Of a DNA stretch of 64,000 bases, positions 1 to 64,000 are shown one piece after another; within the stretch, counting starts at the first letter, position 1, and every line of letters begins with the position of its first letter. A program made the translations under genes and the position numbers. The DNA is taken from assembly GCF_037042905.1 (NCBI RefSeq), contig NC_087251.1:46440001-46504000 (forward strand). Reading direction: 5' to 3'. The notes beneath the pieces are model-generated. The model saw only the letters and a list, made by a program, of their open reading frames with translations, did no database searches and had not been told where the DNA came from. This DNA comes from Lytechinus pictus. Its lineage: Eukaryota.

Positions 1-224
1 TAATGTGGGAGCTAGCAAGTACCAATAAAGAGGACATCATGTTATACAGAATTCCCTGCTGTTAATATTATTTCATGATTGTTTTTTTTGTCAAAGTTTG
101 TCCAAAGTGACCCCGGAGTTTAGGGTCACTTTGGACAACCATAAATATCCCCATGCATTATCACATGTATAGCATTGTAAACAATGGCAAGTTTTTCCAG
201 TCTTCTCAAAATATATTTCTCTTT

Positions 225-1140
225 TTTTAATAAATAATAATGTGATTTGTAATGCTCCAAATCCACTCGGCAGAGTGCCCAAGGCACAGTGAAAGAAAGA
301 AAGAAGGAAAGAAAGAGAAACATACAAATATAATAGATTCAAGAACAATTAAGAGTAAGAAGCGTTGAATAGACGTGTCTTAAGGTAACGTTTAAATGTG
401 TTAATGGAATTACATTCACGGACAACTAGGGGGAGATCATTCCAGAGAACATGGCCAGCGTGAGCAAAAGCCCAAACCCCCATGTTTTAACGGATTTGGG
501 AATAACTAGGGAACCAGAGTTGGATGAACGTAGGGACCTGACAGGAGTTTATTTGTTAATTACATTTATGTTGTACTGTGGAGCAGAGCCGTTAATTGCA
601 TGTAATACAAGGAGAAGGATTTTGAAGATGATGCGATTGTTGACCTTTAACCAATGAAGAGATTTCAGAATGGATGTGATATGAACATGTTTTTTGATAG
701 GGTGACCATACGTGCTGCAGCGTTCTAGAGCTTTTGGAATTAAGACAACTGGGTGTTGGGTAAATTGTAAAGCAAGGCATTCCCGAAATCAAGTCGTAAA
801 GAAGAAGAATAGATATTTGTTTAAAAATGAAATCAATATTGTATAAATGTTGGAAATGAAGTTCTAGCCCATTATATGATTTAGGGCTAGATCTTTTACA
901 GGGAATGTAGAAATCTCGGGGGCGAAAATTGCAATGTTGACCGCGGTATACGCACATGAATGGGGCACAATCTCTGGCTCCGTGGAGAGTGAGCACACGT
1001 TGGTGAATGATTTTTACTCTCTAGGAGCCTCCTGGCTACATATACATGTATGTGTGGGCAAATAAGGTTGGCAATGTTTAGCTTATTTTCTCTTGTTCTT
1101 GGGGACAAATGCCATTACAGCTATTCATCACATATAACTT
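225..1140 (-). mobile_element. L2-clade LINE, decayed 3' fragment (end of ORF2 RT plus 3' tail)
   Basis: Minus-strand translation with stops: RLDFGNALLYNLP..QKL*NAAARMVT..HITSILKSLHWLKVNNRIIFKILLLV..LWNDLP..FKRYLKTRLF. The 3' tail carries an L2-type stem (tgccttgggcac..gtggatttggagcattacaaat) followed by (TTA)n. Confidence 0.8.
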
Positions 1141-1229
1141 GGCTCGTAAGTAAATTATATTCTTTTAATTTTTTTCTGAATGAGAAATAGAGATTCAAAC
1201 ATGTCAATTTTATTTTCTACCAATATTGA

Positions 1230-1435
1230 TTGATTCGGATTTTTTACCTGATTGCTAAGAAAGCATGAATGCTTGTAAGCAAGCAACCAGAGGACCGACG
1301 GCTTAAGGTCCTCTCCAAAGGACCTGGTAATGAAGATTAATGCCTTACCAAAGGGCACTAGCGCACCAAGTGGGAATCGAACCCGGGTCAGCTAAATACG
1401 AATCCCTCGCTCTACCGACTGAGCTATCGCGCCTC
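1230..1435 (-). mobile_element. tRNA-derived SINE
   Basis: Reverse complement begins GAGGCGCGATAGCTCAGTCGG (A box) ... GGTTCGATTCC (B box), then a non-tRNA body (gtgccctttggtaaggca). Confidence 0.75.
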
Positions 1436-1967
1436 TTTATAATAGAGGTTGTACACAAATTTATGCTCAAAATTGAAGTTTTTGAGCGCTCTTGTGAATA
1501 AAAAAATATTCAGAAGTTACTAATGAAAAATAAATTGCAAGTGTGCGAAAATTAGTACCATATTTCGGGTTACAAATGTAGTGATTAAAATGTGTGCTGT
1601 GTTATGCATAGGGGTACAATGTAGATTCCCCACAGGCAGGGTGGTTGCAGCAAACAGGTGGTTGAGTGTTGACTTTTGTTTATTTTTAACAGAATAAACA
1701 TGCTGATGATTGATATGATATAGTTTTCAATTCATATCTGGGGCCCGTTTCATAAAGTTCACATTTCCAATTCAATCGGCCGAGATGTCCAATATTTGGG
1801 AGAGTGCCATATTTGGAAGGGTTTGGCGATAGATCGAACTTGTGCAATCTCGGTGGCAATATTTCTGGTGAAATTCAGTTCCCCCTTACGAGATTTTTTT
1901 TGTTCATCAATCTTTTGGAGTCTAAAATTAGCAAGGGTCATAAGAATCTTTGTAAGTCCAAATCATG

Positions 1968-2090
1968 TATTCGTTGAAAGAAAGAGACGCTCTATTCAAC
2001 TCGGCTAACGCCTCGTTGAATAGAGCATCTTTCTTTCACCTCATGCAAAATTTCGCACCATCGCACTCATGCCTATTCGCTATTTGTATA
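1968..2090. repeat. Dispersed hairpin-forming repeat end (second copy ~12880-13000)
   Basis: gaaagaaaga..ctctattcaac-tcggctaacgcctc-gttgaatagag..tctttctttc stem, then cacctcatgc..cgcaccatcgcactcatgcctatt.gctatttgtata, which recurs near 12940-13000. Confidence 0.6.
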
Positions 2091-2184
2091 CTATGGTGAC
2101 AATTAGCCTTGATATGAATAAAAAAACTTTCTCATGAAATGGTCAATGAAAATATTATTTTGCAGTACCGGTATGTAAGATATA

Positions 2185-3004
2185 CAGTGCGTCCCAGAAA
2201 AAAAAAGAAACCGAGATTTATCGATAATTTATCATAACTTAATCACAAATACAATAGACAAGTGACCTACCATTGTAAAGCTTGGAATCTCCTCTTTCAT
2301 CCTAAATTACTTAAATTATTTATCATTCAGGCATGAGTGAGCAAAAAGAATTTGAAGAGGGGATACCAAAGAGTCACTTGGCGAGCTGTACCTGGGTTTC
2401 AAAAATAAATCCGCATTTTTAAGAAATTCAATATCTGCTCTTGAATTTGATACCTCAATTACAGAAAATGGTCAAGAAATAACAAGTTCTGCTTATTTGA
2501 AATAAAACTTGAATTTCAATAATTTCATAAAATGAAGAGGATTTACAGGCTAGCGTTCCGAGTCACTCGACACTCCATTTTGTTGACGATCAGCCATGCA
2601 TTAAGTCTTTTGTTAACTGTGCGATAGCTTCTGTGGAAAACCGGTGAAAACACGTTTATTTAATGAAATTATGGAAATGCAAGGATTGTCTCGAGGGAAC
2701 AGAACTTTTTTACTTCTTGACCATTTTCTGTGATTAAGGTTTCAAATAAAAGAGCAGATATTGAACTTTTTAGGAATATGATTTTCTTTTTGAAATTCAG
2801 ATACCCCCCGCCAAATGAGTTTTTGGTATCCTTTCTTCAAATTGTTTTGCTCACTCATGCATGAATTAGAAATAATCTAAGTAATTTCAGATGAAAGAGG
2901 AGATTCTAAGCTTTACAATGGTAGGTCACTTGTCTATTGTATTTGTGATTTAGTTATGATGAATCATCAATAAATCTCGGTTTCGTTTTTTGTGGGACGC
3001 ACTG
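2185..3004. mobile_element. Tc1/mariner-type MITE with long TIRs
   Basis: TA|CAGTGCGTCCCA ... TGGGACGCACTG|TA; inverted arms run about 300 bp. A degenerate internal copy lies at ~36480-36900. Confidence 0.85.
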
Positions 3005-3217
3005 TAGAGTTTCTAAATATTTTTTGGTAAACCTGAGGGCGGCTCATTTTCAAAAAGGTAATATCACCTAAAAATAATGCATTTGGGAAATATTAGGGGC
3101 GATTTTGTCCTTCATGAAAGCGAAATCGCCTCTTGCGTTCATGTGCAACTCTATTTTCTACACTGATGTGTTTGTATTTGATCATTTCATCCTTCTCTAA
3201 TCTCTATACATGTGCAG

Positions 3218-3310
3218 GTGCTGTACCTACAAGCATTTGTTCTGGTTATACTCATGGGGAAACTCTTCAAGAAGGTGTTCTTTGGCCAGCTCAGAGCTGC
3301 TGAGATGGAG
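3218..3310 (+). CDS. SYVN1: SYVN1 exon (VLYLQAFVLV..GQLRAAEME)
   Basis: cag|GTG ... GAG|gtatgg; matches HRD1 TM2. Confidence 0.95.
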
Positions 3311-6300
3311 GTATGGAGTTGTAATTCCAAGTATTTTATTTATTTTTTCTTGAGTGGATGGAGTGAGTTTGAATAATGTGTTTTGCCTCTCATTGCATAT
3401 TCCCTTTGCATCTATAGGGGATTGCATGTATTTGGAATAATGTTAAACTCATGATTTAAAGAGTTTTAATGGGTTAAACATGTTTGAGTCGCTGGTTTCA
3501 CGAATCAAGATTTCAACTTGGTTGTCCCTGTTTTTATGAGTTTTGAGGAGGCCAGATATGGCATATCGGGGAAAATTTATCAAAAGCTGCAAGCGAGTGA
3601 AGCATATGTGTGCAAAAATTTAGACATTTTTATTTAATACAAAAATCCTATTTTGTGATAGAGTTTTCATAATATTCTGAAAATAATCATCTCCCTTCTT
3701 ACTTTTCTTTTTCTCTTTCTTTTTTATTTTTTGGTTGTGCAAAATGACCCCATCTGTACGTACTCCACTGATCCTGAATCTCGAAATTAATCAAGATTAT
3801 GCCATTTGGCTAAGTTCGTATTATAAATAATAATAATTAAATAACTGTGATTCAATTTAATGATGTGCTTTGATTTCATTCATGAGTCTTTTTTTTTTGC
3901 TTTAAGTTTGATTTGTAAATGTAAAATCTGTCCTCTATAACCTAAAAGGTTTAATCAATTAATCAAGGGCTTCTAATTTCAGGGTTGGGCTCAATTACTT
4001 TCTGCAATTACAATTAAAATTACTTGAAATTAATTGAAGAAATTTTCATTTACAATTACTTTTCAATTAAATTACATTTTTTTTTCAATTACTTACCAAT
4101 TACTATTGTAAATTACAATTTCAATTACTTTCTAGAAAAGTCATAACTGAAACCAATATTTATTCTGTACATATTTCCACCTATTTTAAGTTACAGAGAA
4201 ACTGAAAAGATGAAGGTTAAGGTTAAAGAGCATGGGTTCTGCTTGTTACTCTCTTTGAGGCTAAAGCAGTTGACATGAAAAAGGTCATGAGATAAAATCA
4301 TAAATTAAGTAAGTTCATTGTAAAGTAATTGAATGTAGTTAAATGTAATTGACAGTAATTGAAGTCAATTACATTTTTTTCACTTACAATTATTTACAAT
4401 TACAATTACTTTCCAGTTCAAAACTTGAGTTACAATTACTAAAAAATGTAATTAATTACGTAATTGATCAATTACCTTGTTATTGAGCCCAACAGTGTCT
4501 AATTTACACAGATTGATCGCAAATCCTTTATTTGTGATATTCATTATTTTATTTTTCAGCATCTAATAGAAAGATCATGGTATGCTGTGACAGAAACCTG
4601 CCTGGCATTCACCGTGTTCAGGGATGACTTCGGTCCTCGGTTCGTGGCCATGTTCACACTGCTTCTCTTCATCAAATGTTTTCATTGGCTGGCAGAGGAT
4701 AGAGTCGATTATGTAAGTTGAATGTAATCTAGAGGTGGCTGTTCTCATCGAGACTCTTGTGATTTCCCTATAGATCAGGGTCAAAATTTTAAGTATTCTA
4801 ATCAGTATTCTCGTATATTTAACCATCTTTGGTACTCGATAGCCCTTTTTGGCTAAGTATTTTGCTTATATCTCAGTCAGCCCCTACCTGGCTTACGCTT
4901 GGCTAGCGTGCAGTGTACAAATGTGCAGTCAACCATTCTGCGCACAGATGGCTAGTAGATACATTGCGTGTCATTTGGCTTAGACTTTATGATGTCACAA
5001 TTGTTATTAGTGTGTATTTCATTTGACTTGATGAAGTGAATTACCTGGAAGTGATCTGAGTACAAGTATAAGTATTTTGCTTAGTCAAATAAAATGCTAA
5101 GTAAAATACTGTACTTTCTGTATCAATACTTCCAATTGAGTTAAGTTGCAAAAACAGTGAGATGAAAATTGTATTAAAAAAAATTTTAATGTGGTGAAAT
5201 TGGCTACATCAGCTAATATTTTCCTAAAATGAAGTATTACATTTGATTTGGGAATATTCTCAAATTGTAAAACTTCTGGAATATTAATGATGAGCAAATT
5301 CATCCCTTCGTAAATTTTCATGTACACTGTAAGGCCAAGGGAAATGTGAATAACAGGGTTGTAAATAGATTTTCTCTTTAGTGCAATTTTTGTCATTCAT
5401 ATGGGGTGTTGCAAGAAACTTGCGATCAATTGCAAGTCTATTTTTGGTCCCTTAATCATATGTCTTGCAGTTAATTGCAAATTAGTGATTGATTGCTAAT
5501 TTGCTCCTTGAAACAAGAAGTTTTATCTGATTTGCTATAACGTACATTGATCTATCATTTGTAAATTGATTGCAAATATTTTCTTGCAACACCCCCAGTC
5601 TGTCCTATATTGTTCAAAAGAAAATGATATTAATATTGCTGTATGGTTTGTATGATTTTATATTCACAGATGGAGAGGAGTCCAGTCATCTCTTGGGTGT
5701 TTCATATGAGAGTTATTAGTAAGTTGCTTTATTGTTTCAGTCTGTACTTGTGTTTCATAGTTTACATACTGGTTAATTTGCCTATTAACGTCAAATCTAC
5801 TAGAACCACACAAATATATTTGACCTAGGAGAAATTTTACTAAAAAGATATATAAAAGAAAAACACATATCTTCCAGGTTTGACTTGAGAGATGAATCAG
5901 CTTTTTGGGAAGGTCAACTTATTTATGTTTAACTGTATATTTTATGTTGATTGTTTGGTTTAGTTATGTCAAGTTTATGTTGTAAATCAGAGTCTGGAGT
6001 TACGATAAACAGATTGCATCAGATTACCGATATTAACCTTTTTTACACCAGGCATCAATCTAATATTGTTGTTTGTAGTTTTTGTAGAGAGATATTAAGA
6101 CTGTAGCTTTTAGAAATAAGGTTTTTTTCATTTGCACAGAGTTTAGAATGCCCCAGATTCTACTGTCATCTCACTGCAAACATAATCTTGCCTCACAAAG
6201 GCCAGAGCATTGTCTGTATCATTTGTCATTCTTCTGAATGTGAATCAGTATTTTTCTGAATCTGTATATAAAAAGTTGAGCAAAGAATCCCCAAAATTTT

Positions 6301-9300
6301 TGAAAATTTGTGAATTACATTTACATTTTATGTATAATTTTTTTTTTATACATGTACTTCTTTCATACTGTTTTTATTTCAAAATCTTAGGGGAGGTATG
6401 GGAGTGATTATTTTTTACTCTGCTTCATCATCAAATGTTTGATTTCAAAGATTTTGGCAAGATGGACTGTATAATAATCATGAACCAAATTGTTATTTTG
6501 AACAGCCCTTCTTGTGGTCCTTGGCTGCTTTGACTTGGTGTTTATCAACTATGCGTATCATAGTACTTTAACCAAGGGAGCTTCCGTTCAACTTGTCTTC
6601 GGGTTTGAGGTATGTATCTTAGAAGCAGGTTTGGAAATGAGTTACATGGTAGGGGCTATTTTTTTCCATATTGGGGCAATTGTGAACATTTGGAGGCTAT
6701 TGCTTTCATTTCATTTCAAGGGCTGCTTTTTTGTGCAATAAGCAATTGTGTTGTTAAAGCATTCATCATTCTGCTTATGTACTGTTTATATAAAATTGAT
6801 TTTCCAAACTTTTGTGAATATTTTCGTGCCAGATCTTGGGGTGACTTGTGAAAATTCAAATTGCTATGTGCTGGATAAATTCTCTATTGATAACATTTTC
6901 CTATTTGAATATTTATCACTACAACTTTTCCAAGCTTTTGACTGCTAGCAGGCTAATACTGTGGTGGTCTATTCACTGAAATTGTTGCATTTCATTATTG
7001 CCAAAATCCAGGGAAAATAAAACAATTTCTTCAAAATGGTTTCTAGTATAAACAAATTTTTTTTTTTCTTTCATTGTGACTTCTTATTGACTTATTGACT
7101 TTCTGTTTCAATGTTTTTTTTCTTTCAGTATGCAATCTAATTGACTGTCTATATTGATGTTTGTTTTCTTTCTTGATACTTTCAGTATGCGATCTTATTG
7201 ACTGTGTTAATCAATGTGTTCTTCAAGTATGTCTTGCACACCATTGATCTACAGAGTGAGAATCCATGGGAAAACAAAGCTGTGTACATGCTTTACACTG
7301 ACCTCATTATGGGTAAGAACTAAAGCATTTCATGCACCCATACAGGATAAATTCTCTCTTGTATACTAGTATTTCATGTGTTATCTGCTATGAAGGAATG
7401 CAAATTCCCGTAATCTACAATGCAAGAATATCTAGGGTGCTTGTAAATTCCATTTCGTAATGTGACTTCACCTTGGAATGAAATATATATTTTTTCATTT
7501 CATTAATTAGTTTGGACTCTAAGATTCTTCCCTTTTTGATTTGTTAGATATTTGAAATTTTGAATCATTGTTTAATCATAAACGACTTCAGATCCAATTT
7601 TGATATGCTGTTAGGGTTTGTCCACTCTAAACCAAGTTAATTGTATATTTTTTTGAGGCAAACACAAATTAAACAAATAGAATTAGATCAAATTATTAGC
7701 CAACTCTCACAATTCTATAGTCAATCCAGTTTTGATTCAATTTATTTATTAGGTAAAACTCATGAGTGAATGTAAATATCAACTGTGGGGATCAAACACC
7801 CTAAAAGCCAGAGGCTTGAAATTTAGGGGTATTCATAACAAATGAAGGACAATGTGGTGATGCTATTAGTACAGCCATTACAAAGGTAATGATACACAAA
7901 ATGAATTACAAAACATGAACTAAACAATTCAAACAAAAAATACATCATGAAAACGTTTTATGTATTGATTACACTGCTGATTTTTGTTCATTTTGTCAAT
8001 GTTTCCCCGGTTTTCTGTTTCTCTTGATTAGGTTTTATCAAAGTGTTTCTTTACACAGCATTTGTGGCCATCATGATCAAGATCCATACATTCCCTCTTT
8101 TTGCCACCAGGCCTATGTACTTAGCCATGAGGTAAGTAACAACTTCATGATTCCATGTTTGTTTCCATGGCAATTGTTCTTTATGAAAAACTTGCACATT
8201 CTGCAAAAAAAAAAAATAATAATTTACCCCCCATCAACAACAACATCAATAATGATGACGATGATGATGATGATGATGGTGATGGTGATGATGATAATGA
8301 TGATGATGATGATGGTGATCATGATGATGAAGATGATCATGATGATGATGATGATGAAGATAATATGAATAATAATTTATAAATCATAATGATAAGAAGA
8401 AGAATGATAGATGAATGAAAATTACAAAGTGAATAAATAAATGAACTAATAAATAAATAAAAGAAATATAAATGGTGATAATGATAAGCAGTATATAAAT
8501 AAATGAATTTATATGAAAACAAGTGCATAAATAAATAAGAAAAAATGAAATCCAAATAGAATACATGAACGGAATGAAAAAGAATATAATGAAATAAAAA
8601 CAGAAAGAACTTTCACATTCCTAACATTTTTGTTGTTGAGATATGCTAATGCTGAGCCATTTAATGCATGTACACACATTTCACTATCAGTGATGATATC
8701 AGAATTTCTCATTTTTTTAATTTCAAACTTAAATAATAATAATAATGATATACAGTTCTTGTATAGCGCATATCACATTATGATTAATGTCTCTATGCGC
8801 TTCCAAAGGACTTAGATATTATTACCCCAGCTGTAGCTTGACAGCCGTAATTACTAAGATTACAGCGCACACGCATTTCAGGGAATAAATTCCTGCCAGG
8901 TACCCATTCACCTCACCTGGGTTGAGTGCAGCACAATGTGGAGGAATTACTTGCTGAAGGAAACTACGCCATGGCTGGGATTTGAACCCATACCCTCTGT
9001 TTCAAAGTCCGGAGACTTATCCACTGGGCCACAATGCTCCACAACTTAAATTGCTTTTCAGTTTTGATTTTGAAAATATAGGTTTCAATTAGAAGTAGGA
9101 TATCCATGAAAATGACTTGGATTCATTGATATGTATTATCATCATTTGTTTGAATACCAGCACATTGAATGATTAAAAATGAGAAGGCATTTTGCAGTAT
9201 TGATTTGCCCATTTGCTTAATTTACATGAATGGTCATACTAATGAAAATTACATTGTATTATTTGAAATTTAAAGTCATTTTGATATTTTTTTTCCTGTT

Positions 9301-12300
9301 TTAATTTAGGTCTTTCAAGAAAGCTGTACATGATGTCATTATGTCTAGAAGAGCCATCCGTAATATGAACACACTGTAAGTCACTTTGGCTTTCATATCA
9401 TTGTAGAAAATAGCCATGGGCGGTGTTTTAAAACGATATTCTTATAGTTACACACAACTTTATATGCGACTGGTGACCCGTTCTTGGTTGCCAAATCGGA
9501 TTCTCACTCGTTATGATTCCAATAGGCTTAAGTTGTAATCTAATAATTGTACATTGATATTTATGTTATTAACAAGTATCTGAATGCAAATTTTATCATT
9601 GCCAAATTTGATTAAGTTTATAGGAAATTCACTCTCATTATGTTAAATCAGGAAGAATTATTTTGGCACAAGAACTGGTCACCAGTCTTGTATAAAATCA
9701 TCTGTAACTTGCAACAGCTCTATGACATATCACCCTGTTCCCTAAAATTGGAAGACAATTTAGATCATTACCGAAACATTTGAGAATAAAAGAAAAACTC
9801 TTCCTGTATTCCTAATACGGATGCCCCAGAATATTCAAAACCCACAAGTATTGCCATTTTCATCATGACCTACCCGGGTTTCGGGATTTGTAGATTTGTC
9901 AGGCGTCCTGTTTTTATTCAATTTTCTGTGCAACCTTTCTGTGAATAATTTGATGAAATAAACACAGTTGCTCCATTTATAACACACAAGCCCCTTCTGT
10001 GTTAGCCTCTTGTCGAGGCCCTGTCGGCTGCTTTCCGAGCGAACATGACAAAGCAAGGGAGAGAGCGAAGCAGAGCGCCGCGAGACAGGGCCTCTTGACA
10101 TCTGACCCGAATTTCACCGACTTTCTTTTGTTTTTTATTGTTTTTACCAATTCACCGACCAAAAACTGGTCGGTGAAAATCATCCAATGAGAGCGCGAGC
10201 TGCTATGACGTCATATTAAATATTCATGAGCTCATCTTGAATGGTGACCCTTGGATTCTTGGCGAAGAGTGACGACGAAATATCAAAGAGCGCTGAATAT
10301 GACTCTAAAATGCTAAATATTGACCGATTTAAGGATTTGCAAGTCGATGAAATTAACTCTGCACTGAAAGGACGAGATGTCTTTGTAAATCTACCCACAG
10401 GATATGGAAAAAATGTAATATTTCATGCGATTCCACCGGTCGAACCGGGGCGTCGATTATCGATCTCCGCTGTGCAGTGCAGTGAGGGAAGCTGGGGTGG
10501 AGTTGCTGGGAGTTGACTCGAGTCTGACCAGCGGCTGAGCAGTATCTCCCGGGAAGTTTCGGGGCGGTGATGGGTCTGTTACGGCCAGTAGTAGTAGTAG
10601 TAGTACCACTACTTGTAGCATTTTGCTGGTTATATCCCCTTTAGTGTCCCGCAATTAAATGAATCCCCTGCAGAATAATGGACTACTATACTATATAGTA
10701 TTCCGAACCCAAAACGAAACAGCTCTGACATTTCATTGGTTTACTCGGTGACCGGTAATATCATGACTCATGTATATTCATTAGGAAGACGTTCCTCATG
10801 AATATATAATTCAGTTCAGATGTCAAGAGGCCCTGGCTCGCACCAGGCCTAATTCGCTTCGCGAATTAGGGAATCCCTCGCTTCGCTCAGGAAGCAGCCG
10901 CCAGGGCCTCAACAAGAGGCTACTTCTGTGTGAGTGTTAAATGTAAAATCCATCTCCATATTTACCAGGTACCCCGATGCCACCGCCGAAGACCTTGCCA
11001 ACACCGACAGCATCTGCATCATCTGCCGAGAGGACATGGTGGCAGCGGAGCCCGGTGCACCGGCAGGAGGCTCCGGAAGCTGCAAGAAGCTTCCTTGCAA
11101 CCACATCTTCCACAGCAGCTGCCTCCGCTCGTGGTTCCAACGTCAGCAGACCTGCCCCACCTGCAGAATGGACGTTCTCAGGCTTTCCGTGGTGGCCGCG
11201 AGCCAGAGGCTCAGGCAGGGGCAGCAGCAGCAGCAGGGGGTGGGGCAGCAGGGACAGGCGGGGGTGGGTCTGGGACAACAAGGCAATGGACAAGTGCCAC
11301 CTGTACCAGGGCAAGGTATGCTATATTTGTGATTGTCTAGAAACTCAAGGGGGTATTTTCATGGTTAATGTAAAGATTTGCTTATACTCCAAGTTGCATA
11401 TGGTGTAGAGTATTTTACAGCACTTTTCAGATCATCATCAAGGTATGCAACCGTTTGTGTGCTATTTATTATATAGTTGCCAGTCTTCAGATTTTTTGCC
11501 TCATTTCAGGTTTTTAATGGATTAAAACTCATAGCACTTATGGGGCCTTTGCATGTTCAGGCTTTTCCAAGGACCAGTGACTAAGACTAACTGGCATTCA
11601 TGCAATTACATCACATGTTAAATTTACTTTGGACTTACTGGTATGCATGAATTGAATTCAACCATCGACTCTTTCTTAAATAGTGTCCTGTTTGTAAATA
11701 TACATTTCTATTGAAAGTTCTTTAATCACACTTTGCAATAAGAGATAGTGAGCATTATGTAAAATAGATCATGAAACATGTCCATAATGTCACATACATC
11801 AAAAGAATGACAATGGCTACCAATAATATTCCACTTTTCAGGCAAAAAATTGTTATTTTTTATTTATGGATGCTTCTTTTGGCAAATTACAGCCTAAATC
11901 TGCAATTATTAATAAGATTTAGATTGCAATGAATGGGGATTTCCAGGGCTCCTTGTTCAAGTTTCTCGGGCTATTTTGAGCATTTTTTGGCAAAATTGTC
12001 CCTTTCCCTCGTGTAATTTTTTCCTTGCCTTGGTCATCATATTTGGGCTTACCCAATCAAGCTCTATGATTTTTCTCCACTCCATGGGTAGCATTCCAAC
12101 AAAAGCACCAAGTAAATAATCAAGAGTGTGTGGTTTACTAATATTGCAATTGATTTTGCTTATGTTTTGACAGGTATGCCCCCTTTTCCACCAGGCTTCC
12201 AGTTTTGGCTTCCTCAATATCAGGGAGGAGTGCCCCCCTTTCCTCAGCCCCCTGTACCCCCTCAACCGTCATCATCCTCAACTACTCAACCAGGAACTTC

Positions 12301-15300
12301 AACATCAACGCCATCCACTACAGCTTCACAAGCCACATCACCTGGTAAGTCCTGTCTTTGGAGAAGAACATGTCGCTGTCAGGAGACAACCATCTACATG
12401 ATCACCCTAAGTTATTCGCTTGTATTCCCATTAAAAGAAATAGTTGGTCCCAATATAGCCCCAATTTAATAATTCGTCATAATATGCTCCATTAATGTAG
12501 CGCTCAGTAAGTTTTTTGCAATACATATTGTACTATGCCTACTCAGCTTGTTGTACGCAAGCAAATGGGAGACATATGTCAAACATTCGTACCATTGCAC
12601 ACATGACGTACCATCCAAAATGTACCTTTGCGTGGTTTTAGGAGGTGACGTCACAATACGATTCAATTCATTGCGCTCAGTAAAAGATGAAGATGAAATA
12701 CGCGTATAGCTTGCTTGCCTCATGTGCAATGCTGCCCGAGGTCATGTGTGCTTGTGGGATTTTGCTTTTCGCTTTCAATATTTTGTCTCCCTTTTCATAG
12801 ATAACTGCAGGGAAAAACTCATCTTTTTTTTTCATATTTTTGCTGAGCTCTAAGGCGTTGTACAACACAAATAGTGAATATTCTTCATGCAATGGTGCAA
12901 GATTTCGCATTCGGTGAAAGAAAGAAACACTCTATTTATCTTTCTTTCACCTCATGCGAAATGTCGCACCATCGCACTCATGCCTATTTGCTATTTGTAT
13001 ACTAGTACCCTGGGTTTAGCATGCCTTCCTCGATTGGTATCCAAGCATTCAGAATATTCTTTTCTTACTACACCATTTGAAAGTCAAGTTGCATTTTAAT
13101 CTGGAGTTTTGTTTCATTGCTACTCATTATGCATTGGGATCCGTGTGAGTGAAATTAAAACGTTCTTTAGTTTTGATACAGACAACTGGGATTAATACAG
13201 AATATCACTTGATAGATCATCATTAATACAAAAAAAATTCTGAAAAAAAAAATTAATGTATGATGGGGGGACCTAAAGCTATGCACTTTGTTTACAAACA
13301 ATAAAAACTGCCAATTTTACTGCCACTAATTTGTGGCAAACATTCTAAAGATCATTAACCAAGAAGAAAATATCACAAAACTCACAAATACCAAAGTCCC
13401 GCCATGTTTTATGAACACTTCTTGATTTCGCCGCCAGATGTAGAAGGGGTCCTAAAGCTATACACTCGATTTATAATGCAAAAAAATAGTATTTCATATT
13501 ATTATAGGAAAATATGAAATAAAGTGAATGTAACTCCAAAATTCCAAACAGTTGTGTTTTCTCTGCATTTAGAGATTTACTGCAGCCTCTGTATAAAAAT
13601 TTGAATAGGAATCGTTCGTCACTCTGCAGTCACAGTTCCACACATAGAGTGCCACTGCAAACTGCCTGCGCGATGAGTGGTGCATAGCTTTAGGACCCCC
13701 TACCAACATGTATTGGGGTCTTGTCATCCAAGCCTGCAAATTGACTTTATCTGGTTGTTATTGATATTTTATAACCAGTCTATCCTTTCTTTGTAAGGAG
13801 GAAAAATGGGGTCATTTTTGGGGATTGAAAATATTGAAATATTCATTTGTAATGCTGGAAAGCTTCTATGTGTGTTAACTATGATGAACCGGGGCCGCGG
13901 AAGCGGGGGGCTGGGGGGGGGGGGGTGGCTTCAACCCCCCACTCTTTTCCAAATATGTAAAAATGACCATATGATTGTGATTTTTTGCCTTGTCAGCCCC
14001 CCCCCCACTTTGAAAACCGTCTGCCGCTCCTGATGAATAGATGTAAAAATTATGTTTTTATATGCAACCTTTTTCTTTGAAAATTGCTTATTTTCATTTA
14101 TTTATAGAATAGTTTGTTTACCAATTTCCCTTTAATCTGTAAGACAGCAAGTTTCAAGATCACATCTTCTGTCCACTCACCTGCACTACATTTTTGAAAT
14201 TTTCTTTTTCTTTTCAGGAACACCATCATCAGCAGGTGCAAGTGCAGCCACGCCCACATCCTTGGGTACATCTCTACCAAACTTCCCTCCACCTCCAAGC
14301 ATGGGTGCTCCTGGTATGGGTATGTTCCCCCCGATGATGCCTCCATTCATGATGCCATTTGGTATGTTGAAACAATGAAATGTATTATTCAAGACTTTCT
14401 TGTATTTTTGTCTTTTCTGCTACTTTTTAAATGGTCATCAATTTGTCATTGTTTATTTATATGTACATATTATCTGTCTTGTACTTGACATTTATTTCAT
14501 GTTTGAGAAGATGGAATGTTTACCATCCTGAAAATACTTGGCTACCACAGCTCCTTTGATATTTAGAAAGTGCTGTTGATTTCTAGAGTCTGTTTCATAA
14601 AATCATCTATTTGTAATTCTTTATTTTTGGAATTATTTCCCCCAGTATTTTGTAGAAGTATTTTGTATTTTGTAAAAGGGCCAATTTTTAACAAGCCACT
14701 GTTTCTATTTAGTCCTTACCAATACCATAATATTTTTATTTTATCTTGTACTTATTTGTATTAACTTTGTATTTGATATTGGTCAATTAAATTGAACATG
14801 GACAACTCAAAGAAAGAGTATTATGGCATTTTCAATGTGACGTTTGCAAACTTTTACTCAACAGCTTTTACTGTGAAACAGCCTCCTTGTAATATTTCCT
14901 TTCACATACTATTTCCATTTGACCCTCCTACTGTACTAGGCATGTCACCTCCAATGCCCCCACCTAACTTCAGCGGTCTGTCTGATGAAGAGCTTCGGGC
15001 CATGGAAGGCATGGAGAGACAGCACGTCCAAGCCAGGATTGAATGCCTCCAGAACATCCAGGCTCTCCTCGATGCTGCAGTCATTCAGATGCAACAGTAC
15101 AGTACCATCGTCTCAGGATTAGGGTGAGTGAATATCAATAGAGACTTTGTATTTTGACTGGTGAATCATATTTTTAATGTTTTCTGCTCTCGAAGACGGC
15201 ACATATCACATGACAAATGTTATCTCCAGGCTGTCAACAATTTGGAAAAGCAATTTGATTTCACTAAAATAATGTATTGTTTTTTTTAGAATGAACGAAA

Positions 15301-17333
15301 TCACTGTGGAGGAGGAAATTTGTATAAAAAAAAAAAAAAATCTGACATACAAGCAGTATGTATGGGTTAGTGTCATTCCGTATATCAAGTGATGATTTTT
15401 TTTCCCCCCCTAAAAGGATAATTGTTTGAGAATACACTAGATCACTTTCTAGAATATTAGGATGTTAGTTTTGGTATAGTATTATTTTAAGTGTAAACAT
15501 TTCCTTGTTCATAATTGATTCTCTACAGCATGTAAGAGACTCTGAGTTTAGGTAATCTTATTGCCTTTTTTACTTGAGATTGAATATGACTCCTCTTTTT
15601 GTTTGAAAATATGCATCATTACCACAACTACTTTAGGTTTGTTACTATATGTGTATATATGCTTAGTAGTAATAAAAATTGCCAGAGAGGAAGGTGATTT
15701 AAGCAAAATTCAAATGCACATTTTGGTTTACACAAAATAGGATCTGATATTGATTCAATTACAAAAGAATCCAGTCAGTATACACAAGTCCAAGTGTAAT
15801 TTTATTTATAAATGATTATGATTGTTATTTCATTATCAACCGATACTTCTTTTCAACCCCCCCCCCACCCCATCCCTTCAGTGTACCTACCGTTCCTGTC
15901 ACACCAGCCTCCACCAACACTACATCAGCCACCTCCACGGTCCCCACCCCTACAGTACAGACAGAGGCATCAGCTGCCCCGCCCACCACACCCAGTGAAC
16001 CAGAGACATTAACATCGACAGCTGAAGCCAACGCCAGCGAGTCAAGCAATGGTAAGATCAAAGAAAGAGAGAGATTAACAAAGGACAGTATTATGCAACA
16101 GCCACGCCAGCGAAACTAACTCTGGACCGACCACATCTGGGGATCGTTTCATGAAAGTTGTCAGCACTGACAAGATGTCTTTCTCCGACAGTTACCATAG
16201 TAACAGCCAGAGGCCAGAGCTTCTCAGCCAATCAAAAGCAAAGATTTCACTGAAATAGTCAGCACTGACAACTTTCATGAAACACCCCCCTGAAGGCCAC
16301 CGCACACCTTACGGTTGGTCTGCGACCCAATTTTAGAATAATGTGTCGTAAAATTTGATGCTAGTGAGAAATTGAATAATTTTCTTAATCATCGTACAAA
16401 TACCTTCAAGTATGTTCAAATCTGTGACTATGCTTTCATCCTTATTAGAATAAAAGTGAACTTGATATCTAGTCGTGATGGCGTCATAGCAATCGTACGA
16501 TTGGCTACGATTTGAAACTGATTTGCCCTTTACTCCAAAATAAAGACTTGCAATCATCGAAAATTGTTTTATTAGTATTCTTTCAGTTAATTTGAACCTC
16601 AAATGAAAAGATACCTTTCATTCACATTTTCAGAAATTGAGCAAAATGCGATTGTTCCAAAATCGGATTGTGAACCAGTTGTAAGGTGTGTAGTGGCCTT
16701 TATACATTATTCCCAGTTACATACTATCAGTCAGTTTGGAGTCGGTTTCACTGGTGTGACTGTGGAAGTAAAAAGGAATGTCACAGTCACACTCCAGAGT
16801 GACCAAATCTATTACGTTATTACCAATACATACCATGGGTCAGTTTGGAGATAGATATCCGATAGATAGCATTTGGGATTGGTTTTACATCGAAGAGCTT
16901 GGACAGTTGTCATGGCAGATGTTTTGAATTCATTCATGCCTTGAATACACAAGTAAGCGTGCAAGTCAACATATTCACCTAAAATTCCCCAAAATATTTG
17001 ACTAAGGCAAATTTTCCTGTAGTAGATAAACATCATACACCTTAAAAGACATCACTGTGGTTGTAGATTCACCGGCCTGCAATCAGTGGATGTCAAATTC
17101 AAATACTGCTGGTTCCAGTTGTTGTTATTATTATTATTTTATTTTTATCCCACCCTCTATCCCTGTCTGTAGATTTATCAGCCTTAGAGGGCGCCGTTGG
17201 CTTCACATCGCCCGTCAAGGACATCAAGGATGAAGAAGTGGAACCGGTGCCAGAGAGTCCCGAGGAACAGGAACGCGACGAGGTCAGGAGGAGACGGTTA
17301 CAGAGACTTAGTAGCAACACATCAACTTCATGA
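3218..17333 (+). CDS. SYVN1: E3 ubiquitin ligase synoviolin/HRD1, 5'-partial. Exons 3218-3310, 4560-4712, 5670-5718, 6506-6609, 7186-7312, 8032-8131, 9310-9375, 10969-11315, 12174-12344, 14218-14361, 14940-15123, 15882-16051, 17173-17333 (1869 nt, 622 aa plus stop)
   Basis: All introns are GT-AG with consistent phases. Translation gives the HRD1 TM region (ERSWYAVTETCLAFTVFRDDF, SENPWENKAVY), RING-H2 ([33 protein letters not shown]), Pro-rich region, HAF-H-like helix and C-terminal VCP-binding motif. Confidence 0.96.
3980..4497. mobile_element. hAT-type MITE with AATTAC subterminal repeats
   Basis: TIR CAGGGTTGGGCTCAAT / ATTGAGCCCAACAGTG; exact 8-bp TSD TCTAATTT at 3972-3979 and 4498-4505. 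Confidence 0.85.
4560..4712 (+). CDS. SYVN1: SYVN1 exon (HLIERSWYAVTETC..AEDRVDY)
   Basis: ttcag|CAT ... TAT|gtaagt. Confidence 0.96.
5402..5597. mobile_element. Short MITE, unexpanded relative of the 19419-20612 element
   Basis: TIR TGGGGTGTTGCAAGAAA / TTTCTTGCAACACCCC. Confidence 0.75.
5670..5718 (+). CDS. SYVN1: SYVN1 exon (MERSPVISWVFHMRVI)
   Basis: cacag|ATG ... A|gtaagt. Confidence 0.94.
6506..6609 (+). CDS. SYVN1: SYVN1 exon (..YHSTLTKGASVQLVFGFE)
   Basis: aacag|CC ... GAG|gtatgt. Confidence 0.95.
7186..7312 (+). CDS. SYVN1: SYVN1 exon (YAILLTV..SENPWENKAVYMLYTDLIM)
   Basis: ttcag|TAT ... G|gtaaga. Confidence 0.95.
8032..8131 (+). CDS. SYVN1: SYVN1 exon (GFIKVFLY..FPLFATRPMYLAMR)
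   Basis: ttag|GT ... AG|gtaagt. Confidence 0.95.
8250..8360. repeat. (GAT)n microsatellite followed by an A-rich tract
   Basis: Imperfect GAT/GGT/AAT triplets. Confidence 0.9.
8731..9040 (-). mobile_element. tRNA-derived SINE with L2-like 3' tail
   Basis: Reverse complement: TGGCCCAGTGG A box, GGTTCAAATCC B box, core caacccaggtg..aatgggtacc, tail gcgcatagag..gcgctatacaag(ATT)n. Confidence 0.85.
9310..9375 (+). CDS. SYVN1: SYVN1 exon (SFKKAVHDVIMSRRAIRNMNTL)
   Basis: ttag|G ... CT|gtaagt. Confidence 0.95.
10003..10922. mobile_element. Non-autonomous Academ (AcademH-like) DNA transposon
   Basis: TAG..CTA termini, 41-bp outer TIR (37/41 match), inner inverted block 10081-10113 / 10808-10840, exact 9-bp TSD CTTCTGTGT (9994-10002, 10923-10931), internal RecQ-like stub. 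Confidence 0.8.
10241..10436 (+). pseudogene. RecQ-like SF2 helicase N-terminal fragment (Q motif plus Walker A) inside the transposon
   Basis: FKDLQVDEINSALKGRDVFVNLPTGYGKNVIF; similarity stops right after motif I. Confidence 0.75.
10969..11315 (+). CDS. SYVN1: SYVN1 RING-H2 exon
   Basis: ccag|GTACCCCGAT (YPDAT) ... CAAG|gtatgc; contains the C3H2C3 RING. Confidence 0.96.
12174..12344 (+). CDS. SYVN1: SYVN1 Pro-rich exon (GMPPFPPGFQFW..)
   Basis: acag|GT ... G|gtaagt. Confidence 0.9.
13265..13700. mobile_element. MITE
   Basis: TIR GGGGGACCTAAAGCTATGCAC / GTGCATAGCTTTAGGACCCCC; an internal copy of the terminus lies at ~13446. Confidence 0.7.
14218..14361 (+). CDS. SYVN1: SYVN1 Pro/Ser-rich exon (..MFPPMMPPFMMPF)
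   Basis: ttcag|GA ... G|gtatgt; open frame, phase 1-1. Confidence 0.88.
14940..15123 (+). CDS. SYVN1: SYVN1 exon (SGLSDEELRAMEGMERQHVQARIECLQNIQALLDAA)
   Basis: ctag|GC ... GG|gtgagt; conserved HRD1 cytosolic helix. Confidence 0.95.
15882..16051 (+). CDS. SYVN1: SYVN1 Thr/Pro-rich exon
   Basis: ttcag|T ... G|gtaaga; phase 2-1 fits both neighbouring exons. Confidence 0.85.
16139..16290. mobile_element. Short MITE, GGGG-n-GTTTCATGAAA family (relatives at ~33237-33640 and 45532-45642)
   Basis: Inverted ends gtttcatgaaagttgtcagcactgac / gtcagcactgacaactttcatgaaac. Confidence 0.7.
16294..16699. mobile_element. MITE, PIF/Harbinger-like
   Basis: TIR AGGCCACCGCACACCTTAC / GTAAGGTGTGTAGTGGCCT. Confidence 0.65.
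17173..17333 (+). CDS. SYVN1: SYVN1 last coding exon with VCP-binding motif EVRRRRLQRL
   Basis: gtag|AT ... TCA TGA. Confidence 0.92.
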
Positions 17334-17807
17334 GATTTCCTTGGGTTACAGAGGTTACAGAGACTCAGTATTGAAACATCAACTTCACACAAGATTTCCT
17401 TGATCATCTTCTCATTCCTCCCCTTACGAAGATGAATATTACATCGCCATGGCAATGCTGCATGAAACTGTTGACAAGAACAGCTTTGGCGTGGTTGCTG
17501 ATCTGATTTGTGAAGTTATTCTGCTTTTATTTTTTTTCTTCAGGTAATCCTGCCTTAGTGAGCAGAGCATGGAAGATTTGTGAACAGTATTTTGAAATTT
17601 ATGTTTATTTTAATAAGGATGGCAGCGTGCTTATCATTGCATATTGAGCTGAGATTATTGGGTAGTTTGTATTTATATCATTAATTTTGAGAGTCCAACA
17701 TCACAATAATATGACCATTGTTTCATTATATTTGCCCTAAAAAAATCATGAACAACTCTTTAATGTAATGAATAACCATTACATTTGCATTACATTTTAG
17801 GCTTATG

Positions 17808-18236
17808 CAGACCTGCCAACCAGTACGTTTTAGCCGTATTTAGTACGTTTTTGCAACCAAAATACGGCAGTACGTTTTTTCTTTGAAAAATACTTTTTTT
17901 TTTTTTAAAACTAAATTGTAATTTATTGAGAAAAATAATATCTATATGTCTCTATTTCATAAAACGTGCACAAATATGGTTATTAGATCAATGTAATTTC
18001 AGGTAACTTGTTTTTTTTTTCAATCATTTTGTTCAAACCAGGGTGAAGATATACACATGTTTTAATGTTGTTTTTTCATCTGCAAGAGCAGTGCGCATTT
18101 TAGCTTGCATGCAGCCTGAGCGCCGCGATGAGCGAGTGCGCCAAGCATTTTATTATGAAATACACTTTTTGGGGGAAAAATACAGTTTTTTTTATCACAG
18201 AATACAGTTTTTCATTCCCAGAGGTTGGCAGGTCTG
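17808..18236. mobile_element. MITE with 6-bp TSD, downstream of the SYVN1 stop
   Basis: TIR CAGACCTGCCAACC / GGTTGGCAGGTCTG; TSD CTTATG on both sides. Confidence 0.85.
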
Positions 18237-19418
18237 CTTATGTAGCTTTTGGGCCCACTTAACTTATATGCTAGATGGTGATGTAGAGGTGTCATGCTCA
18301 TAGATTTAGAAATAAGTTCTTGTTCTTTTTAGTTCTTGAAATATAGCGATATGACTTACAGTATCTGATTGGTTATACATAATTTCATACATAGACTTAT
18401 TATAAAGGATGATAGTTCATGAATATATTTCATGGATTATATACTGAATGTTGTCATTCAAGCTGAGGGCTAGTTATTTTGAATAAAATTGGACAATCTC
18501 TACCACATGTACAAGCCATTATTTGATGTTTTCTTCTTTTTCATTGGTAAACAATGTTTGAATAAATATTTGATGATGATGAAATTACTTATCTACTTAT
18601 ATTACTCCCACATTGACCTCATGAAGTTATTATTGTAATCTGAAAAAAAAACACAATGGATTTTTTTAAAAACTAATTATTGCAAGGTAACAATTTATGT
18701 CACAATCGCTTGTTAAGGGTTACTTTACTTTGATAAGTTGTGAATAACCTGAAATCAGAAGTAGTGATAAGCAAACAGGCATATAAATTGTTCCAAATAA
18801 TAGCTTGAATTACACATTGTACAGCCTCAGTAATAATAATAATAATGACTGGCTCTACTTTCAAGAAACATCAAATATGTTGCCCTTAAAAGAACCATAT
18901 TGCCCTCGTCTAAAGACTCGGGCCAATATGATTCTGTTGCGGGCCACATATTTGATGTTCCCCTCAAGGCCAGTCAATATTATATAAATAGTATTGTTGC
19001 TGTTGCATAGAACAAATACTTCAGTATGCTTGCCAATCAAATAAAAAGAACGCATAGGCTTGCAAAGAGATGACTTGGACTGACCTTTAAAGATACTTTC
19101 TCCTCTAAAATTCTATGGCCGGTATTCTGATATCCGGCTTAACTTAGGACATGGTCTGACTCCGTGATAACATTATGGGAAGCAAAAAATTTGAAATTGT
19201 AAAATTTTTCATGATTTGATGGTTATTCATGTATTCCTTTAAAAAACATTAATTTCATCACATCCAGTGAATACTAATAAAATGTTTATAATGGTTGGTT
19301 TTTAACAGTAGCTCAAATAATAGACAAAATGCCAAATGCCGATAATAAAACAATTTCCTACTTAGATCACTGACATACTGCTCGGTGAATATGGTCTATA
19401 CCATGTCTCTCTTTCCTA

Positions 19419-20612
19419 TGGGGTATTGCAAGAAACTCGCAATCAATTGCAAGTCAATTTTGGGTCAAAAAATCAATCACAAATCTGGCAAATAATTGCA
19501 AATTTGTACTTGATTGCTGTTCTGCTTCTTTTAACAAGAAGTTAAAATTAATTTGCTCTAGTTACAAGTGATATATCAATTGCAAGTTTGCATCAGAAAT
19601 TGGCAATCGATTGTAAATGATTTCTTGCATTACGATTGCTGGTCTGCTTCTTTTAACAAGATGTTAAAATTAATTTGCTCTAGTTACAAGTAATATATCA
19701 ATTGCAAGTTTGCATCAGAAATTGGCGATCGATTGTAAATGATTTCTTGCATTACGATTGCTGGTCTGCTTCTTTTAACAGAAGTTAAAATTAATTTGCT
19801 CTAGTTACAAGTGATATATCAATTGCAAGCTTGCATCAGAAATTGGCAATCGATTGTAAATGATTTCTTGCATTGCGATTGCTGGTCTGCTTCTTTTAAC
19901 AAGATGTTAAAATTAATTTGCTCTAGTTACAAGTGATATATCAATTGCAAGTTTGCATCAGAAATTGGCGATCGATTGTAAATGATTTCTTGCATTATGA
20001 TTGCTGGTCTGCTTCTTTTAACAAGAAGTTAAAATCAATTTGCTCTAGTTACAAGTGATATATCAATTGCAAGTTTGCATCAGAAATTGGCGATCGATTG
20101 TAAATGATTTCTTGCATTACGATTGCTGGTCTGCTTCTTTTAACAAGAAGTTAAAATTAATTTGCTCTAGTTACAAGTGATATCAATTGCAAGTTTGCAT
20201 CAGAAATTGGTGATCAATTGTAAATGATTTCTTGCGTTACGATTGCTGGTCTGCTTCTTTTAACAAGAAGTTAAAATTAATTTGCTCTAGTTACAAGTGA
20301 TATATCAATTGCAAGTTTGCATCAGAAATTGGCGATCGATTGTAAATGATTTCTTGCATTACGATTGCTGGTCTGCTTCTTTTAACAAGAAGTTAAAATT
20401 AATTTGCTCTAGTTACAAGTGACATCAATTGCAAGTTTGCATCAGAAATTGGCAATCGATTGTAAATGATTTCTTGCATTACAATTGCTGGTCTGCTACT
20501 TTTAACAAGAATTTAAAATTAGTTTGCTCTAGTTACAAGTGATATATCAATTGCAAGTTTGCATCAGAATTCGGCAATCGATCGATTGTAAATGATTTCT
20601 TGCATTACCCCC
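19419..20612. repeat. MITE containing a tandem array of 9 x ~122-bp units (19512-20608)
   Basis: Unit starts at 19512, 19634, 19756, 19877, 19999, 20121, 20241, 20363, 20483; ends TGGGGTATTGCAAGAAA / TTTCTTGCATTACCCCC. Confidence 0.92.
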
Positions 20613-22550
20613 TTTTGAATTAGCCTACCACAGAATGCTGTTATGAAAACTAATGTAAAATCTTCAATTGAAAAGTGTTAGCGCTTGTCCTAGTGATAAA
20701 TGGGATAGGTCATTTGAGAAAAGTTGCTTATGAGCTTATTATGAATTGGCTTATTACCTTAAAACAATGTGCAATCAGCAGTAAAAAAAAAAAGCAAAGT
20801 AAATAATACATCAATGTATGTCTAATATGATTTTAATATTGTGAAAATCTGAACATGTGCTTTATTTTGTAGAATGTGGTGCTGAGATTCAAAATATCTT
20901 TCATTTAGGGGTTTATGTTATATAGAGAAGAGGAATATTTCTGTAAGTTAAAAATATTATCATCAATCAGAGCTTTTAAAGGTTACTCTTAGATTTAAAT
21001 ACATTTTTGATGACTGACGTTCATGTATTATTTCATTTATGTAAGAAGTTTGTTGTATATTTTATAATGATGATTTGAATTCTGTGTTATTAATTACTAG
21101 TAGTGTGTATAATAGAAATGACAACCACACTGCTGCTATTGTCTATGAAAACTCAATTCATTCATATCAGTCTAATATCTGATATCTTTAACTATTAAAA
21201 TGATATAGTTACATAGGTTTTGGTTAAAGATTAATTCCTGCTTTGGTTGAGTTATTTTCATTATATATCTCATTTTAAAGTGTATATGTATATAAGGGTG
21301 AATTAGATGGGATGAAATTTACTTCCCGAATACATGAGTACTTGCCTAAAATTGAAGTTGATCCATCAAAATAATATTCATACCTATATTTGAAGTAGCA
21401 AACATGCATTCTCAATATGATCTGTCTCTGATTCCACTATCAAAATTTTTTCAAAATGTGAAAATTTGAACAAGTAAATTTGAACTTCCTAGGTTCTAAA
21501 TACATGAAGCTGTATTTTCCAAATGTATAAAATGTAAGAATTATATTTTTTAAAAGCAGGCACTCTATATTTTCTTTCGAAGCAATATCTGTGTATTATT
21601 TTTTGCACAATTCATGCAATAGAATTATATTGATTGCTGTTTTTTTTCTTCAAATTATTTCAAAAGAGACATTATTATTATTCTTCAAACTCCCTTCTTT
21701 TGTGCATTCATATTTTGGGGTTAAATTCCATTGCATATTATATCTATGTCAAGTAGACTCGCCTAATTTATTCCAGTTTAGAATAGAATTATTAGATTTC
21801 TTATTGGAAAATGCTACTTATTTTGCGTGGAGAACACAGTGATTCAGATAAGATGATGGGCTATTACAACTTTGATATGTGTGATTATTAAAATGAAAAT
21901 TTGTTCAGAATGTTTATAAATTGTTTGTATAAATGAATGAATATCTGAATGAAGCATTTTGATTCGTCTGTTTTTTTTCTTTTATAGTAATTCTTAAGCC
22001 TAAGAGAGCTCACTTAAAAAAAAATGTTGTATTGAGTAATTTTCTGAACCAGTAATTCTATGAAAATTATATTTCAAATAGTGGTTGCAATTATTGTTGA
22101 ATTTTAATTAATTTGCATAATTAATGAAGTTCATAATTCTAGAGACCCCCACAAACTAACTGCTACAAAAGACTATTCAACCCACCCTTTCAGGAAAAAC
22201 CTCCACCCCCCCCCCTTGTCTTGAAAGGGCATGGATGCGTTGGGAATTAGACACAATAATTTTATAAGGCAAACTATTGTGCAAAAACAATTTGGCCCCT
22301 AAAATGGTATAGTGTCTATTTTGGCTGGATCTGGGCCTGGGCGCCCCCATTTCTCAAACACAGATTTTTTTGTAACGAGCTGTTAGATGATGGTCCATCA
22401 TGATGAACAATATTTAAAGAGAGTTTCCTGGTGCAGCCCTAAAAATTTTTAGAAAAGGAGAGCATTTTGTCCCAAAATATCTGACAAGTAAAAACAAATA
22501 TCATTCAAAGGGTGTTTGGTCTCCAGAACACGGTTGATTAAAATGCATCT

Positions 22551-24038
22551 AAGGTCGAGTCCTCCCCCAGAAAAATGTTGATTTGAATTAATAGAGAAAA
22601 ATCAAACTAGTATAACACTGAAATAAGAAAGATGGCATTTTGAAGTTTCGCTTATTTTTCACAAAACAGTGATATACACAACTCATTGACATGCACATGA
22701 GTCAGTCGATGTCCATCACTATTTCTTTTGCTTTATATAATTATAAAATATTTCATTTTTGTCTCACCTGCATAGCAGAGTGAGACTATAGGCGCCGCTT
22801 TTCCGACGGCGACGGCGGCGGCGGCGGCGTCAACACCAAATCTTAACCTGAGGTTAAGTTTTTGAAATGACAGCATAACTTAGAAAGTGTATGGACCTAG
22901 TTCATGAAACTTGGCCATAAGGTTAATCAAGTATTACTGAACATCCTGCCTGAGTTTCATGTCACATGACCAAGGTCAAAGGTCATTTAGGGTCAATGAA
23001 CTTAGACCATGTTGGGGGAATCAACATCAAAATCTTAACCTAAGGTTAAGTTTTTGAAATGTCATCATAACTTAGAAAATATATGGACCTAGTTCATGAA
23101 ACTTATACATAAGGTTAATCAAGTATCACTGAACATCCTGCATGAGTTTCACGTCACATGACCAAGGTCAAAGGTCATTTAGGGTCAATGAACTTTGGCC
23201 GAATTGGGGGTATCTATTGAATTACCATCATAACTTTGAAAGTTTATGGATCTGATTCATGAAACTTGGACATAATAGTAATCAAGTATTACTGAACATC
23301 CTGTGCAAGTTTCAGGTCACATGATCAAGGTCAAAGGTCATTTAGGGTCAATGAACTTTGGCCAAATTGGGGTATTTGTTGAATTACAGCCATAAATTTG
23401 AAAGTGTGTTGGTCTAGTTCATAAAACTTGGACATAATAGTAATCAAGTATCACTGAACATCCTGTGCGAGTTTCAGGTCACATGATCAAGGTCAAAGGT
23501 CATGTAAGGTCAAAGAACTTTGGCCACGTTGGGGGTATTTGTTGAATTGCCATCATATCTCTATAAGTATATTGGTCTAGTTCATAAAACGTGGAAATAA
23601 GAGTAACCAAGTATCACTGAACATCTTGTGCGAGTTATAGTAGTTTTCAAAATCAGCACTGCTGCTATATTGAATCGCGTGATGCAGGTGAGACGGCCAG
23701 AGGCATTCCACTTGTTTACATATTTGACCAACTTGACTGAACCATATAGTATTAAACAATGCTCTTTCCACATGTTCAGGGAGGAATTAATCGTTGGTTT
23801 CACTTGACAATGAGGAGAAAATTAGAATATTTCATATAATAAAATACAAAAGAAATAGTGGATGACGTCAAAAGTCTCCTCATTTGTATACCAAGCAGGA
23901 TGTGCATATCACTGTTTTGTAAAATTAAGAGAAACTTTAAAATGTCATAACTTTACTATTGTCAGTGTTATGCTTGTTGGCTTTTTCTCTTTTAGTTCAA
24001 TTAAACTTTTTGTTGGCCGGGGTGGACTTGTCCTTTAA
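22551..24038. mobile_element. Kolobok-like MITE interrupted by a Helentron-associated insertion
   Basis: Right end GGGGTGGACTTGTCCT|TTAA; body matches the intact copy at 53851-54446 in reverse orientation. Confidence 0.7.
22761..23714 (+). mobile_element. Helentron-associated non-autonomous element (HINE/DINE-1/Tsp/pearl-like) with internal tandem repeats
   Basis: Inserted in a T run; subTIR GTCTCACCTGCAT (22761) / ATGCAGGTGAGAC (23682); 5' fold-back GTGAGAC; (GGC)n microsatellite; about 4.5 units of 192/163/162/163 bp with AAGGTCAAAGGTCA. Confidence 0.8.
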
Positions 24039-24879
24039 AAAAAAAAAGAAATGGTTATCACTCAAAAGAAGTTTGCTCATATACAGTATGCCTTAAAAGA
24101 AATTTAATTCAGATCAATTAACTTCAGTAGTCACAAGCCTTGGAAAAAGTCTGAATTTATGGAATTTCTATAATATGACCTAGAGTAGTTTGCATGTTCA
24201 TGGGGGGATCAACTTTGGTTCACATTTTAATAAGAAAGTCAAAATAAAATTTCATATTTCTTATCAGAAATAAAAACATAAGAGATAGTAAGTGGGTGAC
24301 ATCTGTTTTCTCATTTTGCATACCAACCAGAATATGCATAACTATAATGCTGAAATTTTTATTAAATCCAGATGTAAAACATGAAATTTAAGACATTTCA
24401 AACAAATATAAGCATGATGCACAGCATAGGCCTACCCTATTACGGAGTACGAGAGTCGTCGTTGATTTATCGATATAGTTTCACAGTATTTTTTTTATAT
24501 TTTATTTTATGAATTATGGACTATGCAGATTTCAAATTAAAAAGTTTTGTTTTGAAAATTAAAATACGTATTATGCCTATTCCCGTTACGTGATTTGCCC
24601 CTAAACTTGGAAATCAATAGGCCTATCCCCTATATTTCGGCAAGTTTTGCGAAAACTTTATTTCTTTTATGATTTGTCATCTCGCTCTGGTACTGGTACC
24701 GAGATATGGGCTACGCGGCTTTTTTAAAAGCTGATGTTTCTCAACAAAAATGGTAAGAAAAATACGATTTACTGAATTGTCTTTTTACTACATTTTTGTT
24801 TAATGCATTGATTTGTCATTTCTTGTAACCAGAATATATAAATGAACACACCATAAATCATATTTTTGTTTAATTTGGG

Positions 24880-25130
24880 GGCGCTAGTGGCGGCTCTCCT
24901 AGTCTTCTGCAGCTGCCACGACACAGCTAGACGCATCATCGCACCCGGTCCTGTCCCGCCGGATCTGGGCGGCCCGGAAGAGTGTGCTTAGTGACTGAGC
25001 AGTGTACGGAATCTTTATGCTAGACTAGAGTCCTAGACATCTGAAATTCGCCGAAACTCGTCTGTTTAAAACTAGAGGGTTTGCCATTCCATGCTTTACA
25101 ACTGGACACTTATCGATCAGGCCCTGGCCA
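24880..25130 (+). promoter_or_regulatory. CpG-rich promoter-like island
   Basis: Local GC/CpG rise with GC-box-like GGGCGG and ETS-like CCGGAAG at ~24967-24982. Confidence 0.35.
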
Positions 25131-25206
25131 GAGTAAACATAACGTTTCTCTGGCTTTGTGCTTCAAAGATTTTAAAGGATGACATTTTAGCAGTTACTTT
25201 ACTAGT

Positions 25207-26521
25207 CAAGGCTCCACATTAACTTTTTTTGGACTTGGTGGTGGCCCGTTCGGGCCACCAAAACCTTCAAATAATTTTTTTTGGTGGCCCGATATTAAAG
25301 TCTGGTGGCCCGAAAAATATAAAGGAAAACATTAATTTAAAATAAATAAAACAAACTTCTGAAATATTAATTCTGCAGCCACTACCACCAAGACGTATAT
25401 TAAAAAAAGAAAACAAAAATAATAAAATAAATAAGTGAAATAAAACAAAAGAAAGAAAATGAAGAAAGAAAAAACAAAGAACAGGGAAAAAAAGGAAAGA
25501 AAAAATTTAGAGGAAAAAAAAAAAAAAAAAAAAAAAAATGAATAAAACAAAATTTATAAAAAATTGGGAAAATTTATAATTATTTTTCAGTAGAAGCGTA
25601 TTCTTTAATCAGGCATATTCAATGGGAAGGGGTATAAATGGTTTAACCACTATAAAAAAAAATGAAAGAAAAAAAAAGAAAATGGCATAAGTTATATCTC
25701 ATTATCTGGAAAGAAAACAGTGTGAGAAGAGTCCTTCCGTATATTTGCCAAATGCTGGAAAAATTCACATTTCATATCAATGAAATGCCTTCCCAAAGTA
25801 TTTACTTTCTCAAGAGTGGTTTAAGAAGTCATTTGTAAACAAGAAAGAAAGAAACTGTCTGCTTATTTTTGGCTAGAAAAGACACAGCTTCGAAAGAAAC
25901 AAAGTATCAACATACATACAAATGCACACGTGGGACTGTGATGTACTCACCTATGTGTTTTATGTGCATAAATGCATGTGGAAATCGGTCTTTTTTAGTC
26001 AAAAGAGGTCATAATTCCTCTTTTTAATGCTTGCAAATAATCAGGTTACACCAGATTTTAGTAATATGGACTGTAGAAGGGCATTTCATTGGTGTAAAAT
26101 GTGACTTTGACGTAGATTTTCAAAGTTCTGTGGAAGATTTCTTAGCAGCAACATTTCGTATCGCAGCTCCCCGAGTCTAAATAGTCTGCTAACGCACAGC
26201 TAGCTAGCTGCATGCAGTGGTTTCATGCATGTAAAGCTCTCGCCAGACGGCCGGCGCGGCCGGCTGGATAATAGTTTACTGTATGCAATCTTTGTGTGTG
26301 TGTATTTGTGTGTAGATTAACAAAAAGGGCGCATGACGAATTGACTTGCAATTTGAACTGTAGAAAGTTGATAAAATGTGTGCAAAATTGGGAGAAAAAT
26401 TGCGCTACTTTGAAAATTATTGGTTGCCCGATTCGGGCCACCAAAACTTAACATTTTTTCAATAATGGTTGCCCGAGGTGAATTTCTGGTGGCCCCGGGC
26501 CACCGCTAATGTCGAGCCTTG
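25207..26521. mobile_element. hAT-like non-autonomous element
   Basis: TIR CAAGGCTCCACATTA / TAATGTCGAGCCTTG; subterminal GGTGGCCC/GGGCCACC repeats at both ends; TSD not clean. Confidence 0.65.
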
Positions 26522-26679
26522 CTTTAGTTTAGTCCTTTACTTTAGACGGTGCTTTAGTGCAACTTTTAAATTGAGGCAATGTCATGAGGATGAGGGAGCA
26601 AGAAAAATCTCTCCTGAAATACGGGACAATTGACAAACAAAGAAGGCTACACAGTGTTAGACTTGTGAAAAAAAAACTA

Positions 26680-28890
26680 AAGAATTGGAAGGGAGGGTGA
26701 ACAAAAGAATGAAGGAGAGAAAGAAAAGAGATGAATTGAAAAGAAAGAAAGAAAAAATGAAGGTAAAAAATAAAAGTTAGAATAAAAGAAGGATGAAAGA
26801 AAGAATAAAAGAGAGAAAAAAAACATTTCCGTCATTCTTTTAAATGAATAAAGAAAGAAAGGAAGGGAAGATGAACAAAAATTAATGTGTGAAAGACAAA
26901 CTAAAGGAGAGGAAGGAAAAAAGAAATTAAGAAAAATGAGGAAAAAAGAAAGACTGAAGGAAAACAATGTTTCCTTCATTTGAAAGAAAGAAGAAAAACA
27001 GGAAGGAAGGAAGGGAAAGAAAGAATAAGGGGAAAGAATTAGAAGGGAAAAATAAAACAAAGATAGGAGGGAAGAATGAAGGGAGGAGAGAATGAAAAAA
27101 GTGGAAATATTGGAAGGAGAGAAAGAATTAAAAGAAAAGGGAGAGGAAGGGAGAAGGAAGCAAAGAAAAGTTTAAGGAAAGAAAGAATGAAGCAAATAAA
27201 AACGGATATTTAAATAAAGAAGGAAAGAGAAAGAAGGAAAGAAAGAAAATGAACACAGAGAGAAAGAGAAAGGGTCAGGAAAAAATATAGGAAATAAAGA
27301 TAGATGGAACAAACAGGGCAAGCAGGAAAAATAGAAGGAAGAACAATGAAGGATAGAAAAGAACAAAAGAAGAAAAAATTCAAACTTCAAGCAAACAAAA
27401 CAAATCCAATCATCTAACAAAAATCATAATGATACTTGGTGTTAAATATGTTTTTTTAAATTTAAAAAAACTAAAATGTTTTAGAAATGAATACAATTTC
27501 AAAGTGAAACATAGTAAAACTAAAAATAAAAAATTTTTTTTTAGTTTTTTTAAATTAAAAAAAACATATTTAACACCAAGTATCATTATGATTTTTGTTA
27601 GATGATGCCGGCATCATACACGCCAAGACTCAGAACGAAAGCTGAAACAACTAGATCTAGTTATGAAACTCAATAACTTGTTCCTCCGATTACATCTCCA
27701 AATCAGCAATCTGATAATCCATAATATATTTATAAAAATTATTTTCCCGCCGATTTTGTGATTATTTTGGTGGAAAAACTGTTTATCATGTGAGATTTTT
27801 TGCACCATTGAGAATCTGCTCCGATCCTACATGCCTAGCTAGAAGCCTGCCACACACAGGCAGGAGGCCAGTTCGTTTGCAATGTATTGGGCAAGAAAAT
27901 CACCGCAGAATTTGCAAAAGTTTACAGTTATCAATTTTATTGTTGTCTCTGCTTCGTCATCTGTCATCATTGGTTATTTGATGACAAATTTGTCACTTTT
28001 AAATGTATTAACAACATTTTGTTCAATATTCTGAAATACGGGAAAAAATAGGCGTCCCGGGAAGGGTTTGCCGGGACAAAGGAGCAAAATACGGGACGAT
28101 CCCGGGGAATACGGGACATCTGGTCACCCTGCCTGCCTGAGTCCTAGTGTTAGAACTTAAAATTTGTAAGCCTAGCTTAAACTAAGTTAAAGGTGAGCAG
28201 TTTGCAAAGTACAAACGAAAGAAAGAATTGAAGGAAGTTTGAAGGAAAGTTGGAAAAAAATGAAAGATAAAAGAAAAGATAAAAATAGATAAAGGATGAA
28301 AGTAAGGAAAAAAAGCAATTACATGTATGAAAGATAGGAAGGATGGAAGAAACAAATAAGTGAAAGAAAGATATAAAGAAAGAATGAAGGGAAATAATGA
28401 AAGAAGGGTCTTGAGACTCTAGAAAGAATGGAAGAGGGAAAGAAACAAAGGAAAAAAGAATGGAGGAAAGTAGCAAAGGAAAGATAATAATGGAATGAAA
28501 CAGATAATGAACAAAGGACGAATGTTGGGGAAAAAAAGAAGGAAAGACATGACGAAATTAAAGAAGGAAGGAAGAAAGGAAAGTAATGAAAAGTGGACAG
28601 AAAGAAAGGAAGGAGGGAAAGAATCAAGATAGATTGAAGGAAAGAGAGAACAAAAGAAATATGGGAGAAGGAAGGAAATAATGAAAGAAGGAAGAAAGAA
28701 TGAAAGAGGGACATAAGGTTAGGAAGTAGGCCTAATATGAAGAAAGAATGAGATAATGAAAAAAAGAATGAAATAAGTGAAAGAATGAAAAAGAAGGAAG
28801 GAAAGAATGAGAGGGAAAAAAGGAAAGGGACACAAAGAAAGAAAGAAAGAAATAAAAGGGAGATAAATGAAGAAAAAGAAGAGGAAGATG
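26680..28890. repeat. Purine-rich (GA/AAAG) low-complexity tracts 26680-27400 and 28220-28890, flanking a hAT right-end fragment (ends TGGTCACCCTG at 28131)
   Basis: Strong A/G strand bias; ATACGGGA subterminal repeats. Confidence 0.75.
27409..27606. repeat. ~68-bp inverted repeat with ~60-bp spacer
   Basis: atcatctaacaaaaatcataatgatacttggtgttaaatatg.. versus ..catatttaacaccaagtatcattatgatttttgttagatgat. Confidence 0.9.
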
Positions 28891-29124
28891 GTTAAATCTT
28901 TAGATCCTAAAAAAAAACAAAAAATTGCTTACCCTAAATTCTACTGATATTCGTTTACAATACATACATTACCCACACATATTTTGTACTACTGTACAAT
29001 GTACTCGCCAATGTTTTTAGTGTTTGTTGACACAAAACTTGACCTCTTTTAGCTTAAACAGAAGTGATAATTTCTCTGTTTACTGCTTGCAAATGACAGT
29101 TAAATCAATTTTATAGAAATGTGT

Positions 29125-29616
29125 CAGGGTCGGGCGCAATTACATTACGTAATTAATTACATTTTTTTTAGTAATTGTATTTGAAATTTTGAAAGGGAAA
29201 GTAATTATAATAGAAAAAAAGGAATTGACTTCAATTATTGTTAATTACTCTTAATAACATTCAATTACTTTACAATAAACTTAATTTATTATTTGATTTC
29301 ATGACCTTTTTTATGTCAGCCGCTTCAGCATCAAAGAGTGTGATAGGAAGAATTCATGCTTTTTAACATGAACCTTCATCTTGTCAGTTTCTCTGTAGCT
29401 TAGAATCAGGTTGAAATAGGTGGTGCTAATACAGAATACAAATTGATTTCATTTATGACTTTTATAGAAAGTAAAATTTTGTAATTGTAATTGGCAAAAG
29501 TAATTGGTAATTATAATTTTAAAAATGTAATGTAATTGAAAAGTAATTGTAATAGAACATTTCTTCAATTACTTAATTGTAATTGGAACTGAAGAAAGTA
29601 ATTGAGCCCAACCCTG
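29125..29616. mobile_element. hAT-type MITE, inverted copy of the 3980-4497 family
   Basis: CAGGGTCGGGCGCAATTAC ... GTAATTGAGCCCAACCCTG; flanks AAATGTGT / AAATGTAG. Confidence 0.8.
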
Positions 29617-31204
29617 AAATGTAGACATTATGTGCATTTCAATTTTCATTGTGAGAAATATGACTGTTCTGTGGGAGATTTCTTACATTTATAGCCAAAC
29701 TTTGAGTTTGAGTTAATTCTGCATGGGCTCCTTGGCTTGCTTGCCTATCCCAAATGGCTCACATATGTTAATCCCTCCAAATCAGTGTAAAAAGTGGGTG
29801 GAGTTAAATGGGATTTTCGCACCTCGCATCCTTGTTAGCAACGCCTGTTAGCATTGTTTTACTCACTCTCCAAAATGTCTGCGATATTAAAATCCTAAAA
29901 ACCAATGGAATCGTTGAATTGCTATGAATGTATCGGTGTACCAACATATACCGAATTTACAAGCAAGTGTGGGTAAGACTTTGAATTATCAGTCATTTTG
30001 ATGAGTCATACAAAATGCCAAAATTGATGAAAATATAGCGTAAATTTGATATAACATTTCAAAATTGTCATTTAATTTTCTACCTGAAATGGATTAAATT
30101 GTGCGATCGTTTTTTACGTGCCTTAATACCGAATCCCTGTTTTTTGTTCCCGTACATAGCGAAACTCCTCACAGCAAAGTCAAATCTGGTTCCTTGCTTC
30201 ACCAGCAATAGTTTTAACATTGATCAACTTTTCTGCGACGGACGGGTTTTCATTTGACACTCTGTTTGCCTGATTTGTCTCTTCTCAACTTTGTCCTGAC
30301 TAATAAAGCCATTTAGACCCCATTAAATTACTAGTGAAGGAGCTATATAATGTAGTTGAGGATGTGTATCTCAAATTGGCGTACAGTATATCTCACAATT
30401 TATTTAGCTTTGAAATGTACCAAATTTATTGGAATAGTCCCCTTGGTTTTGAAAATAACTTGGGATAATATCTAAGCTCCCTTTTTGGTAGGTGACCTCG
30501 AGACGACTAGTATGAATATGCATGAAATTTCATGCACAAAGCACACAGCATGCACGCCTACTGCCTCTCCTCAACCTCCCTTTTTCTTTTTTCTTCCCCC
30601 CCCCCCTTTAATTTTTGAGGCAAAAAAAATCCATTCCCAAACCCCCCAGATCCAGCCCCCTGTCACTGTATAAAACTTGTATATATTTCTTCACCTTGCT
30701 TGATTACCATAACCTTCAAATTTTATTGTTTCAGGTGTCTGACAGGAGAACATCGGTGCTCCTACCCCCAGGATGACCCTTCCACTGTGCTCCCCCCCCC
30801 CATGCAACCTTAGCCACTATACCAACCAACCAATCAGCTTCTCAATCTCTGCATTCTCATCCCCGCCCATATTCCAGTGACCGCCCTCACAGCAGTCAGT
30901 TGATCTCCAGGTCAGTATGAGAGAGAGAGAGAGGCAATGATGTCGCACACTCACTATTTATTTTGTAATGCATACCGGTAGCTATATTACTCATGAATTA
31001 ATAATAGCAACATAATATTGATTTTTATTTCCCCATTCATAATTGACGAGTCTCAATGTGGAGAAAAAGTTCTTTATTTCTCTCTTTACCGCAATACTGA
31101 TTAAATTACAGTGTGACAATAAAATTGTCATAAGTTGCTTACCTCTTGTTTTGTGATCTTTACCCTCAATTTTGATTGAAAATAGAATGTACACCAAATT
31201 GTAG

Positions 31205-32886
31205 GAACTGCCAGGGATCAAGGTCGCATTCCTGAAGCGCAGCACCCCGGGCCATACCAGGATGCACATACTTAAGAGACGTTCTGTGATTCAAATCGCT
31301 CCAGATACGTGGAGATGGCCCACCAAAGGGCATCAATCCTGAGGGACAGATTAATCAAACAACGTGCAGGTGGTACAAGAAGGCCTGGGCTCATGAAGTC
31401 CATAAAGACGCACATGGTGGAGAGTAAGGCAACCCTGAAAGGTACATGGCATCCTGTCGTTGCCATCTTTGTATTTGTATGCTTGTATGTACAGGTAACT
31501 CTTGCTAAGTGGAATCCCTTGGGACCAGAAAAATCTGACTTGGGCAAAGTTTGACTTAAAAGAGGTACATAACACGTGTTTTGAACTTTTGATTAATCTG
31601 GTCTTTAAAAAATGTGTCGTCTTGGGCAATTATTTGACTTATGGAAGGTCGACTTATGCAGAGTTGCCTGTATTTCCATCTATAGAGTAAAAAAAGAAAA
31701 ATTTAAACCTACTTGTGCGTAATCTATACAAATGTGTGATAATAATTATGATATTCCTGTTCTTTTAATTATAGTGTATATACACATAGCTATGTATGTC
31801 CCTTTGTGCATATATACCCTCATGGATTATGGATACAAACTGTATGTACATATGGATACAGGCTTCTATTAATTTCCTGCTTAATCACAAATATTACCTT
31901 GTGACATCCGGAATTTTTTTGTTAATTTTGATAAAAAAAGGATGCACAAATATTAGAAATTAATACCAATGATTACAAGATTTTGATAAACCCTCAAATC
32001 GACCCCCAGCTTTGAACAGTGCCTTAACCACCAATCCACAGAAATGTGTTTAATGCATGGAGATACAATAGTTAGTGGCTCGATCAAACCCGATCCACTC
32101 TACATTATTACATATTCAAGTAATATGATATTCATGTTTTAGAACTGTACATGATAATATCTCTCAAAATTAAATTCTAATCTTATTTTTGCTGATAATT
32201 TAGTTTAATTGTTTTCACAATTGGCTGATATTTTAGTGCCCGATTATTTGACTGCATAGACTAAAATTTGACCCATTTCAACCAAGATATGATCGCAGTG
32301 CTATATCCATTTACATCAAATTTTCTGACTGATTTTTTAAAATTTGTTTGTTTCCATCCTAACTTGTTCTTCACAATAAAATAAAAGTCTTTACTGCAAT
32401 TCTTTAAATGTGCAGGTAGCAACACAAAAGATTAGTTGCAGCATTCGTTTGTCTCACCCCATCAGTCTGGAAGGCAGTATTTACCAAGATCCCAACATAA
32501 CAATTACCAGTACAAGAGGCCGGTTCCACGACATTTGCTTTGGCGACAATTGCTCCGATAGGAAATCTGCTTATCAAGCCAAACATAAAATCTAACCTCC
32601 AATACTTAATAAACCATAATTCGTATCTTTACATTATTCTGAACTCTAGTTCAATCCTGACTCTATCCCTGTGCCCTCTGAGATATTAAAACCGGAGTAA
32701 TTGTCTCAGGAGCAAATGTTGTGTCACCAAGAAGCCTTCGGATGATCCCTTCTTCCTGAGCGTCAGTGGATCTACCATTGGGCAACCTGGGGCAAGCGTT
32801 TAACAGAGATGGAAGATTGGAGGAAGGATGGGACACTTTCAACCCACCAACCTTTGTAAACCAGTGGCTAGAGAGGGGAATAAAAG
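31205..32886 (+). pseudogene. Decayed, intron-containing tyrosine-recombinase-like (Crypton-type) gene fragments
   Basis: Exon-like blocks 31205-31441 and 32416-32886 with AG/GT ends. Frame-broken peptides AFVCLT..NITI.QYKR, GSTTFALATIA and CLRSK..DPFFLSVSG..V*QRWKIGG..FQPTNLCKPVA resemble animal YR motifs. Confidence 0.4.
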
Positions 32887-33729
32887 GTATTTGATCTTCT
32901 TTGATAAAGTTAGCAATATAGTATGATTCATACGCATGTATACAAATTGAGGTTTTTGATAAAATACAAGATAACTTGTCATCGTGGAACATGTTATTGA
33001 ATTATTTGTCAGCAGTATTGTCAACCCATCATGAGAAATGCAATTCATTTTTCTTTCTAAAGAGAGTTCATTATTTCATTTAATCAGTGGAGATCGATCG
33101 GTATTGCTATATATAATTGAAGTTTCACTTTCGTGTATTTATTATATTTCCTATCAGTAGAACTGTTTCCTATATCGGTCATATAACGTAAAACCTGCTC
33201 AATTAATATTTGGTGAATGACATGAAAAATTAGCCCTGGAGAGCATTTCATCAACATTTGGCATCCTAAAAGTTTTCAGATCCAACCACTTTTCTAAAGT
33301 CATGATTGGCTGAGATGCGCTGGGGAGTGTTTCATGAAAGGGCCAGTAAGATGTTTTATCCAACCAAGTATGATTTATCCGACAGTTACCTTAGGAATTC
33401 AGCTTCTCAGCCAATCTAAATTGAGGAAAATTGTTGGATCCGACAAATTGTCAGAATACAAATAATGATGAAATTATCCTGGGGAGCGTTTCGTCAACAT
33501 TTTTTGTCCGACAAGTTGTCAGATTTGACAACTTTCCTTGATTCCGATTGACTGAGAGGCACTGTTACCAAGGCATCTCTCACATAAAACAGGACTTGTC
33601 AGATGAAACGCCTGACAAGTCCTTTTATGAGATGCTCCCCAGTTTGTGAGATATTTCCTATTTTTGAGCAAGTGCCATGAGCGCCCAGCTGAGGCGGAAA
33701 ACGGCGCTTTACAAGGACCCATCGTCATC

Positions 33730-34157
33730 CAGACCTGCCAACCAGTACGTTTTCGGCGTATTTAGTACGTTTTTGCAACCAAAATACGGAAGTACGTTTT
33801 TTCTTTTAAAAATATGTTTTTGTAAAAAAAAAATCGTAATTTATTGAGAAAAATCATCTCTATATGTCTCTATTTCATAGAACGTACACAAATATGGTTA
33901 TTAGATCAATGTAATTTCAGGTAACTTGTTTTTTTTTCCAATATTTTTGTTAAAACCAGGGTGAAATATACACATGTTTCAATGTCTTTTTTTTTTTCAT
34001 CTGCAAGAGCAGTGCGCATTTTAGCTTGCATGCAGCTTGAGCGCCGCGATGAGTGAGTGCGCCACGTATTTTATTATGAAATACACGTTTTGGGGGAAAA
34101 ATACAGTTTTTTTTATCACAGAATACAATTTTTCATTCCCAGAGGTTGGCAGGTCTG
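33730..34157. mobile_element. MITE with 6-bp TSD, near-identical to 17808-18236
   Basis: Same TIR CAGACCTGCCAACC; TSD GTCATC on both sides. Confidence 0.85.
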
Positions 34158-34619
34158 GTCATCATCAGTTGTCTGACTTTTACTATGGTAACTGTTTGAT
34201 AAAACAGACTATGTCTGATAAAACATCTGAGGTCCTTTCATAAAACACTCCCGAACTCACAACCTTGCAATTATGAGTCCAATGCTCTAACCACTGGACC
34301 ACATTAAAGGAGTCTACTAAAGTTCAATTATCTTACCAACCCTTTTGGCCAGTTTGGGAAGTAGTGTTGACTTTGTGCTAAAAAAAGAGACTTTTTTTTT
34401 GCTTAGAAATGTGTTTTGTGTCATTTTAGTAGGAGTACATATCTTTTGTGATTAAATGATAATGACAGTGAGAAAAGCAGATGAGGATAAGAGAAGAAAG
34501 GAAAGAATAGAGCATGTAAAGGAGAGGTCTGGCCATAAATCCATAATAACCCCATTGAGTAAAAATATGGCCTCATCTTTTGGTCGTCTTGCCTGCCCCC
34601 TCACCCAGCAAAATATATT

Positions 34620-34917
34620 GGCCCGTATTCTGAAGTCAGGTGTAACTTAGACCACGGTCTAAGTCTGCGCTAAAATTATGGAGAGCCAAAAGTTCGAAAA
34701 TTATGTTTATATTGTATATTTCAGATATGCTAATTATGTATTTGTTTCCTTTTGCTTTCTTAAGACAATTCCCAGACAATTATGAACAATTTGGGTGTCA
34801 TATGAGTCAATAAATTGAATGTGTACTCTTAGGGATTTGTGCTCCAATTGGCTGTCCATAGTTAAACCACAACTTTAAACGAGGGTTTAATTTAAACCTG
34901 AGTTCAGAATACAGGCC
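34620..34917. mobile_element. MITE (relatives at ~19117 and 61950-62217)
   Basis: TIR GGCCCGTATTCTGAA / TTCAGAATACAGGCC. Confidence 0.7.
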
Positions 34918-35025
34918 ACTGGGTCCGCTCAGTGCAATGTGAATTTAAATGTAAATTTACGATGTGAGTGGTGTTTTGAAATGAAATACTAATACAAATG
35001 AAAAAATTACCTTTTAAAATAACAG

Positions 35026-38000
35026 CCACAGGAGAGGGAGCCAAGCAGCGGTGCGTGCATCAACATGACTAGTGAAAACGATGAAAGGGGTTGGAACAGG
35101 ATGGAAACCAACAACATGAGCATTAAAAAGTGAGTTTAATAAATATCTGTATCATAGACATACCTGAATCTGGCATTTCTTGGAAAGGTTAAAGAGAAAT
35201 GCCAGCAGTTGCAGTAAACACTAATTTCATGAGAAAGTCTGTAAAACCAGGCTTAATTGTCAGTATATCATCGAGGATCTAGATCTGGTACAGTTACATA
35301 AACTGAACTTTGTGAAATCATAAAATCTAAGCTGAAATACAATCACACTGAAGATCGCCAACACAGATAGGCACACGTGGGACAGTGTATTATTATTGCT
35401 GGAATAAAGACCCGACGGAAGTGACCAAATCCGTGCTAATTTTGCTTATTTCTCAGCAGTTACACAATTTCTTCCAGAATCCTTTGGCACATATTTTTTA
35501 TTCATACAAACAGACACTTGGGTGGTCATTATATTAGATTCTGTAAAAAGTCATTTTGAGATCGTTACCAGAACTGGAATTTACCTTTAAGTGGGGCATT
35601 TGATTCATGTTCCAGCTTGGAATTTGAAATCACATATGCTAATTATGACAACTGCATTGCTTGAACTTAGTGAAAACTAGTGGCATAAATGAATTCCTTG
35701 TCCTTTAAAAATCCATTGAAGAGCTGTACTATGCTTTCAAGTTCAGCCCTCCAGATACACACTGTAAAAAGAGTCAATATATTCCATATATACGCTAATT
35801 AGCTTAGCTTATTGTGCTAATTATCTTAATTACAACAAATCCAAAATAAAAATTACTGCCATAAATTCTTGGTCATAGAAACACTAGAAGAAGTATATTA
35901 TTTATGTTTTTCAGCTTTCTGAACATGCAGAGATAAATAAGTCTATAGAATTATTATTCTAGTTATTCTGATTACAACAATTACTTAGTTAGTAATTACT
36001 TAAACAGTGGTCCTCTCTGCAGCAGGAACAGAGTGCTATCCGCAAGAGCAAAGCCCTGGAATCCAAGGTTCATCTGGCAGAAGTCACCAAACAGGAACAA
36101 CGCAACATGGAGCTAGATTATGAAGGATTTGTCGTCATGCTGAAGGATGAACTCAACAAACTCAGGTCAAACGTCTGAAAGATGCCTAGAAATATGCCAC
36201 CATATCCAGTGGTAAGTTGTACAGCATTTATGACTATTGTCACCACATCTCATCCCCCGAAAAAGTCACACAAAAAAGAAATGTTTATGCTTTTTCAAAA
36301 TTTAATCAAATAGGACAAACAAATGATCTATCATTGTAAAGCTCAGAGTCTACTCTTTCATCTGATATAACTTGGGACGATTGCTCATTCATGCATGAGC
36401 GAATAAGAAGGATATATCCTAAAATCATTTGGCGGACTGTACTGTACGTGAACTTCAAAAAGAAAATTCCAGGTCTCAAAAGTTCAATATCTGCTCTTTG
36501 ATATGATACCTCAATCAAAGAAAAATGGTCAATGAATAATAAAGTTCTGTATCTTTAACCCATCAGCTGCTGGGTTTTGTAATACCCATAGGCTTGTTTG
36601 TGTACAGGAACTATGTGTTCCCAGTAGGCAGTGGGTTTAAATAATGCTTGAATTTTTCAAAGCAATTGAAGACATTTGCAGGCTAGTTGTCAAACCTTTT
36701 CAACACTCCGTTTTGTTGACGATCAGCCTTGCCTTAAGTATTTTGTTAACCATGTGAGAGCTACGATTGGCAGTCCATGAAAACATATTTGTTTAATGAA
36801 AATCATGGAAAACAAGCATAATTTTAAGAAAAATAGAATTTTGTTATTCTGTTGTTATTTTTCATGAGGTATCAAATTTAAGTGCAGATTTTAAATGTTT
36901 AGACATGTGAATGTGTTAAGAACATTAATAAGATATTTAGACAAAACATCAGCACATTCAGGCCTGCATAAAGATGACTATTTAATAATTTTTATGCATT
37001 TCCCATTCACTTTGTGTGCAATGTCCCATACATAAGCCCTTTTTAATTAGTTATGAAATAGATGACTGAATTTTAACACCTAGTTTTGTTTTTCAAAAGT
37101 CAAAGTATATACATTAGAAATTCTAGAAATATGATTGGTCAGTGTTTGATATTTAAAGAAAGACATTTTAAAATTTACTTAAGTTATCACATACAGGACA
37201 CTTGGTTCAAGGACATTGCAAAATTTGCATTTATATAAGTAATGAGCTGATTCTGTCTTACCAATTGCAAATTAAACCATACCTTAGAGGGTCCACGTCC
37301 ATAAAGAAACTGGGTCAAAAATAAATTCAACTGATTCTAGGTGAATATTTTTAGATTGCCCCATTTGTATAAAGGTGTTATCTTAAATTATTCAAACAAA
37401 GGCACCTATTCCTGCGTATATTTGCATAATTTCTTTTTTCTCATTCATTTGGTTACAATATTATAGCAATTGTTTTCACATTTAATTGATGATTTTTTAC
37501 ATCTGAATGGTCTGATGGAATATTATCTTGGACTTGTCCTGAATTTAAATAAAGTAAAGTCAGTTTGTTTTTTGTTGATATGTGTTCAAATGATGCAAAC
37601 CTGTCAAAAATTTGATGAAAAGTGTTTCTGTATCAGGCCATGTAACATTAAGTATATCGATTGGTTGTAGAAATGGTTTTTAAAATTGATCATACTCTAT
37701 AATTAATGTAATGAATCCTATAAATCAGCCCCAGAATCAATAGCTTTGCTTCATGTTACAGGTCCAAGAAGTGCATTTTCCCAATGCAAAATCTAAGCTG
37801 TTTCATATGTATATGTGTCATAGTAAGAAGCATGCTTTTGAAAGAGAAATGTTGGTAGAATGTCATTTTCTTTCTTTCACTACACTTGCAGTCATGTCAC
37901 TCAGTGCAAGACATGGATACACTCCTAATCAATGCTCGCCATCTTCAAAGCATTAACATGAGAGAGATAGTCTATCAAAGCCAAGGACATGACACCAATC

Positions 38001-38030
38001 TTGAAATCATCCTCTCCAAGTAGTGTCTGG
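35026..38030 (+). pseudogene. STXBP4: Partial unprocessed STXBP4 (synip) pseudogene: exons 35026-35129 (uncertain), 36023-36211, 37892-~38030
   Basis: 36023-36211 encodes SKALESKVHLAEVTKQEQRNMELDYEGFVVMLKDELNKLRS (recalled STXBP4: ALRSRIHLAEAAQRQAHGMEMDYEEVIRLL), with in-frame TGA at 36176. 37892 onward encodes HVTQCKTWIH (WW-domain end HVTQTTSWIHP), then TAA/frameshift. Confidence 0.7.
35193..35586. mobile_element. Kolobok-like MITE (second family)
   Basis: TTAA|AGAGAAATGCCAG ... CTGGAATTTACCT|TTAA. Confidence 0.65.
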
Positions 38031-39299
38031 TGTGAGCAGCTATTGGTATTTATGTGATGCTAAATATCTAAATGCTCTATTAAAAAAAAAAATTATTAGA
38101 AAATATATTTTTAAATATGTCTGATGATGACTTTGTGTAGCTCCAAGCAACAGGTCCAAGCTATTATCTCTTTGTTACAGTTTAATGTATATTTGAATTA
38201 TCTGTGGTTTCTTGAATAGATGCATACTATGTATGGCTTTATTAGTAGGAGTAAAGTGTAAGGTAGCAAATTATTTTTACTATTAGGCTGAGAATTGAGG
38301 TGGTGCGATGATTAAGTTTATATATTTTTTTAGTTAACTTAGTTTGTAACTTTGTTTTGATGAAGTTAGTATTTGTGTGTATTTTGTGTTGACAATTCTG
38401 CAAAAGTGGATCCAAAGGTTTTCCAGAGTTTTTCCATCTTGTGTTTTATCTCTGTTTTTTTACCCTGGATCTACTTGTCGTAGAATTGTGTAGCACCCCC
38501 CCAAAAAAAAAAATTGTACACAATACCCGTATACATACTTATTTTTCCATGAATGTTACTAATATTTCTGTCAAATTTCATGAATAATTACACCAAGAAT
38601 GTTTATTTTCATTTTTTTTTTATAATTAGAGATTTCAAATTCATAAAATACCATGTAGTTTGTGTTCTTAAAATTTAACCTATTTGATTAGGCCTATCAG
38701 CAACAATCAGAGTTTGTTATTAGCTAATTTAACCAATTCATGTTCATGTCAAAACAATTTTAGTATCGGCATATGTAATGAAATTTTATATTTTTGTTAG
38801 GAATTAATAATGTCATTAACATCATAAAAAAACTATTAACAAAGGTCCAAGTATGCTTCCTTACAGGATATGCTTTTTCATCACATGTTATGGGCAAAAT
38901 ATTAGATTAGAATTATTATAAGATGAAAACTAAATCCCTCACAAAATGTTCCACAAGTTTGGCGGATTACATATTTCTTGTTACTGAACTGTTAAAATCC
39001 AAATCAGTATTATTGGTTAGCCTCATTATTCCTCAGTCAGGTGTCGGGTGTAAGAAGGGAAATTGTGCAAAATGATTTAAAAAAAAACCCAAAACAAAGT
39101 CTCAACTTATTTTGAATAGACAATGTCCTTTTAATTTGCCCAGTTGATTTAGAGTTTGTTTGAAGTGAAACGTTCACAAATCTTAGATGTTAAACAACCA
39201 ATGAAACAAACATTTCAAATTTTCTTAACAACAAACAACAAACTAATGGAACTGGCAGGGTCCATTATTATCCCGAACATATTTGATCCATTATGCAAT

Positions 39300-39550
39300 G
39301 AGAATTCTCTTCACTGGCTGCCTGCTAAGAAAAGAGTTCATTTTAAACTAATGTTACTTGTCCATCGGGCCATCCATGGGATATCTACATATTACATAAA
39401 AGACATGTTTCACCCCCCCCCCCCATTCTGCCTAGCACTTTAAGATCTGGATTATGACAATTTGCTGCAAATTTCCTTTAACCCAACATTCATGGGCGGA
39501 TAGGCTGCAGCCAAGTTGTAGAATCAATCTCCCCAGTCACTTCACAACAC
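39300..39550 (+). mobile_element. L2-clade LINE fragment (a possible matching 3' tail at 42125-42190)
   Basis: SLHWLPAKKRVHFKLMLLVHRAIHG; tail gcgccttgagcacc..gtggata..gctatacaaat(TAT)n at ~42130. Confidence 0.7.
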
Positions 39551-42500
39551 TTAACCTGGACTAAGTTCATTCGAGCAAATCTTTGATTTTACTCATAAAT
39601 TAGATTATACAGTTTTGTAGGGGACATCCTTGGATATGCGTGCTGAATTTGGAGGCTGTTCTACCTTGAACCTTGAAGAAGTACTCTCCAAAAATAGCAT
39701 ACATGCTTACGCACAAAAGTCAAGATCTCAAGGGGGTGGGATCTGCCACAAAAAAGCCAAGCCTGATGAAAATCAGAAAAGCATCAATAACAATTTCAAT
39801 TCAAACTAAACCCTGATTTATAAGAAATGAAATACGCATCTAGATTTGTCATCACTCACTGTTCTGATTGGCTACCTGGTTTGGCGCTGGTTTCTCACTT
39901 GCTGAGCTCCTGTGAGTAGTGAGCTGACCGGGCTTGTCCCTTAAATTGTCGGTGAACGGAGCAGCAAGGACACCAGCCCCCACCGGGATATAGCTGACAA
40001 TTCCAGTGAGTGCCGCAAAAACATATACTAGTTAAATGTTTGTACCTTTTTTTGATTGACCCCCCCTTCAGATCGCTGATTGCGCGTTTTCCACAAAACT
40101 TTACACGCGCGTAGAGCCGGATGTAAACTACAAGACTATATAGTAAAATTTTGAAGATATTAATTGTTTATATTTTTAATTAATTAAAAAAATGAAAAAT
40201 GTTTTACAGGTGAAGTAATACATGCTTGACCATATCTTGGAAATGTTTAATATTGGTAAATAATTTTTATGTCTCGACTGACCGTAGGTGTTTGCCGTAG
40301 ACATTATGCTTTTGGGTTATCTTGTTCATCTTGTTTTCGTTATAAGCTATAGAGGTCACTTTGTACCCCAAAATGTCTTATTCTTGCGAACTCCAAACTT
40401 GGGTCATTTTATAGATGAAAATGTTTCTGAAGATTTGTTTTGGGGATCAAGGTCAAACTTGAGTCATATTGTGTGCTAGGATCTGCTGAGATTATTTGGG
40501 TTACAAGGTCAAAGGTTTTGAAGATTATTATTTGAAATGTAAGCTGTGTTCTGGGAATGGCAGAGGCATATATGTAAATTTGACAACGTGCAGTTGAGAA
40601 TCCATCTATGTTTTTCAAATTTTTCAGAGTCCTTGAATGATATGTAGGTAGGTAGTCGGTAGGTCAAGTGTTAATAAGTGCTTTCATTTTGTATATTTTA
40701 GTTTTTTTTACAGAAAAGTTTATTACACTAGCATTTATAACAATTCTAGGAGGTGTTTCACAAAAAGATAATTCCAATTTTTTAAATCACGCTGAATTGT
40801 TAGCAAGCATGTGGTATTTCAATCACAGTCTCATCAATTCATTGTACACAACAGAGCATGTTCTCTGATCATGATTCAAACAATATAGTGGTCCGTTTCC
40901 GTTATTTTCCTCAAAAAAAGGTGAAATTTGAGACCGATATTTAGTCACACTTCAATCTTAGTGAATCACCTCTTTGATTTGTCTCTTGATGTCAGATAGC
41001 TTGGACCTGCCCTACAGCAGGCATAGATCCAGGGGGATGGCAGAAGATGCCAGCACACCCCGTAAATTGCAAAATATAATTTTGGGGCTTGTCAAGCTTT
41101 TCTGGAGATGAAATGTCTTCATTTTGGATAGATGACCATTTTACCTTATTGATTTTTTGCTTGTCAATTTTTGGGGGATAAAATCGCACCCCGTCAATGT
41201 CTGACTCTGGATCCACGCCTATACAGTGTACAATTGTCTGTGTCTACTTGTACTTGCTTTGTATTAATGAATTTTATTTTGTCTTTTTTTATAAAAAATA
41301 AGTTGTAAGACCAGCAGCTCGGAAGATTTATTCAAGTTAGAGGACCATGGCAGTTGACCTCATCGATTGATGGTGGTAGGCCCTGAACCTCACAAACATG
41401 GCTTTCTGTCTGGTTTGAGCTCTGGTCTTCTTGACAGAATTACACAATTACTGACGTCACTACCAAGAGACCTATTTTTCCGTGTGCAGAGCAGGGCACT
41501 GGACCCAGTTGTGCATGGTATACAACTTACCACTATGTAAGTGCTTTATTGATTTCAGTGATATTTTGTGTAGCCTAGAGTATGTGAGACAATGCAATTG
41601 GTGTTCTAGCAATTATTACTTTACTGCGAGGGTAAAAACTATTGTGGACAATTTTGGCAGCAATCCTTCCCCCCAACAGGATTTACTTCAATTGCACTTT
41701 TTAAATTCATAACATTTTCTTTTACCTTTTGAGTAATATTCATTTAATGAAAAATATATTAAAACAATACCATTCCTTGAGGCAATTTTGATAAATTTGT
41801 ATGGGCATCATTCCCTTTCTTATTCCCCAATCTTCCCTCTTTCTCATTACTCCACCCTCCTACCCTCATGTTTCGCTTTCTCCTCTTCTCTGACCTCTGC
41901 AATGCTTGCATTATCTGTCAATTCATTGATTGCATTCTTTCTTTACATACCTTGCTGTACCATCTGTTCTAGCTGCTGCTCTAAATTCATCTTTGTTTCA
42001 CATCGTTGCAACATGATATTTGCCATGACTGTTTTAATAGTGGCTAAGAAGATAAACAAATCCTTTTACGAGGAAATTTATATATTTCGTTTACAGACTT
42101 TGCTTTCTTAAATTGTTCTTAATATAGGAGCGCCTTGAGCACCTAGCAAGGTGGATACATGTGCTATACAAATCCTATGATATTATTATTTTTAATTTGC
42201 AGAGCCATGATAGAGCAGCGTGAATTATTTTGCAAATATTTATTACCTTTTTCTGTACATATTCATTTTTTGGATTTGAATTAATATTTCAAACTATATC
42301 GCGGTCATTTCACCATGTACCTACATAAACCTCGTGTTTGTGCTAATGCCAAAGGCACCACCAGAAACGTAAGGTTTGTGCGAGTGCTGCGTGTGTATCC
42401 ATCATGACATCATGAATGTGAAGAGATATTGTGGACTGCACGAATGCTTAGATATGTGATGATCAAGGTAGATTCTCAATATAGGTTTGTCTGCCCAAAT

Positions 42501-44080
42501 CTTCAGTTTCGGATATATTTTTTCACCCATTTTTATGAGGGTTGTGCACTTCAATGGCTTTTCCACAATGTTAAAAAAAAAATTCTCTCAATCAGAGCAA
42601 TATATGTAAGTCTAGAATCTTTTTTCAGAAGTGCAATGTCAAATTTTTGATTTCTAGAGCCTTGCCAATGTAGTGTTTCAAGTTGACCCATATTCATGTT
42701 TGAAATATTGATGGAGAGTGGTTTAACCAACATGGCTATGAAGCTCGGTGGCATTGATTAAGATCGATCACAAACTGGTTTGCACTCCAAATTGATGCAG
42801 GTAACCATTTGTTCTGCACAAAGAGAAGAACTGGTGACGTATCATTGAAGAGAGCACTGCTGACTTCCAGAAATTGTTTCAGTTGCATGTGACATCTTTA
42901 TATTTGGTGTTTGGAATCTGTTGCCATAATCTTTAAGTACTGTCTGACCACAAGGAATGGCATTCCTTTCAGCTTACGCATCATATCCAGAGCTCTTCAG
43001 AACCTCATGAAAGTCACATACTTCTTGGACTCACAAATGCTGATATCTTGTGAGAGTGTTGGCCTCTTTGTGGTGGCATTAGAGGAATTCTCAGTGGATC
43101 TAGTTCCAGTTGGTCATTTTGTCTGTCCCAGCCATTTGATATTTTCCTGTGTTTATTAGATTTTCCTGGATTTATTTGACTCTGATGAAATGTAAGGCAA
43201 TGTGAAGTTTTGGTATTACAAAGTCAGAGTCAATAAAGACCATTTTTTGCTCCTTATGCATGCCAATATTGTCATTAAAAGGGAAGCTACATATATCTGA
43301 TACATTTTCTGGCTTTACTTATTAAACCACAATGCACTTGTTTGAATTCTAATAAGGCAGATTCGTGAAGTCTTTGTCAACATTCATTTTCTGTTTCCAG
43401 GAGGAAACGCTCTTTCCTTGGAAAGAATTTTTAAATAGATTTTCCTCTGTAGAGAAAAATTCATCACGTTCAGGTATTCAGAAATGTAATCCCTTACAGT
43501 GAGAAGTTACTGTGATGAAACCTATATATCCCAGGCTATTTTTAAATTGGTTTTATTAGCCCCCCCCCCCCCGATCTCGGTCGTCGATCTGGACACTCTT
43601 TAGGATTCTCATCAAATTATAAAAAAATGTATTTCTTTGTTTCGATGAAAGTCATCGTTGTCACTATTTCATTCATAAATTACATGTACATGAAATCAAT
43701 AGCTTGTAACTAGTAATTAATGATGACAATAATGACACATTGATAAATTTTGGCTACATAAAAAATTTGCATTGGATTTTTCAAATGAAATCACGTTTTT
43801 GAGCAATTTTGGATCTGTCAAGCACTTACATAATGTTGCCTAACTTTGTAACTGCATACCATCGTGTTGTGAATTTGGTCTTAAACGTTGCATGAGAAAA
43901 TTTTCATGAAATGTTGTGGCCTCATCTTTACGAAAAAGTTAGGGTTAAGGTATGCATGTACCTGCTTGACATTGCCAGTTATATTTGGAGAATGATTCAA
44001 TTTGCTTATCTTTTGATCTTGTGCCATCTAAAAATCTTTGATGGGAACTTGCAAGTGTTTCACTTTCTCTGCAATGATCA

Positions 44081-44314
44081 GGAGCCGTGGTGTAGTGGTT
44101 CTGACTCTAGCCTTGTAAACAGAGGGTCGTGTGTTCAAATCCCACTGCGGTCGGGCGTCCTTGTGAAAGTCATTGTAGCTTGTCCAGTACTGTGTGCGCC
44201 TCACTGTCTACTGACTGGAATACTCCCCAGGGAGTGGAGAATGTGCATACATTGTGTGCGGGAATGACGTCGTTCGGCTGTATTAAGTGCTATTTAAAAG
44301 CGGATTATTATTAT
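44081..44314 (+). mobile_element. tRNA-derived SINE
   Basis: TGGTGTAGTGG A box, GTTCAAATCC B box, tail aagtgctatttaaaagcggattattattat. Confidence 0.75.
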
Positions 44315-44399
44315 CATACGATGCATAATTTGTAGACCATCGTAGAATTATTTCCTTCTTGTTGCTTATAATTCCTCTGATCATGTAAGAGAAGTTTCT

Positions 44400-44945
44400 C
44401 GGCCAGGTCCTGAAGCTTGACGTCATGAAGTGAAGCTAGGCTGTTCATTCATCCATCTTCTGGTCTATGGGTAGGGCAGTGATTGGTTGATTTTTCCAAC
44501 AGTGTCCCTTTGGCTAAACAAAGTGTTTCCTATATCCAGCGTGGAACAAGTTTGGAAAATTTTGTTGTGTTCTCACTGCTGTCTGTCAGATTTGACATTG
44601 CATGTTTTGGTAGATTGTTCCAACTCTCCATGACCCTTTGGTTAAAGAAGTGGTTTCCTCCATCCAGTCTAGAACAAGTTTGGGAAATTTTGTTGGATGC
44701 TGTATTTGGCATTGCATGTTTTGGTAGATTGTTCCAACTCTCCATGACCCTTTGGTTAAAGAAGTGGTTTCCTCCATCCAGTCTAGAACAAGTTTGGGAA
44801 ATTTTGTTGGATGCTGTATTTGGCATTGCATGTTTTGGTAGATTGTTCCAACTCTCCATGACCCTTTGGTTAAAGAAGTGGTTTCCTCCATCCAGTTTAG
44901 AACAAGTTTGGGAAATTTTATTGCGTGCCGTCTCTGAAATTTGAC
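44400..44945 (-). mobile_element. CR1 LINE 3' end with 3 x 114-bp tandem duplication (44596-44922)
   Basis: Unit starts at 44596, 44710, 44824; peptide NHFFNQRVMESWNNLP is the CR1 ORF2 C-terminal motif. Confidence 0.8.
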
Positions 44946-46683
44946 ATTTTGCTTCACTACTAGGGTTCATGCATTGTATTGTAATGATTGATGGGGGATT
45001 GTAAATCATTGTGGAATATGAAGTGTACTCCCTCAGGACAAGCCTTTGTTGAGGTCCTAACTTATTAGATCTATCTATCATTGTCGGTGCCTCGCCTGAT
45101 CTCTCAGAGTTCATGGTGGCATGATGGATACATTATGCAAGCAAACATTTGGTTCTTGTATGATGGTGAATGAATAAATTAGCTTGACAGAGGAAAAAGA
45201 ATTCTTTTCCCTGTTGGTTTCAATTTTGATCAAAATGCAGTGTTCATTGAAATAGAAACGCGATTGCATCAAGTACAGAAAAAGGTATATTTATTTGCAA
45301 AATCGTAATATATTCCATTTGCTCTTTTGAAAAAAGTCCCCCCCCCAAAAAAAAAAAAAAAAGCCAATGAATTTTTTTTTCAAATATGATACAAATTGAT
45401 TTGTTTAATAAAAATATGATATGTGAAAATGATTAGTAATAATACGCAAATATTGAATTGGAAATTGTAGTGTCAGTCATGGATAGTTAATGTTGAAAGG
45501 ATGTGAAATGATTGAAAATGGGCAGGTAAATGGAGCATTTCATGAAGAGATTTGTCAGCGACGTCTAATTTGCTCTAAGCCAATCAGATGTAAGGATTTG
45601 TCAGTGAAAATCACTGATACAAATCTTCATGAAATGCTTCCCTGAATGGATAGTACAACAAGGTTTGGGGATAGAGCACAATCAGTGGATTAACTGATAA
45701 TCCTTGTAGAAAGGAGGAGAAGGGGAGGGGGAGGGGGAGATGGTAATGATAAAGAGAGCAGATTAAAGGAAATGAGGTGGTGGCTTTGTTCAAGGGTAAA
45801 TAAAAATACTACAAAGGAGATAGCAGACTGATTATTATGGCAAGGAAGAGAAAGGGGAGGGAATGGGGTAGAGATTAGAGGGGGGTTGGGGGGTAAAAAT
45901 AAATTTGAGGGGAAAAAATAGTTATCCTTCCCCCCCAAAAAAAAAAAATTCCTTGGAAAATCAATGCATTGTCTAACACATTCTTGGCTACACAAAATAA
46001 ATAATTGATATCACTAAACTGTGGTAAGTTGTAAATCTTGCACAACAGTGTCCGGTGCCCTTCACTGCACACTGAAAAATAGGTCTCTTGGTAGTGATGT
46101 CACATATTGTGTGATTTTGTCAAGGAGACCCCAGCTCAGAATAGGCTGCTGGCCATTTTGTGAGGGGTAGGGGTTTTGCCCCATTGAATCAAGAGGTTAG
46201 CTGCTGTGGTATCCTGTATACTTGAATGAATCTTCTGGGCTGCTGGTCATTTTTTTTTTAATTTGATTTTTTGTTGAAATATTAATCTAATAAATCTATT
46301 GAAATTAATATTTGCTTTTCATCTATGCTTATTTGTGTACATGGAGTATCCCTATACTGCAAAATGCACTTGCCTCCCCCTATTTTCTCCATCGTGACCC
46401 CCCAACACCCTTCCCTTTATTGCATGCCAAAGTTTTCATTGTTCCTTAATCCCCCCAAGGTCCTGTTGTATAAAATGTACTATTATAGTAATTTTGCTCC
46501 TGTTAGATACCATTGGATGGCAAAATTACTGTAATAGTATGCAAATACACATCAGCAAGGGCATTAGTAAGAATTATACACACATGGTACCCATGGAACA
46601 GTTCTAATATGCCCAAGGCAAAGCTGAGGGCGTTTGGATTGTTTGAGGCAACAAGTGTGCGTAATTATTCTAATGCCCAAGCA

Positions 46684-46856
46684 GGGGCCTGTTGCATAAA
46701 AGTTACTATCATGGTAACCTTCCCATCCAATTGTAACTACCCTCGGGTAACTACCATGGAATCCTTGATTTTGATTGGCTGCTGACCATTGTTACCATGG
46801 TAGTTACCATTGGATAGCAAAGTTACCATGATAGTAACTTTTATGCAGTGGGCCCC
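46684..46856. mobile_element. MITE (copy at 62481-62640)
   Basis: TIR GGGGCCTGTTGCATAAAAGTTACTATCATGGTAAC / GTTACCATGATAGTAACTTTTATGCAGTGGGCCCC. Confidence 0.8.
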
Positions 46857-47716
46857 AGAATGTGTATTTTTGTTTTATAAGATAGTGACGTGGATCCTTG
46901 TTATTCAGGGGCTGCGTAACAATTTTGAAAGGGGAGGCTGACCATGCAACAAAACGCAATGGCAATTGTTATGCTTTTGTACACAAGTTTTGGAGAAAAA
47001 AAATTGGGGGGGGGGGGCTAAAGCCCAAGCCCCCCTCCTCCAGTTATTTGATAAAAATGAAACCATCCTAATCTCGAAACCATGACCTGTCATTAGAATT
47101 AGTCACTAGTGATCGTCAGCAAGTTTTCTCCCATTACTAAAATACAACTGGTCATGTGATCGATTTTAGCCAATCATATGATTAGGATCCATATCACTAT
47201 TTTATATTATCTTTTGTGCAACAGGGCCCAGGGACAGTACTTTGAATATTGTGTTATCTTTACAACCCATTATCTTGGCTAGCACACACGTTGGCTTACA
47301 TTAGCTGCGACTTTTTTTGTTTTTCCTTTGAAAAAAATAAATCCCTTGGAGAATTTTTAAAAATTGCTTTTCAGTTATGCTTATTTGTGCACATCAGTAT
47401 ACTGTGAAACAGTCCAGGATTAGACTTGCCTACAGTTTTTTTCTAGAGTTGGTAATTTGGACATTATAAACCAATATCATTTTCAAATTCATGGTATTTG
47501 ATACAGAGAAGGTAATACAAAAGATAACACAATTTTCAGAATACCGGTCATCTTTCAGGTTGTACAATGTGCAGAAGGTAAACCAAATTTAGAAGGCTTT
47601 TTATTCAAATTACTAATCAATTCCATTTTAATTTTTTTCCAAGAAAATTTCAAAATAGGCCTACATCTACATTTCTCAAGTACAATTTCCATCTTTTCTT
47701 AATTTTGAAAAGACCA

Positions 47717-47848
47717 GGGGCCCGTAACACAAAACTTAGCAATGATCGTAGAACAATTTTTCTACGATTGATTCCATTGACTACAGTGTACAATCAATCG
47801 TAAAAATCAAGCATACGATCAATCGCTAACCTTTGTGTTATGGGACCC
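47717..47848. mobile_element. Short MITE
   Basis: GGGGCCCGTAACACAAA / TTTGTGTTATGGGACCC. Confidence 0.7.
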
Positions 47849-50800
47849 AGGATGGAATTTTTAATTTATGCCTTAAAGTCAATTTTCAATGGACATTTAG
47901 TGATCAGTATCAGTAAAAGCAGGGGATTTCCTTTATCTTTATTGACCCTCATGATTTGGATTACCTTTTTCTGCACATACAACCTTCAATTAGCCACCGC
48001 ACCCCCCCCCCCCCCCCACACACACACACACACACACATCTCATACAGATTCTAGACTTGGAAATGTTGCAAATTGGATTGAAATTATTGGCAAACTTCT
48101 CCTCCATCTAAAAATGATAATTAAGAATGATATGCATCAAATACTGCATTATCCTACTATTTTTTTTTTATAATTATTTCTGCAAAATGTTAAAATTCCT
48201 TAGTGAGTACCTCAATATCAATGCACTTTGCAACATTCCAGGTACAATTGCAATTGAAAACATTTTTTTTTTTAATTACAAGAGTGAACTTCACAAAATA
48301 AGAATAGTTTTTTTTTTACATTTTGAATTGCTTGAATTATATTTTTCATACATTGTGCTGTATATTCTGCCACACATTTGTATTCTGTCATAAGCAATGC
48401 ATTGAGAGAAAATACATGGAATTAACAGCACAAGAATAAATATTATTTAAAAATGACAGTGCTACAGAAAAATCATCTGCATTAAGTTTGCAAATGTTGT
48501 TTGACATCTATTTTAAATTTGCTGAATTGATTCATGAAGTTCACTCTATTTTCTAAGGGCTGAGTGAAATGGGCAAGACATGGAGGGGGGAGACAAAAGA
48601 CAGTGGAAGAGAGGGAGAGACAGAGAGAAAGAAAGAGAGATGGAGATAGAGATGGTGGAGAGGCGGGGGAAAGTTTTGTATGCAACAGGTACGAGAATAA
48701 ATACAAGTAGCCAAAAGCAGTTGTAACCATGGGCGGCGATTTTGTGAGATTTTTTTTGGTCAATCGAAGGTGGGGGGGGGGGGGTGAGAACACTTTCCCG
48801 TAGGCTGGTGTACAAAATTAAAAAATCGAGGGGTTACTGTGGGCACTTCCCCCGTCCACCTGAATCGCCGCCAATGGTTGTAACACAATCATTTAATGTT
48901 CAATCATCCAGGCAAAATAACTTTTTTTTTTAATAGAGCCGTAACATCATTTGCCGAGGAACTCGGATTAACCTTAGAAAATGGGCCTAACATATTTTAT
49001 TTTTTATCAAGAATATTAAAGATAACAGCAATTAAATGCATATAATGAAACAATTTACTTTTCAAATTCTAAGCATCATTTGTTTGTTTTTCTTTTTGAC
49101 GAATTTAAAGGGTACTCCAGCCTGAAAATAATAAGATTTGAACAGATAAGTACATGAGACCGTAAACAAAATACTGAAAACTTTATCAAAATCAGACATC
49201 ATGGAATAACAAAGTTATGACCTTTTAAAGTTTTGCACTATTTCGGTGAAACAGATATGCATGTCTTTGTAAAAATGCAATGAGCAAGATGATGTCATAT
49301 CCCCTTTTGTATTTTATGTCCTGAAACTAGTTATTTACTCAAATTTTGTCCTCCAAGAATGAAACAACTGGACTGGCTGTACTAATTTAATACGTTACGA
49401 TGAACAAATCTGTAATTTCTTTGGTTACAAAAGAGACATATCGTACACACTTCTATGAAAATATTAACTATTTATGATTTCATATGTCGATCATTACATA
49501 AAAAAGGGAGAATTGGGGCATTAAATCACCAGCCAACTTATTGCTTCTTTATGGTAAAAAAACTTAAGAATAAACTTTTTTTTCAGTGTTTTTTTTTTGG
49601 TGGAGAGTAATCAGCGAAACTAGCAAAAAAAAATTACCTTATTAGCAACGGTAGCAAATAATTAATCAAGTCTTATGAAATCCTGAAAAATACGTGGGAG
49701 CAAAGCAAATGAGCTTAAAAGATTGTAGAATTTGAAACGGCCCTAAAAACTTAATTTCTTTGGTTACATTTTATATTAAAACATTCACATTTTCTGCTTT
49801 CCCTCGTTTTCTTTTCTCTGTTGCGTTTTCATCACACTCAAATTGCCGCAGTTCTTTTCATGTTTAACCTTTACGAACCTTGATTATGCCTATATGAAAA
49901 AGCAGTTAAAAAGTGGATCAATTACATTCTCAGGTAGAAGACCATCGAAGAAAGCAGAGCGACCGAACTTTACATACATATTGCCCTTTAAAGACTCTAT
50001 AAACATTAGATTTCATGTATTCACTTTCAACAATTACGGGATCACTATTGACATCCCCATGATCATGTTGTGTTTTGAATGAAATCTAAAACAAATTTCA
50101 AAATAAAATACGTTTGACAGGGAAGAACAAATTAACTGACTGAATAAAGCCTCCTCCTTTAGACTATTAAAGGCTTTTCGTTACGAGGGGATGTCCTAAA
50201 GAACGTTTAATACCAAACAAACATCAGTCGAGCTGTAGCATACATATATTACAGGTGATATATGAAATGTAGATTTCCCCACATTTTTTTTCTCCAACTA
50301 ATCTTACAGTAGTACTTAACGTCCTCTAGTTCTGGCAGGTAGAAAACCAACTGGATTTTTGATACCCCTCACCCCGTGCATCTTTCCAACCATGCCATGG
50401 TAGCTAGCATACTACCCTTCAACAGTTTGGGAACCCCTGTAATATTGATGTAAATTGGTATAGATTCGCCTTTATTTACCATTATTGCATCATGTGATCA
50501 TGCAAGTTGGTCCATAAAACCAGAGGGGTATATTGTGCGTAAACCAGACTCCCATCAAAATTTTGCTCAGATATAATCGTACGACCTACGTACGACCTTT
50601 GACAAGCAGATCTGCATGGAAACGGAAAAAAGGTCTGCCAAAGGCTGTCTAAAGGGCCAAAATGGCGGGCCGTGTCCAGTTAAAGAAAGTAGAGAGAATG
50701 CAGAACGCAAAGAATCAATTCATAAATGTAATAGTATTTACACGGTGAAGAGAAAAGTATATCAGAGCTATAGCTCTGATTTTTACAATTTAAAGTAGCA

Positions 50801-51596
50801 CTGGTGTTTTAGGCTTTCTTCATAGAAAAGGACATATCTATACAAGTTATATTCCACTTTCAATGATAGGGCCTACATATATAATTATGTAGCATTCTGT
50901 GCTACTGTTTTTCATTGTCAAAATTGAACTGCTAGCTCCTACTTTCTTTAATACCAGCTGTGTTGTTTGTCCTAATATTATAAACTTTTTAAGGGTATAT
51001 ATAGTAGTGTTTTCCTCGATCGAAGACCACGAACCATCAACATCCTATTTCTTCTCATGGAACCTCTCAAGTGAGAAATCTTATTGGCCGGTCAACATCA
51101 GACAACATCGCACCGGCAGATAACCACGTGTGGATGCCTTTCCAAGCAACCTTGTTCTCCTATCCACCTGACCCGCCATCCCCACGTGATGAAAACCTGC
51201 TCCATTCCTCGTTCGTTATCCAGGCCTATTCCACACTCTGGTTCAACGATCCATGGGGCGGTAATCGATCGTATTCACGGGGGTAAAAATCTTGGTTGAC
51301 ACCGTGTTCGATCTTGTGCGCTGATGGAATAAAAACAGAAAAGAGAACAAGTAAAAATGATGATTCCTATAGAAGCACAGGGCTGAACTCATACATGTAT
51401 CTTCATAACTTATTTCCATTTTATTAAAGAATACAAAACTATTGTTGGAGATTTTGAAATAATCAATATCTTATATCATGCGCGTATTCGGGAAGGGGGC
51501 TCGATCGGGTCCCGGGTACCCCGGGTAGGCGAAAGGGGGAGCCAAAAACAGGAAGGGGTGAAAAAGGGAGGAAAGAAAGAGAAAAGCAGACGGGAG

Positions 51597-52015
51597 GGGC
51601 GTCAGATTGATGTTCGACGTAGGGGCGCCGAATTGAAGGTCAACAATGGGGCGCCGATCGAATTGATCTTCAACCTAGGGGGAAAGCGCCGAATTGATGT
51701 TCGACGTACATGGGGGGAGCCTAATAATGTCCGACCCCGGTCCGACCTAGGGGGCGCCGAATTCATGTTCTACTTTAGAGCGCCGAGTTGATGTTCGACC
51801 TAGGGGAGAGGGTTGAATTATAATATTCGATCAAGGGGCGCCGAATTGAAGTTCAACATGGGGGCGCAATCAACCTGGGGGGGGGGGGGCGCCGAATTCA
51901 TCTTCTACCTAGTGGCGCCGAATTGATGTTGGACATAGGGGGTGGGGCCGAAGTGATGTTCAACCGATGGGGTGGGGCGCCGGCCGAATTGATGTTCGAC
52001 CTAGAGGCGCCGATC
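51597..52015. repeat. GC-rich minisatellite, ~28-33-bp unit GGGGCGCCGAATTGATGTTCGACCTA
   Basis: Roughly a dozen degenerate head-to-tail units, followed by GCGAGCGCGAAGCGCGAGCTG repeats to ~52380. Confidence 0.8.
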
Positions 52016-53850
52016 GACATAGCGTGAATCGCGAGCTCAAACTTTTGGACATTTCATGTATGAAGACATGAAAAGTAAGCATTATGAGCAGTGTTTGTTA
52101 TTATGAAAAAGATGTGTGTACAATAGAATTGACGCGAGCGCGAAGCACGAGCTGAAATTTTTAATATACTGACCATAAAGGAACCTGATAAGGACAGCTT
52201 TTATAGTGACTGGTGAATAGTATACATATCTCACCAACTGAATAATGCGAGCGCGAAGCGCGAGCTGAAAATTTGTGATTCCAATCTGAAAACTAGACAT
52301 TCTAAGCACTTTTTTGTAACCAAGGACAGAATGAGTACCTTACTAAACAAAAATTGATGAGAGCGCGAAGCGCAAGCCAAAAGTTATGATTTTCTTACTT
52401 AAAATGAATCATGTTTTACTTCAAAAAAGGTTTTTCATTTTGAAAAAGGGCACATTTCATTAAAAAAAAGGCCTTTTCCATTTTGAAAAAGGTGCATTTT
52501 TCCTACGGGGAATTTGGTGGGGCAAGTGTCCCCCCCCCCCCTGCCCCCCCCCCCCCCCGTTCCGCTCCCCTGGTCTGGTATAAATGTTTAAAGCCCCTTT
52601 GTTACCCAACTGATTGATGCACAGTGCTGGATACAACACATATGTATGTTGATATTCTTTATTATCTTCAATAGTATCGAAATGTGTTTCGTAGAATTTA
52701 CATGAATTTACAAATTTACAATTTTTTAACATGCTATAAAACTATGTTTTGTAAAACAAGGCGAAAATCAAAAATGCCACGTACACCTTTCTTTTTTCTT
52801 TTTTTGCTTGTCAAATTTTTTCAGCACCCCCATAAAAAATCGTTCCCATGGCCCTGCTCTCTCTCTCTCTCTCTCTCTCTTTTATTTAAATCTTTTATCT
52901 TTATTTGGAGGCGAAGCTTAGCGATCGATTTGTAAAGTATTCTTTCAAAAATCTACGAAACGTATTTCGGTATTTAAATCCCCAAAAATCGAATAAAAAG
53001 AGCATAAAAAGGAGCGACCTGAGCTTTTTCAATAATACATTTTTAGTTGGCAAAAAAATTATGTGACTTTTGTGGTAAGTTGCCACCCCATCCCTCATCA
53101 AAATAGTCTAGCCCCGCCCCTGAAGTCACGTACGATCAGCGGTTGGTTCGGTGTAAAATGACAAGGGTTAAAGTTTCAAAGATCTTATATCCCCACGCAA
53201 CGCCCCTGTATAATGGCTAATGTCATATAAAAGGGGGTACTAGTAAATAGTTCAAAGGAAGGTGTTATAATAACAGGCGCTAATCGGGGGCGGTTGAGGG
53301 ACATTGCCCACCCCCGGAAAAAGATGAAAAGGGAGGAAGGGAAAGGTAAGGGGAAACAGGGGCGGCGGATCGTATTTTCGTTTTTTTTTTTGGGGGGGGG
53401 GAGCAAAACCAAAAAGTGCACTTAGGCCTTTATTATGTCAAACTGGGCATTTTGATGCAAACAGACATTTTCTCTATGAGATAATCCTCTGCGTGAAGTA
53501 GTTGTGTGTTTTGTAGATTAAGTTGAGCAAAGTTCTTTTGAAGTGATTTCTGATTTAGGCTTTATTTTTCGCGAGGGAGCATAGCGAGCGAGCTAACGGT
53601 TTGGAAAAAAAAATTGAAGTTGTAAGACTCGATTTTTTGTCATTTTATGGCGCTATTTACCATGTTTACAGTTAAAAGGGCTCAAACTTTTGAACATTTC
53701 ATGTAAGACATGAAAATAAAACATTCCGAGGAGGTTTTGTAATAATGAAAAAGGTGTGTGTCTAACTAGAGCGTTAACGCCAGTTAATCGACTGTTTGAA
53801 GTGACTCAGGAGGGTGTGCAGCGCGAGCTGAAAATGAGTTATATTATTAA

Positions 53851-54446
53851 AGGACAAGTCCACCCCAACAAAAATTGATTTGAATAAAAATAGAAAATCC
53901 AATTAGCATAACACTGAAAATTTCATCAAAATCGGATGTAAAATAAGAAAGTTATGACATTTCAAAGTTTTGCTTATTTTCACAAAACAGTTATATGCTC
54001 ATCCTGGTGGGTATGCAAATGAGGAGACTGATATCGTCATCCACTCACTATTTATTTTATATTTTATTATATGAAATAGGGAATATTCTATTTTTCTCCT
54101 CATTGTCAAGTGAAACAACGATCAATTCCTCCCTGAACATGTGGAATGAGCATTGTTTAATACTATATGATTCAGTCAAGTTGGTTGTTATTGTCAAATC
54201 TATAAAAAATGAAATATTGTATACTAGTAATTAAAACAATAAAAAACAAAAGAAATAGTGAGTGAGGAACATCATCGACTGTCTCATTTGAGTTGTGCAT
54301 ATCACTGTTTTATGAAAAATAAGCAAAACTTTGAAATGTCATAACTTTTTTATTTTACATCCGATTTCGATGAAATTTTCAGTATTTTGCTAGTTTGATT
54401 TTTCTCTTTTTATTTAAATCAACATTTTCTGGGGTGGACTTGACCT
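53851..54446. mobile_element. Kolobok-like MITE, intact
   Basis: TTAA|AGGACAAGTCCACCCC ... GGGGTGGACTTGACCT|TTAA; long imperfect TIRs. Confidence 0.85.
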
Positions 54447-55729
54447 TTAATATCTGAAAACTTTTTTGTAACAAATTAGGTCTCAAAATAATTAATTAAT
54501 AATCTATATGATTTTTTTTCGATTTAGAACTAAACTTGACATACTAAACACCTTTTTTAAATCATGAACAGGATGGGTATATAACTAAACAATAAAATGT
54601 GAATGAAAAGACAGTCCAAGGATTCTTTGTGTGAAAATTCATGAAGTATACCTATAATGAAGTGGGTGCCTATCTCGATGAAACAAAAAAAAAACTCGAA
54701 TTGCGAGCAAAATAATTTATACAAATTGACTTAAGCAGATTATTATCTTACTCAAGGCAATGTGAGATCGAGCGAAATTTTTAGTTGTAAATAATGAAAT
54801 GATTTTTTTTTACTTTCCAATTATGCCTCTTCCCTCGTTTTATTCACCTCTCCCCCTGGGGGTGGGGCTCTAGCAGCCCCCCTGTCTACACCAACGGGCA
54901 AAGATATTGTGAATTGTGTGAAATATGGAAAATAAATCAATATTTTTTAGGTAATCTTATATATGCACTATTTTATTTCTGCAAAAAGTATTTATCAGGC
55001 TTACAAGAAGTTCACATTTCAGAAGAAAAACATGAAAAATAATGATTACAAGTCATGTCCAACTTTAGATTTAATAGAGTGAGTTGGTTTCATTGATTTG
55101 ATTAGTTTAATTAGAATTTAGAAGAAATTTTGATTTCTGGTTTATTTAATTTTTTCCGTTGCGTTTTTGATGAATCTAAAGATTTAAAACTGTAATATGT
55201 AGGCCTACACTACGACAAATATTTGTACAAGTTCATAGAAGTGATTAAGATCAGTATTTTTTGTATAAAATAATCATGGTGATCTGTTCCTTTTGATAAA
55301 TGAATACACATTTCATTTACAAGAAAAAACACGATTTAACCGCCCAAAAAGTCTCATCTCTGTGATTTATTATATTCTTACAGTGGAAAGTATATATCTT
55401 GTGCGATTAAGTATGCATAATAACTAATACAATCATCATACACAAATACTTCCTTATGCGACCTAATGCTTTAAGTCACATTTTAAAACATTCCAAAAGG
55501 CATTTTCTGGGTTTTTCCGTTAATGGCCCCAAAGGCATTGATCATTACATTAATTGAACTTGAAGATTGCCTTGACCTTCTAGAGAGCTTTGCCGGGGAC
55601 ATTTGAACATTTAGATGACTATTTTACTTACCTGGTTATCACCAACCTGATGTTTGAAATCAATTCCGTGAAGTTTCCATCCTTTCCTCTTTTACGCAGT
55701 AATATCAGGAAAATCAAATCGACGTAGGC

Positions 55730-55920
55730 CTATCCTGTATATGTGTGCGTGATACGCTGTTTAAAATTCGTGGCGCCGTGGTCGTGACGCCATTTTTTAC
55801 AGTATAGATTCGGTTCACTCTCGCCTGCTCCAGATCCATTCTAAAAATTTATCGCCTTTGTGCGGCTCGCTTTCTTCGCCCCATTGCACATGACCAGTAT
55901 TCACATACGTCGTGTTGTTA
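55730..55920 (+). promoter_or_regulatory. Candidate promoter / 5' end of ERH
   Basis: CpG-rich patch with YY1-type CGCCATTTT at 55788-55796, upstream of the ERH exons. Confidence 0.35.
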
Positions 55921-56069
55921 ATGAATTCATAGTGATTGTCTCCGTCAATGTCGGGTTGTTTTTTTTTTTTTTAATTCTATGCGCAGACTATGGAGGGAGA
56001 AGGGGGTATGAGGGGGGGGGGGCTTACAGGGATCCATGAGGGGCAAAGCCCCCTCTCCCACTGCAAAAT

Positions 56070-56550
56070 AGAGCCTGAGGGTAATAAAAGAAGGGAAGAG
56101 CAAGGGAGAAAGAAGGAAAAGAAAGGAGAACGAGGGGAGAGAAAATTAAGGAAAATTACGAGAGGGGGCCGGATCGAGAGAGAGAGAGAGAGAGGGAGGG
56201 GGGGGGGGAAGAAGGGAAAAAGAGAGACAGCTAGAGAAGGAAAAGAAAGGAAACGGAGATAAAATGAAAGGGAAGAGTGAAAGAATGAAGGAAAAGGGAA
56301 AAGGGGGAGGGGAAAATAGAGAATAAGAGAAAGTGGAGAAAAGAAAGAGAAAGAGAAGGCCTGGGAGAAAAATGAAATTAAGGAAGAAACTGAAAGGAAA
56401 ATATAAAGATAAAGGAAAGGAAAAGTAAAAGGAAAAGTAAAAGGAGAAAGATAGAGATGAAAGGGAGCGATGAAAGAAAGGGATAGAAAGGTAGAAGGAA
56501 AAGGAAATGGAATAGGGGAAAATGGCACATGGAGAGAGGAAGAAAGAGGC
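56070..56550. repeat. Purine-rich low-complexity tract including (GA)n
   Basis: Almost purely A/G on the + strand. Confidence 0.85.
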
Positions 56551-57034
56551 CGTGTCTAAACAGCCCTCCATGAAGTAAGGCCGGCCGGGGTTATTTTATT
56601 AAGCAATGATCCGGACCGAAACGACCTTGTTCTCATGCCGCATACATTTGAGACACAAAGCATAGAGGAAAGTGCAGTAAAACAGCCTAAAGGGAGAAGG
56701 AAAAAAAAAAGGCACAGAAATAAAGTGAAAAAATAATAATCATGATAGGGAAGAGGAAAGAAAACAAAGGAAAAACGAAATCGCATGTAACGTAGCCTCA
56801 TTTTTTTTTAAAACAATTTGCAAAACTAGGAGCCTACAAGTTTGGCCTCCTCTTGTATTAAATTTAGAGATGAGAAAGGAAATATATGATAAGATATGGG
56901 CGGATCTAGTAGAGGCCGAAGCGGCCATGACACTTGTTGGTGACGCAAAAGCAGAAAAAAGGGAGAAAAGAGAAAAAGAAGGATAAAAGGAACGAAGAGA
57001 TAAAGAAAATACGAGAAAGAAAAAAAAAACAGGC

Positions 57035-57900
57035 AGATGTCCTACAGGATGATGTGAATGCAGTAAAGGAATGGGCAAACTTGTGGCAACTGAAATTCAA
57101 CGAGTCCAAGTGTAAAGTTATTCACTATGGTCGAAATAATCAAAGCTTCACGTACCATATGACAACTGAAGACGGTCATCAAGAAGTAAGGTCTGATGAA
57201 AAAGAAAAAGACCTAGGAGTCCTTTTTGAGAAGTCTCTATCCTTCAGCACCCATGCTGCTGATGTTGCAAGAAGGGCTAATGCAAAACTTGGAATGATTA
57301 AGAGGTCTTTCACAGCATTAAATGAGAAAGGATGGCTCAAGCTTTATAAAGCCATAAGGCCTTCTCTGGAATATTGCAACTCTGCATGAGCTCCTGTATA
57401 TAAACGAGATGAAGATCTACTTGAAAAGGAACAGCAGAGAGCAACCAGACTTTACCTCATCTCCGGCCGTCATCTAGACTATCCTGAAATGCTGAAGGCT
57501 TTAAAACTACCTACTCATATAGAAGACAAAGAGCTGAACTGATCCAAATATACAAAATTTCAAAAGGTCTTGATCAAATTGACCTAAACAACCTCTTTGA
57601 GATTGATGTTCACGGTAGAACCAGAGGTCACAGCATGAAATTAAGAAAAAACAGATGCAAATTGGAAATAAAGCAAAATGCATTTTCAATTAGGAGTAGG
57701 ACCTATAAATAAATATGCTTTACCCGAGGAAGCAGTTTCTGCATCTAGTGTCAATATGTTCAAGTCAGCTATTGAGAGGCACTGGAAAACCATCCACTAA
57801 AGTTTCTACCAGAGACTATCCAACGTGACGAGGGGCAAATAAGCTACAAGCTTTACGTCTCTACATCCAAGTAAATCCAAGTCCCGGATCCAAGTAAGTA
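57035..57900 (+). mobile_element. CR1 LINE, 5'-truncated ORF2 end plus tail
   Basis: LQDDVNAVKEWANLWQLKFNESKCKVIH..EKDLGV..ANAKLGMIKRSF..RPSLEYC..TRGHSMKL; tail repeats of ATCCAAGT. Confidence 0.9.
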
Positions 57901-58202
57901 AATTAAATGAAAAGAGGGAGGATGGCCTGTACAATCAACCCACACTTTTTTTTTAGACAGAAACAAAATGTTTAAATCAATGGGAAATGCTACAGCTAAT
58001 GCGTAGATTCATCTTTAATTGCTGTTAAATGCCTGAATTGACCTAACTTTGGCATTCTAACATTGTCTAATGAAAACGCAAATCTTCTCGCTCTTTTTTC
58101 ATTTTTGATTTGTCCTCTTGAGTTACGGTAGAATTCAATTGCCGTGGCTGGTTTGTTTCAACGACAGAATAGGTTCTATTCTACACAAAAAAAAATCGGA
58201 AA

Positions 58203-61200
58203 ATGGTAAGCAAAGATACGAATAAGTCTTGTATTTTCGTTAAAGTTGTATTCTAAATTTGATTTTCATGTTGCTGTGCCCTGTATATGTTGATTAACAC
58301 TTAATGAATCATTTGTCGTTTAATTCAAGCATGCACTAATTTTTTTGTTAGCTGGTAGTTTTAGCTTTCGCAGCCGACCCGAAGGCAGCCGCGCGGGCGT
58401 GTGGATAGTGGAACTTGTGCTTATTTCGTTAGGGGTTGCTAAAGCGCAGTTGCGCCCCGTACCGCAGACAGTCCTCACTCAGCTAATTACCGGTACCTCA
58501 ACTTCTCAAGATGGTTCGTGCATGCTCCACTCCACTTCACTACCAACTACCGCTACAGCCTAGTCTTGAGGACGCAATGATGATGATTTTTAAAATAATG
58601 AAATATACTTCTTCATCATTGACGTCTTGACACTCTTCCCCCTGTCGCATAAGAGAAGAACCATAATAAAGATGGATTTCCCTCGGAAATCCATCTTTAG
58701 AAACAAAAATCACTTTAATTGTATTGATTTCATTAATTTTCACACCTTCCTACGCCTAATGCGTAGGAAGGTTTTAAAAATTATAACATGAAAATGTGAA
58801 AAATTTAAGGTTTCTTACCTAACTGATGCCGGATAAACACCTCGATCCACATGTAAACAACGTAAGTACAATAGCGTCGACCCTTGAACCGCTTATGTAT
58901 GACGTACTTCCGGCTAGCGATGCCGTTCTGATGAATAATTTATAGAAAAAAAATATTATTTCGCAAATGTTAAAATGTATCACGTAAATTAAAAATAATT
59001 GTCAGTTTCATACCAATTATTTTTAATTACGTGATAAATTTTAACATTTGCGAAATAATTTTTTTTTCTATAAATTATTCATCAGAACGGCATCGCTAGC
59101 CAGAAGTACGTCATACATAAGCGGTTCAAGGGTCGACGCTATTGTACTTACGTTGTTTACATGTGGATCGAGGTGTTTACTCAGCATCAGTTAGGTAAGA
59201 AACCTTAAATTTTTCACATTTTCATGTTATAATTTTTAAAACCTTCCTACGCATTAGGCGTAGGAAGGTGTGAAAATTAATGAAATCAATACAATTAAAG
59301 TGATTTTTGTTTCTAAAGATGGATTTCCGAGGGAAATCCATCTTTATTATGGTTCTTCTCTTATGCGACAGGGGGAAGAGTGTCAAGATGTCAATGATGA
59401 AGAAGTATATTTCATTATTTTAAAAATCATCATCATTGCGTCCTCAAGACTAGCTACAGCCTACACTACGCTCCACCTACCCGAAAGTCAAGGCCAGGTC
59501 AAAAACTCGCTCTGGCCAAAGGTGGGAAAAGAATAGACAGCTGGCAGCCGTCTGTTTCGAGGAGTTTTTTAACATTTTTTTTTTTTTTAATTTCTCCTCG
59601 TACACAGACGGCTCGCTAGCGTGCAGCCACCATTAGGGGACTTGCAATGCAAAATCCCCCCGTCGGGGCTCTTCAATTTTTGTCTTTAATGAATAAAAAT
59701 TTTGAAAATTAACGCGACCAAAATGCAAATTAATATTCCCTCTTGGCATTAATTGCCAAAAAACGGAGAAAAATCAAGGTAAAAGGAACAAAAACAGTGA
59801 CTTACCTCGGCTGTCGCGCAAATTCACTTCCCCGTTTTATCCGATCTTAAGTACATAAACATATGGCCATTGAGTCCCCTGTACAGATCGCGCTAGAACT
59901 TCGGTCTCTGTATTTGGTGAGTGAAGCCAACGGAGTTCAGCTGAACAACCAACATAACACAGAGACCGAAGCTTTTGGTCTAGGAAAAGAATGCATATTT
60001 ATTGTAAAAATCCTAATTCCTACACCGAAAGGCGAAACTAGCTTAAAAAGAATAAGGGCACCACAATGAGAAATCTAATTTCTTACTTTTCATCCTAATT
60101 CACTCCATATCCATCCTCCGGTTAGCCTCAAAATTGGTGATTTAGAGACAACATCGAGTTCCTCACACGTAATAATAATGATATAGCCATAGGTACGTAT
60201 ATTTACCCAGGGATTAGGGAAGCCACTTCACTTCAGTTCTGAAAACTGTTCTCCCAGCGGGCCCTGCTATTATTATAAATAATTCACTGCCGATTTCAAA
60301 CATCGTATGTGCGAGGGTCCGAGCTCAGACCCTCGCTTACTAACTTACTATCGGATACAGCTCGCTCCTTGCCCTTTGTTGTAAACATCTCAAAATCTGT
60401 GATTTGAAGCTGGTTCCCAGTTTCCCACACGTATTAATCTAGTGCCAAATCCAAAATGGCGACGCGAATTGTGCATGACCCGTGCGCAATTCACGCTCTG
60501 GAACTGCGATGTCTCGTAATATGGGTCTTGCGAGCAGGGCTGGGTGGCTTCTGAACCGAACTTTTGTCATTCGGAGTAACTAGAGAACTGAAAATTAGGT
60601 CTGAAAAAGGGGGTCATCAAAGCGGCACATCCCCGTACCACCAATATATGTGAGTGCTCCCCCCCCCCCCGGCCCGATAATGAATCGAGCAAGACCCGTG
60701 CGTGTTTTTTACATAGCCGGTACCGATTACGCCTAGATCAACTGATTTCCGGAGACCCGTTTTTGATGTGGTCCGTTCCAGAGCATTGCATTTTTGGCAA
60801 TCGTTGATCCAAGAGCCGCTCCGGAGACCCTCATTTTAAGACCAAGATTTAGTTCCAGAGCCCCCTATTTTCGAGTTGGCGCGACACATAGGTATCATAT
60901 TATAATTTGAGTACCCCCCCCCCCCTCCGGTACTCTACACCTACCTGAACATCAAGGTACAAAACTCGCTTCGCTAGTCTGAGTGACAAATGTGTCACTT
61001 TATGGGGAGAAAATATAAAACCCCTGCAACAAAATGACCTTACAATTCATTTATAACAACTCGTCTTACATTTCACAAAGTTTCACATTTTTTTCCACGT
61101 TTCTATCAGTCTCAAAATTGGTGATTTAGAGGCAGTATCAGTTTCCTCACACATATTAATTCACTGCTGATTCCAAAACATCGCAAACACAAATTGCGCA

Positions 61201-63137
61201 TGCGCGGAAATCGCAGCTCAAGACAATTCATGAATATTCATGAGTAGGACTATAGATCGAGATCTGATGCAAATGCGAAACGATCCCGTTTAATTTCATT
61301 CATTTTGCCCAAATAACACTTGGTCTAATTAGACCAAATGGTTATTGGACCAAATGGCTATTGAACCAACTGGCTATTAGACAAAATGGTGAGTGGACAA
61401 AAAGGCAATTAGACCATGTGGATATTCGACGAACTGATGTAGACCAATGGTAGACCATTTGTACTTTCCTCTTTGTTTTTCAATTTTTTATGTCGCATGC
61501 CTGTGAGGGCGAAGTCGCCCATAGTCATATAGACCTTACAATGTATGTATTTCCTATGCTGATTTGAATTTTGTTCTGTTGTCATACAATAGCCTTGTTT
61601 AATATGATTAAAATGCATGTTTTTATCAAGTTGGCATGCCTATGTTAGAAAAGCACTCAATCTTCAATATGGTTTCCAGTGTGATTTTTAAGTCTGCTTT
61701 CCTATGCTTTTCATTGACAACACTTTCATCTCTTTTTGTTGTTGTTCTAGGCTCACACAATTTTGCTCATTCAGCCCGATGCCCCCATGTCCAAAACGTA
61801 TGCAGACTATAGCAGTATCAAAGAGTGCATGGAAGGTAAGTACAGAATGTATTTATTTTCATCCATTTCTATGGCTCATTGCCCCCCCCCCCTCCTTTTG
61901 AATCTTGAACTTATGCATATTCGATTGCTGTACGTGTGTGAGAAACTGATTCAAACTCAGGTTTAAAGTTGTGGTTTAAGTATGGATAGCCAATTGTTAC
62001 ATAAATCACTAACAGTAGAGATATCATACTTCAGCTTATTTGGCTCTCAAATCATTCATAATTGTCAAGGAAGTATATATAGATGATTGTCTTCACCATT
62101 GATGGATCAGGAAAGAGCACAGTAAACATAAGAAACATACAACTTAATAAAAATTTTGATACTTTTGGCTTCCCATACTTAAACCACAACTTTAAACCTG
62201 TTATCAGAATACGGGCCATTGAGTTTGAACTAGCACGTCCGAAGCTTTTATATGATATACAATTTGTCTAAGTTGATCAACAATAACCCTCACAAATGTA
62301 GACGCAATGGGAAGCTGATGACCCCTTACATATTGCTGGTCTTGAGAACAAGATTAATATGTTTGGCCTTCTGTTGGCGACACTTGGGACTTACTATATT
62401 ATGGTAGCTACCGTATTGATAGAGCTAGCCAATGCGTTTATGGTTACCATAATTGTAAGTCTGCAAGGAATATGGCACCTGGGCCCGTTGCATAAAAGTT
62501 ACTATTATGGTGTAACTTTGCCATCTAATGGTAACTAGTATGGTAATGATGATCAACAGCCAATCAGAATCAAGGATTCCATGCAAGTTACCATTGGATG
62601 GCAAAGTTACCATAATGGTAACTTTTATGCAACAGGGCTCAAATACGCCCTTGCATTCTCCAGTACTTTAAGCATAAATAACTATGGTAATATTTTCTTA
62701 CTTCGGCTGCAGGCAATGGCATGTGGCCAATCAAGGGCCAGTCAGATGATACGTAGATCTAAGGGGGCCTTCTCTACCACAGAAGTCCGGGGTCTGATTC
62801 CCAGCATGGCCCATGAGCAAGGAAGTTTATCTACATTGCTCTTTTATCTTGCATCAAGTAAATGCAAAATGCTATGTGCAGTATTGATACCAATCTGTGC
62901 ACATTTTAATAAAAAAAAATGAATTGATAAAATGAATGATTCATAATTACCACCGAGTCAGATGACATAATACTTCAGCAGTAATAAATGTCAATGTGGT
63001 TTGCTCTGCTCCTTAGGTATTTGCCGGATCTTCGAAGAGCATCTTAAAACGTGTCATCCGAGTAGTCCATCAATCACATATGATATCAGCGAGCTGTTTG
63101 AATTCATCGATAACATGACAGATATTTCATGCCTGGT
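58203..63137 (+). CDS. ERH: Enhancer of rudimentary homolog, 3'-partial. Candidate ATG exon end 58203-58205, exons 61751-61835 and 63017-63137
   Basis: [69 protein letters not shown]. Intron positions match ERH. AAAATG|GTAAGC at 58203 fits the ATG-only first coding exon (alternative at 61386). Confidence 0.85.
58561..59452. mobile_element. Fold-back (palindromic) non-autonomous Academ/AcademH-like element
   Basis: TAGTCTTGAGGACGC..GCGTCCTCAAGACTA; ~440-bp arms around a 12-nt loop (59002-59013); exact 9-bp TSD GCTACAGCC (58552-58560, 59453-59461). Confidence 0.9.
61320..61462. repeat. Short tandem (TA)GACCAAATGG-type repeat
   Basis: About 8 degenerate 15-17-bp units preceded by the inverted TTGGTCTA. 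Confidence 0.65.
61751..61835 (+). CDS. ERH: ERH coding exon 2
   Basis: ctag|GCT CAC ACA ATT ... GAA G|gtaagt. Confidence 0.95.
63017..63137 (+). CDS. ERH: ERH coding exon 3
   Basis: ttag|GT ATT TGC ... CTG GT|gtaagt; contains PSITYDIS. Confidence 0.95.
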
Positions 63138-64000
63138 GTAAGTAGACTGATATTGATGTACGTCTGGAAATTTTTTTTTTTGTGAATGCTGCAGCTGTTG
63201 CTTTTCAGAAATTTTAGCTAGAAAAAAATTTATCATTTCGGCTTAAAATAATTTAATTTGTGTTAACTTGTCCAAAGGACCTATTTAATCCAAAATAGTC
63301 CCTGGGATGGTGACCAAAATTTACATGATTGTAGAAAATTATGTAATCTACAGGAAATGCGTGAAATTTAAATTTGGCTGTAAATCTGTTCTAATTTATG
63401 AACTGCTCATTTTAGATTGAAAATAAAAGATTGGTTGTTTTCTTATAATATTGTTGGGCTATGACTAGGTCATATTTATACAAAATCAAGTCTTCATATC
63501 TCATTTGAAGCAGAATGTTTTTCTGATCAATATAAGACAAGTTTGAAGAAAATCGGTTGAAAAAATTGGTCTGTTTTGGCAAAAAAAAATTAGGGGGCGT
63601 GGCCTAAAAATGTTGACTTGTTGTGTGTGGAGAACGGAAGAAGTCCTTTAGAGCTGATATTTCAAAAACCAAGTTTATATATTTCATTTGAAGCAGGTTA
63701 TTTTTCTAATCACCGTTTGCCCCCAAAACGCTGAATTATCTTCTGTTGATGGTAAAAGTCCTTTTATTGAGCTGATTCGGTGTCTATTTCTTTGCTAACT
63801 ATCCTGATTGGCATTATCAAAAAATGATTAAAATATTTATCCCCCACTTCATTAAATTTCGTACTTGAATTGAAACCACTGCGTTTTATACCAGGTCACT
63901 TCCTGACTTGTTTATCTTTACTTGCACATCTTTTGACACCAAACATACATGGACACCAGATTTAGTTCAACAGATGAGGACACCGCATTTTTAGACCACA

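Follow-up and report, generated by a model that had tools for sequence, protein, structure and literature searches.

A 920-bp element in an intron of the synoviolin gene SYVN1 of the sea urchin Lytechinus pictus is best read as a non-autonomous DNA transposon of the AcademH type. We assign a probability of roughly 0.88 to the reading that it is a decayed copy of an amplified non-autonomous family, derived by internal deletion from an AcademH-type cut-and-paste transposon with a helicase and a convergent transposase, and mobilised in trans. The element lies in a stretch of 64,000 nucleotides which was analysed as a whole and is called the window here. Passages in the published literature place AcademH as a lineage within the Academ superfamily (PMC10045372, PMC10799480), state that it encodes a helicase and makes target site duplications (TSDs) of 9 or 10 bp, and in discussion tie this TSD of 9-10 bp to the helicase (PMC10045372). 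A preliminary description of this DNA had already proposed an internal-deletion derivative of AcademH-like type with a RecQ helicase stub. This proposal is supported by the kinship of the stub with helicases in TAG…CTA elements that have 9-bp TSDs and a convergent DUF6589 gene, as well as by a phylogenetic tree. The general properties that it gave for AcademH, a RecQ-like SF2 helicase and TSDs of 9-10 bp, agree with the passages of PMC10045372 as regards the helicase and the duplication of 9 or 10 bp.

The borders of the element, its terminal inverted repeats (TIRs) and the repeats within its ends are the following.

10003..10922, + strand: AcademH-type non-autonomous DNA transposon, 920 bp, TAG…CTA, delimited by TIRs, TSD and the breaks of other copies at 10003 and 10922
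9994..10002, + strand: left copy of the TSD, 9 bp CTTCTGTGT, exact repeat
10923..10931, + strand: right copy of the TSD, 9 bp CTTCTGTGT, which together with 10932-10968 makes up the last 46 nt of the host intron
10003..10043, + strand: outer left TIR, 41 nt, 90% against the right arm
10882..10922, - strand: outer right TIR, 41 nt
10080..10113, + strand: inner left TIR, 34 nt, 91%
10808..10841, - strand: inner right TIR, 34 nt
10015..10094, unstranded: inverted pair within the left end, 11-bp arms 10015-10025 and 10084-10094, as long in 0 of 100 shuffles
10827..10910, unstranded: inverted pair within the right end, arms 10827-10837 and 10900-10910, enclosing a hairpin with a 10-bp stem

TAG..CTA ends, two-tier TIRs and a perfect 9-bp TSD, all named in the preliminary description, were found as described there, with borders at 10003 and 10922. 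When flank lengths of 5-13 nt were compared at these borders, an exact repeat was found at 9 nt only; two given places in the window share an exact 9-mer with a chance of 3.2e-5 (508 of 15,755,847 pairs). The TIRs appear in two tiers because a motif pair is repeated within each end: an 11-bp inverted pair starts 13 nt from the tip in both ends (0/100 shuffles), and the same design is present in 7 of the 16 ends of eight related elements (0/100 shuffles). The hairpin of the right end has its 10-bp stem at 10848-10870, with a fold z of -4.2 at this end vs -1.2 at the left end. Between the two ends the inner block is offset by 4 nt, and by 11-12 nt in one of 14 relatives (L066). The repeated end motifs are plausibly candidate transposase-binding sites.

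The window contains other repeats, but no second copy of the 920-bp element was found in it. A list covering the whole window holds only two TAG/CTA pairs that combine 14-nt inverted ends with a TSD of 8-10 bp, namely 10003-10922 and 58561-59452. The latter is an 892-bp TAG…CTA element with an exact 9-bp TSD (GCTACAGCC) and forms a near-perfect palindrome (97% over its length); no long ORF is listed for it, no similarity to the 920-bp element was found, and it may be a foldback element of Academ type. MITE-like repeats, palindromic or present in two copies, occur at 2183-3006, 17805-18236, 33727-34157, 46684-46856, 53845-54452 and 62480-62641, several of them in or near SYVN1, and tandem arrays at 19512-20608 (122 bp units), 22830-23636 (163-192 bp) and 44590-44923 (114 bp). 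Rfam gave one weak match in the window, located outside the 920-bp element and under its cut-off.

Between its two ends, the element carries the remnant of a helicase gene preceded by promoter-like words.

10184..10213, + strand: promoter-like words upstream of the helicase ATG, CCAAT and TGACGTCA, candidate function
10241..10435, + strand: helicase remnant, first 65 codons, with RecQ motif 0 and motif I (GKN, not GKS)
10436..10469, + strand: 34-nt interruption shifting the reading frame, placed by alignment to relatives, exact edges uncertain
10470..10688, + strand: helicase remnant, second part, with low-complexity linker, motif Ia (10617-10649) and about 12 further codons; stops at 10536 and 10656

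The ORF from the ATG at 10241 contains RecQ motif 0 and the sequence LPTGYGK, in agreement with the Q-motif and Walker A previously noted in it; motif I reads GKN vs GKS in most relatives. The Pfam model DEAD scores 19.1 bits on this ORF, under the cut-off of 26, and the 65-codon stub is similar to the N-terminal part of RecQ-like helicases, a large family with 162 representatives at E <= 0.001 and a best identity of 71-72%. The preliminary description let the ORF break off at about 10436. This holds for the reading frame, in which likeness to the relatives ends at residue 65, base 10435, but not for the remnant, which continues in the next frame to about 10688: after the interruption of 34 nt the helicase match restarts with LCS, a low-complexity linker such as the close relatives typically have between motifs I and Ia, and motif Ia itself. 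Against a profile of 17 relatives, with the query left out, the motif Ia segment scores 10.8 bits, and none of 1000 dinucleotide shuffles scored as high (best 8.0). The GC-rich middle thus represents helicase sequence on the + strand. The suggestion that 10440-10650 might be the 5' end of a convergent second ORF is rejected on account of this score and of transposase probes without a match: six probes from three related transposase genes detected no transposase trace in the 920-bp element (best E 0.64). On sequence grounds, an autonomous member is ruled out, the absence of a transposase being expected for a non-autonomous derivative, and the broken helicase remnant is predicted to make no working enzyme. 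At codons 2, 4, 18 and 21 most reads of the family differ from this copy, and since the family reads agree with close relatives at codons 2, 4 and 21, this copy has decayed since its insertion.

Copies of the element elsewhere were assessed with four sequencing runs mapped on positions 9200-11700 of the window, with evaluation of 15 of 47 joints and 19 of 294 loose ends. Run X11 is DNA-like and stems from a close relative (its exon differs from the window at 5 of 227 bases, and its intron is about 90% alike). Runs X1 and X23 belong to one organism; the exon contig of X1 shows no differences from the window, and X23 is RNA. In X11, 45 contigs run from the element into mixed flanks at 10003 (agreement 0.36), and 33 do so at 10922 (agreement 0.41); in the RNA run X23, 17 reads break at 10003 and 31 at 10922, and X1 shares these break points with X23. 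Many copies hence end at the same two bases, which identifies the element as a member of an amplified family. Depth over the element in X11 is about 140-230 times the depth of flank or exon, a ratio that is not a copy number; the family probably comprises hundreds of copies. A 577-nt contig of run X9 spans 10107-10677, so that the interrupted helicase region is common to other copies. Joints such as 10087 to 10835, where contigs and six RNA reads link the left end straight to the right end (among the 15 of 47 joints), suggest that the family also has ends-only members of about 170 bp. A 356-nt contig of X11 covers 9670-10000 with final 31 letters that do not align on the TIR. An empty site in the close relative would account for this, but so might a filled site, from which a tail of about the same length is expected.

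Related helicases provide the context of complete elements. A profile scan of metagenome contigs yielded 80 loci with related helicases. Forty loci were examined for ends, and 12 of them have TAG…CTA TIRs with an exact 9-bp TSD; L025 was added as the 13th by inspection, and no exact 9-bp pair was found in the other 27. The 13 loci represent 11 different sites, as L037, L040 and L041 are one insertion. Nine of the 13 TIR-verified elements are 5.7-10.2 kb long and enclose a DUF6589-like gene on the opposite strand; among all 80 loci, DUF6589-like matches occur in 32, always opposite to the helicase strand. In the three elements scanned, the second gene matches Pfam DUF6589 and shows the conserved acidic motifs GD, DWH and D-x3-E; we take DUF6589 to be the Academ transposase. 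The distance of motif I from the left end is 382 nt in the 920-bp element and 232-431 nt in most of the TIR-verified two-gene elements. This convergent two-gene layout with the helicase near one end is the layout expected of AcademH. The direct autonomous partner of the 920-bp element was not found among these loci, the TIR-verified elements being distant and from other animals. With the 65-aa stub as sole query, no locus was confirmed among 269 metagenome candidates. A search of viral contigs with the TIR pattern gave no match, and a match of the inner-TIR pattern in a bacterial contig comprised a bare 18 nt and was taken as chance.

Three short helicase-only derivatives from other animals were identified among these loci: a 1367-bp one with exact 9-bp TSD (L037/L040/L041; L037:3457-4823), one of 907 bp with an 8-bp repeat and ends offset by 11-12 nt (L066:2365-3271), and one of 772 bp whose 9-bp repeat has one mismatch (L064:480-1251). 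They share with the 920-bp element the TAGCCT… ends, the helicase 5' part near one end and the lack of a transposase match; unlike it, they have other deletion points, and their end sequence is unrelated past the first 6-7 bases.

The following course of events would account for these observations. In the parent, a RecQ-like helicase gene would have begun about 240 nt from one end, with a transposase gene directed toward it from the other. Through an internal deletion, all detectable transposase sequence and the remainder of the helicase would then have been lost, so that both ends and roughly 450 nt from the start of the helicase coding sequence persisted. We infer that an intact element elsewhere supplied the transposase, and perhaps the helicase, in trans, and that the supplied enzyme bound the repeated motifs in each end. 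On cut-and-paste into the SYVN1 intron, the target would have been cut with a 9-nt stagger and the duplication formed by repair, and enzymes from intact elements would have amplified the short derivative in trans.

The origin of the helicase fragment bears directly on this scheme, as a Pack-MULE-like or MITE-like element of another superfamily could have picked up the 5' exon of a RecQ gene of the host and owe its movement to an unrelated transposase. Mutator-like elements have a 9-bp TSD and long TIRs, so these features of the 920-bp element are also compatible with them, and it has no transposase of its own. Furthermore, sea-urchin proteins annotated as RecQ-like (P0156-P0158) are among the best long relatives of the stub, one of them conserved at 90% or more between two Lytechinus species. 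The 65-aa stub scores 50-76 bits with its nearest relatives, which are short ORFs without genomic context, 32-42 bits with sea-urchin "RecQ-like" proteins lacking RQC and HRDC domains, 19-30 bits with TIR-verified elements, which are distant and from other animals, 13-30 bits with a cellular set of fungal, amoebozoan and bacterial RecQs, and at most 24 bits with solved RecQ structures. Scores alone would thus not decide between TIR-verified elements and cellular RecQs as kin of the remnant. A quick tree (LG+G4, 69 rows, the window row with about 45% filled columns) does so within the limits of its sampling, which comprised neither BLM, WRN and RECQL1/4/5 of sea urchins nor P0041, P0161 and P0223, in which no motif I was parsed. 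Nineteen cellular RecQ rows are split from the other 50 with an SH-aLRT of 99, the remnant falls into a group with sea-urchin proteins supported at 97, and forcing it among the sampled cellular RecQs is rejected (AU p = 0.018). The remnant accordingly appears to belong with element-borne helicases, apart from the sampled cellular RecQs. This also bears on the question, raised in the preliminary description, of whether the peptide matches a host RecQ better than Academ helicases, and speaks against a host-gene origin of the internal fragment as in Pack-MULE-like capture, in a tree that holds no sea-urchin cellular RecQ. P0156-P0158 lack RQC and HRDC domains and stand on the transposon side of the tree, and the 920-bp element agrees with the two-gene elements in its TAG…CTA ends, its 9-bp TSD and the place where its helicase starts. 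Capture of a host gene is therefore highly improbable in our view. In the tree, the transposon-helicase side holds P0156, P0157, P0158, P0173, P0174, P0190 and P0206, which databases annotate as RecQ-, RecS- or WRN-like proteins of marine invertebrates and which may be element-borne or domesticated. Transposon helicases appear to account for some of the "RecQ-like" gene models in these animals.

Besides the AcademH origin, possible roles and movements of the element have to be weighed. The surrounding parts of the host gene are as follows.

9310..9375, + strand: SYVN1 exon preceding the intron, joined in frame to the exon at 10969 as in the database protein
9376..10968, + strand: host SYVN1 intron, GTAAGT…TACCAG, 1593 nt, containing the element
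10969..11315, + strand: RING-H2 exon of SYVN1 (synoviolin/HRD1)

The downstream exon belongs to synoviolin, with 77 of 77 residues from 10970 identical to the L. pictus protein (100%), of which 13 coding segments map along the window. As previously described, 46 nt separate the end of the element (10922) from the start of the RING exon (10969). At this distance the element could weaken the branch point or offer cryptic acceptors and so alter SYVN1 splicing: the acceptor is near and has a short pyrimidine tract, and the right end contains a stable hairpin as well as AG dinucleotides at 10915 and 10917. However, the last 46 intron nt, including candidate branch-like words at 10931-10949, are outside the element, and owing to the target duplication they are the same as before the insertion. 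The database protein uses the 9375/10969 junction in frame, and the window part of a 686-nt contig from run X1 starts exactly at 10969, without differences and with a depth matching the previous exon, although the animals sequenced are not known to have the insertion. Thus an effect on splicing, as envisaged in the preliminary description, is unsupported so far and very unlikely; the element appears to leave the splice signals of the intron intact, and its insertion probably has next to no effect on how SYVN1 is spliced. Elsewhere in the gene, a short direct duplication of a SYVN1 acceptor and first exon bases (7124-7185) lies just upstream of the exon at 7186 and possibly gives an alternative acceptor. 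A further proposal is that selection has maintained the helicase 5' region as a functioning promoter module, which family members transcribe and which could feed regulation of the autonomous element. CCAAT- and CRE-like words precede the helicase ATG, with the CCAAT 182 nt from the left end; another CCAAT is found on the - strand 184 nt from the right end. In the RNA run X23, with strand set from the SYVN1 exons, mean helicase-sense depth is 18.7 over 10208-10711 vs 3.2 near the ends, the antisense depth being flat (22 vs 29). These data hint that some family members, or longer relatives, are transcribed from their helicase promoter. Yet they come from one run with 370 reads, most of them from other copies or longer relatives since 228 are under 95% alike to this copy, and no clustered transcript starts or ends were found among them. 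In addition, the reading frame is broken, and L037, L064 and L066 retain the region but were found by searching for it, so that they show no selection. We consider a selected promoter module improbable.

Near-identical sequences in another organism raise the possibility that a gene-less AcademH derivative recently crossed species horizontally between marine animals. Run X9, assigned to a different organism, has the element at about 98-100% identity and at a low depth of about 21, apparently made up of two variants of about 11 each, with one unique 140-nt flank, and shows no depth in 18 of 18 bins outside the element, SYVN1 exons included; the closer relative of run X11 retains the SYVN1 exon and intron. 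Two other runs of the X9 sample contain next to none of the words of the element, and contamination by a high-copy repeat or read filtering would also explain the pattern. Such a transfer seems doubtful to us and, if true, would be of moderate interest only, as one has reportedly been described for an Academ element by Zhang et al. 2016.

Under the preferred reading, an internally deleted AcademH derivative mobilised in trans, a little-studied transposon lineage gains an abundant non-autonomous family, found in a model sea urchin. With its many copies and fixed ends, such a family would aid in finding the autonomous partner and in testing the role of the helicase in transposition. In the literature on Academ/AcademH, sea urchin and Lytechinus, no paper on this element family was found; Repbase was outside this search, so the family may be described there.

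Compared with known systems, the remnant is homologous to cellular RecQs (RECQ1, BLM, RECQ5, WRN, RECQL4, bacterial RecQ) in motif 0, motif I and motif Ia, whereas it stands on a separate branch of the tree, its best structure score is 24 bits compared with 50-76 for the nearest relatives, and the one cellular RecQ compared lacks the low-complexity linker between motifs I and Ia. Kolobok transposons target TTAA. The 920-bp element, in contrast, has a 9-bp TSD, and its animal host, a helicase start beside one end and relatives with convergent genes likewise depart from KolobokH. What it shares with KolobokH is the nature of the latter as a DNA transposon with a RecQ helicase, as stated in passages of PMC9587614. 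With AcademH, a lineage reportedly treated in Kojima 2020 (Mob DNA 11:15), the agreement is as follows. The TIRs bound a multi-copy mobile unit, an exact 9-bp TSD is found here and in 13 of 40 related loci, the RecQ-like SF2 helicase of an element-borne lineage is present as a broken remnant, and the relatives have a second, convergent gene. Unlike AcademH, this copy measures 920 bp only, shows no trace of an Academ-type DDE transposase, and has a helicase that is cut after motif Ia and broken. The best reading is that the 920-bp element belongs to the known transposon type AcademH, of which it is one broken, gene-less copy.
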